Source of the DNA: Thermoproteota archaeon | Lineage (GTDB): Archaea > Korarchaeota > Korarchaeia > Korarchaeales > Korarchaeaceae | DNA: 44,740 nt | Assembly: GCA_027491735.1 (NCBI GenBank) | Contig: JAOZGP010000035.1 | Location: 1-44,740, forward strand | Reading direction: 5' to 3' | Part shown: positions 1-44,740 of the stretch, piece by piece | Position numbering within the stretch: position 1 is the stretch's first letter | Layout of the letters: every line of letters starts with the position of its first letter | Translations under genes and position numbers: made by a program | Notes under the pieces: generated by a model | Seen by the model: only the letters and a program-made list of their open reading frames with translations | Told to the model about the DNA's origin: nothing | Databases searched by the model: none

Positions 1-74
1 GGCCTCGCCTCGATGTGCTCCAATACCAGCCTCCTCACGACCTCCTTTGGGTCTTCAAGTTCTGAACCTCTCAT
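1..74 (-). CDS. 5' part of a CDS running off the window (MRGSELEDPKEVVRRLVLEHIEAR...), product unknown
   Basis: ATG at 74-72, frame open to the window edge, host-like codon style. Confidence 0.5.
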   Translation of the reverse strand, partial: MRGSELEDPKEVVRRLVLEHIEAR

Positions 75-342
75 GAAGCGGAGATTTCAGCCGGATAAAA
101 AGTAGCTTGTGTGGACGAGTAGTTCCGATAGACCCCTAAAACACTTAGCGGAGAAAACAGTTGGGTTCAGCAATCTCAATAGGTTGTCTAGGTCGCCTCA
201 CTGACTATAATGTAAAGTTGTCTCTGCCAGGTCATCCGATGAGGACTACAAACGTAGTGGATGATCAGAACAAGGACGACCTCTCGTTACTCTTTGACTT
301 AGTTTTCCACATTTGTTTATGACATCACTACGAGATTGGATA

Positions 343-416
343 TGGGGGCGCCGGGATTTGAACCCGGGTCTGAGGCTCCCGAGGCCTCCATCCTAGCCAA
401 GCTAGACTACGCCCCC
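343..416 (-). tRNA. tRNA-Pro(CGG)
   Basis: Acceptor GGGGGCG/CGCCCCC-A, anticodon arm GAGGC-CT-CGG-GA-GCCTC, T loop TTCAAAT; CCA not encoded. Confidence 0.95.
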
Positions 417-505
417 AGCTTCACTTGAGGAGGGAAAGGGCTTACCTAAATAAAAAATTGACCTCTAACTCTTTAACCTTGACACTAGATAGATCTCCTG
501 GGAAG

Positions 506-1183
506 ATGCGCTCTGCCGGAGAAGTCAAAAGGGAGATCATGCGCATATTTGATGCCATAGCTGAGGAATTTGATAGAAGCAGAAGCAGGATCTGGATTGA
601 AGAAGTCTCCCTGCTTTTAGGAAGGAAAAGGGTTCTCGATCTTGGATGTGGGAATGGAAGAAACGGTATCTACCTCTTGGACAAAGGATCCTACGTTGTT
701 TTTGCGGATATTTCGTTTAACATGCTGAGGATAGTTGGAATGAAGAGGCCTGGATCTCAAAGAGTCCAATGTGACGCCAGCGCTCTTCCTTTTAGAGATC
801 AGTGTTTTGACGGTTTGTTGTTCATAGCGACCCTACATCACTTGCCGAAAGAGGAGAGACTTGCTTCCTTGAAGGAGATCAGGAGAATTCTAAGACCGAG
901 AGGTTTTGCTGTTATAAGTGCTTGGGCGCTTTTTCAGCCCAGGTTCTTGAGGAAAATACCTGAGATGATTGTAGGTGTCCTGAAGGGTGGGGAGTTCGGA
1001 GACCTATATGTGCCGTGGGGCTCGAAGAGGAGGTTGCTCAGATATTATCACTTGATGACCAGAAGAGAGCTCACAGATCTGGTCAGGAGGTCAGGTCTCA
1101 GAGTACTTTCCTCGTATGGAAAGAGATTCAAGACCAAGTTTTTTTCTGAAAATCATGTAGTTCTAGCCTCAAGGGAGGAATGA
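506..1183 (+). CDS. Class I SAM-dependent methyltransferase, Trm9/ALKBH8-like
   Basis: FDAIAEEFDRSR N-terminal motif, VLDLGCGNGRN motif I, IATLHHL, VPW..RYYH; start set at ATG 506. Confidence 0.8.
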   Translation: MRSAGEVKREIMRIFDAIAEEFDRSRSRIWIEEVSLLLGRKRVLDLGCGNGRNGIYLLDKGSYVVFADISFNMLRIVGMKRPGSQRVQCDASALPFRDQCFDGLLFIATLHHLPKEERLASLKEIRRILRPRGFAVISAWALFQPRFLRKIPEMIVGVLKGGEFGDLYVPWGSKRRLLRYYHLMTRRELTDLVRRSGLRVLSSYGKRFKTKFFSENHVVLASREE

Positions 1184-1186
1184 TTT

Positions 1187-2617
1187 TTGGTCAGGAGGGC
1201 TAGAATTCTCTCAGGAGTTGCTGTCGTGGCTGTCATGACGCCACCCTACCCATGCCCACATGGAAGGTGTATATATTGCCCTGGGGGGGATCATGTCCCT
1301 CAAAGTTATGTGGATGAGTCCCCTGCCGTGATCAGGGCAAGAAGAGTCTCTTACGATCCATATCTCCAGGTTAAAGAGAGACTAGAACAGTTCAGGAGGG
1401 CTGGATTCCTCCCTTCCAAGGTGGAGCTCATAGTTATGGGTGGGACCTTCACCTCGATGCCGGAGAGGAAACAGGAGGTGTTCATAACGAGATGTTTTGA
1501 TGCGATGAACTATTTTCCCTCCCCGAGAGGAGTGCCCAGCGAGTCTGTAGAAGAGGCACATGCCAGAAATGAGAGAGCACTGTGCAGGTGTACTGTCCTA
1601 ACGATAGAAACGAGACCCGATTGGGCTATGCCACCTCAAATAGATCTAATGCTGAGATTAGGAGCAACGAGGGTAGAAATAGGTGTTCAATCAATCTACG
1701 AGGACGTCTTGAGGAGAGTTAGGAGAGGTCACGGCATTGACGTTGTCAAGGAATCAACGAGGTTTCTCAGAGATGCTGGATATAAAGTGTGCTACCATCT
1801 GATGCCCGGGCTTCCTGGCAGTGATCTAGACAGGGACATTAAGATGTTCAGGGAGATCTTCTCCAATGAGCACTACAGACCGGATATGCTGAAGATCTAC
1901 CCTACGCTTGTCATAAAGGGAACTGAGCTGTACAAGATGTGGAAGCGCGGTGAGTACAGTCCTCTATCTGAGGAAGAATTCATGGAGCTCCTGGAGGAGG
2001 TCTACAGGGTCCTCCCGAAGTGGGTCAGAGTGCAACATGTTCAGAGGGACATACCTGCCTCCAGAATAGAGGCTGGTCCGAGGAGGAGGAATATAAGACA
2101 GCTTGTCGAGGAGGAATTGATGAGGAAGGGAGTCAGGATAAAGGAGATAAGGTTCAGAGAAGTGGGTAGAGCTCACCGCAGAGGAGCTCCTGTCAGGTTT
2201 GATCAAGTGGAGATCATGGAAGAAAGATTTCCTGCCGGAGAGGGCACAGAAATATTCCTCTCGATGGAAGATAGAGAGGTGGATGTCCTCTTTGGAGTGT
2301 TAAGACTTAGAATACCCTCCAAAAAAGCCCATAGATGGGAGGTTCGCGGTGACACTGCTTTGATAAGAGAGGTTCACATCTACGGACCACAGATACCGGT
2401 TGGCGAGATGCCCACAGACGCCGCTGCCCAGCATAGAGGATTTGGGAGATCGCTCATGAGAAGGGCCGAGGAAATAGCTTTTGAGGAGTACGGGGTCAGG
2501 AGGATCCTCGTGATCTCCGGCGTCGGTGCTAGAGAGTACTTCAGGAGGCTCGGATACAGAAGAATGAGTGGCTCATTCTACATGTACAAGGACAGAGATG
2601 GGGCCGCCGGGATTTGA
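1187..2617 (+). CDS. elp3: tRNA uridine(34) acetyltransferase Elp3 (radical SAM + GNAT)
   Basis: SGVAVVAVM, CPHGRCIYCPGG, IETRPD, KIYPTLV, REVHIYG, QHRGFG, ISGVGAREY. Confidence 0.95.
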   Translation: MVRRARILSGVAVVAVMTPPYPCPHGRCIYCPGGDHVPQSYVDESPAVIRARRVSYDPYLQVKERLEQFRRAGFLPSKVELIVMGGTFTSMPERKQEVFITRCFDAMNYFPSPRGVPSESVEEAHARNERALCRCTVLTIETRPDWAMPPQIDLMLRLGATRVEIGVQSIYEDVLRRVRRGHGIDVVKESTRFLRDAGYKVCYHLMPGLPGSDLDRDIKMFREIFSNEHYRPDMLKIYPTLVIKGTELYKMWKRGEYSPLSEEEFMELLEEVYRVLPKWVRVQHVQRDIPASRIEAGPRRRNIRQLVEEELMRKGVRIKEIRFREVGRAHRRGAPVRFDQVEIMEERFPAGEGTEIFLSMEDREVDVLFGVLRLRIPSKKAHRWEVRGDTALIREVHIYGPQIPVGEMPTDAAAQHRGFGRSLMRRAEEIAFEEYGVRRILVISGVGAREYFRRLGYRRMSGSFYMYKDRDGAAGI

Positions 2618-2674
2618 ACCCGGGACCACCAGCGCCCCAGGCTGGCATCCTAATCCAAGCTAGACCACGGCCCC
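2599..2674 (-). tRNA. tRNA-Pro(GGG)
   Basis: Acceptor GGGGCCG/CGGCCCC-A, anticodon arm CCAGC-CT-GGG-GC-GCTGG. Confidence 0.95.
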
Positions 2675-2740
2675 CCTTGTCTCCCAGAGGAGTTCAACTT
2701 AAAAATTCTATTGGCCATAGCGATAAGAGAGGCATCCGAA

Positions 2741-3547
2741 ATGAATACAATAATTTGCACTAATCTTATCGAGGTCCTCTTAGGGCTCTCCATGGTCCTG
2801 TTGTTCGGTCTTCTGAGTTTATCCAAGAAAACAGTGGACTTCGCTGGGTTAGTGACTGGAGTAGTTGTAGGAAGCTCATATGTATTCGTGGGCGGTTTGA
2901 TGGCGTTCATACCGCTTTTAACCTTCTTTCTTCTTGCCAGTGCATTTACTAAATATAAGTACAGTGTGAAGATGAAAAGGGGAGCAGCAGAGGGAAAAGG
3001 GGGTGCCAGAAGCTGGAATAATGTGGTGAGTAACGGCCTTCCACCCTTCATGTTCTTGATCCTCTGGAGGATATTTTCCTCGCAGGCGTTATTTCTGGCA
3101 TTCCTCTCAGCCATAGCAGCTAACCTATCTGATACCCTGAGCAATGAGGTGGGAACCTTGAGCCACACCGATCCGATTCTTCTGTTTTCATGGAGAAGAG
3201 TCCCAGCTGGAACATCTGGAGCTGTATCTACCCGGGGAACATTAGTCGGCTTGATCACTCCTATTATAATATCAATTGAGGCAGTACCATTTTTGGGACT
3301 AAACTGGCAGCTTCTAACTCCCATATTTGCGGGGTTTATGGGTAACCTTATAGATAGCGTGCTTGGAGCCACACTTGAGGCGAAATATAGATGTCCCACA
3401 TGCGGCAAGATCATCGAAAAGAGATATCATTGTGGAGCTCCCGCAGAGCTCGTTAAGGGTGTTGGTTTCATCAACAAGGACGTCGTCAACGCCTCGATGA
3501 GCGCGTTCGCTGGGATCCTGGGGGCAATACTCTATTATTTAATATAA
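2741..3547 (+). CDS. DUF92/TMEM19-family membrane protein with C-terminal Cys/His motif
   Basis: RSWNNVVSNG, DTLSNEVG, VPAGTSGAVS, DSVLGATLE, CPTC...HCG. Confidence 0.85.
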   Translation: MNTIICTNLIEVLLGLSMVLLFGLLSLSKKTVDFAGLVTGVVVGSSYVFVGGLMAFIPLLTFFLLASAFTKYKYSVKMKRGAAEGKGGARSWNNVVSNGLPPFMFLILWRIFSSQALFLAFLSAIAANLSDTLSNEVGTLSHTDPILLFSWRRVPAGTSGAVSTRGTLVGLITPIIISIEAVPFLGLNWQLLTPIFAGFMGNLIDSVLGATLEAKYRCPTCGKIIEKRYHCGAPAELVKGVGFINKDVVNASMSAFAGILGAILYYLI

Positions 3548-3576
3548 TAAATTTTTGTTGTTGAGAGGGATATCAT

Positions 3577-4275
3577 TTGATATCGGTGATAATTGCTACT
3601 AAGAATGAGGAGAGATATTTAAGGAGATGTCTCCTCTCTCTCGATAGACAGAGAGAGTTTGTAGAAGAAATAATAGTCGCAGATGGTGGGAGTACTGATG
3701 GAACTCTGGACATCGCCGAAGAATATGCAGATATCGTCATCTCCGATGTCAAACTAGATACTCCAGGAAAAGCCAGGAATGAAGGGGCCTCCAGAGCTAA
3801 AGGGAGCATACTCGCATTCGTGGATGCTGACACGATCGTTGGAAGCTCTTGGGGAAAATCCATTGTGAAGTGCTTCTCCTCAGAGGAGGTCGTCGGCGCT
3901 ACTGGACCGATACTTCCTATGGAGGGAGACAGTTCTCTGCTCATGAAGGCATCTTATTTGTTTTCGTATAACTTCTTGGTAAGAGCCACAGGGTTTCTGA
4001 GGATACCTCACTTCTTAGGGCTTAACTGCGCCTACAGAAGGGGTGTTTTCAGGTTATTAGGAGGATTTCCGAATAAGAAAATTTCGGAAGATGTGCTGTT
4101 CTCCATGAAGGTCGGGAGATATGGTAAAATGATTTTCTGTCCGGGGATGTTGTCGTATACGTCCTCTAGACGAATTAGAAAGCAGGGAATCGGATGGGCC
4201 CTGACTTACCTCGTGTACAACAGTCTTAAGGTGTTGCTCACCGGAGAGCCCATGGAATTTTATCCGAAGGTCTGA
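3577..4275 (+). CDS. Glycosyltransferase family 2
   Basis: ISVIIATKNE, DGGSTDGT, ARNEGA, FVDAD, SED, TSSRR. Confidence 0.9.
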   Translation: MISVIIATKNEERYLRRCLLSLDRQREFVEEIIVADGGSTDGTLDIAEEYADIVISDVKLDTPGKARNEGASRAKGSILAFVDADTIVGSSWGKSIVKCFSSEEVVGATGPILPMEGDSSLLMKASYLFSYNFLVRATGFLRIPHFLGLNCAYRRGVFRLLGGFPNKKISEDVLFSMKVGRYGKMIFCPGMLSYTSSRRIRKQGIGWALTYLVYNSLKVLLTGEPMEFYPKV

Positions 4276-4354
4276 TAAGGGTTTCAGCAAAGTTTAAATA
4301 TCGCTTATTGGAGGGATTGTTGGGAAAAGTGATATTAAAACTTTTCCTTAGGAG

Positions 4355-5299
4355 GTGCCTTTTTTGGAGAAGGAGGAGAAGCTAAGGTGCCCTAGATGTG
4401 GTAGTATCAATATTATAGAAGATTCTGACACTGGAGAGCTTGTTTGTGCTGAATGTGGGTTGGTGATCTCCGTAGGAATAGCCAGCAACATGAAGGACTG
4501 GAGAGCTTTTGATTCCGATGAGTATGTCAAGAGGGCCCATACAGGAGCGCCCATCTCTCCTGTTAGGCCAAGTTTCGGGCTGGATACTGGAATAATCGGG
4601 CAGGATAGCGCAAGCAAGAAATCCGTACGAAAGTTGAGAAGAACCAAGAGACATGTCAGCGACTCCAAGGAGAAGACTATAGAGCCAGCCTTGATGAAAA
4701 TAAAGGAGATAGCCGATGCCCTGAACATACCAGAGGAGACAGTTGAAGACGCAGCCAGATTGTATAGGATGGCCGCTCACAAGGGACTGGTCAAGGGCAG
4801 GAGCATGGATGCTATGGTAGCTGCTGTTGTTTACGCTGCATGTAGAAGAACGGAGGTTCCAAGAACTCTTGAGAACGTAGCCAGTTTCTTCAATCTTAAG
4901 GAGAAGGATGTTGGAAGGAGCTTCAGGTTCCTGTTCAGGAAGTTGGGGATAAAGATACCTCCTCCAAAAGCTGAGAGGTATGCCTATCAGATATGCACCA
5001 AGCTCAATCTGCCGGAGGAGGTGGCCGCTCAAGCTACTAGAATACTGAAGATAGCCAAGGAGCTTGGAGCCACTATGGGAAGAGAACCTGTTGGTGTTGC
5101 AGCTGCTGCAGTTTATATGGCTTGTAACGAGATGGGGATCCATAGGACCCAGAGGGAGCTTGCTCAGGCGGCAGAGGTTACTGAGGTCACTGTCAGGAAT
5201 AGATATAAAGAGTTGCTCGAAAAGGTTAGGCCGATATGGCTAAAGCAGAGGAAGGAGGGCGAGAAGAGGGCTGCTTTAGCCGAGGCGGGAGGAAGATGA
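4355..5299 (+). CDS. tfb: Transcription initiation factor IIB
   Basis: Zn ribbon CPRCG..CAECG, DWRAF B-reader, two cyclin folds ending VTEVTVRNRYKEL; true start may be TTG 4364. Confidence 0.95.
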   Translation: MPFLEKEEKLRCPRCGSINIIEDSDTGELVCAECGLVISVGIASNMKDWRAFDSDEYVKRAHTGAPISPVRPSFGLDTGIIGQDSASKKSVRKLRRTKRHVSDSKEKTIEPALMKIKEIADALNIPEETVEDAARLYRMAAHKGLVKGRSMDAMVAAVVYAACRRTEVPRTLENVASFFNLKEKDVGRSFRFLFRKLGIKIPPPKAERYAYQICTKLNLPEEVAAQATRILKIAKELGATMGREPVGVAAAAVYMACNEMGIHRTQRELAQAAEVTEVTVRNRYKELLEKVRPIWLKQRKEGEKRAALAEAGGR

Positions 5300-5441
5300 T
5301 CCTCTACATCATTCATTTTTTGGAGAGAGCTATCTCGATCGAGAACTATCGCTGAGGAGTGCGTCCATCAGGGTAATGTTTAAATCTGATCGTCAACCCG
5401 AATTCCCAGAGGAGAAAAGAGGGAGAAGGGATAAAGAAAAA

Positions 5442-5765
5442 ATGAGCGCAGAGGATAGGTGTCCAGTATGTGGCCTTCCTAAGGAGTTATGCATATGCGG
5501 AGAGATCTCTAAAGAAGAACAGAAAGTGGTGATCAAGTCCGAGAAGAGAAAGTACAGAAAAGATGTAACCGTTATAGAGGGCCTTGATCCCAGGGATATC
5601 GATATCAAGGGATTATTGAAAGAGCTCAAGAGCAAATTAGCCTGCGGAGGTACCTACAAGAAGGATGAAAGGATTATAATACTTCAGGGCAATCACCTCT
5701 ATAAAGTGAAGGACATACTTGTGCGATGGGGCATTTCAGAGGACAAGATAGAGATAGCGGGGTGA
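5442..5765 (+). CDS. Translation initiation factor aIF-1 (SUI1 family)
   Basis: CPVCGLPKELCIC, VTVIEG, LKSKLACGGT, LQGNH. Confidence 0.92.
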   Translation: MSAEDRCPVCGLPKELCICGEISKEEQKVVIKSEKRKYRKDVTVIEGLDPRDIDIKGLLKELKSKLACGGTYKKDERIIILQGNHLYKVKDILVRWGISEDKIEIAG

Positions 5766-5773
5766 TTTAGAGG

Positions 5774-5917
5774 ATGTATGAGTGTCTGAGATGTGGATAC
5801 ATCTTTCTCAAGGAGGAGATGGAGGAGATCTTCAAGGATTACAAGTGTCCACGATGTGGTTATAGGATCCTAAGGAAGGTGAGGCGAGAGGGGATAAAGA
5901 GAGTAGAAGCTATCTGA
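5774..5917 (+). CDS. rpoP: RNA polymerase subunit Rpo12 (P); absent from the ORF track
   Basis: Translated by hand: MYECLRCG...KCPRCGYRILRKVRREGIKRVEAI, 47 aa. Confidence 0.92.
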   Translation: MYECLRCGYIFLKEEMEEIFKDYKCPRCGYRILRKVRREGIKRVEAI

Positions 5918-6002
5918 GGGAGAACTCAGATTTAAAAGAAATTACCTTTCCCCTAGCGGAAGACGACTGATAGAAGGAGCTGTTGAGGGAAAGGCGATCT
6001 CT

Positions 6003-6557
6003 TTGGATGTGAGAGCTAAAAGATTCCTGAGAGAGATGGGCTATTTAGTACTTATGCTTCTAATAGCTCTCTTGGTAATAGACTTCGGCTTTCAGGCTTT
6101 GTTCGGTGTGAAGTCCCCACTGGCCGTGGTGACCTCTGGATCCATGAACCCCACCCTCAAGAGAGGGGACCTCATATTTATTTATAAAGTTCCAGCTAGT
6201 GATATAAAAGTTGGAGACATCGTAGTGTTCAGAGTTCCCTGGAGCGAGACCCCGATAGTTCACAGGGTCGTCGAGATATATAATGAAGGAGGAGTGGAGG
6301 TCTTCATAACAAAGGGAGACAATAACCCCGTCCCTGATCCAGGCTACAGGACATCAAAAGATATATACGGAAGGGTGCTAGAGGTCGACGGGCATCCCAT
6401 CAGAATACCCGTTGTTGGTTATGTTCTCCTCTTCTTCCAAACCTGGGAAGGACGCGCTATAATCATAACAACCATAGCTCTACTGTTCACCACTGATTTG
6501 ATCAGGGCATCTAAGGGAAGATCTACTGGTCAAGAAGAGAGAGGAGGACTCCGCTGA
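6003..6557 (+). CDS. Signal peptidase I (Sec11/S26B type)
   Basis: VVTSGSMNPTL, PIVHRV, TKGDNN, flanking TM helices. Confidence 0.92.
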   Translation: MDVRAKRFLREMGYLVLMLLIALLVIDFGFQALFGVKSPLAVVTSGSMNPTLKRGDLIFIYKVPASDIKVGDIVVFRVPWSETPIVHRVVEIYNEGGVEVFITKGDNNPVPDPGYRTSKDIYGRVLEVDGHPIRIPVVGYVLLFFQTWEGRAIIITTIALLFTTDLIRASKGRSTGQEERGGLR

Positions 6558-6621
6558 TTCTGGTTTAGAAGAATAAATTAAATAGGAAGCTTCCTTTTAT
6601 ATACTCCCCGGGTACCTTGGA

Positions 6622-7242
6622 ATGGGTGAGGACGCGGAGTCCATGAAAGAGCGAAAAAAGAAGAGGATCCTGTTTGCAAAGGAACCTGAAATCAAGATCC
6701 AGAATGTAGTTTCCTCAGCAGATATAGGGCAGCGATTGGATCTGAACGAGATTTCCAGGAAGATAAAAGAGTCGAGATATGAACCTGATAAATTTCCAGG
6801 TCTCGTACTTAAATTAGATTCACCGAAAGCTGCTCTTCTGCTTTTCAGTAGCGGTAAATTTGTTTGTACAGGAACCAAATCTGTTGAAGAATCAGCTAAA
6901 GCCATTCACAAAGCCATAGAGAAGCTAAACAAGTGTGGCATAAAGGTGAACTCCAAGCCCCTCATAAAGGCCGAGAACATAGTCGCCTCGGCTAAGCTTT
7001 TCTTGGATGTTGACATAGAAAAGCTCGCGATGGAGATGCCCAATACCCTCTACGAGCCGGAACAGTTTCCTGGCCTGATATTCAGAATGGAGGATCCGAG
7101 TGTGGTGTTCCTTGTTTTCGCCTCGGGGAGCTTAGTTTGCACCGGAGCCAAATATGAGGAAGATGTTAGACGGGCTGTTTACAAGCTTAGGGATATATTA
7201 GCTGAGAGAGGGTATATAATAACGAAGGAGGAGAAAGCCTGA
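6622..7242 (+). CDS. tbp: TATA-box-binding protein
   Basis: Two repeats NVVSS..YEPDKFPGL..SGKFVCTG and NIVAS..YEPEQFPGL..SGSLVCTGAK. Confidence 0.97.
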   Translation: MGEDAESMKERKKKRILFAKEPEIKIQNVVSSADIGQRLDLNEISRKIKESRYEPDKFPGLVLKLDSPKAALLLFSSGKFVCTGTKSVEESAKAIHKAIEKLNKCGIKVNSKPLIKAENIVASAKLFLDVDIEKLAMEMPNTLYEPEQFPGLIFRMEDPSVVFLVFASGSLVCTGAKYEEDVRRAVYKLRDILAERGYIITKEEKA

Positions 7243-7271
7243 AATTCCCCATCTGTGGGAGGTGACGCTCT

Positions 7272-7877
7272 TTGTTGACCCTCGAGGAGGGAGCCTCTCT
7301 TGTGAGGCTTGCTAGGAGATCCATTGAAAGATATCTGATGGATGCAAGAATCCCTGAAAATCAAACAAGTAATCCTAGGCTGATGAAAAAGTCCGGTGTC
7401 TTCGTCACGCTCTACAGATACCCAGAAAAGATGCTGAGGGGGTGTATAGGCTTTCCCTATCCTGTATATCCCCTCTGGGAAGCAACTAAGAGGGCGGCCA
7501 TATCAGCGGCGGTGGAGGATCCGAGGTTCCGTCCACTATCTCTGGATGAACTTCCGGATATCATAATAGAGGTCTCTGTGCTAACTCCTCCTGAGAGAAT
7601 AGATAATCTCGTCGAAGATCGACTAGAGATCCCGAGGTTGATCAAGACAGGGAGTCATGGGTTGATAGTTAAGAGAGGGATGTTCAGTGGCCTGCTTCTT
7701 CCTCAGGTAGCCACGGAATTTGGTTTTAGTGAGGAGGTCTTCCTCGATGAGACCTGCAGAAAAGCTGGTCTAGAACCTGGATGTTGGAGAGATGAAAATA
7801 CTGAGGTTTATCGGTTTGAGGCGGAGATCTTTGAGGAGATTAGGCCTCTAGGAGAGGTTGTAAAGATCGAAAGCTGA
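7272..7877 (+). CDS. AMMECR1-domain protein
   Basis: GVFVTL, LRGCIG, DPRF, EVSVLT, GLLLPQVA. Confidence 0.92.
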   Translation: MLTLEEGASLVRLARRSIERYLMDARIPENQTSNPRLMKKSGVFVTLYRYPEKMLRGCIGFPYPVYPLWEATKRAAISAAVEDPRFRPLSLDELPDIIIEVSVLTPPERIDNLVEDRLEIPRLIKTGSHGLIVKRGMFSGLLLPQVATEFGFSEEVFLDETCRKAGLEPGCWRDENTEVYRFEAEIFEEIRPLGEVVKIES

Positions 7878-7916
7878 GGATCTTTTCCTTGAATAACTGT
7901 CACAGGAGGACCCACG

Positions 7917-9068
7917 TTGAAGTTTTACGTATCTTTCATGGGAATAGGATACGGTCATGCCTCGAGATGCGTGAATCTAGCCAGAAGGCTTATCTCCATG
8001 GGTAACGAGGTCTTTCTCTCCTCCTATGGGGATGGATTGAGGTTTTTGGCCAGAGAAGCAATTGATTTACCGGTTTTCCGTGGAGGAAAGAAGGTTGTAT
8101 GGAAGATGAGAGAAGATGGTAGTCCTGATATCAGAGGAACGCTTGTGAGCCTGCCTGTTTACACCATGAGCTTTATGAACCACCTGAGGGAGGAAGTTCA
8201 GAACATAGAAGCTGTGAATCCAGACATAGTTATTTCTGATTCAAGAATAGCCACTCTCATGGCCGCCTCTGTGCTCGAAATACCCTCCGTAGTCGTCCTA
8301 AATCAACCTAAAATACTGCTAAGCAAGAGACACCTCCTAGAGAGGATCTTGGCTAGGTTGATGGGTTTTGCTTGGAGGATGTCCAACACGGTCCTCATGG
8401 CTGATTTCCCTCCACCCTACACGATAAGCCGCGCCCACACAGACAAGCTACCTAGATCCCTGACGAACAGGTTGGAGTTCGTCGGTCCCCTGGTCGAGGT
8501 GAGAAGAGAGGGGAGAAGGTCCATAAGGGATTTGCTTGATATACCAATGGATAGAAAAATTGTGCTCGTCATGATATCCGGACCAGAGAAGGAGAGAAAG
8601 AGCCTTTTCAGTGATATAATTAGGGTTATCCGTGAGTATAACGGGAGAGAGCTGTTTTTCCTGGTGTCAAAGGGAGATAGCGAGGATCATCCCGAGATCT
8701 CGGACAGAGGCAGGGACTACATAGTATTTAATTGGATATCAGACAAGTGGGCGTTCCTCAACCAAGCGGATGTCATGGTCTGTAGAGGAGGACACACGAT
8801 CCTCTCGGAATCTCTTCTTCTAGGCATCCCGGTGGTGTCGATCCCCACCCCCGGACATACCGAAAAGATGGAGAACTCTAGAAGCTTGGAGAGAATCGGT
8901 GCTGGATTTTTGCTGGAACAGCATAGGATAGACAACCTGATAGATGTGTTAAGAAGAGTTCTTGGGGATGAGAGCTACAGAAATAACGCTAAAAGGATCG
9001 GTGATATGTTCTCCCAGTGGGACTCGATGGATAGAGCAATAGGGTTGACTCTATCCAGCCTATGCTAG
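7917..9068 (+). CDS. GT-B glycosyltransferase (MurG/GT28-like)
   Basis: GIGYGHASR, PDIVISD, RGGHTILSE, PTPGHTEK..N. Confidence 0.85.
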   Translation: MKFYVSFMGIGYGHASRCVNLARRLISMGNEVFLSSYGDGLRFLAREAIDLPVFRGGKKVVWKMREDGSPDIRGTLVSLPVYTMSFMNHLREEVQNIEAVNPDIVISDSRIATLMAASVLEIPSVVVLNQPKILLSKRHLLERILARLMGFAWRMSNTVLMADFPPPYTISRAHTDKLPRSLTNRLEFVGPLVEVRREGRRSIRDLLDIPMDRKIVLVMISGPEKERKSLFSDIIRVIREYNGRELFFLVSKGDSEDHPEISDRGRDYIVFNWISDKWAFLNQADVMVCRGGHTILSESLLLGIPVVSIPTPGHTEKMENSRSLERIGAGFLLEQHRIDNLIDVLRRVLGDESYRNNAKRIGDMFSQWDSMDRAIGLTLSSLC

Positions 9069-9536
9069 AGACTTCTGAAGTGCCCATTTTATCTTCCTTA
9101 CGAGATCATTTAGCTCACTAGAAGGAACGTTTTCCACTATTATCTCCTCTAAAGTTCCCGAGTCATCACTTAATATCTTATAACTGCAGTCTGGATTAGC
9201 TTCCTTCATCTTTTCAAGTTCTCTGACCAAGAAGGAGCTTATCGGCCTTTTAGATGAGTCCACCTTTAGCTCTCCTGGTCTAACAATCAGCATCTTTCTC
9301 TCCCTGTCGATCAATATCTGCCCCACAAGCTTGCCCCTATATACGATATCACTCACCTTCTCCAACCTTATGCCCACCTCGTAAGCGGTTCTTAGACTTT
9401 TTTCGGCCAGAATTTTGTCCAGAACCTCAACGTATTTGGAGAGCCGCTCCACTGCTTTATTTAATTTCTCAATGCGAGAGGTAAGCATCCTACGAAGCTC
9501 CAGGAGATTTTTTATCTCCTCCTCATCCTCAATCAT
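9060..9536 (-). CDS. Hypothetical protein with N-terminal coiled coil
   Basis: 158-aa ORF overlapping the lysS stop; heptad pattern. Confidence 0.7.
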   Translation of the reverse strand: MIEDEEEIKNLLELRRMLTSRIEKLNKAVERLSKYVEVLDKILAEKSLRTAYEVGIRLEKVSDIVYRGKLVGQILIDRERKMLIVRPGELKVDSSKRPISSFLVRELEKMKEANPDCSYKILSDDSGTLEEIIVENVPSSELNDLVRKIKWALQKSLA

Positions 9537-11151
9537 GGGAACACCTCTCCAGTTTATTCATGTTGGAGAGAATTATCTCCTTTGCTGTAGAAACTCCAAT
9601 TCTTTTTATTAGAGGACCAAGCTTCGGTCCCCTGATGTTACCACTGAGAAGGAAGTACACGGCAGAGAAGAACCTAGGTGCTGGTATGTTAAAAGATCTG
9701 GTAACGTTAAAGGCCAGCTCCTGTATTTCCTCGGCAGAAAGACTATCTTCCAGACGGGACAGGAACTGCTTAACTGCTTCAAGCGCTTTGTTGTCCAACT
9801 CCAGAGGATGAGCCTCGATCAGCCCGCTTATATCCTTTATGAAGTTTAGAGCGTACTCAAAGTATCTCTTGAACACCTCATCGCCCAAAAGATCGTTCTT
9901 GTCTAGGTCGTAATACTTGGAGATGAGATCTGCCGCCATCCCGCGCAAGCTCCCTTCATCAAGTTCGTTGATCGGAAGGGTCTCCATCAGAGAGATCATC
10001 GTGTTGAAGGAGAAGGGATGTGGCCTCGGAACCTCTCTCAGAAGATATGTATATTCCACCAGCCTTCTTAGGTTCTCTCTATCCCTCGGATTTTTTATTC
10101 TGGTCGGGTTCCAGTAGAGTGAGAGATTTCTCTCGAGTTCTGATATGTAGAGGGGGATCATCTCCAAGGAGATGTTCCTGGTGCCCGAGTATCTTTTGAG
10201 CATAAGCATTCTTATGGTCTCCGGAGGAGCATACCTGAGCCAGTCCTGAGGGGTTATGACATTCCCCTTGGACTTCGAGATCTTCGTGCCACTGGAATCC
10301 AAAAACATTTCATATGTTATGGTGAAAGGAGGGTCCTTGCCAAGAACTTCCTTGCATATCCTGGCGTTCACTCTGAATGAATCTGCTATATCCTTTCCAT
10401 GGGGCTCGAAGACTATATCTAACGCGCGCCACCTAGCTGCAAACTCACCCTTCCAGGATAGCTTGCCAGGGCCCCTCTCATAGCTCTGTTCTCCAGAATA
10501 GTTGCATCCTTTCACCCCCATGAACTCCTGATCGCATGTGTAGAGAACCTTTCCCTCCTCGGGAAGGACCTCCGTCACCCTGGTGGTGTATATTCTTCCA
10601 CAATTTTCACATACCGGCCAGTAGAAGACCCAACCCTCCGGCTTGTTGGTGCCAACCTCCTCCCTAACTATTTTGTAGACCTCGCGATGATTCTTCAGCA
10701 GAATCGAGATCTCCTCAGATAGGAGACCTGATCTATAAGCCTCCGTCCCCGATATAAAGGTGAACTCTATTTCCAGTCTCTCCAAGGCATCCACAAGCAT
10801 GCTGCTCATGTGTTCACCATAGCTAGAGTGACATCCAAAGGGATCCGGTATGTCCGTGACAGGTATTCCAAGATACCTCCTGAAGTCCTTGGGTATCCCG
10901 TGGGGCACCTTTCTCAATCCGTCCCTGTCGTCGCTATAGGCGATAAGCTCACTTCTTACTCCTAAGTTTTCCAAACCTAACTTAATGGCATATGCCCGCA
11001 AGGAATCCCCTACAGATCCTATATGTGGAAATCCACTGGCTCCTATACCAGATTCCACCCTGTAAACACTTTTCTTGATCCCTCTTTTTTGTAGATCTGA
11101 TAGAATTCTTCTGGCAAGTCCGTCTACCCAGAAAAACTGTTCCCTACTCAT
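9529..11151 (-). CDS. lysS: Lysine--tRNA ligase, class I
   Basis: SGFPHIGS (HIGH-like), CENCG, GKLSWK, KISKSKGN (KMSKS-like), GPKLG. Confidence 0.95.
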   Translation of the reverse strand: MSREQFFWVDGLARRILSDLQKRGIKKSVYRVESGIGASGFPHIGSVGDSLRAYAIKLGLENLGVRSELIAYSDDRDGLRKVPHGIPKDFRRYLGIPVTDIPDPFGCHSSYGEHMSSMLVDALERLEIEFTFISGTEAYRSGLLSEEISILLKNHREVYKIVREEVGTNKPEGWVFYWPVCENCGRIYTTRVTEVLPEEGKVLYTCDQEFMGVKGCNYSGEQSYERGPGKLSWKGEFAARWRALDIVFEPHGKDIADSFRVNARICKEVLGKDPPFTITYEMFLDSSGTKISKSKGNVITPQDWLRYAPPETIRMLMLKRYSGTRNISLEMIPLYISELERNLSLYWNPTRIKNPRDRENLRRLVEYTYLLREVPRPHPFSFNTMISLMETLPINELDEGSLRGMAADLISKYYDLDKNDLLGDEVFKRYFEYALNFIKDISGLIEAHPLELDNKALEAVKQFLSRLEDSLSAEEIQELAFNVTRSFNIPAPRFFSAVYFLLSGNIRGPKLGPLIKRIGVSTAKEIILSNMNKLERCSHD

Positions 11152-11264
11152 CCCAACCCGAGATTGAGGGAAAACTCTAGTTAAAAGTTTATTATGATAT
11201 TTCATAGTAGAGAAATCCTATAAAAAGAGGAATGAGTTTTAATGAGAGAGCAGGAGAACTTCCC

Positions 11265-11549
11265 TCATTCCTGGGTGAGCTCTATCTCTATTACGCTTAT
11301 GTCCCTCCTGCTCCCGTCCGGATTTATTATCTCCTCAGTTCCAGTCCTTATATCAGAGATCCTTATCTTGCCAGGGAAGTACTTGAGCCTGGTTATCTCA
11401 GCCACATCCACAGCTCTGGATATGGCCCTTCCCCTAGCCTTAAGGACGATCTTTTTGACTCCCCTGTTTATCTGGAGAGTTGCCGCCATAACGTAGTTTA
11501 TAGCAGGTTTCCTGCCGACAAAAACTATTCCCTCATTCTCAGAACCCAT
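11265..11549 (-). CDS. albA: Chromatin protein Alba
   Basis: VGRKPAINYV, KARGRAISRAVDVAE. Confidence 0.95.
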   Translation of the reverse strand: MGSENEGIVFVGRKPAINYVMAATLQINRGVKKIVLKARGRAISRAVDVAEITRLKYFPGKIRISDIRTGTEEIINPDGSRRDISVIEIELTQE

Positions 11550-11641
11550 ACATCTCACACCTCCGCTCCCTGTTGCACAGTGTTATGGTGATGTTGTGCA
11601 GGTCTAGTTGGAGTCCTATAAATAAAAAGGTTGCTGTCATT

Positions 11642-11872
11642 TCACCTCTTTCTATCCCTGATTCTAATCCCTCTCTCTATGATCACAGGAAGTCTGCCCT
11701 TCTCGAATTCCAACTTTGCCAGTTCAATGGGATCGTCCAAACCAGGTGGTATTTCCTCCTCACTAAGGAGGAGAGGAGCTCCTGCTGCTATTTGCTGAGC
11801 TCTTGCGGAGATTATTCTGATATACTCATACTTGGAAAAAAATTGAGGTTTGGAGTTTTTCTTTTCATTCAC
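11642..11872 (-). CDS. rpoK: RNA polymerase subunit Rpo6 (K)
   Basis: KYEYIRIISARAQQIAAGAP, DPIELAKLEF, LPVIIER. Confidence 0.92.
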   Translation of the reverse strand: MNEKKNSKPQFFSKYEYIRIISARAQQIAAGAPLLLSEEEIPPGLDDPIELAKLEFEKGRLPVIIERGIRIRDRKR

Positions 11873-13508
11873 CGCCTTTCTCTCCCTTCTCAAGCTTGCC
11901 AGCTGCCGCTATTATGTCATCTATCTTGAGTATGGTCACGGCGAACTCAGCGGCAGATTCTATCGCATACTTATGCACTCTAGTTGGTTCTATTACTCCC
12001 CGGCTGTTCATATCCACGACCTTGCCCTCAAAGACATCAAAGCCATAGGATATCTTGCCTTCAGTGTGAGCCTTTCTCAAATCAGCCATGAGAAACACAG
12101 GATCCTCTCCAGCGTTCTCTATGAGAGCACGCGGCACGACCTCCAGGGATTCAGCGAGTTTCTCCACAACTATCTGTTCCTTTCCTCCGAGGGCATTTGC
12201 GTACTCCTTGAGCCTAAGAGCGAGGTGAGCGTGGACAGCACCTCCTCCAGGAGTTACAGTTCCGTCCTCAACGACATCTCTTACCACACTAAGAGCATCC
12301 TGCAGATTCCTCTCCACCTCATCTATCACTTGCTTTGATCCACCTCTTACGAGTATCGAGACAGCCTTGGGATTCTTGCAGTTCTCGATGAAGACCATTT
12401 TATCCTCTCCAACGCGCCTCTCTTCTACAAGACCGGCCTCTCCTAGGTCTGAGGGGTTCATGTCCCTCACATTGACCACGATATTGGCTCCTGTGGCTCT
12501 GGCGAGTTTCTCCATGTCAGACTTCCTCACCCTTCTGACGGCCAATATCCCCTTCCTTGCCAAAAAGTGCTGAGCTATATCATCAATACCCTTCTGACAG
12601 AACACCACGTTAGCTCCGGTGGCAGCTATCTTCTCGACAAGTTCTCGGAGCATCTCTCTTTCCTGCCTGAGGAACTCCCCGACCTGGGATGGAGAGACAA
12701 CCCTTATCTTCGACGAGATCTCAGGCTTCTTTACCTCTAGAGCTCTCTCTATCAGGGCTATCTTGGCGTTCTTGACGATCCTAGGCATATCTGGGTGGAC
12801 CACCTCCTTATCTATGACAAGCCCTTTTATCAACTGAGTATCGAACAAAGAACCGCCCTCCTTCTTTTCTATCTTGACGTGATCCAGGTCCACAACTCTC
12901 TTTCCGTTTCTCTCCTCGTATACCGACAGAACAGCCTCAGTAACTATTTTTGCTAAGTGATCCTTAGCCGCTGCAACAGCCTTGGACCCCATTGAGATCT
13001 TAGCAACCTTCTCGAGGATCTCTCTGTCTTTCCAGTCAACCTCCTGACCCACCTCCTTCTCGAGAATCTCCACAGCCTTCCTGGCAGCTTTACGATAACC
13101 TTCTATTATGACGGTCGGGTGTATACCCATGTCTATAAGATCCTGTGCTTTCGAGAGAAGCTCTCCCGCCAGAACAACCACAGTAGTTGTTCCGTCACCG
13201 GCCTCCTGTTCCTGTGCCTTAGCTAGGTCGACGAGCATTTTTGCAGTTGGATGCTCCACCTCTATTTCCTTCATTATGGTTGCCCCGTCGTGTGTTATGA
13301 CAACGTCTCCGAACGGGTCGACGAGCATTTTCTGCATGCCCTTCGGGCTGATCGTTGTTCTAAGAGCCTCGCTTAGAGTTTTAGCTACCATTATGTTCAG
13401 TCTCAGGGCTTCCTTGCCCTTGGTCCGCGAGGTTCCTTCCTTAAGGACTATCACAGGGATTGACTCGGTAGGCGCCAATTTCTCGGTAGGCGCCAATTTC
13501 TCGGACAT
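11865..13508 (-). CDS. Thermosome subunit (group II chaperonin)
   Basis: GDGTTTVVV, FCQKGIDD, GGGA, ILKIDDII. Confidence 0.97.
   Translation of the reverse strand: MSEKLAPTEKLAPTESIPVIVLKEGTSRTKGKEALRLNIMVAKTLSEALRTTISPKGMQKMLVDPFGDVVITHDGATIMKEIEVEHPTAKMLVDLAKAQEQEAGDGTTTVVVLAGELLSKAQDLIDMGIHPTVIIEGYRKAARKAVEILEKEVGQEVDWKDREILEKVAKISMGSKAVAAAKDHLAKIVTEAVLSVYEERNGKRVVDLDHVKIEKKEGGSLFDTQLIKGLVIDKEVVHPDMPRIVKNAKIALIERALEVKKPEISSKIRVVSPSQVGEFLRQEREMLRELVEKIAATGANVVFCQKGIDDIAQHFLARKGILAVRRVRKSDMEKLARATGANIVVNVRDMNPSDLGEAGLVEERRVGEDKMVFIENCKNPKAVSILVRGGSKQVIDEVERNLQDALSVVRDVVEDGTVTPGGGAVHAHLALRLKEYANALGGKEQIVVEKLAESLEVVPRALIENAGEDPVFLMADLRKAHTEGKISYGFDVFEGKVVDMNSRGVIEPTRVHKYAIESAAEFAVTILKIDDIIAAAGKLEKGEKGGE
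13464..13504. repeat. Perfect 18-bp tandem repeat (2.3 copies) in the thermosome 5' end
   Basis: ctcggtaggcgccaattt x2 + ctcgg; encodes EKLAPT-EKLAPT. Confidence 0.9.
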
Positions 13509-13675
13509 ACACCATCACCTCTTCAGGTAGATAAGCCTTAGGCTTTTTAAAGATAGGACTAGTGAAGCGCTGATCTACTGGATCTAGTTTAGGCTCACGG
13601 CTTTAAAAATTTATTTCTTCAGTTCTCAGAGGGGATGCCTTTAATACCACTCAGAGGATCATCTGATCAGGAAGG

Positions 13676-16516
13676 ATGGATCCCCTGAAGACCATTTGTG
13701 AGCCTCTCAGGAGAGGTATAGAGAGAAAAAAGTTTACACTAACCGAAGTTCAGAGAAAAGCCCTGCTGGAGATACCAGCTCGAAGAAGAGTGATCCTAAT
13801 ATCGCCAACTGGAACCGGAAAGACCGAAGCAGCTCTTTGGCCGGTCATTACTGAGATCTATAGAAAGAGGGGGAAGCCCATCTCTATAGTTTACGTGACT
13901 CCCTTGAGGGCCCTCAACAGGGACCTGGAGCAGAGAATAAGGTTTTGGTGTGATCTGGTTGGTCTCAGGGTGGATGTCAGACATGGAGATACGAGCCCCT
14001 ATAGAAGAAGATCCCAGGCTTTGTCTCCTCCAGATGTCCTGATAACCACACCAGAGACTCTTCAAGTTCTACTGATAGGAAAGAGACTTAGAGAGGGAAT
14101 AAAGAATGTGAAGTGGATCATAGTGGATGAGGTGCACGAGCTCGTCGATGACAAGAGAGGAGTACAGCTCTCAGTTACTTTGCGCAGACTGATGGACCTC
14201 TTGCATGAAGATCCAGGAATAATTCTGCTGTCTGCTACAGTACCCAATCCAGAGCTTGTTAGAAAGTTTTTTCTCGGTAATTCAGGACATGTAGTCATCT
14301 CTAATCCTGAAAGAGAGGTTATCCTTTCTGTTGAGTATCCAAAGCCCGGTAAAGAAGGAAAGAGTAGGCTCGGTGTAGATGAGGGCCTATCGGCCAGGAT
14401 CCACAGGATCATCGAGTTGATAAGGTCCAGCAGAGCCTGCTTGATATTTACGAACACTAGATCTACCGCTGAGGCCTTGGCTAACAAGTTGAACCATATT
14501 TTGGCGAGGGATCACATGAAGATCAGCGTTCATCACAGCTCTTTGTCGAGGGAATCGAGAGAAGAGACGGAGAGAATGTTTAGGAGGGATGAATTGGATG
14601 CTGTTGTGGCAACCAGCTCGCTCGAGCTCGGGATAGATATAGGGTCCGTTGACCTTGTTGTTCAGTACATGTCCCCACGTCAAGCGATAAGAATTTTACA
14701 GAGAGTAGGTAGAGCGAGTCATCGGCCTGGAGAGCCCGCTAGAGGAGTGATTATAGCGGACGGCTTCGACGACTTTCTTGAATCGCTTGTGTTGGCAAGA
14801 AGAGCTTGTGAAAAAAACCTGGAACCCATCAGGTTCTTTCGAAGACCCCTGGATGTTCTATCTCACCAGTTGGTGGGAGAGACGATAATGAGAAGAAAGG
14901 TTTCTCTGATGGATTTTTTCATTAAAATAACGGAGCTCTGGCCATATGAAGAGATATCCATCGAGGATCTCAGGGAGGTGGCGCGCTTCCTCAGCTCAAT
15001 GAGACCAAGACTCTTGTGGTACAACGAGGAGAGGGATGAGGTGTTTTTGGGAGATATGCAGCGAGTCATGGAGTACTACTTCGGTAATCTCTCAACGATA
15101 CCCGACGTGAAGACCATACCAGTCTATGATGAATCCTCTGGTTTCTTTGTGGGCTCATTAGATGAGAATTTCGTGGCTGAATACATCAAGCCCGGAATCA
15201 AGTTCGTCTTCAGGGGATCTATATGGAGAGTAAAGGAGGTTGGAGGAGGAAAGGTTCTGGTCACTCCAGACTCAGATCTGACAGGAGCCATACCTAGTTG
15301 GGCTGGTGAGGAGATACCGGTCGATAGAGAAACCGCTGAAGTCGTTGGAAAGATAAAATTCATGGTTTATGAGATGATCTCGGAGGGAGTTCCTGAGGAA
15401 GAGATTGTGAGTAATCTGACGAGAATTTTCCCTTTTACGGAGAAGGATTGTCTAATTGAGGGGATTAAACCCCTCCTGGAGCACATCAAAAGAGGTTTTC
15501 CTGTACCCAGCGATCGAAGCTTAGTGTTAGAGAGTGTAGGGGATGTGACTGTGATACATTCACATCTGGGAACCTTGATCAATAGAGCTCTGGCCAGGAC
15601 CGTGGCATACATGGTGCTGAAGAACCTCAGGATCCCTGTAAGGGTGTATGCAGATCCCTACCATATCTTCATCATTGGAATTAGTGGCGAGGCTGTAGCC
15701 TCGTTCCTGAAGAACGCTCTTTTAAGAGAGGTGGATGAGAGAGAAGTCGCAAGATCTACCGGGTTTTATGCTATAAGGCTCGTCCAGGTAGCCAGGAGAT
15801 TTGGTGCTATAAGAAGGGACGCTGACATAACAAGAGTGGGGCTAAAAAGACTTATAGAGGCGTATAGAGGAACGATCATCGATAAAGAAGCTCTAAATGA
15901 GGTATTTACGTTAGATCTCGATTTTGATGGTTTGGAGAAGGTCAGGAAAGCCTACAAAGGAGGTCAGCTCGGGATAATAGTCAGTCCTTTCGAACAGTTT
16001 TCACCCCTAGCCCTGGAGGGGTTGATCAGATCGCCCTATCTGTTGGAGATAGCTCCTCCAGATGAGCTGATGAAGAGGCTTCTCGACATGTTCAAAAGAA
16101 GGCTCTTGAGAACTCAGATCTTTGTTGTCTGTTCTAACTGCTGGCAGTGGGGCTCGTGGATCTCGATCTCTGCGTTGACTGAGATTGATACCCTGAAGTG
16201 CCCTGTTTGTGGTGATAGAAGGCTAGCTGGATTTCATGGAAGGCCCGCTGGAGAAGCGATGAACTCTGTAGAGCTTTCTAGAAGGAAGGGACGGCCTTCT
16301 GTGAAAAACGCTAAGCTAGCTAACGTTGCGTATGAACTGGGGCTTCTCACACAGAGATATGGTAATCTGGCCTTGGTCTGTGCGGGAGCGAGGGCCTTGG
16401 ACTTGGAGAGATTGAGAGAGATTCTTGAGAGACATAAGAAGCTCAGCGATTCTCTTCTGTTGGATCTAGCTAAGATGGAAAGCGATTGCATTAACTTAAG
16501 AACGAAAGCTCTTTGA
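13676..16516 (+). CDS. lhr: Lhr-family SF2 helicase with C-terminal Cys4 motif
   Basis: SPTGTGKT, PLRALN, DEVH, SAT, LELGIDIG, QRVGRASH, IPSWAGE, CSNC..CPVC. Confidence 0.9.
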   Translation: MDPLKTICEPLRRGIERKKFTLTEVQRKALLEIPARRRVILISPTGTGKTEAALWPVITEIYRKRGKPISIVYVTPLRALNRDLEQRIRFWCDLVGLRVDVRHGDTSPYRRRSQALSPPDVLITTPETLQVLLIGKRLREGIKNVKWIIVDEVHELVDDKRGVQLSVTLRRLMDLLHEDPGIILLSATVPNPELVRKFFLGNSGHVVISNPEREVILSVEYPKPGKEGKSRLGVDEGLSARIHRIIELIRSSRACLIFTNTRSTAEALANKLNHILARDHMKISVHHSSLSRESREETERMFRRDELDAVVATSSLELGIDIGSVDLVVQYMSPRQAIRILQRVGRASHRPGEPARGVIIADGFDDFLESLVLARRACEKNLEPIRFFRRPLDVLSHQLVGETIMRRKVSLMDFFIKITELWPYEEISIEDLREVARFLSSMRPRLLWYNEERDEVFLGDMQRVMEYYFGNLSTIPDVKTIPVYDESSGFFVGSLDENFVAEYIKPGIKFVFRGSIWRVKEVGGGKVLVTPDSDLTGAIPSWAGEEIPVDRETAEVVGKIKFMVYEMISEGVPEEEIVSNLTRIFPFTEKDCLIEGIKPLLEHIKRGFPVPSDRSLVLESVGDVTVIHSHLGTLINRALARTVAYMVLKNLRIPVRVYADPYHIFIIGISGEAVASFLKNALLREVDEREVARSTGFYAIRLVQVARRFGAIRRDADITRVGLKRLIEAYRGTIIDKEALNEVFTLDLDFDGLEKVRKAYKGGQLGIIVSPFEQFSPLALEGLIRSPYLLEIAPPDELMKRLLDMFKRRLLRTQIFVVCSNCWQWGSWISISALTEIDTLKCPVCGDRRLAGFHGRPAGEAMNSVELSRRKGRPSVKNAKLANVAYELGLLTQRYGNLALVCAGARALDLERLREILERHKKLSDSLLLDLAKMESDCINLRTKAL

Positions 16517-17140
16517 TCATTCGCTAAGCGACACCTTTAGGATCCTTCTAGCAGCTTCCTCCGGATCCTTGGATCGGGTAACCGCTCTTCCAACCATCAC
16601 GAAGTCGAGCTCCCCTATCAGAGAAGGAAGTACATCTTCATTTATTCCACCAGCTGCCCCGAGTTTGAGCTTTGAGGTTTTCACTCCTTCAATGGACTCG
16701 CTTCCAAGAACTCCTTCGTCTATCCCTCGATGAATGCAAACTCTATGGACCCCCTCTTTGTGGGCCTCATCTATTAACCACGGGACGTTCTCGACTCCAA
16801 GTGTATCTAGGAGTATCTCTCCGTTGAAGTCATCTGCGACCTTCAGAGCTTCCCTCCAAGTTGCTCTGGGAGCTGCTCCCATGACGCTGCATATATCCGC
16901 CCCGTTCTCGAATGCCAGGGATGCCTCCAAGGCTCCTGTATCCATAGTCTTCATGTCAGCAAATATTGTCACATTGGGAAAGAGCTCTCTGAAGATTTTC
17001 ACAGTCCTCACACCCTCAGCTTTTATCAGAGGTGTACCTATCTCCAGATGAGAGATACCGGCTCGGATAACGGAATAGGCCACTTTTATTGCCTCGGATA
17101 GGCTTGTGAAGTCTAGAGAGATGAAGACCTCCAAGCTCAT
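16517..17140 (-). CDS. 3-hexulose-6-phosphate synthase-like protein (OMPDC/HUMPS family)
   Basis: EIGTPLIKAEG, ADMKTMDTG, HRGID, AGGI, VGRAVT. Confidence 0.85.
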   Translation of the reverse strand: MSLEVFISLDFTSLSEAIKVAYSVIRAGISHLEIGTPLIKAEGVRTVKIFRELFPNVTIFADMKTMDTGALEASLAFENGADICSVMGAAPRATWREALKVADDFNGEILLDTLGVENVPWLIDEAHKEGVHRVCIHRGIDEGVLGSESIEGVKTSKLKLGAAGGINEDVLPSLIGELDFVMVGRAVTRSKDPEEAARRILKVSLSE

Positions 17141-17416
17141 TTACACCTCGCTCCGCTTTCTCTTAAACCTGAGAAGCTGGACGATGAAGATCAGATAGGG
17201 AATTAATAAGAATATTGACAATGCAGCCAGAATTAGGATCAACTCTAACGGAACTCCTTTGCCGAAGGCAAAAATCAGAGGGCCCACCACAACGACTCCT
17301 CCTCCTGAGATCGTTGATCCTCTTGGTACTCCTCCCATGAGGAGGCTCAAAGCGACCAAGAGAAATCCTGTCACTATCAGGCCAAAGGCAATCGCTGGGA
17401 CAACGTTCCTATTCAA
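17141..17416 (-). CDS. DUF131-like small membrane protein
   Basis: GGGVVVVGPLIFAFG between TM helices. Confidence 0.65.
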   Translation of the reverse strand: MNRNVVPAIAFGLIVTGFLLVALSLLMGGVPRGSTISGGGVVVVGPLIFAFGKGVPLELILILAALSIFLLIPYLIFIVQLLRFKRKRSEV

Positions 17417-17417
17417 C

Positions 17418-17693
17418 TCACCACAACCTCCCGGTGGTGGGTAGAGAGAGGAGGAACCCAAATATCATAAGAGCTATCATCAGAATTATGAGCAAGAGGA
17501 CAAGTCTTCGATCCACGTTTTTTCCTATGAATATAGGGAGGGGCCCTATCATCACTATGCCGGCGGCCTTGGTCTCCTCCTCGTGATTTCTCTGATCGCC
17601 TCCGAAGGAGTCCACGAATGGGTATAAGATCAAGAGCAGTATTCCTGATAGGATCATCAAAAATCCAAGGTATAGAAGCTCGGCACCGGACAC
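17418..17693 (-). CDS. DUF131 family membrane protein
   Basis: AAGIVMIGPLPIFIG between TM helices. Confidence 0.75.
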   Translation of the reverse strand: MSGAELLYLGFLMILSGILLLILYPFVDSFGGDQRNHEEETKAAGIVMIGPLPIFIGKNVDRRLVLLLIILMIALMIFGFLLSLPTTGRLW

Positions 17694-17797
17694 TGCTCCT
17701 CCCCTTTCACGTTAGGATTGATCCCGTGTAAAAGCATTACTGTCCTTCCAGCGAAGAATTAGTGTATTTTTCATAATTTCCCGATGGGAGACGTGAG

Positions 17798-18060
17798 CAG
17801 AAAATCATGATGTTGCATATGTAACATAGGATAGCTTCTGGGACATCAAAACCTTTATAAAGATGAGGGTCGACGGTGGAATGAGCTCCGTTCGGGATAT
17901 GAGGGGGGTAGTGATGAGGGATAAGCTCAAAAGAGCGGAGCTCGGATGGGATAGATGTGAGAAGCTCTGCTCCCCCCGAAGGACTGCTGATGAGTGGAGG
18001 CAGGAAGGTTGTTCGTCATAAATGTCACGAAGGTTACAAATGTAGCGGGTAGCTGGAACG
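17798..18060 (+). mobile_element. Dispersed repeat copy A: TATA-like box plus structured RNA, probably IS200/IS605 (tnpB omegaRNA)-derived
   Basis: Collinear with 44543-44740 (about 60/82 identities in the core by hand) and with 36705-36830 on the minus strand. Confidence 0.65.
17847..17862 (+). promoter_or_regulatory. Putative BRE/TATA (caaaacc-TTTATAAAG)
   Basis: TATA-like box; equivalent ctttatgaag at the same offset in copy B. Confidence 0.55.
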
Positions 18061-18082
18061 TGAGTGCGGAAGGTCGTCTAAA

Positions 18083-18619
18083 ATGGTTGAAAGCGAGGTT
18101 CTATCTGAGATAAGGGAAGATATTGAGAGATCCAGAAGTATCATTGAGGAGGCCAGGAAGAAGGCTGAGGAGATCATTGAGGAGGCCAGGAAGAAGGCTG
18201 AGGTCGAGGCGGATAAGATCATCGGTCGGGCCAGATATGAGATCAGGGCTGCCAGAAATAGAAAGAAGAATGAGATCGTGAACGGGATTTTCCATAACGC
18301 TGAGAAGATATTAGAGCGTTACACCTCAGATGACGAGAGAGCTCTCAGTGAAACGATCAGACTTATCAAAGCCACCTCAAAAGAACTCAGTGGAGAGGAG
18401 ATCAAAGTTAAAATTCCTGTCAGGTTTAAAGACAAGGTTAACGTCCTTAAGAAAGAACTCGGCGTTGAGATTGAGGCGGAGGACACACTGAGGAGCAGGT
18501 GTGGAGGAATCGTGTTAACTAAGGATGAGAGGATATGGATAGAGACCACGATTGAAAGTCGGATGAAGGAGGCCAAGGACAAACTAAGGCTCCAGGTCAT
18601 CAAAATCCTCTCGTCCTGA
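18083..18619 (+). CDS. atpE: A/V-type ATP synthase subunit E
   Basis: 11-residue coiled-coil repeats IIEEARKKAEE; C-terminal GGIVLT..RIWIETTIESR; operon context. Confidence 0.8.
   Translation: MVESEVLSEIREDIERSRSIIEEARKKAEEIIEEARKKAEVEADKIIGRARYEIRAARNRKKNEIVNGIFHNAEKILERYTSDDERALSETIRLIKATSKELSGEEIKVKIPVRFKDKVNVLKKELGVEIEAEDTLRSRCGGIVLTKDERIWIETTIESRMKEAKDKLRLQVIKILSS
18140..18203. repeat. 33-bp tandem duplication in atpE
   Basis: atcattgaggaggccaggaagaaggctgagg twice, period 33. Confidence 0.9.
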
Positions 18620-18632
18620 GAGGGGGTTCCGC

Positions 18633-20300
18633 ATGGGAACTTACCGCTCGGAGAAGTTTGTAGATGTCAACATATGGATGGAAGAGAGATACTCCTCCGT
18701 GCTCATGAATTACCTCTCTGAGAACCAAATCTTTCACGTAAGAGGAAACAGAATAGCAGACAGACCGAAGAACATAGACCAGCTGATGAGCAGATGTGAG
18801 GAGATCAACAAAATGGTTGATTACCTTAATGAGATAGTTCCTAAGGGAACTCCTTCTAAGCTTGTGCTTCCAGCAGATATAAGAGCTGCTGTAAGTTTCC
18901 TGTATAAAACAGTTAAGGAGCCGTACGATCGCATCAACGAGATAATGGCTAGAGCTGAATCCCTCTACGGAAGACTTGCCTCTGGAGAGCCTATTGATTC
19001 CTGCTTGAAGGAGCTCGAATCTCTAGTAGATGAGCTTGAGAGGATTAGAAAGAACCTCTCGAGAAAGATTATATCCTTCAAGGAGGCAGCTGATTCCCTC
19101 AGAAGACGACTGGATTTCCTAGGAAAAAACTCACAGTATGAGTCATTCTTCGTGGTCAATGGATGGGTTCCGGAGAAGAGGCTCAAGTCCATAGCTGATG
19201 ACCTGGAGAGTCTCTGCGACGGGCTGGTCGTGATAGAGATAGTCAAGGTGAGGGACTATCCACCAACCCTGATAAAGGTTCCGAAGATCTTGTTCCCCGT
19301 GCAAAGCCTGGTGGATGCCTTTGGTCTTCCTAAATCCACGGAGATAAACCCAGCTATACTCGCTTGGTTGACCTTTCCGCTGTTCTTTGGTATGATGTTC
19401 GGGGATGTAGGTCAGGGCTTAGTTATACTTCTCGTAGGACTACTGTCCATGTACGTAAGCAGGAGGAGAAAGTTCGATGGAATCACAGGCATGATCGTCA
19501 ATAATGGACAATTTTTGATCGCTTTAGGAGTAGGAGCGATCGTTTTCGGGTTTGTCTATGGAGATCTGTTTGGCCCCGACAGATTCTTAAAATTCGGTCT
19601 ATTTCATCCAATGGAAGAGACTAATAGAGCGATAATAATAGCTCTCTTCGTAGGAGTAGTCCACATAACCACAGGCATAGCTCTGTCGGTGGCCAACTGC
19701 TTGATGAATAGAAAGTACCTGGACGCTCTATTTGGACCGGTACCTTGGCTAGCGTTCTACTTGATGTTCACCTATCCGATAGCCTACAAGTTCTTCTGTC
19801 CAACGTGGCACATGGATCTGAGCGGGATATACTTCAACCCGATGTTCTTAGGAGCTCTGGCTGTGCCCCTTCTAGTAATGCTAGCAGGACATCCAGTAAA
19901 GGAGATTCTGGAGGAGGGGCGCAGCCTGAGAGAAGCTCTTTCATCAATCGGAATGGGCTCCATGGAGGTCTTCGAGGTCGGTCTTGAGTCCTTGGGTCAC
20001 ACTATATCTTATCTGCGATTGTGGGCGTTGAATATGGCTCATGAGGCTCTAATGATTGTTTTCATAAGACTTGCTTTCATGTGTTACCCCACGAGCTTCA
20101 TAGCAGGTCTCGTGATAGAGCTGGGAGGAAACCTCCTGGTACTGACATTGGAGGGAGCTATAGCCTTTATGCATGCTTTAAGGCTTCACTGGGTTGAGTG
20201 GTTCATGAAATTCTACGATGGAACAGGATATCCATTCAGACCATTCCAGGACAAATGCAGATGGGTGATCTACGGGGGATTGTCTGCACAAAGATTTTAA
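18633..20300 (+). CDS. atpI: A/V-type ATP synthase subunit I (a)
   Basis: GWVP, PPT, FFGMMFGDVGQG, SYLRLWAL with essential Arg, LRLHWVEWFMKFY. Confidence 0.95.
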   Translation: MGTYRSEKFVDVNIWMEERYSSVLMNYLSENQIFHVRGNRIADRPKNIDQLMSRCEEINKMVDYLNEIVPKGTPSKLVLPADIRAAVSFLYKTVKEPYDRINEIMARAESLYGRLASGEPIDSCLKELESLVDELERIRKNLSRKIISFKEAADSLRRRLDFLGKNSQYESFFVVNGWVPEKRLKSIADDLESLCDGLVVIEIVKVRDYPPTLIKVPKILFPVQSLVDAFGLPKSTEINPAILAWLTFPLFFGMMFGDVGQGLVILLVGLLSMYVSRRRKFDGITGMIVNNGQFLIALGVGAIVFGFVYGDLFGPDRFLKFGLFHPMEETNRAIIIALFVGVVHITTGIALSVANCLMNRKYLDALFGPVPWLAFYLMFTYPIAYKFFCPTWHMDLSGIYFNPMFLGALAVPLLVMLAGHPVKEILEEGRSLREALSSIGMGSMEVFEVGLESLGHTISYLRLWALNMAHEALMIVFIRLAFMCYPTSFIAGLVIELGGNLLVLTLEGAIAFMHALRLHWVEWFMKFYDGTGYPFRPFQDKCRWVIYGGLSAQRF

Positions 20301-20332
20301 TAAATGACTTAGTTCGAGGCGTGGTTGAGACA

Positions 20333-20785
20333 ATGGATCCCATCGTGGAAGTGCTCAAGTACTTGTCCCTCCCACTGGCGGTCGGATTGTCTGCCGTTGG
20401 AGCAGGCATAGGCATCGCATGGAGTTCTCCCGCGGTGGCAGGAGCTGGAGCCGAAAAACCGGAGACCATAAGCAGGAATCTTATCTCCATAGTTCTATCT
20501 GAAGCTCTAGCAATCTATGGGCTGATAGTAGGATTGCTGCTTTTCTTTAAGCTCGCAGCAATAACTGAAACCGCTAAAGCTATCTCTGCTTTCTCAGCTG
20601 GGTTCACAATAGGTCTTGCAGCATTAGGAGCTGGTATAGGAATAGGTCTTTCAGGAAATGCTATGGCCATGGCAACTGCCAAAGATCCCAAGCTGTTCGC
20701 TCGGCTTCTGCTTGGAGTAGTTCTATCTGAAGCTCTAGCAATCTATGGGCTGGTTGTGGCCTTACTGATAGTTCTAGGTATATGA
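20333..20785 (+). CDS. atpK: ATP synthase proteolipid subunit K (c), duplicated 4-TM form
   Basis: Two hairpins each with GAGIGI and VLSEALAIYGL; ATG at 20333. Confidence 0.93.
   Translation: MDPIVEVLKYLSLPLAVGLSAVGAGIGIAWSSPAVAGAGAEKPETISRNLISIVLSEALAIYGLIVGLLLFFKLAAITETAKAISAFSAGFTIGLAALGAGIGIGLSGNAMAMATAKDPKLFARLLLGVVLSEALAIYGLVVALLIVLGI
20490..20752. repeat. Perfect 35-bp direct repeat (20490-20524 and 20718-20752)
   Basis: tagttctatctgaagctctagcaatctatgggctg in both hairpins. Confidence 0.92.
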
Positions 20786-20861
20786 GAAACTCTTACCGAA
20801 GGAGCGCGGATCTAATCTAAGCACTTAATTAAAATGGATACATCCTAAACTAATATTTCTC

Positions 20862-21869
20862 ATGTTGGGGGATCGGATGAGGCTGAAAACGGACTATTTT
20901 GTCAACGCTGTTGTGTATGGAAGGCTCAACTCCGTGCCATCCGAGGAGGAGCTGAGGACTTCCTGTAGTAGAGGTGTTGATGAGCTGGTTAAAGTCATGA
21001 ATTACAGATGGGATGATAAGGGAGATCTGGACCTTGCGCTCTACAGAGAATTTGTGAAGGAGCTTAGAGAGCTTCAGAGCCTCACAAGCAGGTCCAGTCT
21101 TAGGAAGGCTATGGAGTCCGTTATTTATGATTATAGGGCCAAGAACTTAGCGCTTCTTCTCTCCGGTAAGATACTTGGCTTGGATTGGGGAGAGATAAGC
21201 AATTACTTCTCTCCTGTTGATGATTTAGAGTTACTTCATGCTGCTTATTCCCTCGACAGTGACACATTGCTGTCTTCTTTGAGTTACGAGTGGAGAGTTG
21301 CTGTCAAGGAAGGGATGGAGGCTTACAGCGAGGCAGGTGATTTGGGTCTTCTGGAGGCTGCCGTATATCGCTCAGCCATGGAAATAAAATACGATCTCTT
21401 CGCGGAGTCCACTGGAAGAGGGTGCAGGGAGTATCTTGAGATAGTTAAGGCCGACATCGACCTTAGGAACGTGATAGTCTTGCTTAAAGGCTCGGAGCTG
21501 AGGGCTCATAAGAAGACCATCATGACAAACATCATTCGGAGAGGAACTCTCTATCCAGGCATGATGGAGAGGTGCTCCTCCCTACGATCTGCCGAGGCGG
21601 TACTGGAGGTGGTGAAAGAAAAACTGAGATTAGGTGAAATAAGCTCTCAGAGAATAGATGAGCTTTCGATAGAAATGGAGAGCAAGAGAAGATTCATTTT
21701 AATGAGGAAGCTTCGTTCGATAATATCCAATCCAGGATATGCTGTTGTTCCTATATCTTATCTCGAGCTCAAAAAAGCTGTGGTGGATGTGATCAAGTCC
21801 GTGCACTCATCCATTAGAAACGGACTTAGCTCCGAGGAGTGCTCCTCGTTTTGCCTTCCCCTCTTATAA
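20862..21869 (+). CDS. atpC: A/V-type ATP synthase subunit C (divergent)
   Basis: YFVNAVV, YDYRAKN, DIDLRNVIVLLK; size about 330 aa; follows K. Confidence 0.75.
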   Translation: MLGDRMRLKTDYFVNAVVYGRLNSVPSEEELRTSCSRGVDELVKVMNYRWDDKGDLDLALYREFVKELRELQSLTSRSSLRKAMESVIYDYRAKNLALLLSGKILGLDWGEISNYFSPVDDLELLHAAYSLDSDTLLSSLSYEWRVAVKEGMEAYSEAGDLGLLEAAVYRSAMEIKYDLFAESTGRGCREYLEIVKADIDLRNVIVLLKGSELRAHKKTIMTNIIRRGTLYPGMMERCSSLRSAEAVLEVVKEKLRLGEISSQRIDELSIEMESKRRFILMRKLRSIISNPGYAVVPISYLELKKAVVDVIKSVHSSIRNGLSSEECSSFCLPLL

Positions 21870-22434
21870 ACTTTATTATTATAAAGAAGTTTGAGATGAT
21901 CACCCCACATATTATGCCTAGCAACTGAGCTAAGTTCTCGGACATCCCAAAAGATGGCAGGAACGTTTTAGACAGATACCAAGAGACCGCTATTATTGTT
22001 ATCATGTCAACCAAAAGCGCTATGCTCTTAGAAGCCATTCTAAAACTTGCTGGTAGACCTGGTCGAACCTCCTCCCGCTCAACACTTCCTCCACAGACTT
22101 TGTTCACCGAGATCCTCTCAAGTTCAGCACTCTCGGCCTCCTCACCTTCTTTCGATTTCTGTTTTTCAGAAGGAATTACCTCCGAACCTTTCATGCACTC
22201 TAACACATCACGATAGTATGTTGGAAGCTGTTTAGCGTCTACTCTCCTTGAGTTCAAGAGGCATGCAGTCACAAGCAAGGATGAGGGTATCTCCTTCGAG
22301 TCCAAGGCACTCCTGATCTTCCCAGGAGGTATTCCACATTTCTCAGATAACTTCTCAACTCCGTAGTAGCTTATAGCGGATTCTATAGCCTCTTTCATTT
22401 TCTTATTAAGTCTAAGCCTTATCTCTGTGCCCAC
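21826..22434 (-). CDS. Hypothetical protein: N-terminal HTH-like domain, acidic linker, two C-terminal TM helices
   Basis: 202-aa ORF; GVEKLSEKCGIPPGKIRSAL; two hydrophobic segments near the C-terminus. Confidence 0.7.
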   Translation of the reverse strand: MGTEIRLRLNKKMKEAIESAISYYGVEKLSEKCGIPPGKIRSALDSKEIPSSLLVTACLLNSRRVDAKQLPTYYRDVLECMKGSEVIPSEKQKSKEGEEAESAELERISVNKVCGGSVEREEVRPGLPASFRMASKSIALLVDMITIIAVSWYLSKTFLPSFGMSENLAQLLGIICGVIISNFFIIIKFIRGEGKTRSTPRS

Positions 22435-22500
22435 AAGAGGAGAACCGAGTCTGAGATAAAAAATTTAGTTGTGCTGAGGAAGTTCGCTGTTAAAACGAGA

Positions 22501-22712
22501 GGAGAGGATCTTTCACAAGGAGTTTTCATCTGCAAGAGCTGTGAATATTAAGTCAACACAAACATAAACATAGCCAAAAATATTGGAGTGTAGCCAAGGG
22601 CATATAGTCCATTGCAAGGCTCTAGCGGTCAAGTTTGAGGAAGCAGCTCCGTTACACGCTTCCCAAACATAAAGGTCTCACGATGAAGTCCCCTTTAGGT
22701 AGAGGAGGTCAC
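22501..22712 (+). pseudogene. Degenerate IS200/IS605 tnpB 3' end with right-end-like sequence
   Basis: GEDLSQGVFICKSCEY*VNTNINIAKNI resembles the TnpB Zn-finger/RuvC-III pattern (F.C..CG...AD.NAAKNI); hairpin gtttg-a-ggaagc/gcttcc-caaac; ends gaagtcccctttaggtagaggaggTCAC. Confidence 0.7.
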
Positions 22713-23312
22713 CTCTATTATCCTTCTCAACCTAAAGAGCTCCTCCCTCTCTCTCTCCTCGAGAGCCATCTCTATGAGAGCTATGTTTCTCTTTATCTCA
22801 GGTATAAGACGATAATTTAGGGCATTAACTCTCCTCCTCACCTTAGCTATCTCCTTGGAAAGATTTTCCATCTTGTAGGCGAGTTCTATGAGCTTTATAA
22901 ATTCCTCCGCAGTTTTCATGGCCTCCTCCTCCGCAAGTATGAAAGAGGCAGGGCTTGATATGAGATTTGTGACCTTCACAGGCTCTCTCATTTTCCTAAG
23001 GCCCAGTTGAACTAAGCGCAATCCCATGAGGTTTAGAGGACGAGCATCGACTTCGTAGCACGACTTTCTCATCGATAGAAGCCTTTCTGTCTCTAGACGA
23101 CCAACCTCTACCTCTGAGAGGGAAATTCCTCTATCTATTTTCCTTAGTGCCTCCAGAACCATGCGATAAACCGTAGAATACTCCCTCAAAGTATTAAAAA
23201 GTTCCGAAACTAGTTCGTTCTCTTTATCGAGTAGAAGATCGTACGCCTTCTCAGCTAGCCTCAGCCTTCTCTTAAGAGCTATCAATTCCATCCTCGTTGG
23301 CTTTACTTTCAA
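22695..23312 (-). CDS. atpD: A/V-type ATP synthase subunit D
   Basis: VKPTRMEL, RRRVNAL..LIP, LEEREREELFRL. Confidence 0.95.
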   Translation of the reverse strand: MKVKPTRMELIALKRRLRLAEKAYDLLLDKENELVSELFNTLREYSTVYRMVLEALRKIDRGISLSEVEVGRLETERLLSMRKSCYEVDARPLNLMGLRLVQLGLRKMREPVKVTNLISSPASFILAEEEAMKTAEEFIKLIELAYKMENLSKEIAKVRRRVNALNYRLIPEIKRNIALIEMALEEREREELFRLRRIIEVTSST

Positions 23313-23358
23313 GGTGGATCACCTTTCTTTTTTTAAAAAAAAGGAAGCTTAAAAGGAT

Positions 23359-24777
23359 TTAGGGGGCTTCCTCGCTTTTCACCGCCCCTTTATGCCTGTA
23401 TCTGGGATGATACCTCTCTATTATCTTCCGCGGTATTCTAGTGAGGTCCTCTTCAGGCACATACTCTGCAAGCAGCTTCCATCCCAGATCCAGAGTGTAG
23501 CTTAGATCTCTGTTCTCCTCAAATCCTTGGTTTACAAACCTCCTCTCGAAGGCATTGCCGAAGTCCAAGTATCTCCTCTCGCTTTCCTCGAGAGCCTCCT
23601 CTCCTATTATTAGAGCTAAGTTTCTGACCTCCTGTGCTCTAGCATAAGCTGCATAGAGTTGATTGCTGAGATCTCTGTGATCTTCTCTCGTGTACCTGGT
23701 GGCTTCAGTCATCAGACGGGAGAGCGACGGAAGCACATTTATTGGAGGATAGATACCCTTGTTGTGCAGGTTTCTGTCCAGGAAGATCTGTCCCTCGGTT
23801 ATGTAGCCAGTGAGATCTACGACTGGATGGGTTATATCATCGTTGGGCATAGTTACTATTGGTATCAGAGTCACGCTCCCTCTCTTTCCGAGTATCCTAC
23901 CACACCTCTCGTATATGGAGGCCAGATCTGTGTATAGATATCCCGGGAATCCTCTTCTTCCAGGCATCTCCTCCCTAGCAGCGGAAATCTCCCTCAATCC
24001 TTCAGCGTAGCTGAGCATGTCCGTTAAGATAACGAGGACGTGTATTTCCAGGGTAAAAGCGAGGTACTCCGCATAGGTCATGGCTAGTCTAGGAGCGAAA
24101 ATCCTCTCAGCCACAGGATCGTCAGCTAGGTTGACTATCAAAACTGATCTGCTGAGCGCTCCTGTCTTCTCAAAGTTGTTGACGAAGAACTTGTAGTCCT
24201 CGTAGGATATCCCCATCGCTCCAAAGACCACAACAAACTCCTCCTCCTTTCCGGGAACCTTTGCCTGTCTAGCTATCTGCATTGCCAGCTGATTGTGAGG
24301 CAGGCCGCTTCCAGTGAAGAGAGGAAGCTTCTGACCCTGACTTAAGGTGTTCATTCCGTCTATGGCGGATATGCCTGTCTGCATGAAGTCCTTCGGATAC
24401 TCTCTGGCCGTGGGATTTATCGGCAGACCGTTGACGTCCAAGTAGTCGTCGGGAACTACAGGGGATTCACCATCTATGAACTCTCCTCTTCCGTTGAGAA
24501 CCCTTCCAACTATGTCTTGAGAGACGGGTATCTTTAAGGTATCCCCTAGGAAGGTCACTGCAGTCTTGTCAGCATCTATCTCGCTAGTTCCCTCGAACAC
24601 CTGCACTATGGCATATCCCTCTCCGGTCTCTATCACCGAGCCACTTCTTTCCCCTCCTTTAGGGTCCAGAACCCTGACTATCTCTCCATATCCGACCTCC
24701 TTGGTCTTCTCGACTATGAGCAGGGGACCCCTTACCTCGCGAACCGTCCTGTAGTATTTGGGAGCCAAACTTGTCAA
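23359..24777 (-). CDS. atpB: A/V-type ATP synthase subunit B
   Basis: [43 protein letters not shown]. Confidence 0.97.
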
Positions 24778-26525
24778 CTAGACACCTCCCCAAACAGCTT
24801 CTTCATTATATCTCTCAGCTCAGCTAGAGCGTTCTCAAATTCCTCCTCGGGCATGTACCTCAGCTGTGAGAGGATCTTCCTTATCTCAGGTGAGGTTATT
24901 TCAGATAAGGATGCTCCTCTGCTTAGGGCTGAAGACATGGCCCTGTGCAAGTCCACTATTGTCTTAGCTATTTTGTATGTTCTCGTTGGTGGAGAGTAGG
25001 TGTCCACATCATGGAAAGCGTTCTGCATCAGGAAGTCCTCCCTGAGAAGCCTGCCTATGTACAGGGTTAATCTATCCCTCTCCGGGAGGGCATCAGCCCC
25101 TATAAGCTTGACAAGCTCAGATAGCTCGGATTCCCTCTGAAGTATAGAGCCGACCTCCGTCCTTAAAGCCCCCCAATCGGGAGCCACATTCTTTCTGAAC
25201 CAATCCTCAAGCACACCGGAGTAAAGCGAGTAGCTAGTAAGCCAGCTTATTGCTGGGAAGTGTCTCTGTTCCGCCAACGACTTATCAAGTGCCCAGAAGA
25301 CTCGCACTATTCTCAAGGTGGACTGTGTGACGGGTTCGGAGAAGTCTCCTCCGGGCGGGGAAACGGCGCCCACTACTGTTACTGATCCTATCCTGTCTTC
25401 AGAGCCCAGACATATTACTCTCCCAGCTCTTTCATAGAACTCAGCCAGACGATCCGCCAGATATGGAGGATACCCTTCCTCTCCGGGGATCTCCCCCAAG
25501 CGACCAGAAACCTCCCTCAGAGCTTCAGCCCATCTGGAGGTGGAGTCAGCCATGAGAGCGACATCATAGCCCATATCTCTATAATATTCCGCTAGGGTTA
25601 TTCCTGTGTAGATGCTGGCCTCTCTAGCGGCTACGGGCATGTTGGAAGTGTTTGCTATCAATATAGTTCTTTCCATCAGTGGTTTACCTGTCCTCGGATC
25701 TTTTAGCTCAGGGAACGATCTCAGAACATCGGTCATCTCGTTTCCTCTCTCACCACATCCCACGTAGACTACTATGCTGGCATCTGACCACTTGGCCAAC
25801 TGATGCTGAAGAACGGTTTTTCCTGTGCCGAAACCACCGGGAACTGCGGCCGTACCTCCTTTCGCTATCGGAAATAGGAAGTCCAATATTCTCGTTCCAG
25901 TTATCAACGGATCCGTTGGGTCGAGCCTCTTCTTATAGGGCCTTGGAATTCTGACAGGCCACTTCTGCTTTAGTGTGAGCTTTACCTCCCCAGAGCTTGT
26001 CTCAACGGTGACAATAGTATCATCAGCAGTGTAGTCTCCTTCAGGCTCCACGCTTTTAACTGTCCCCTTTATGCCTGGAGGAACGAGCACTTTGTGAATC
26101 ACTAGCTCGGTCTCCTGAATCTCGCCTATGATGTCTCCGCCAACGATCTTATCTCCCGGTTTTACTTTAGGTTTGAAGCTCCAAGATCTCTTCAAAAGTG
26201 GTTCAGCTACCACCCCCCTCATTATGAAGTCTCCATACTCGTCCCTGATTAGGGTCAAAGGTCTTTGTATTCCGTCGTAGATCTGTCCTATTAGGCCAGG
26301 TCCAAGCTCCACGTAGAGTAGAGATCCTGTAGTCTCTACTGGTTCTCCGGGTCTTAGTCCTCCGGTATCCTCGTAAACCTGGATCTCAGCTCTGTCCTCC
26401 ACTAGTCGGACTATCTCGCCTATCAGCTTGTCTTCACCTACCCTAACCATCTCATACATCTTGGAGCCAGAGAGCCCCTTCGCCATAACGACTGGACCTG
26501 CAACGCGAGTTATTTTACCTTCCAC
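24774..26525 (-). CDS. atpA: A/V-type ATP synthase subunit A
   Basis: [28 protein letters not shown]; no intein; start codon uncertain (26525-26549). Confidence 0.97.
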
Positions 26526-26862
26526 CTGAAACACCACCCTTCCCTGCAAGACTTTCTATATCAACCTTGACTCCGAGGGTTTTGCTTATCACAGAGGCTA
26601 TATCCTCGCCCTCGCCTCCCCTTAAGAAGTCAGGAATTGATAGGAGAAAAACGTTCTTGGGAAGCTTTTTCCTTGCCTTGCTCAAGGACTGGATTACTTC
26701 TCTTTTATAAAATGAGGGGACTATCAGAACCTTCCCCCTCTGCCCCTTGGCTTCAAGCTCCGCTCTGATCTCCTCTGCATCCGCTGCTACCTTGGAACCA
26801 GAGATCCCGCAGAGCTTGAATATCTTGAAGCATCTCTCGTCTGAGAGTATCTTTACCTCCAT
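26515..26862 (-). CDS. atpF: A/V-type ATP synthase subunit F (divergent)
   Basis: ILSD..FKLCGI, LSIPD, ISKTLGVKV; directly upstream of A. Confidence 0.8.
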   Translation of the reverse strand: MEVKILSDERCFKIFKLCGISGSKVAADAEEIRAELEAKGQRGKVLIVPSFYKREVIQSLSKARKKLPKNVFLLSIPDFLRGGEGEDIASVISKTLGVKVDIESLAGKGGVSGGR

Positions 26863-26971
26863 CGTGGAAGCAGTAGGGGGTCTGCTTTTATTTTTATCGC
26901 TGAGAGGTCAATAGGAGATGAAAATGTTTATTTACTGCCATGCGATCCTTTACACTAGCTCTTCGAATGAC

Positions 26972-27059
26972 GCGGGGGTAGCCAAGCCGGGACAAAGGCG
27001 GCGGACTTAAGATCCGCTCCCTTAGGGGTTCGTGGGTTCAAATCCCACCCCCCGCACCA
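26972..27059 (+). tRNA. tRNA-Leu(TAA)
   Basis: GCGGGGG/CCCCCGC-ACCA, anticodon arm GCGGA-CT-TAA-GA-TCCGC, long variable arm. Confidence 0.95.
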
Positions 27060-27077
27060 TGACAGGAGGACCCAACC

Positions 27078-27662
27078 ATGGGACTTGAGAAGGAGGCTAA
27101 ACTCAGAATAAAGCACAAGGAGTTCTTGGAACTCGCTGAGAAATTAGGGCTTGATCTGAGGTTCGACAGGACCGTCTCTCAGAGAGATGAATTCTTTGAT
27201 TATGAGGATATGCACCTTATGAGGAGAGACTCCGTCCTCAGGATAAGGAGAGAGGATGATCTACTGATAGTAGCGTATAAGGGCCCTAGGAGGATCACGA
27301 ACGGAATTAAAGTAAGAGAAGAAGTTGAAGGACCTATCGGCAGTGAAGAATGCTTAAAAGCCTTAAGAGCTGCGGGAGTACCGGCTGACAGGGTTTCTTC
27401 TATTGAGGATCTCTATGAATTGTTGTATAGTAGAGGACTCTCAAAAAAGGCTGAGGTTAGAAAGAAGAGAAAGATCTATAAATCGAGCAGATTCAATTGT
27501 GAGATCTGCTTGGACTCTGTAGATGGACTTGGTGAGTTCGTCGAGATAGAGGGGAAAGCCGTTGAGAGGTTTATGGAGGAGATGGGAATAGATAATAAAA
27601 ATAAAAGGGTAATTAAGAAAAGCTATTTAGAGCTTATTGCTGAGAAAGGATTTAACGCCTGA
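27078..27662 (+). CDS. cyaB: CYTH-domain protein (class IV adenylate cyclase-like)
   Basis: EKEAK (ExExK), LRIR, YKGP, KKR, DSVDGLGEFVEIE, SYLEL. Confidence 0.88.
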   Translation: MGLEKEAKLRIKHKEFLELAEKLGLDLRFDRTVSQRDEFFDYEDMHLMRRDSVLRIRREDDLLIVAYKGPRRITNGIKVREEVEGPIGSEECLKALRAAGVPADRVSSIEDLYELLYSRGLSKKAEVRKKRKIYKSSRFNCEICLDSVDGLGEFVEIEGKAVERFMEEMGIDNKNKRVIKKSYLELIAEKGFNA

Positions 27663-28955
27663 TCTTTCGAGGAGATCCAGTGAGGCCTTGACAGCATCTT
27701 TCATTATCTGACCCTCGTCCAGAGTAGTCAGCTCGCCGTTCTCTATCACGAGCTTCCCATTAACTATCACGTGAGCTACATCTGAGGATCTGGCGGAGTA
27801 GACCAGGTGAGACTCTGGTGAGTGGAGTGGGATCCACCAGGGCTTTTTAATATCCAGGATCACCACATCAGCCATTGATCCAGGTTCTATCGCCCCCAGT
27901 TTGATTCCTAAGAACTCGGCCGGGGTCCTCGTGACCATGTCAAGCACCTGACGGACGTTGACCACAGTGGGATCTCTCATGTACCCCTTGTGGATGAGAG
28001 CAGCAAACTTCATGGTCTCGAACATATCCAGCACGTTGTTGCTGGCAGCTCCGTCGGTTCCCAAACCGACACGGATGCCGTTCTTTAGGTAGTCTGGTAT
28101 TGGAGAGAAGCCGGCAGCTGTTTTCATGTTGCTGACTGGATTATGAGAAACCAAAATCCCTCTTTTTCTCAATATCTCCAGCTCCTCGCTCGACGGCCAG
28201 ACCACATGTGCCGCTACAGTTCTGGCATCAAATAAGCCCAAGTCGTCTGCATGTTTTATGGAGGGCTTTCCATACTTCTTCCTCATCTGCTCAACTTCAC
28301 TGTAATCTTCGGCCAGATGGATTTGAAGAGGAACGTTCTCATCGACAGCTATCTCCTTTGCCCTTATGAGGTTTTCTGGAGTCACTGAGTAAGGTGCATG
28401 CGGTCCTATCGAGGGAGTTACCAGCGGATCTCTTCCTTTCCATTCTTTTATAAAATTCTCGGCGATGGAAAGAGCTTCTTCAGCGCTCCTGGTCTCAGGA
28501 GTTGGAAACTCGAGAACTGAGGAGGCCAAAACAGCCCTTATACCTATCTTAGATGCTGCCTCTGCTATAGTCCCCTCGAAGAAGTACATGTCGAAGATCG
28601 TTGTTGTGCCCATCTTGAGGGACTCCAACATGCCAAGAAGAGCACCTGCTCTTATGTGATAGGGATTTAATTTCCTCTCCATCGGCCATATCTTCTTCTC
28701 AAGCCATTCCATCAGTCCCATGTCATCTGCCACGCCTCTGAACAGGTTCATTGGTATATGGGTATGGGTGTTTATCAGCCCAGGCATAACCAGCTTGCCC
28801 TTGGCCTCCAGAACCACATCAGCGGTCGCTGAGATATCCCTGGCTATCGATGAGATCCTGTGGTCTTCTATCAGAATATCGAAATCCCTTAAGATCCTCC
28901 TCTCTCGGTCTTGTGTGACCACCACGGAGGCACCTTTTATTAGAATAGACTCCAC
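27627..28955 (-). CDS. Amidohydrolase, MTA/SAH deaminase (MtaD)-like
   Basis: NTHTH, GPHAPY, IHLAE, AAHVVW, HNPVSNMK, GTDGAASNN. Confidence 0.88.
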   Translation of the reverse strand: MESILIKGASVVVTQDRERRILRDFDILIEDHRISSIARDISATADVVLEAKGKLVMPGLINTHTHIPMNLFRGVADDMGLMEWLEKKIWPMERKLNPYHIRAGALLGMLESLKMGTTTIFDMYFFEGTIAEAASKIGIRAVLASSVLEFPTPETRSAEEALSIAENFIKEWKGRDPLVTPSIGPHAPYSVTPENLIRAKEIAVDENVPLQIHLAEDYSEVEQMRKKYGKPSIKHADDLGLFDARTVAAHVVWPSSEELEILRKRGILVSHNPVSNMKTAAGFSPIPDYLKNGIRVGLGTDGAASNNVLDMFETMKFAALIHKGYMRDPTVVNVRQVLDMVTRTPAEFLGIKLGAIEPGSMADVVILDIKKPWWIPLHSPESHLVYSARSSDVAHVIVNGKLVIENGELTTLDEGQIMKDAVKASLDLLERSGVKSFLSNKL

Positions 28956-29022
28956 ACCTCACCCCCGAGGAAGAGGAGGATCAAAATTAATAAGAACGAT
29001 TCCCCTAAACGGAGGAAAGATC

Positions 29023-30726
29023 ATGAGACGGGTTTTCATATCAACATTTCTGGTCATTGCGCTCTTCACTCTGGAGGCCTCCCTCCTAAGCTTCCCTGTA
29101 GGATGTGAGAGTGTCGGCACCTATGTTTACACGTACGTCGTTCACAAAAGTGGATGGATTGATATAAAGACAGAGTTCAGAGCAAATGGAAGAGGAACTT
29201 CCTGGGTGTTGGTGCCGAAGTATGACAGATACTGTTTAAGGATTAAGAGCGGGAAGGTTCTGTGGAAGAAGATCGATGTCGCTAAGACGAGGACTGGAGA
29301 GACTTTCTACTTCTATGATAACCTTTCATTTGAATATGAGGGTGGCTTGGATTTAGTCATAAACTGGAGCTATAGGTTCGGCGCCCTGATAGTGGAACCA
29401 AACGGTGCTTTCTACACGACTCAAGTTGGGTTCGATGGAAAGGATCGGGCTGTGGTCCAGATAGTGTTCCCTAAGGATTTTGAGATTAAGTCCGTCGAGC
29501 CAGGTCGCTACCTCAGGAAGGACAACTCAACAGGAACATACATATTCTTTGAGAACCTAACGGGTAGCAATAATTTCTTTCGATCTTTGGTGTCTTTTCA
29601 CGTCAGGAATCAGGGAACTTTTCTCCAAAGGAATGTTAAGGGATTGACCATCATATATCCGAAGAGGTACGAGGATGTCGTTGACAACCTCTCCTCCGTT
29701 TACCTGAGAGGCATAGGCCATCTGATGAATATAACAGGATTTAAGAGGCCTATTAATGTTACAGTGAAGTTCTTTGTGCCTGAATCTGTCAAGGAGCTGG
29801 AGGCCTTTGGATACACAAACCTCAAAGGCTCATCAGACGTCTTGGAGAGGGGAGTAGTATACCTGAACATGATAATTGTTAGAACTCCCACCTACGAGAT
29901 GCCGGAGGTCTTGTTCCACGAGCTCGCTCATCAGTACATGTGGCACAGTGGTCTGATGCCCCACTTGAGATGGGCCCACGAAGGACTCGCGGACTACATC
30001 TCCATATACATATGTCATAAACTTGGTTTCAAGGAGGCAGGACTCTATGAATATCGGTCGGTGTCACTGTTGGTCAATAAAACTGGTGGAAAGGTTGGTT
30101 TTGTGCAGAAATGGAGTTCTGGAGGGTTGCCGCCTAATGCGGATCTTTACTATGCTGCCTCGTTATATGTAATAAGTGAATTAGCGAAAAAGCATGGGGG
30201 AATGATGCTGTACAAAAAGCTCTTCGAGATCGCTAGGAGGAGGAACATCTCCATAAGCAACTTCTCTGAGTTTCTCAGCCTCCTGAACAAAGCCGCAGGG
30301 ACCGACCTATCTAAGGACTTCAGAGAAATGGGGTTCGAAGTACCAAAACTTCGCGAGGAGGAGCCCCTAGAGCTCAGATATATGCTTTGCGTCTCTGAGC
30401 TTCTAGGGATGTTCAATCCGTTCAATCCACATGCGAGGAGCTATCTCTCTGAAGCCAAAAATCTGTTTGAAGTTGGTGATACGACTCGTGGAAGGATTTT
30501 TCTCTACAAAGGTGCAATAATAATCGCCTTGGGCTTCATGATCGAGTTCAGCTTGATAGCCCTGACGGCATCTCTTGTCATATTTCTCCGAGAGAGGAAA
30601 GGCCCCCGGAAAAAAGGAGGGATTGTTGGAATAAGAGATCTCCAATATAACGCCATCTCACACGATACGATCAAGTTTCTCCAGCTCCAAGAGCTGATTC
30701 CATTTCTTGACTACTTCCTTTTCTAA
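29023..30726 (+). CDS. Secreted, membrane-anchored gluzincin metallopeptidase
   Basis: Signal peptide from ATG 29023; HELAH...EGLADY; C-terminal TM followed by basic residues. Confidence 0.8.
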   Translation: MRRVFISTFLVIALFTLEASLLSFPVGCESVGTYVYTYVVHKSGWIDIKTEFRANGRGTSWVLVPKYDRYCLRIKSGKVLWKKIDVAKTRTGETFYFYDNLSFEYEGGLDLVINWSYRFGALIVEPNGAFYTTQVGFDGKDRAVVQIVFPKDFEIKSVEPGRYLRKDNSTGTYIFFENLTGSNNFFRSLVSFHVRNQGTFLQRNVKGLTIIYPKRYEDVVDNLSSVYLRGIGHLMNITGFKRPINVTVKFFVPESVKELEAFGYTNLKGSSDVLERGVVYLNMIIVRTPTYEMPEVLFHELAHQYMWHSGLMPHLRWAHEGLADYISIYICHKLGFKEAGLYEYRSVSLLVNKTGGKVGFVQKWSSGGLPPNADLYYAASLYVISELAKKHGGMMLYKKLFEIARRRNISISNFSEFLSLLNKAAGTDLSKDFREMGFEVPKLREEEPLELRYMLCVSELLGMFNPFNPHARSYLSEAKNLFEVGDTTRGRIFLYKGAIIIALGFMIEFSLIALTASLVIFLRERKGPRKKGGIVGIRDLQYNAISHDTIKFLQLQELIPFLDYFLF

Positions 30727-31551
30727 TTCCTCAACGTCAGCCTCGGAAAGTGTTCTTCTGAACCTACTTTGGGCCAGCAGATAATTCTTTAGCGGTTTTC
30801 TCTCCCTGGGTTTCACAGTAACCCTGAGCTTGCCGTGCTCTATCTCGTAAAGAGGGAAGAAGCAGGTGTCCACTGCTAGTTTACCCATCTCCGCAGTTTT
30901 GTTGGAGCTCATACCCCACCCCGGTGGACAAGGCGATAGTATGTGTATATACCTGAACCCCTCCATGCGTGAGGCCTTCTCAAACTTTCTCACGAGATCC
31001 ATGGGATATCCTACTGAGGCGGTAGCTACATAAGGAACTCTATGCATGGCCACTATTAAAGGAACCTCCTTTTTGGGCTGCACCTTGCCCCCTAACGTCG
31101 TTTTTGTCCAGGCTTTCTGAGGAGTGGATCCAGACCTCTGTATGCCAGTGTTCATATAGGCTTCATTATCGTAGCAGACATATATCATGTCTTCATTTCT
31201 TTCCGCTGCTCCTGACAGAGCCTGTAGTCCTATATCGACCGTTCCGCCATCCCCAGCCCACACGACCACATTCGCTTTTCTTCCTGTTATCTTGTGTGCA
31301 CGAGTTATACCGCTAGCACATGCGGCCGCTGCTGCGAAGGCGATGTTTATTAGGGGAGCATTGATACAGGTTTTGGGATATGGGCCCTGAATCACGCTGA
31401 AGCAACATGCCGGAACCACATATACTGTATTTCTACCAAGAACTTTGGAAGCTAGCTTGAAGGCCAGCGATGCACCACAGCCCGGGCAAGAAGCTGATCC
31501 AGGCAAGTAAGTTCTTTCCCTACTCATCAAGTCCTTTATCGTAAGCACCAT
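30658..31551 (-). CDS. porB: Pyruvate/2-oxoacid:ferredoxin oxidoreductase beta
   Basis: CPGCG, GDGGTVDIG, DNEAYMNTGIQRS, SPCPPGW. Confidence 0.93.
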   Translation of the reverse strand: MVLTIKDLMSRERTYLPGSASCPGCGASLAFKLASKVLGRNTVYVVPACCFSVIQGPYPKTCINAPLINIAFAAAAACASGITRAHKITGRKANVVVWAGDGGTVDIGLQALSGAAERNEDMIYVCYDNEAYMNTGIQRSGSTPQKAWTKTTLGGKVQPKKEVPLIVAMHRVPYVATASVGYPMDLVRKFEKASRMEGFRYIHILSPCPPGWGMSSNKTAEMGKLAVDTCFFPLYEIEHGKLRVTVKPRERKPLKNYLLAQSRFRRTLSEADVEELEKEVVKKWNQLLELEKLDRIV

Positions 31552-32757
31552 CTAGATCACCCCCTTCAATCTAAGGCTACGAATGCGATCCTTGAGTCCG
31601 TACCAGTAGCAGGGGAAAACCTCGTCTTCAGGAACCTTTATGGCAAAGTTCACCATGGAAACTATATCTTTATACGTCACATCCCTACCCCCAAGCCCCA
31701 CTATGAAGTTAACCACTTTCGGAGCTTCATCTATTCCGTACAACGCAGAACGCACCTCCATGGCCAGTGGACCTGAGTGACCAAAGGAGATACTTCTGTC
31801 CAGAACCACAACAACATCTTTGTCCTTTAGAAGCTTTATTATCTCCTCTCTCGGAAAGGGACGGAACATACGTACCTTTAAGAGCCCTGTCTTCGCTGTG
31901 TCGATACGCTTCAAGGCGTACTCAGCTTCTGAGGAAAGTGTTCCTAGGGACACTATTGCCACATCCGCGTCCTCTAAGTCAACTGCCTTAACCAACCCTC
32001 CGTGATCCCTTCCAAATCTCTCGGCAAATTCTCTGGATATTTGATTGAGTAACTCTTTTGCTTTCTCCATGGAGGTATGTATGGACCACCTCATCTCCAT
32101 GTAGTCCTCCATAGGCATGACCAGATTGCCCATATCCACAGGCAAGTCTGGATCCAGCATCCAGTGAGGTGGTCTATACGTTGGCAGGAAGGAGTCGACT
32201 TCTGCTTGGTCCGGTACGTTGACCGGCATGTATGTATGGCTCAGTATGAAGGCATCTATACACACCATGAAGGGCAGAAGAACTTCTGGATTTTCAGCCA
32301 CCTTATACATCGTTATGACGGAGTCCAGCGCTTCCTGAGCGGATGATACAAACATTTGGATCCATCCGCTGTCTCTCTGGCTCATAGCGTCTTGGTGATC
32401 GGTGTGTATATTCCAAGGAGGACCTACAGCCCTGTCTACGATCACCATCCCTATTGGAAGTCTGGATCCAGCAGCCCAGAAGACTACTTCGCCCATGTAG
32501 AGCAGACCTTGACTTGAGGTCGCTGTGAAGGTTCTCACACCAGACGCCGATGCTCCTATGGCAGCAGCCATAGCACTGTGCTCGCTCTCGACACGGATAT
32601 ACTCCGCGTCCATGATGCCTTCGTGTATGAACTCCTCGATGGTCTCCACAACTGTAGTTTGAGGAGTTATGGGATATGCGGGTATTACCGCTGCCCTAGC
32701 TAAGCGAGCCGCATGAGCTGCTGCCTGATTCGCGTTTATTAACTTCCATTCACCCAA
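31552..32757 (-). CDS. porA: Pyruvate/2-oxoacid:ferredoxin oxidoreductase alpha
   Basis: YPITPQT, VESEHSA, TATSSQGL, GLGGRD. Confidence 0.93.
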   Translation of the reverse strand: MGEWKLINANQAAAHAARLARAAVIPAYPITPQTTVVETIEEFIHEGIMDAEYIRVESEHSAMAAAIGASASGVRTFTATSSQGLLYMGEVVFWAAGSRLPIGMVIVDRAVGPPWNIHTDHQDAMSQRDSGWIQMFVSSAQEALDSVITMYKVAENPEVLLPFMVCIDAFILSHTYMPVNVPDQAEVDSFLPTYRPPHWMLDPDLPVDMGNLVMPMEDYMEMRWSIHTSMEKAKELLNQISREFAERFGRDHGGLVKAVDLEDADVAIVSLGTLSSEAEYALKRIDTAKTGLLKVRMFRPFPREEIIKLLKDKDVVVVLDRSISFGHSGPLAMEVRSALYGIDEAPKVVNFIVGLGGRDVTYKDIVSMVNFAIKVPEDEVFPCYWYGLKDRIRSLRLKGVI

Positions 32758-32760
32758 TTT

Positions 32761-33009
32761 TCATCCCCCCTCCCTGATCATACTTATTGCTCCTGCTCGA
32801 CAAACCTCCTTGCAAACCCCACACCCCTTGCAATACTCGTAATCGATTTTGGGATGATCTCCTTCCATGACGACGGTATCTTCGGGGCAGTACAGCCAGC
32901 ATTGCCAGCATTTGATACACTTAGATAGGTCAATCACGGGTTTGAACACCCTCCATATGCCAGTCTTACCCATGGCACCCGGAGAAGGGTAAGAGATTGG
33001 CAGAACCAT
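32761..33009 (-). CDS. porD: Oxidoreductase delta subunit (2x[4Fe-4S])
   Basis: TGIWRVFKP, CIKCWQCWLYCP, YCKGCGVCKEVC. Confidence 0.92.
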   Translation of the reverse strand: MVLPISYPSPGAMGKTGIWRVFKPVIDLSKCIKCWQCWLYCPEDTVVMEGDHPKIDYEYCKGCGVCKEVCRAGAISMIREGG

Positions 33010-33172
33010 TTCTACCTCTTTAGATTCGCTCAAGGTATCCCCTGGGAACAAAGAAGTTGAGGAAATTTTATTTACTTTTCATCTCCAGGTTACCGGGTAC
33101 CGGAAGTCAACAGGAGTTACGCCCTAACAGTGCTTCTGTCTCCTAAAAAGTGAGGAATATTTAAAAAGGTGC

Positions 33173-33430
33173 TCAGAATCCGCTGCTGGCGGCAGGAGCA
33201 CCTCTCTTCGGAGGAGGAGCCTGTTCCTCTTTAACGATTAGCTTCTTATTTTCAAATATTAGTTCCATGGTGCTTCCCTGCAGGGTGCCAGGCTTTACAC
33301 AAACCTCAATGGCTTCCTCCCCTCTCATCGGATAGTAGATCTTCCAGACAGAGGACTTAAGACCCGGATTCTGCTGGTCCAGGAACTCAAGAATTCTTTC
33401 GGTTAGAGGGACTCCAACTCTGGCGGACAT
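33173..33430 (-). CDS. Hypothetical protein (85 aa)
   Basis: GGTGA Shine-Dalgarno before ATG; host-like codon use. Confidence 0.7.
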   Translation of the reverse strand: MSARVGVPLTERILEFLDQQNPGLKSSVWKIYYPMRGEEAIEVCVKPGTLQGSTMELIFENKKLIVKEEQAPPPKRGAPAASSGF

Positions 33431-33615
33431 ATCTCATCACCTTCCTTCTCTTCGCTCTCTCAATGAGCTCTCTCATATCCTACAGTAAGAACTATAAAAA
33501 GCTTTCAACTAGGAGCTCGAGGAGCTCACCCTGATCAAGATCGAGGAAGAGGTTCCTTAGATGAACGGCGAAAGATTCATACCTGTGACCAAGCTATGTT
33601 GTAAAGGGCGTTTAC

Positions 33616-34479
33616 ATGGAGGAAGCTCCTATCACGTTCTTGTCCCTGAGACACAGCTACGATGAGGCCGATTATGTTGTAGTTCCTTTCCCATTCTGTA
33701 GAACCTTCTCCTGGAGGGGTGGATCCGACGAGGGCCCCCTCAGCGTAATAGAGGCCTCGAGATACCTGGAGCCCTACGACATGGAGTTGGGTTTTTGTCC
33801 AGCTGAGGCGGGTGTGTTCACAATGAACGAGATCGTAGCGCCAGTAGACTTAGTTAAAGCCGGGGAGATCTTAAGATCGACCTTGAGCAGGATACACTTG
33901 GACGAAAAGTTTCCAATACTGTTAGGAGGAGATCACATACTCTCATTATTCAGTTTTGCTGCGGCTTTCGAGGAAAGAGAATGCGATGTGTACTTATCTC
34001 TAGATGCCCACGCCGATCTTTCTGATAGCTATCAAGGTTCGAAATATAGTCATGCGTGTACGACAGCCAGAATACTGGAGACATTTCCGTCAGCCCAAAT
34101 CCTTGTGGTCGGAGTCAGATCCATGTCGAAGGAGGAAGTTTTAACAGCTGAAAGGGAGGAGAGGTTGTGCATAGTTCCTGCTACTGACCTAGAAAAATCA
34201 AGAGATTTTTTATCTGATGTTGAGGGGAGGAGGGCTCATCTGAGCATAGATGCGGATTTCTTCGATCCTTCGATAGCCCCCTGTGTACCTACTCCGGAGC
34301 CAGGAGGTGTTGGATATAGAGAGGCGATAGGCCTGTTGCGGGATATAACTGATCGCTTAGAGGTAGTTTCCATGGATCTCGTGGAGTTCCGTCCATGTCC
34401 ATTTACCAAGAGTGACTCGCTTACCATGGCCGCCCTGATCTATAAAGTGATGGGTCTCACTCAGGAACGCCGACAATAG
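33616..34479 (+). CDS. speB: Agmatinase (arginase family)
   Basis: GGDH, DAHADL, SHAC, SIDADFFDP, TPEPGG. Confidence 0.88.
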   Translation: MEEAPITFLSLRHSYDEADYVVVPFPFCRTFSWRGGSDEGPLSVIEASRYLEPYDMELGFCPAEAGVFTMNEIVAPVDLVKAGEILRSTLSRIHLDEKFPILLGGDHILSLFSFAAAFEERECDVYLSLDAHADLSDSYQGSKYSHACTTARILETFPSAQILVVGVRSMSKEEVLTAEREERLCIVPATDLEKSRDFLSDVEGRRAHLSIDADFFDPSIAPCVPTPEPGGVGYREAIGLLRDITDRLEVVSMDLVEFRPCPFTKSDSLTMAALIYKVMGLTQERRQ

Positions 34480-35006
34480 CAGGTTATGATCTTCTCACAT
34501 AGTCTCTTTACGGATAGCTCCACAAAAAACGCCAGAACTATGACCTCCATCCAGGCCTTAACTAGAATAAGTGCCACTACGGAGGGGGGTATAATCGACA
34601 GGGCCTCCTGAGGCAAGAACATCGGTGCCCAGACAGCTATTGTTAGGTAGGTGAATATGCTTTCAGGCACGTAGCCTAAGATAACAGCCATGAGGGGTCT
34701 TGTCTTCTTCATGAGAAGGCCTGAAAAATACCCAGTCATGGCTTTTCCAGGAAAAAAGAGTGCACCGAAAACCGGACCATACACCCCCTGAAGTCCAAAA
34801 CGCACATAGGGGGAGATGGCTACTATAAAACCAGTTAGCAGACCATATCTTGGACCTAGAACGGCGGCCGAAAGGAAGGTTCCATAATGAGAGAGATCCA
34901 GCGCTACTTGAGGGCTGATTATTGAGAAAGCATTCAGAGAGAATATGCCTATAACGTTTCCAAGCGCCCCCAAGATCACAGATAGAGCAAAGTCCTTCGT
35001 CTTCAT
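34461..35006 (-). CDS. ECF transporter S-component-like membrane protein
   Basis: MKTKDFA N-terminus, LDLSH, LGPRYG, about six TM helices. Confidence 0.7.
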   Translation of the reverse strand: MKTKDFALSVILGALGNVIGIFSLNAFSIISPQVALDLSHYGTFLSAAVLGPRYGLLTGFIVAISPYVRFGLQGVYGPVFGALFFPGKAMTGYFSGLLMKKTRPLMAVILGYVPESIFTYLTIAVWAPMFLPQEALSIIPPSVVALILVKAWMEVIVLAFFVELSVKRLCEKIITCYCRRS

Positions 35007-35079
35007 CGAGAGCTTGGGTGCAGACTAAAATATAAACTTGATCATATCTGATTATCTTTTCAAATTTGAAAAAATAACT

Positions 35080-36186
35080 TCACACCTCTAGGATGAGCCT
35101 TCTTTTCAGTCTGGACTTTACTGCAGAGAGGAGCTCCGCTGTACCGTACCCCGTGAGGGCACTCACCACAACAGGACTCGAGTATCCTCTGTCCACGACC
35201 TTGTTCCTCTTCTCCACTAGTTCTTTTTCATCAACGAGATCCGCCTTATTTAGAACCGGAATCAGCTTCTCACTGTTCACTCCTATATCCATAAGTATGT
35301 TTGTAACCTCCTTCAACTTCAGATCGAAGACCTTGTTCCTATCAGAGGCATCCATCACAAAAAACACCAGATCAGCATTCATTATATCTATCAAGTTTAT
35401 CTCAAAGGAGGTTATGAGTCGTGGATCCTGATCCACGACGAACCCTATGGTGTCCACCAAGTAGGTATTCTCATCCAAGAGACTGGCATACTTGCTCGAG
35501 AGCGTTGTGAAGGGAGAGGGGCTGACCGGCTTATTGAGACCGGTAAGTCTGTTGAACAAGCTTGTCTTTCCAGCATTATAATGGCCTACTAGCGCTATTA
35601 TTTTGCCTCCTAATTTCTTCTTTTTTCTTATCTCCTCAATTTTTTTGATCCTGCATTTCTCTATCTTCTCGCGCAGTATCTTTATCCTTCTCTGTATCGC
35701 ATTCACCTGCTTGTGATAGGCATACTCTCCGCCGCCCTTGAAGCCAGCTCTCATTCTTTTGTACTTTATTGACGCCTGAAGCTTCACATACGGAAACATC
35801 TTCTTCAAAGCCGCCATCTCTATCTGTAATTTGGATAGAACGTCTTGAGAGGCCTCCCGAAAGACTTTAAGGGTCACGTCATATCTGTCCAGAACCTCGA
35901 CTCTCAGCGACCTTTCGAGATTCCATCGCTGCTTGCTCGATAGCGTATTGTAAAAAACAATAGATGTTGCCTTAATTTCGGAGACCTTATTCTTCAACTC
36001 CCCTATCTTCCCCTTACCAAAGACATAATCCACTCTGGGCTTCTTTCTGACCTGGACCATTCTGCAGACTACCTTACCTCCCAACGACCTTACTAGCTCC
36101 TCCAATATTTCCAGCTTTATGAGATACTCATGGTGATCATGTACATTTGTCTTTACATAGGCTACTATGACCCTCTCACCGTGCAT
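35080..36186 (-). CDS. hflX: GTPase HflX
   Basis: GKGK, LQIEMA, GHYNAGKTSLFN, FTTL, DTIGF, NKAD, SAL. Confidence 0.92.
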   Translation of the reverse strand: MHGERVIVAYVKTNVHDHHEYLIKLEILEELVRSLGGKVVCRMVQVRKKPRVDYVFGKGKIGELKNKVSEIKATSIVFYNTLSSKQRWNLERSLRVEVLDRYDVTLKVFREASQDVLSKLQIEMAALKKMFPYVKLQASIKYKRMRAGFKGGGEYAYHKQVNAIQRRIKILREKIEKCRIKKIEEIRKKKKLGGKIIALVGHYNAGKTSLFNRLTGLNKPVSPSPFTTLSSKYASLLDENTYLVDTIGFVVDQDPRLITSFEINLIDIMNADLVFFVMDASDRNKVFDLKLKEVTNILMDIGVNSEKLIPVLNKADLVDEKELVEKRNKVVDRGYSSPVVVSALTGYGTAELLSAVKSRLKRRLILEV

Positions 36187-36255
36187 GGGATTACGACCGC
36201 TTGTTTGTAAGGCAAGCCCAAATAAAATGCTTCCACCGACTCTCAGTAAAGCTGT

Positions 36256-36537
36256 TCATCCCTTCGTGAGGGCATGTATTCTCAAGAATTTTTCATCGAG
36301 TACCACCATCTCCGTTATGTGTTTCACTGCTGGATAGGGTATGAGCACGTTACCCTCTTTATCATGTCTCAGTTTCTGAAGAAAAGCTCCAGCTGTACTC
36401 TTGGTCTTCTTGACCACTAGATAAGTTATCTTTCCACTCAGTTCGTCGATTATAAGATCGATGATCTCACCAACGACCAGCCCTTTGTCAGTAACAACGG
36501 GTATTTCAGCAAGTTTGGTAACCGAAAACCTAGCCAT
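36256..36537 (-). CDS. PRC-barrel protein (CdpB-like)
   Basis: VVTDKG..VGEIIDLIIDE.SGKI, IPYPAVKHI. Confidence 0.85.
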   Translation of the reverse strand: MARFSVTKLAEIPVVTDKGLVVGEIIDLIIDELSGKITYLVVKKTKSTAGAFLQKLRHDKEGNVLIPYPAVKHITEMVVLDEKFLRIHALTKG

Positions 36538-36569
36538 ATAATCACCTAACTCCTCTGAAGAACCTGGAG

Positions 36570-36642
36570 TGGGCCGGGTGGGACTCGAACCCACGACCTC
36601 CGCCGTGTGAGGGCGGCGTCATAGCCACTAGACCACCGGCCC
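36570..36642 (-). tRNA. tRNA-Val(CAC)
   Basis: GGGCCGG/CCGGCCC-A, anticodon arm CCGCC-CT-CAC-AC-GGCGG. Confidence 0.95.
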
Positions 36643-36704
36643 ACGAGGGGATCCGATAGTAAAGCTGAAGAATAGGTTATGTAAAAATGTTGCTCTCTCG
36701 ACGA

Positions 36705-36960
36705 CAGAATCGGTTATCCGAAGACCGTGTTAGGTTCGTGAGCCACAATTGTCCCCGGACCATGCCTCCTGCTCCACCTCGACCACGCGTCTGGCTTCAT
36801 CAGGAGTTGACAGAGCTCCCCACCCCACGTCCTAGCAAGAGGCATGGGTTGCATCGGTGCATTCAGATCTTCGCTCCCGGGCCATATCTGGGACACTTGA
36901 GCTTTCCAGCTACTTAGCCCACTTAAACTCAACCACCCATAAAATGAGTGGTTTCCTACC
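36705..36960 (-). mobile_element. Dispersed repeat copy C with decayed tnpB-like C-terminus
   Basis: Frameshifted KLKCPRYG / EDLNA / TWG..LMKP; shares GGGGAGCTCTGT..TGATGA, GTGGAG.CAGGA and TCACGAA..ACA..CGG.TA blocks with copy A. Confidence 0.55.
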
Positions 36961-37232
36961 ACTAATGCCTGTGAGGATCTTTTATAGAGGGGAGAGAGTT
37001 ATGTCGCGAGGCTTCTCCGCCAAAACTGAGAAAACCGATCGATTCAACTGGTAGAGGACTCAGATAAGGGAAGATGGGATTTGCAGGGAGGATAGCTTTA
37101 TTTATAATTCCTTGTCTGATGATTGAAGGGGTCAGTACTCAAGATCCATTTCATTACTGCCCTCAACGGGCTCGATTAGATCATCCCCCAATAAGTCATG
37201 AGTTTGTGATGGAGTTTAAAAAGGTGAGCCTG

Positions 37233-37577
37233 ATGGGAAACCTGGAGAAATTCTCCAGCAGAATAGTAGAATTACTGAGGAAGGTTCGGGCGGGTGAGAT
37301 GTCCGTATCTGAAGCGCGCTCTAGAATTGAGTCCATGATCAAGGAATGCGACGAAGAGGAAGAAAGGGCCTTTCTGTTGGGTACGTTAAATTCCATAAAT
37401 GACAGACAACAGGTCAGTCTCTTCTATAGAGCGATATCCTCTGACGAGAAGCTTCTAGGAGAATATGCTGACAGGATCTCCTCTTGGTTTGATGATCTAG
37501 GCACACCTACCCAAGAGGAAAAGCTTTTTGTAGAAATTTGGGGGAGAATTCTAAAGTGTTTGTCGGAAAGGGGATGA
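37233..37577 (+). CDS. Hypothetical protein
   Basis: AGGTGA Shine-Dalgarno before ATG 37233; helical 114-aa product. Confidence 0.65.
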   Translation: MGNLEKFSSRIVELLRKVRAGEMSVSEARSRIESMIKECDEEEERAFLLGTLNSINDRQQVSLFYRAISSDEKLLGEYADRISSWFDDLGTPTQEEKLFVEIWGRILKCLSERG

Positions 37578-38711
37578 AATTACCCTATATCTGGGCCCTT
37601 CTCTCATGAGAAGGCTCTTTCTGACAAGATCATCCAACAGATACTTGCATTCAGAAATGGATCTTCCTAGGACTTTGGAAGCTTCGATTGTTGAGAAGGA
37701 GCTCTCTCCAAAATGAGATAGAAGCTTGCGTACTTCAGGTGGTAGGTCTCTATGGTTTTCTTCTCTGTCGGATGGGGAGCGGGGAACAGGAATATTTTTC
37801 ATTATTTTAGATGAATCGATGGTGCCCCCTTTTGCCAGATCTGAGAGCACGGAGATGGTGAGCATGGATCGAGCGTATTTAAGAAGTCTCCTAGGATTCC
37901 CACCAGCAAGTTCATTCATAAGATATATTGCATCTTTAGAAAATGGATAGGTGGACTCCAGGAGGCCGTTCTTGACCAAGTCTTCACGGCATACCTGAAT
38001 CCTTCTCGCTATTATTAACTCAGCCTCCTCGTTGGATACTCCCTTCATGCGAACATGTTTGTAGGGCACATCACGAAGATGCGGAGCGATCATGTGGAAA
38101 GCTGGAGGGATACAGGCTATTATTATAGCTCCCTTGAGCTCCGTGTAGAGCCTCTTTATGAACCCTGCGATGTCCTTCACCTTCTGATTGCTGCCTGTCA
38201 TCACAGTGTTTTCTAGTTCATCGAAAAGAAGGAGGTTATATTCGTTCTGATTCAATTTTGAGAGAAGCTCCTCAATGGCATCTTCTAAGTTTGCAGTCGT
38301 GGTCCTTCTGGATCCAAGTATGAGCTCTATCTTGGAGGTTATCCTTTCCTCTCTGATGAGAGATAACGTTCTTGCTATGAGGTCTCGGAGGGTTTCGACA
38401 TCGACCTTTATATAGTAGCAGGGTAGTCCACTAGCTAGCTCCTTTATTAGTTTGAGTCTATGCGTCTTTCCCGAGCCGAACTCGCCCGTTATGAATAGAA
38501 GCCCCCTTTCTCTGTTCTTCATCCATGAACCAATTATGGTAGATAGTTCAGCGTCGACTCGCGTGTCCACATGTAGAGGAAGCACCTGTTCTATGCCTTC
38601 GCTGGACAGAAGCGCGAAGGGGTTTTTCTTTAGAAGGTATTTTAAATAGCCGAGTTCGACGATCTTCAGATTTTTGTTCAACTCCATCAAGCTAACTCTT
38701 CCATGCGGCAT
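37551..38711 (-). CDS. AAA+/P-loop ATPase with C-terminal winged helix
   Basis: LKKNPF, GEFGSGKT, LLLFDELE, YPFS, GGNPRRLL, HTH-like tail. Confidence 0.8.
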   Translation of the reverse strand: MPHGRVSLMELNKNLKIVELGYLKYLLKKNPFALLSSEGIEQVLPLHVDTRVDAELSTIIGSWMKNRERGLLFITGEFGSGKTHRLKLIKELASGLPCYYIKVDVETLRDLIARTLSLIREERITSKIELILGSRRTTTANLEDAIEELLSKLNQNEYNLLLFDELENTVMTGSNQKVKDIAGFIKRLYTELKGAIIIACIPPAFHMIAPHLRDVPYKHVRMKGVSNEEAELIIARRIQVCREDLVKNGLLESTYPFSKDAIYLMNELAGGNPRRLLKYARSMLTISVLSDLAKGGTIDSSKIMKNIPVPRSPSDREENHRDLPPEVRKLLSHFGESSFSTIEASKVLGRSISECKYLLDDLVRKSLLMREGPRYRVISSPFRQTL

Positions 38712-38821
38712 ATATTACCCTTTTTGTCGTCAGAAGACAGCCTCTTTTAAGTCGATTAGATGTTGATCTTAAAGTTTATTTATCTTGTATGACCGAAAGG
38801 CTAGATGGAGGTGAAGCTCTC

Positions 38822-39829
38822 TTGAAAAAAATCGTTCTTATGCTGATCCTCGTCCTTCTGCTGATGCCCATGATGTCTCTGAGTGCTCAGAGGCTCTCTG
38901 AGAAACCTTATTCTATGATAATAAATGTTCTCTATGACATCGAAACCGAGGGCTCAGGAAAGATAAAAATCGATTTCATTTGGTACGGAGCTGTAGCCAA
39001 GGAAATAGGTAGAATGATAGCCCAAATGACTGAGAAGAAGTTCTTGGAGTATTATCTGGATAAAGTCAAAGAGGTCAATTCCTCAAAATCGCTCATAGGA
39101 GGGACCCTCGAGTTCTCCTTGGTGGGAGATCCGAGGGTCTTAGTTAAGAATGAAAGCTCGGAAGGGATTCCAAAGCTCGAACTTCTAGTTGAGATGCCGG
39201 TGAAGGCCATATCTGGCAAGATCGTAAATAAGAACGGCACCAAGGCAGTCATTTATAGTACCTATCCGGAGGATTCCGACATCTATAAGCTTTATTCGGC
39301 GTCCTACGATGTGTTCAACCTCACAGTCGTGCTTCCAAAGGACTATAAAGTTAACTTTGTCTTGGGAGAAACTCCGTCCATGATCTATCCTGTTGAGGAA
39401 GCTGGTGCGGTTCGGGTTGCAATCAATTGGTTCACCGTGAACCCCTATGCCAGCAAATACCTCACAGGACAGAACCTCGGAACATTTAAGGTCTTCGCTT
39501 CAACTTCAACTAAGGACAGCATGGATGCTATCCAGAAGTACAGATCCCTAGCCGATCAGCTCTTACATTCAAGCCTCTACTCCTATAATCCAATAAAGCT
39601 TGGGGAAAGTGCCAGAGAGTTCTTTAAGGCTTATTATGAGGTAGCAACCCTTAAGAAACCCCTCCTAAGGTACAAACTTGAGGATATTGGGAAGTTCTAT
39701 CAGGAGGTTGTGAACGAAAGAAGAACTCCCATGGAGGTGTATATACTGCCCGCTTCGGTGTCCTTGGTCTCATCATTGGCTCTGATCTTGTATTACTATG
39801 TGACCTACGTCAGGAGGAGATCCTCCTAG
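38822..39829 (+). CDS. Secreted, C-terminally anchored surface protein of unknown function
   Basis: GGAGGTGA Shine-Dalgarno + TTG; signal peptide KKIVLMLIL..; terminal TM + RRR. Confidence 0.75.
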   Translation: MKKIVLMLILVLLLMPMMSLSAQRLSEKPYSMIINVLYDIETEGSGKIKIDFIWYGAVAKEIGRMIAQMTEKKFLEYYLDKVKEVNSSKSLIGGTLEFSLVGDPRVLVKNESSEGIPKLELLVEMPVKAISGKIVNKNGTKAVIYSTYPEDSDIYKLYSASYDVFNLTVVLPKDYKVNFVLGETPSMIYPVEEAGAVRVAINWFTVNPYASKYLTGQNLGTFKVFASTSTKDSMDAIQKYRSLADQLLHSSLYSYNPIKLGESAREFFKAYYEVATLKKPLLRYKLEDIGKFYQEVVNERRTPMEVYILPASVSLVSSLALILYYYVTYVRRRSS

Positions 39830-39929
39830 GGAAAACTTTTCTCGATCTCCCTCCCTATTTTAGCACCACTGTGAAATTGTTTTTTATTTAGGGCGGCATA
39901 TCCATCAGGGATCTGCCACGGGCAGGATC

Positions 39930-41051
39930 TTGGTCAAGGAGAGTACTTTTTCGGAGAACTTTGTGCCAGATAAACTGCCATTTAGGGAGCGAGAACTTGA
40001 CATGTTGGAGGCAACCATAAGGGCTATCACAGGACGCCTCAGCGGGGTGGCTTACATATTAGGGAGACCTGGGCTTGGCAAAACGGTTATCTCGCTTCGA
40101 TTTGCACAGAGTGTGTCTGAGAGGGGAGCCGTTCCTCTCTACGTCAACTGTCGCAAATATCGCAGCTCCTCTCTTGTCATGTCCAAGATACTCAGGCTTC
40201 TGAATAAAGGATTCCCGGAACGAGGGCTCTCCTTCAGCGAACTCGTTCTCATGCTCGAGGAGTCCCTCAAGGATCTGCATCAAGACATTCTCATAATTTT
40301 GGATGAGATAGGATATGTTCGAGATGGAGGAGATCTTATATACTCCTTGTTCAGGGTTAACGAGGGCACAGAAATTCCACCACCAGCCATTATTATGATA
40401 TCTAGGGAGTGGATGCCGAAATATCTGCTCGACAGGTCCATTCTGTCTTTCATAAAGATGAGAATAAGGCTGGATCCATATCGTGAGGAGGAACTTCTTG
40501 AGATCCTCAGATATCGTGCTCAACTGGGTTTGCGGAGTGGTTCTTATACTAAGGACGTGCTTTCCATGATAGCAGGAATAGCGGCGCCTCATGGAGATGC
40601 TAGATACGCCATAAACATACTTTATCAGTCCGCCTCGATAGCGGAGTCCTCGAGCTCCGAGAAAATACTGCCAGAACATGTAAGAGAGGCTCTCTCATCG
40701 GAAGTTCCTTTGGTGGACAGAGGAGTCCTTTTATCCCTTGATATACATGAGAAACTTCTCTTGATGGCCGCTACTAGGCTTCTTGAGAAATCTCACGCAC
40801 CCCAAGTTCCAATAGGTAAGGTAGAGGAGGAATATAGGGTTCTTTGCGAATCTTACGATGTACCACACTTGAAACACACAGCCCTTTGGAGAAGAGTAAA
40901 ATCCCTCGATTCAGCAGGACTTATATCCACCAGGAAGTCAAGCAAGGGTGTGAAGGGTCAAACAACACTTATATCAATAGAATACGTTTCAGCCTCCAGC
41001 ATATACAAGGAGCTGAAGACCATGCTCGATCAGGACCTGGGCAGCGTGTAG
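39930..41051 (+). CDS. cdc6: Orc1/Cdc6 replication initiator family protein
   Basis: FVPDKLPFRE, GRPGLGKT, YVNC, LDE, PY..L..IL..R, GDARYAI, wHTH with GVKGQT. Confidence 0.92.
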   Translation: MVKESTFSENFVPDKLPFRERELDMLEATIRAITGRLSGVAYILGRPGLGKTVISLRFAQSVSERGAVPLYVNCRKYRSSSLVMSKILRLLNKGFPERGLSFSELVLMLEESLKDLHQDILIILDEIGYVRDGGDLIYSLFRVNEGTEIPPPAIIMISREWMPKYLLDRSILSFIKMRIRLDPYREEELLEILRYRAQLGLRSGSYTKDVLSMIAGIAAPHGDARYAINILYQSASIAESSSSEKILPEHVREALSSEVPLVDRGVLLSLDIHEKLLLMAATRLLEKSHAPQVPIGKVEEEYRVLCESYDVPHLKHTALWRRVKSLDSAGLISTRKSSKGVKGQTTLISIEYVSASSIYKELKTMLDQDLGSV

Positions 41052-41054
41052 GAG

Positions 41055-41333
41055 ATGTATGAAGAGGGAAGAGTCGAGAGAACAATAACCCCTGCTAAAA
41101 GGTTCCTTATATTGAAATATCTTATTTTGAATGGGGAGGCCAACATAACCAAGATCTCCCGAGACCTCGGCCTAAGCTACCCAATCACTAAGAATCATCT
41201 TGAGGAATTGTTAAAACTGGGAATCATCAAGGAGAGAAGATTAGGGAGGGTTAGGATTTTTCAGATTAATTATGATGATTCTCTAGTCAGGAAGATCGCC
41301 AGATTTGTGATGGAGAGTCTGAACCATACATGA
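41055..41333 (+). CDS. Winged-helix (ArsR-like) protein
   Basis: NITKISRDLGLSY..HLEEL..GII.ERRLGR. Confidence 0.8.
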   Translation: MYEEGRVERTITPAKRFLILKYLILNGEANITKISRDLGLSYPITKNHLEELLKLGIIKERRLGRVRIFQINYDDSLVRKIARFVMESLNHT

Positions 41334-41336
41334 TAT

Positions 41337-42554
41337 TCAACTTCCTTGAACCACGTCCTTGAGCTCGCGCTCATCAAGTCCAAGCTCCTGAGAGAGTTTT
41401 CTCAAGACGTCAGGGTCTCTCTTTGACAGCACCTTTACCAGAGGAAGTATTTCCCTCCTCACGATAGAGCTCGATATGTGAAGTCTCCTGGCCAGTTTTT
41501 CCGACACTAGCTTTATGGATGCCCTTTCCTCCTTCGTAGCAGCCATCTTCTTTACAATCTCGGGAAAGGCGAACTTCACGAAGTGACTCCTCTCAGCTGC
41601 AGCGCTCTTAGCGGCGCATATCCCCAAGGTGAGAAGTTCCATCGCGTACACCATCAGTTTCCAGTTGCCAGTTCTCACGATTCGAGAGAAGATTATGTCC
41701 GCTGAGGCCACACATTCGTATGCCAGAGAGATCCCCTTGGGCGCCTTGATAGCTATGGGTATGTTCTCCTCAACCCAACGGAGGAACATGGAGGGGTCCA
41801 TGTCTAGGGTGCTTGTCAGGAACCTAGTTCTGGTGCAGTTCCTTCCTGAGAAGATAGATCCGAGTACCCGAAATATGTTTATCTCCTTGTCTCTCAGACC
41901 GAAAGTTCTTCCATAACACTCTGTAAGCTTGAGAGATCCTTGAACGATCGCTTGTAGATCGTTTATAGCCGCTCGGAGATCTCCCTTGGATGTTGAGGCT
42001 ATGGCCTTCAGGACTGACTCCGGGAGGGAGATCCCCTCTTTGTGCAGAATTGTTGATAGGACTCGAATTATGCTCCTCTGATTAAGAGGGGAGAAGTTAA
42101 CCACATCGGAGGCCGCCTTTATTGCGTAGAGGTGCTTCTCATAGGGATCATTGGCTGTCATTATGATGGGAACCCCCTCAGACAACAGTTCCTTGACAAG
42201 TTTCAATATAGTGTAACCCTCCGCTGGCAATGCGTCCACCTCATCTATCAGGATTATTCGGGGAGCGTTGTCCAGTAGAGAAAATGCTCTTCTCCCTCCG
42301 ATCACCTTCTCGAGCTTCTCCCTGTCTCGAAGATCTGCGCAGTTGATCTCCACAAGAGCATATCCCAGGTCGTTCGCTATGGCATACGCTGCGCTTGTCT
42401 TACCAGTACCGGCGGGTCCAACTATGAGAAGGGGCTTTACCTTCTTTCCTTGAGAGAGATCAGACATCCACTTTTTTATCTCTGATATCGCCTTCTCCTG
42501 ACCCACTATCTCATCGAGTTTTTTAGGACGGTACTTCTCAACCCAAAGCATCAT
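41337..42554 (-). CDS. rfcL: Replication factor C large subunit
   Basis: WVEKYRP, GPAGTGKT, IDEVD, MTAND, GDLRAAINDLQ, WVEEN. Confidence 0.93.
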   Translation of the reverse strand: MMLWVEKYRPKKLDEIVGQEKAISEIKKWMSDLSQGKKVKPLLIVGPAGTGKTSAAYAIANDLGYALVEINCADLRDREKLEKVIGGRRAFSLLDNAPRIILIDEVDALPAEGYTILKLVKELLSEGVPIIMTANDPYEKHLYAIKAASDVVNFSPLNQRSIIRVLSTILHKEGISLPESVLKAIASTSKGDLRAAINDLQAIVQGSLKLTECYGRTFGLRDKEINIFRVLGSIFSGRNCTRTRFLTSTLDMDPSMFLRWVEENIPIAIKAPKGISLAYECVASADIIFSRIVRTGNWKLMVYAMELLTLGICAAKSAAAERSHFVKFAFPEIVKKMAATKEERASIKLVSEKLARRLHISSSIVRREILPLVKVLSKRDPDVLRKLSQELGLDERELKDVVQGS

Positions 42555-43510
42555 TCTCGTATCCCTCCTAGGAGCATGAGTCTCGCCAGAAATGCGCTTA
42601 TCTGTATATCCCCGTGTCCTCCCTCAGTGAGTCTGAAATCTATTTCCCCAAGGTAGTGCACAATGTCAGCCTTGAATTTGTCATCTAGATCATCCATCTG
42701 AAGTATCTGCCTATGCATCTGCCTGACTAGATCTTCTGCAGACATTCCGTAATCTACCATTAGCCTTCGAACGGTCTTCCTTGCTTCTAGAAATTCTCCG
42801 GATAGAGCCATCTTTATCACCTCATCGACCTCTTCAGGCGCAGCTATCCCAGCTATCTTGTAGATAACATCTGAAGTTATCTCACGAGACATGGCTGCTG
42901 AAGTCTGAAGCAGATTTATTGCTCTTCGAAGATCTCCCTCAGCTATATACGCTAGAGATTCAAAAGCCTCCTCTCTTATCTTCAAGTCCTCCTTCTCAGC
43001 TATATACTTGATGCGAGATATCAGAGCCTTATCAGGTATCGGATTGAATCTGAACACTGCGCATCTGGACTGTATGGGATCTATTATCTTCGATGAATAG
43101 TTGCAGGCCAGTATGAACCTAGCATTTGAAGAATACATCTCCATGATCCTTCTCAGAGCTTGTTGAGCATCTGAAGTGAGGTTATCCGCCTCATCCAAGT
43201 GTATTATTTTAAATGGAACTTCTCCCAAAGGTTTCGTCTTGGCGAAATCCTTTATTTTGACTCTAATTGTATCTATCCCCCTCTCATCCGACGCGTTGAG
43301 TTCCATGTAGTTGGCTCTGACAAGTTCCTTATCTCTGTAGATCTCGTTGGCCAAGGCCAATGCTGTAGTAGTTTTTCCTGTCCCTGCGGGCCCAGCGAAT
43401 AGGAGATGAGGTATCATCCTTTTTTCAACGAACCCCTTGAGAGCCTCCACTACCTCCGGTTGACCCACTATCTCATCGAGTTTTTTAGGACGGTACTTCT
43501 CAACCCAAAG
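42499..43510. repeat. Perfect 50-bp direct repeat (42499-42548 and 43461-43510)
   Basis: tgacccactatctcatcgagttttttaggacggtacttctcaacccaaag in both rfcL and rfcS. Confidence 0.93.
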
Positions 43511-43522
43511 TTCAAACGACAT
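42551..43522 (-). CDS. rfcS: Replication factor C small subunit
   Basis: GPAGTGKTT, ELNASDERGID, LDEAD, AQQALRR, IQSRC; no intein. Confidence 0.97.
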   Translation of the reverse strand: MSFELWVEKYRPKKLDEIVGQPEVVEALKGFVEKRMIPHLLFAGPAGTGKTTTALALANEIYRDKELVRANYMELNASDERGIDTIRVKIKDFAKTKPLGEVPFKIIHLDEADNLTSDAQQALRRIMEMYSSNARFILACNYSSKIIDPIQSRCAVFRFNPIPDKALISRIKYIAEKEDLKIREEAFESLAYIAEGDLRRAINLLQTSAAMSREITSDVIYKIAGIAAPEEVDEVIKMALSGEFLEARKTVRRLMVDYGMSAEDLVRQMHRQILQMDDLDDKFKADIVHYLGEIDFRLTEGGHGDIQISAFLARLMLLGGIRE

Positions 43523-43621
43523 GAGCACCCACCTCTTTATATATCTCGAGGATAACCCTTAATAACTCGACGCACAGGATCTACCAGGAGTGTCTCTAAA
43601 AGGATCAAGGTGCATGTCCGG

Positions 43622-43822
43622 ATGTTCCCCGTGAGATGTTTTTCCTGTGGAAAAGTCATAGGCGATAAGTGGGAGGAGTATTTGAGAAGAGTTCAGTCGG
43701 GAGAAAGCCCAAACGAGGTTCTAGATTCATTGGGTATAATTAGATACTGCTGTAGGAGGATGTTTCTCTCCCACGTGGAGGTCAGAGAGATTATCTCAAT
43801 AAAGAAAGCTGGCCAAGGGTGA
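43622..43822 (+). CDS. rpoN: RNA polymerase subunit Rpo10 (N)
   Basis: [16 protein letters not shown]; start 43610 or 43622. Confidence 0.95.
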
Positions 43823-43828
43823 TCCGTG

Positions 43829-44482
43829 ATGTCTGATAGAAGGTCTGATCTCTTGAACATTCCTATGGTGGAGGATAGCGAACTCCTGGTTCCCAAGCAA
43901 AAGTACCTCTCAGCTGGCATACATGTGGGATCCAAGATAAGAACGAAAGACATGAGCCGCTTTATTTATAGGGTCAGGTCCGACGGCCTATCAATGCTCA
44001 ACATAAAGAAAACAGATGAGAAGATTAGAGTTGCTGCTAAGTTTCTCGCCAGGTTTCCTCCAAAATCTATATTGGCTGTTTCAGCTAGAATTTACGGATT
44101 CAAGCCTGTAAGGAAATTCGCCGAGTACACCAGATCCATGAGCATAACCGGAAGAATACTTCCCGGCACGCTGACCAACCCCCAGGCCCCTCTCTACCTA
44201 GAGCCTGAAGTTGTGTTGGTGTCTGACCCGCGAGTTGATAAGCAGATACATGATGAGGCAGTTAAGATAGGCCTTCCAGTCGTAGCTCTGGTGGATGCTG
44301 ACAACACGCTCGAGTACATAGACCTGGCCATACCCACGAACAACAAGGGGAGAAGAGCTCTGGCCTTCATATTTTGGTTGCTCACAAGAGAGGTCCTGAG
44401 AGTTAGAGGAGATCTTCCTCCGGATGGAGAACTTCCGGAAGGGTATGATGCATTCGCCACCAGAATAGTTGGCATAAAGTGA
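43829..44482 (+). CDS. rps2: 30S ribosomal protein uS2
   Basis: YLSAGIHVG, GRILPGTLTNP, IPTNNKGRRAL. Confidence 0.96.
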   Translation: MSDRRSDLLNIPMVEDSELLVPKQKYLSAGIHVGSKIRTKDMSRFIYRVRSDGLSMLNIKKTDEKIRVAAKFLARFPPKSILAVSARIYGFKPVRKFAEYTRSMSITGRILPGTLTNPQAPLYLEPEVVLVSDPRVDKQIHDEAVKIGLPVVALVDADNTLEYIDLAIPTNNKGRRALAFIFWLLTREVLRVRGDLPPDGELPEGYDAFATRIVGIK

Positions 44483-44542
44483 AGGTTTGAACTCATTGTC
44501 TTTTAGAGAAGATCTCGCTGAGAAGTCCCACCTAAGTGAGGA

Positions 44543-44740
44543 CAGAAGCGCTGATGTTGCGTTCGTGGCGTATGAAGACCTTCGCAATGCCAAGATCTTT
44601 ATGAAGGTGGGCGATTCGATGATGCATGGGCTCCGCTCGGGATGGGCGCGAGAGGAAGGGATAAGCCCGAGAGGGCTGAGCTTCGACAAGATAGATGTAG
44701 GGGGCTCTGTTCCCCAGAAATCCCGTTGATGAGCGGAGAA
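44543..44740 (+). mobile_element. Dispersed repeat copy B, truncated by the window end
   Basis: Collinear with 17798-17999, including tgatgttgc, ctttat.aag, gctccg.tcgggat, agggataagc, gatagatgt, gctctg.tcccc, tgatgag.ggag. Confidence 0.65.

What the first reader, a model, noticed from the sequence alone, without database searches (positions are those of the whole stretch)
17798..18060. Family of promoter-bearing, ORF-less omegaRNA-like cassettes (copy A)
Seen: 17808-17865 aligns without gaps to 44552-44609 (constant offset 26744). 17881-17898 matches 44626-44643 at 16/18, and the core 17917-17999 matches 44657-44738 at about 60/82. The hairpin GCTC-AAAA-GAGC (A) versus GCCC-GAGA-GGGC (B) shows a compensatory pair change. 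The 3' half is collinear with copy C, which retains TnpB-like coding debris. Established: TnpB guide (omega) RNAs overlap the tnpB 3' end and take their guide from flanking DNA, nuclease-dead TnpBs can be RNA-guided regulators, and non-autonomous IS605 derivatives exist. Inference: A and B are TATA + scaffold units without tnpB, either a MITE-like family or dispersed stand-alone guide-RNA genes for a TnpB acting in trans. The match of AGATGTG..GCTCTG.TCCCC..GAA..TGATGA to archaeal tnpB 3' ends is from memory.
Basis: partly seen in the sequence, partly recalled or inferred. Interest (0 to 1): 0.8.

Follow-up and report, generated by a model that had tools for sequence, protein, structure and literature searches.

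The report
Gene-less IS607 remnant carrying guide-RNA scaffold
This is a 262-base, gene-less offshoot of an archaeal jumping gene that kept only its left end and the guide-RNA scaffold at its right end; it is a real and mobile family, but of a kind that is already known in outline.

Summary
Copy A (window 17798-18059) and copy B (44543 to the contig end) are homologous, and about 10 full cassettes plus about 11 solo 3' modules lie in this 1.36-Mb archaeal MAG.

The 3' ~175 nt matches the 3' end of tnpB plus the right end (RE). In other archaea, intact tnpB genes end in this module: 32 of 42 loci, and three ORFs of 351-402 aa in kin genomes. Its three helices covary.

The 5' ~70-85 nt matches the left end (LE) that lies upstream of a serine-recombinase tnpA in full 1.83-1.85-kb elements. 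The cassette is therefore an internal-deletion derivative of an IS607-type IS, not an IS605 one.

A same-genus genome has the empty site: 28 nt instead of 296 nt, junction GAG|GTG, no target duplication. That fits what is published for IS607.

No intact tnpB was found in this genome, which is 88% complete. No guide has a second target. Copy A has a damaged first helix and folds no better than many shuffles.

Best reading: a selfish, ORF-less omegaRNA-bearing element, now an orphan here. It sits between the TATA box and the start of the ATPase operon. Whether it acts as a guide gene in trans is untested.

The parts
17798..18059 (+). Copy A: complete 262-nt ORF-less cassette (LE fused to tnpB-3'/RE module)
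   Evidence: Boundaries come from the empty site in same-genus G001: window 16500-17769 and 18066-18222 align to G001:C26 9863-11136 and 11165-11321. R2 hit at 17788-17905. R1 hit at 17951-18061.
17798..17868 (+). LE-homologous part: CAGAAAAT..., two 9-nt direct repeats ATGTTGCAT/ATGTAACAT, then the TATA-like box
   Evidence: Model R2 positions 5-85 match about 720 nt upstream of tnpB, i.e. upstream of tnpA, in 6 of 42 full-length loci at E 1.5e-8 to 4e-4. Alignment A6.
17854..17861 (+). TATA-like box TTTATAAA, about 25 nt upstream of where the 3' module begins
   Evidence: Read in the sequence. Homologous to TTTTATAAAG just before the tnpA ATG of the parents. Promoter activity is not tested.
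17885..18059 (+). omegaRNA-like module, homologous to the tnpB C-terminal coding region plus RE
   Evidence: nhmmer profile positions 1-167. Collinear with TnpB C-terminal debris and with intact tnpB ends.
17925..17936 (+). Hairpin GCTC-AAAA-GAGC (GCCC-GAGA-GGGC in B)
17959..17977 (+). Helix 1 (family GGGGAG...CUCCCC), damaged in copy A: 2 of 5 pairs
17984..18003 (+). Helix 2: CUGC-UGAUGAGUGGAG-GCAG, whose loop looks like a K-loop (a resemblance recalled, not tested)
   Evidence: 5 of 6 pairs in A. 86% of cells paired across 50 sequences.
18007..18054 (+). Helix 3: 13-bp terminal stem with an A/T-rich loop, followed by GGAAC at the RE end
   Evidence: 12 of 13 pairs in A, of which only 5 are Watson-Crick. 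11 of 13 pairs show changes on both sides across the family.
18060..18079 (+). Flank that would be the 'guide' if the RNA is made; it overlaps the atpH ribosome-binding region (ATG at 18083)
   Evidence: Position only. No second match within 2 mismatches in 18 nt anywhere in the genome.
17765..17779 (+). Native A/T-rich promoter box of the ATPase operon, now about 300 nt from atpH
   Evidence: Aligned with TTTATATTT in G001, which lies about 45 nt upstream of its atpH ATG. Promoter role is inferred.
44543..44740 (+). Copy B, cut by the contig end; its last 127 nt equal C38:1-127 and the module ends at C38:185

Best explanation
Copy A is a 262-nt non-autonomous deletion derivative of an archaeal IS607-type insertion sequence. 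The parent reads GGGG|CAGAAAC-LE-tnpA(serine recombinase)-tnpB-RE-CAGAAC|GG and is about 1.85 kb.

The cassette keeps the first ~70-85 nt, which are the LE with its direct repeats and an A/T-rich box. It also keeps the last ~175 nt, which are the tnpB 3' end plus RE. In full elements that stretch is the structured guide-RNA (omegaRNA) scaffold of this TnpB clade.

The unit moves as a whole, presumably through a TnpA supplied in trans, into GG sites without target duplication. When a matching TnpB is present, its RNA would give TnpB a guide taken from the 3' flank. That would let the cassette be restored after excision, which is a selfish function.

In this genome no intact tnpB was found and copy A is partly decayed. 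Here it is most likely an orphan. It sits between the ATPase operon's TATA box and its predicted start site, and is probably transcribed as a leader.

Shown: homology of both halves, boundaries, mobility and covariation. Inferred: transcription, TnpA mobilisation and guide function.
For: 3' module:
- TnpB C-terminal debris (CPVCG..LKC.NCGFEADRDAVGSWNI.LRGL) runs directly into the module at C28, C31, C35 and C38.
- Intact TnpB ORFs of 361, 351 and 402 aa with PF07282 (E 1e-18 to 1e-23) abut or overlap R1 hits in G038, G015 and G008.
- R1 sits at the tnpB 3' end in 32 of 42 loci found with the G015 TnpB.

Structure:
- 82.0% of 1113 cells pair, against 70.4% in shuffles (0 of 500 reach it) and 33-55% when partners are slid. 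152 cells are changed on both sides, against 61 expected.
- Own-genome copies alone give 77.6% against 69.4%.

5' part:
- R2 hits lie about 720 nt upstream of tnpB, ahead of a 204-aa serine-recombinase ORF, in 6 of 42 loci.
- The LE alignment is nearly identical over the first ~45 nt.
- Parents are 1834-1846 nt and flanked GGGG|...|GG.

Mobility:
- G001 lacks copy A and the C16 copy exactly, at GAG|GTG and GGG|GG, with no duplication.
- At least 3 different 5' flanks (C19, C20, C41) enter one identical repeat at contig ends.
- IS607 is published as inserting at GG with no target duplication, no inverted repeats, and direct repeats at its ends (PMC6188088, passages read).

Orphan state:
- Only C-terminal tnpB fragments were found.
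- In copy A, helix 1 keeps 2 of 5 pairs and helix 3 has 5 Watson-Crick pairs among 12.
- Copy A folds with z = -1.34, and 19 of 200 shuffles fold at least as well.
Against: - The assembly is 87.85% complete and breaks at repeats. A multi-copy tnpB element could be missing, so 'orphan' is not proven.
- The cassettes keep the whole ~175-nt scaffold and still pair at 13-21 of 24 positions, although they are only 51-72% identical to each other. That points to past or present selection on the RNA rather than plain decay.
- In copy A's helix 3, 6 of 7 transitions away from the family consensus keep pairing through G.U (my count). This hints at an RNA-level constraint.
- No autonomous parent with this LE was found in the 60 kin genomes searched: R2 hits only G000, G038 and G039, always as short cassettes.
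- The exact deletion junction was not resolved.
- The covariation counts rest on alignments fitted to the model and on related sequences, so they overstate independence.
Confidence: 0.72

Rival explanations
1. The cassettes are working stand-alone guide-RNA genes in this organism. A TnpB encoded in the unassembled 12% of the genome, or on a plasmid or virus, uses their transcripts in trans. Each cassette supplies its own promoter and a guide from its 3' flank.
For: - The full scaffold is retained, with covariation among own-genome copies.
- A TATA-like box lies about 25 nt upstream of the module start in A, C40a and C27b, and in the G039 cassette.
- G038 holds both an intact tnpB and about 10 cassettes.
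- Meers et al. state that PATEs often encode omegaRNAs that must be acted on in trans (preprint 10.1101/2023.03.14.532601, passage read).
Against: - No intact tnpB in the assembly.
- The TATA-like box is intact in only 4 of 11 aligned cassettes and is lost in the youngest subfamily.
- Helix 1 of copy A is broken.
- None of 23 flanks tested has a second match within 2 mismatches in 18 nt, so the only possible target is the cassette's own empty site.
Confidence: 0.15
2. Copy A has been co-opted as a cis element of the ATPase operon: a leader, or a portable promoter. The A/T-rich stretch in the loop of helix 3, about 20 nt before the RE end, would replace the displaced native TATA box.
For: - The insertion lies between the native A/T-rich box and the predicted start site and is 23 nt from the atpH ATG, so the operon must be transcribed through or from the cassette.
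- The loop carries TTACAAAT in A and TATAAAAG in other copies at a fixed distance from the end.
Against: - The site is empty in the same-genus genome G001, so the element is not conserved at this locus.
- Other copies sit in unrelated contexts.
- No expression data could be obtained.
Confidence: 0.08
3. An unrelated structured archaeal small RNA, for example a box C/D-like or other L7Ae-binding RNA, that only resembles tnpB ends by chance.
For: GAUGA-type motifs are present. There are weak Rfam matches to C/D-box families: sR21 at 15.6 bits and sR32 at 10.4 bits.
Against: - Those scores are far below the gathering cut-offs of 45 and 40 bits, with E about 3.
- The module is collinear with tnpB coding sequence and with the RE in 32 of 42 loci.
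Confidence: 0.02

Closest known systems
IS607-family insertion sequences (serine-recombinase TnpA plus TnpB)
   Same: The ends are homologous to those of full tnpA-tnpB elements. There are no inverted terminal repeats. Insertion is at a GG-containing site without target duplication, as published for IS607 (PMC6188088). Short direct repeats lie at the LE.
   Different: It has no genes at all and is 262 nt rather than about 1.85 kb. Mobilisation by TnpA is not shown.
PATE-like minimal IS200/IS605 elements that carry omegaRNAs (Meers et al. 2023)
   Same: ORF-less and non-autonomous, keeping transposon ends and an omegaRNA that would need TnpB in trans (passages read).
   Different: Those are Y1-transposase (IS605) elements with subterminal palindromes in a bacterium. 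This one derives from a serine-recombinase (IS607-type) parent and is in archaea. Only one weak Y1 match exists in this genome, at 23.8 bits.
TnpB omegaRNA / reRNA
   Same: Overlaps the tnpB 3' end, runs to the RE boundary, is structured with covariation, and the guide would be the adjacent flank.
   Different: Here it is detached from tnpB. No Rfam family matches. RNA existence, processing and TnpB binding are untested.
TldR-type nuclease-dead TnpB regulators (Wiegand et al.)
   Same: The idea of a TnpB-derived guide RNA acting away from a transposon. I saw only the search listing and abstract.
   Different: No TnpB or TldR gene is found here. Guides match only their own flank. The parental TnpBs carry D/E/D-like motifs (GVDVNE, ALENL, ADRD); I recall these motif positions, they come from no call.

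Membership tests
IS607-family non-autonomous derivative | Both ends homologous to the LE and RE of elements that encode a serine-recombinase TnpA | tested here: met
   The R2 (5' part) model hits upstream of tnpA in 6 of 42 loci. The R1 (3' part) model hits at the tnpB end in 32 of 42 loci. L125 carries a 204-aa recombinase ORF and a 402-aa TnpB ORF.
IS607-family non-autonomous derivative | No target-site duplication; insertion at a GG dinucleotide | tested here: met
   Empty sites in G001 read GAG|GTG for copy A and GGG|GG for the C16 copy, with no duplicated bases. 12 of 21 own-genome modules have GG right after the RE (plus my reading). 5 of 5 parents with an RE have GG.
IS607-family non-autonomous derivative | No terminal inverted repeats; short direct repeats at the ends | tested here: met
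   The ends are CAGAAA(A)C... and ...CAGAAC in direct orientation. The LE carries ATGTTGCAT/ATGTAACAT.
IS607-family non-autonomous derivative | Mobilised by TnpA in trans | not testable with these tools
   The genome holds a tnpA pseudogene (C8:10947-10344) and a tnpA-like match at C36:72758-72216. Activity is unknown.
TnpB omegaRNA | Encoded at the tnpB 3' end and extending to the RE boundary | tested here: met
   True for the family in relatives. In copy A tnpB itself is absent.
TnpB omegaRNA | Conserved secondary structure | tested here: met
   Three helices, 24 pairs, 82% of cells paired against 70% in shuffles and 33-55% when slid. Copy A alone keeps 19 of 24 pairs and folds with z = -1.34.
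TnpB omegaRNA | Transcribed, bound and processed by TnpB, and guides cleavage next to a TAM | not testable with these tools
   No sequencing run was listed. No intact tnpB in this genome.
IS200/IS605 PATE | Y1 (HUH) transposase parent with subterminal palindromic ends | tested here: not met
   The parents carry a serine recombinase. PF01797 has one weak match, at 23.8 bits.
TldR-like RNA-guided regulator system | A nuclease-dead TnpB homologue plus guides that match promoters elsewhere | tested here: not met
   No intact TnpB homologue. No second match for any of 23 flanks.
Box C/D sRNA | Reaches an Rfam C/D family threshold | tested here: not met
   Best match is sR21 at 15.6 bits against a cut-off of 45.

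The most novel reading that the evidence does not exclude
The cassettes are a long-lived lineage of 'guide-only' transposons. They arose from one deletion, since all copies in three genomes share the same internal junction region. They then spread and diverged to 51-72% identity while keeping the full omegaRNA fold.

On this reading they exploit IS607 twice: TnpA for movement and TnpB for RNA-guided restoration after excision. They are under selection as RNA genes, with an LE-derived A/T box placed to start transcription at the scaffold's 5' edge. That would make them hyperparasites of an RNA-guided transposon in Korarchaeia-like archaea.
Probability: 0.3. Interest if true: 0.6.

Novelty: new member of a known kind. 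Interest (0 to 1): 0.4.

Why it matters
It gives a clean archaeal example of a gene-less element that keeps a whole TnpB guide-RNA scaffold. Both parent ends are identified and empty sites prove mobility.

It also supplies a covariance model for the omegaRNA of a TnpB clade spread over many archaeal lineages. Record titles include Thermoproteota 'Kor' MAGs, Bathyarchaeia, Baldrarchaeum, Archaeoglobaceae and Undinarchaeota. No Rfam family matches this RNA.

If the cassettes are served by TnpB in trans, they show that guide and nuclease can be separated in nature within IS607 as well as IS605. They would also offer compact natural scaffolds for thermophilic TnpB tools.

For genome annotation, such cassettes break assemblies and can sit inside essential promoters.

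Tried and rejected
- **Rfam.** At gathering thresholds the window gives only four tRNAs. In E-value mode on 17700-18150 there are only sub-threshold C/D-box and lncRNA matches.
- **RNAalifold on a plain MAFFT alignment.** It recovered only the terminal stem. Helices 1 and 2 were set by hand from the sequences, which biases the later counts towards them.
- **First idea for the 5' part: tnpB RuvC-II coding debris.** Copy B reads ...SEDRSADVAFVAYEDL... in frame. I dropped this because the 5' profile does not match tnpB of relatives but does match the LE upstream of tnpA.
- **First idea for the 5' end: an IS605-like hairpin.** It is better read as two direct 9-mers.
- **LE of the G015 element.** It shares a 12-nt identity with copy A, but nhmmer gave no hit. 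The LE of the own-genome IS607 relic on C8 looks different.
- **Empty site for copy B.** Not obtainable: its right flank on C38 is not syntenic in G001.
- **Sequencing runs.** None was listed for window 17600-18400 and no RNA holder was listed.
- **Viral contigs.** An LE consensus pattern gave 0 stretches. An RE pattern gave 30 stretches, none confirmed by R1, so these are chance matches.
- **Literature.** Four searches listed no paper describing an IS607-derived ORF-less omegaRNA cassette in archaea. I read only listings and the passages cited. Supplements were closed and may hold relevant element lists.
- **Not used:** no structure or complex prediction was run, and no protein search on the large shared databases.

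Full report
**1. Observation**

The window is contig C7 of a 1.36-Mb, 41-contig archaeal MAG that is 87.85% complete. Contig ends overlap by exactly 127 nt, and the C7 tail equals the C38 head.

- 17808-17865 vs 44552-44609 gives 36 of 58 identical at constant offset, against a random mean of 14.8.
- 17881-17898 vs 44626-44643 gives 16 of 18.
- 17917-17999 vs 44657-44738 gives 60 matches with one gap.
- The hairpin differs by a compensating pair change.

A and B are two members of a larger family. Iterated nhmmer found 21 hits, and then 32 once the profile included the 3' extension. It runs through a long terminal stem and ends sharply at ...CCAGAAC, after which the copies differ. In copy A that end is at 18059.

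**2. The 3' half**

Pfam's Cas12f1-like TNB model (PF07282) hits several short frames in the genome. Three of them lie directly upstream of family hits: C28:6234-6296, C35:7645-7707 and C38:31019-31120.

Translation shows decayed TnpB C-termini running into the module. An example is ...LKYECGLKADRDVVSSWNIRLRGLKSLKIDVGSSVPP* at C28. Copy B still reads ...GISPRGLSFDKIDVGGSVPQKSR* in the matching frame.

I built covariance model R1 on the last 110 nt: three helices, 24 pairs, structure set by hand.
- In the own genome it finds 25 matches at E<1e-3.
- Among 61 genomes (G000 included) it finds matches in 27.
- In G038, G015 and G008 the match abuts or overlaps an intact ORF of 361, 351 or 402 aa carrying PF07282 at E 1e-18 to 1e-23.
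- Those ORFs lie just downstream of a serine-recombinase gene.
- A scan of one genome per species with the G015 TnpB returned 42 loci from many archaeal lineages. R1 sits at the tnpB 3' end in 32 of them; most of the other 10 are contigs or matches that stop before the tnpB 3' end.

So tnpB genes do end in this motif, and the module is the omegaRNA/RE region of that clade.

**3. Structure**

On the model-fitted alignment of 50 modules:
- 82.0% of 1113 cells form standard pairs, against 70.4% in shuffles (0 of 500 reach it) and 33-55% when partners are slid.
- 152 cells are changed on both sides, against 61 expected.
- 21 of 24 pairs show such changes.

Own-genome copies alone (23 rows) give 77.6% against 69.4%.

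These alignments lean towards the model and the sequences are related, so the figures are supportive rather than proof.

Copy A itself keeps 2 of 5 pairs in helix 1, 5 of 6 in helix 2 and 12 of 13 in helix 3, with only 5 Watson-Crick pairs in helix 3. As a single RNA it folds with z = -1.34. It is a worn copy.

**4. The 5' half**

Model R2 (sequence only, from 11 cassettes) hits only G000, G038 (10 hits) and G039 (1 hit) among the 61 genomes. It hits none of the 35 other same-family genomes. Where both parts of a cassette are found, the 5' hit lies about 100-150 nt upstream of the 3' module. The short cassette is therefore the unit.

In the wider set of tnpB loci, R2 positions 5-85 match in 6 of 42 loci, about 720 nt upstream of tnpB (E 1.5e-8 to 4e-4). 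In L125 that spot is immediately upstream of a 204-aa serine-recombinase ORF, which is followed by a 402-aa TnpB ORF.

The alignment shows GGGG|CAGAAAC(R)TATAATGTTGCATTCGTARCAT shared almost letter for letter between parents and cassettes. Four parents measure 1834-1846 nt from CAGAAAC to CAGAAC and are flanked GGG(G)|...|GG.

The cassette's TTTATAAAG corresponds to TTTTATAAAG just before the tnpA ATG of the parents. The parental box TTTAAATA further upstream is lost in cassettes. The TATA-like box is intact in 4 of 11 aligned cassettes, has one change in 3, and is absent in 4, including the youngest subfamily.

All cassettes share the same internal junction region, which suggests one founding deletion. 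I could not place the junction to the base.

**5. Mobility**

The same-genus genome G001 aligns to window 16500-17769 at 80% and to 18066-18222 at 84%. Only 28 nt lie between these blocks, against 296 nt in the window. The flanks join as GAG|GTG with no duplicated base.

G001 likewise lacks the cassette on C16, at GGG|GG.

Because IS607 excision is scarless, an empty site could mean either gain in G000 or loss in G001. Either way the unit is discrete and mobile.

At least three different 5' flanks (C19, C20, C41) run into one identical repeat at contig ends, so one subfamily is young.

The published properties of IS607 match. They are a GG target, no target duplication, no inverted repeats, and direct repeats at the ends (PMC6188088; abstract and passages).

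**6. State in this genome**

tblastn with three intact TnpBs finds only C-terminal pieces, the longest covering about 165 residues on C18. PF01385 hits once.

One IS607 relic on C8 has a tnpA with stops, the first ~35 codons of tnpB, and then the RE. A second tnpA-like match lies on C36.

The 18 nt after each of 23 RE ends have no second match within 2 mismatches anywhere in the assembly. There are therefore no trans targets other than each copy's own empty site.

**7. Local consequence (inference)**

In G001 an A/T-rich box TTTATATTT lies about 45 nt upstream of the atpH ATG. The insertion point in G000 falls between that box and the predicted start site. Only 23 nt separate the RE from the atpH ATG.

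The ATPase operon must therefore be transcribed through the cassette from the old box (start predicted near 17798), from the cassette's own box, or from the A/T-rich loop near the RE end. No expression data could be obtained.

**8. Comparison and verdict**

The closest known things are IS607-family elements and the ORF-less PATE-like IS605 derivatives. Meers et al. say the latter 'often encode omegaRNAs' that need TnpB in trans (preprint, passages). The present family does the same from a serine-recombinase parent, in archaea.

I found no description of this in four literature searches (listings only, supplements closed).

It is a real, well-defined feature and a new member of a known kind. 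Whether it works as a guide gene remains open. Retention of the full fold across copies that are only 51-72% identical keeps that reading alive.

Noticed in passing
window 1-127 and 44614-44740: Contig ends overlap other contigs by exactly 127 nt: the C7 head equals the C6 head and the C7 tail equals the C38 head. This is an assembly-graph signature. Many breaks fall in this repeat family.
   Followed up: partly
G000 contig C8:10209-10947 (minus strand): An IS607 relic. It has a serine-recombinase tnpA with a frameshift and stops, then the first ~35 codons of tnpB joined directly to the RE terminal stem ...GTTACGGCTAACCAGAAT|GG. This is a second, independent internal deletion.
   Followed up: partly
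window 18033-18046, and the same loop in other copies: The 3' side of the helix-3 loop is A/T-rich: TTACAAAT in A and TATAAAAG in C28, C24 and C17. It ends about 17-21 nt before the RE end, so it could act as an outward-facing archaeal promoter into the flank.
   Followed up: no
window 17989-17999: The helix-2 loop GAUGAG-YGG-AG (AAUGAA..CUGAG in other copies) resembles a K-loop that L7Ae could bind. This is a resemblance recalled from memory, not tested.
   Followed up: no
L125:2432-3640: In one Bathyarchaeia-labelled locus the tnpB frame stays open through the whole RE (402 aa, ending ...AESQNG). In G015 and G038 it stops 38 nt inside the R1 match or just before it.
   Followed up: no
loci L124-L165: TnpBs 73-77% identical to the G015 protein occur in MAGs labelled Thermoproteota, Bathyarchaeia, Baldrarchaeum, Archaeoglobaceae, Undinarchaeota and Asgardarchaeum. 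This points to wide horizontal spread of the IS607-type element.
   Followed up: no
window 18140-18203; G001:C26:11182-12106: atpH carries a perfect 31-nt tandem repeat, starts 33 nt apart (IIEEARKKAEE twice). In G001 the orthologue matches in two pieces about 280 nt apart, with more copies of the repeat between them.
   Followed up: no
window 42499-42548 and 43461-43510: A perfect 50-nt direct repeat 962 nt apart, in the region upstream of rpsB. This may be gene conversion between paralogues.
   Followed up: no
window 1275-1390: A weak R1 match (18.6 bits, E 0.0034) lies inside an ordinary ORF (..CPHGRCIYCPGG..). I judged it a chance match.
   Followed up: yes
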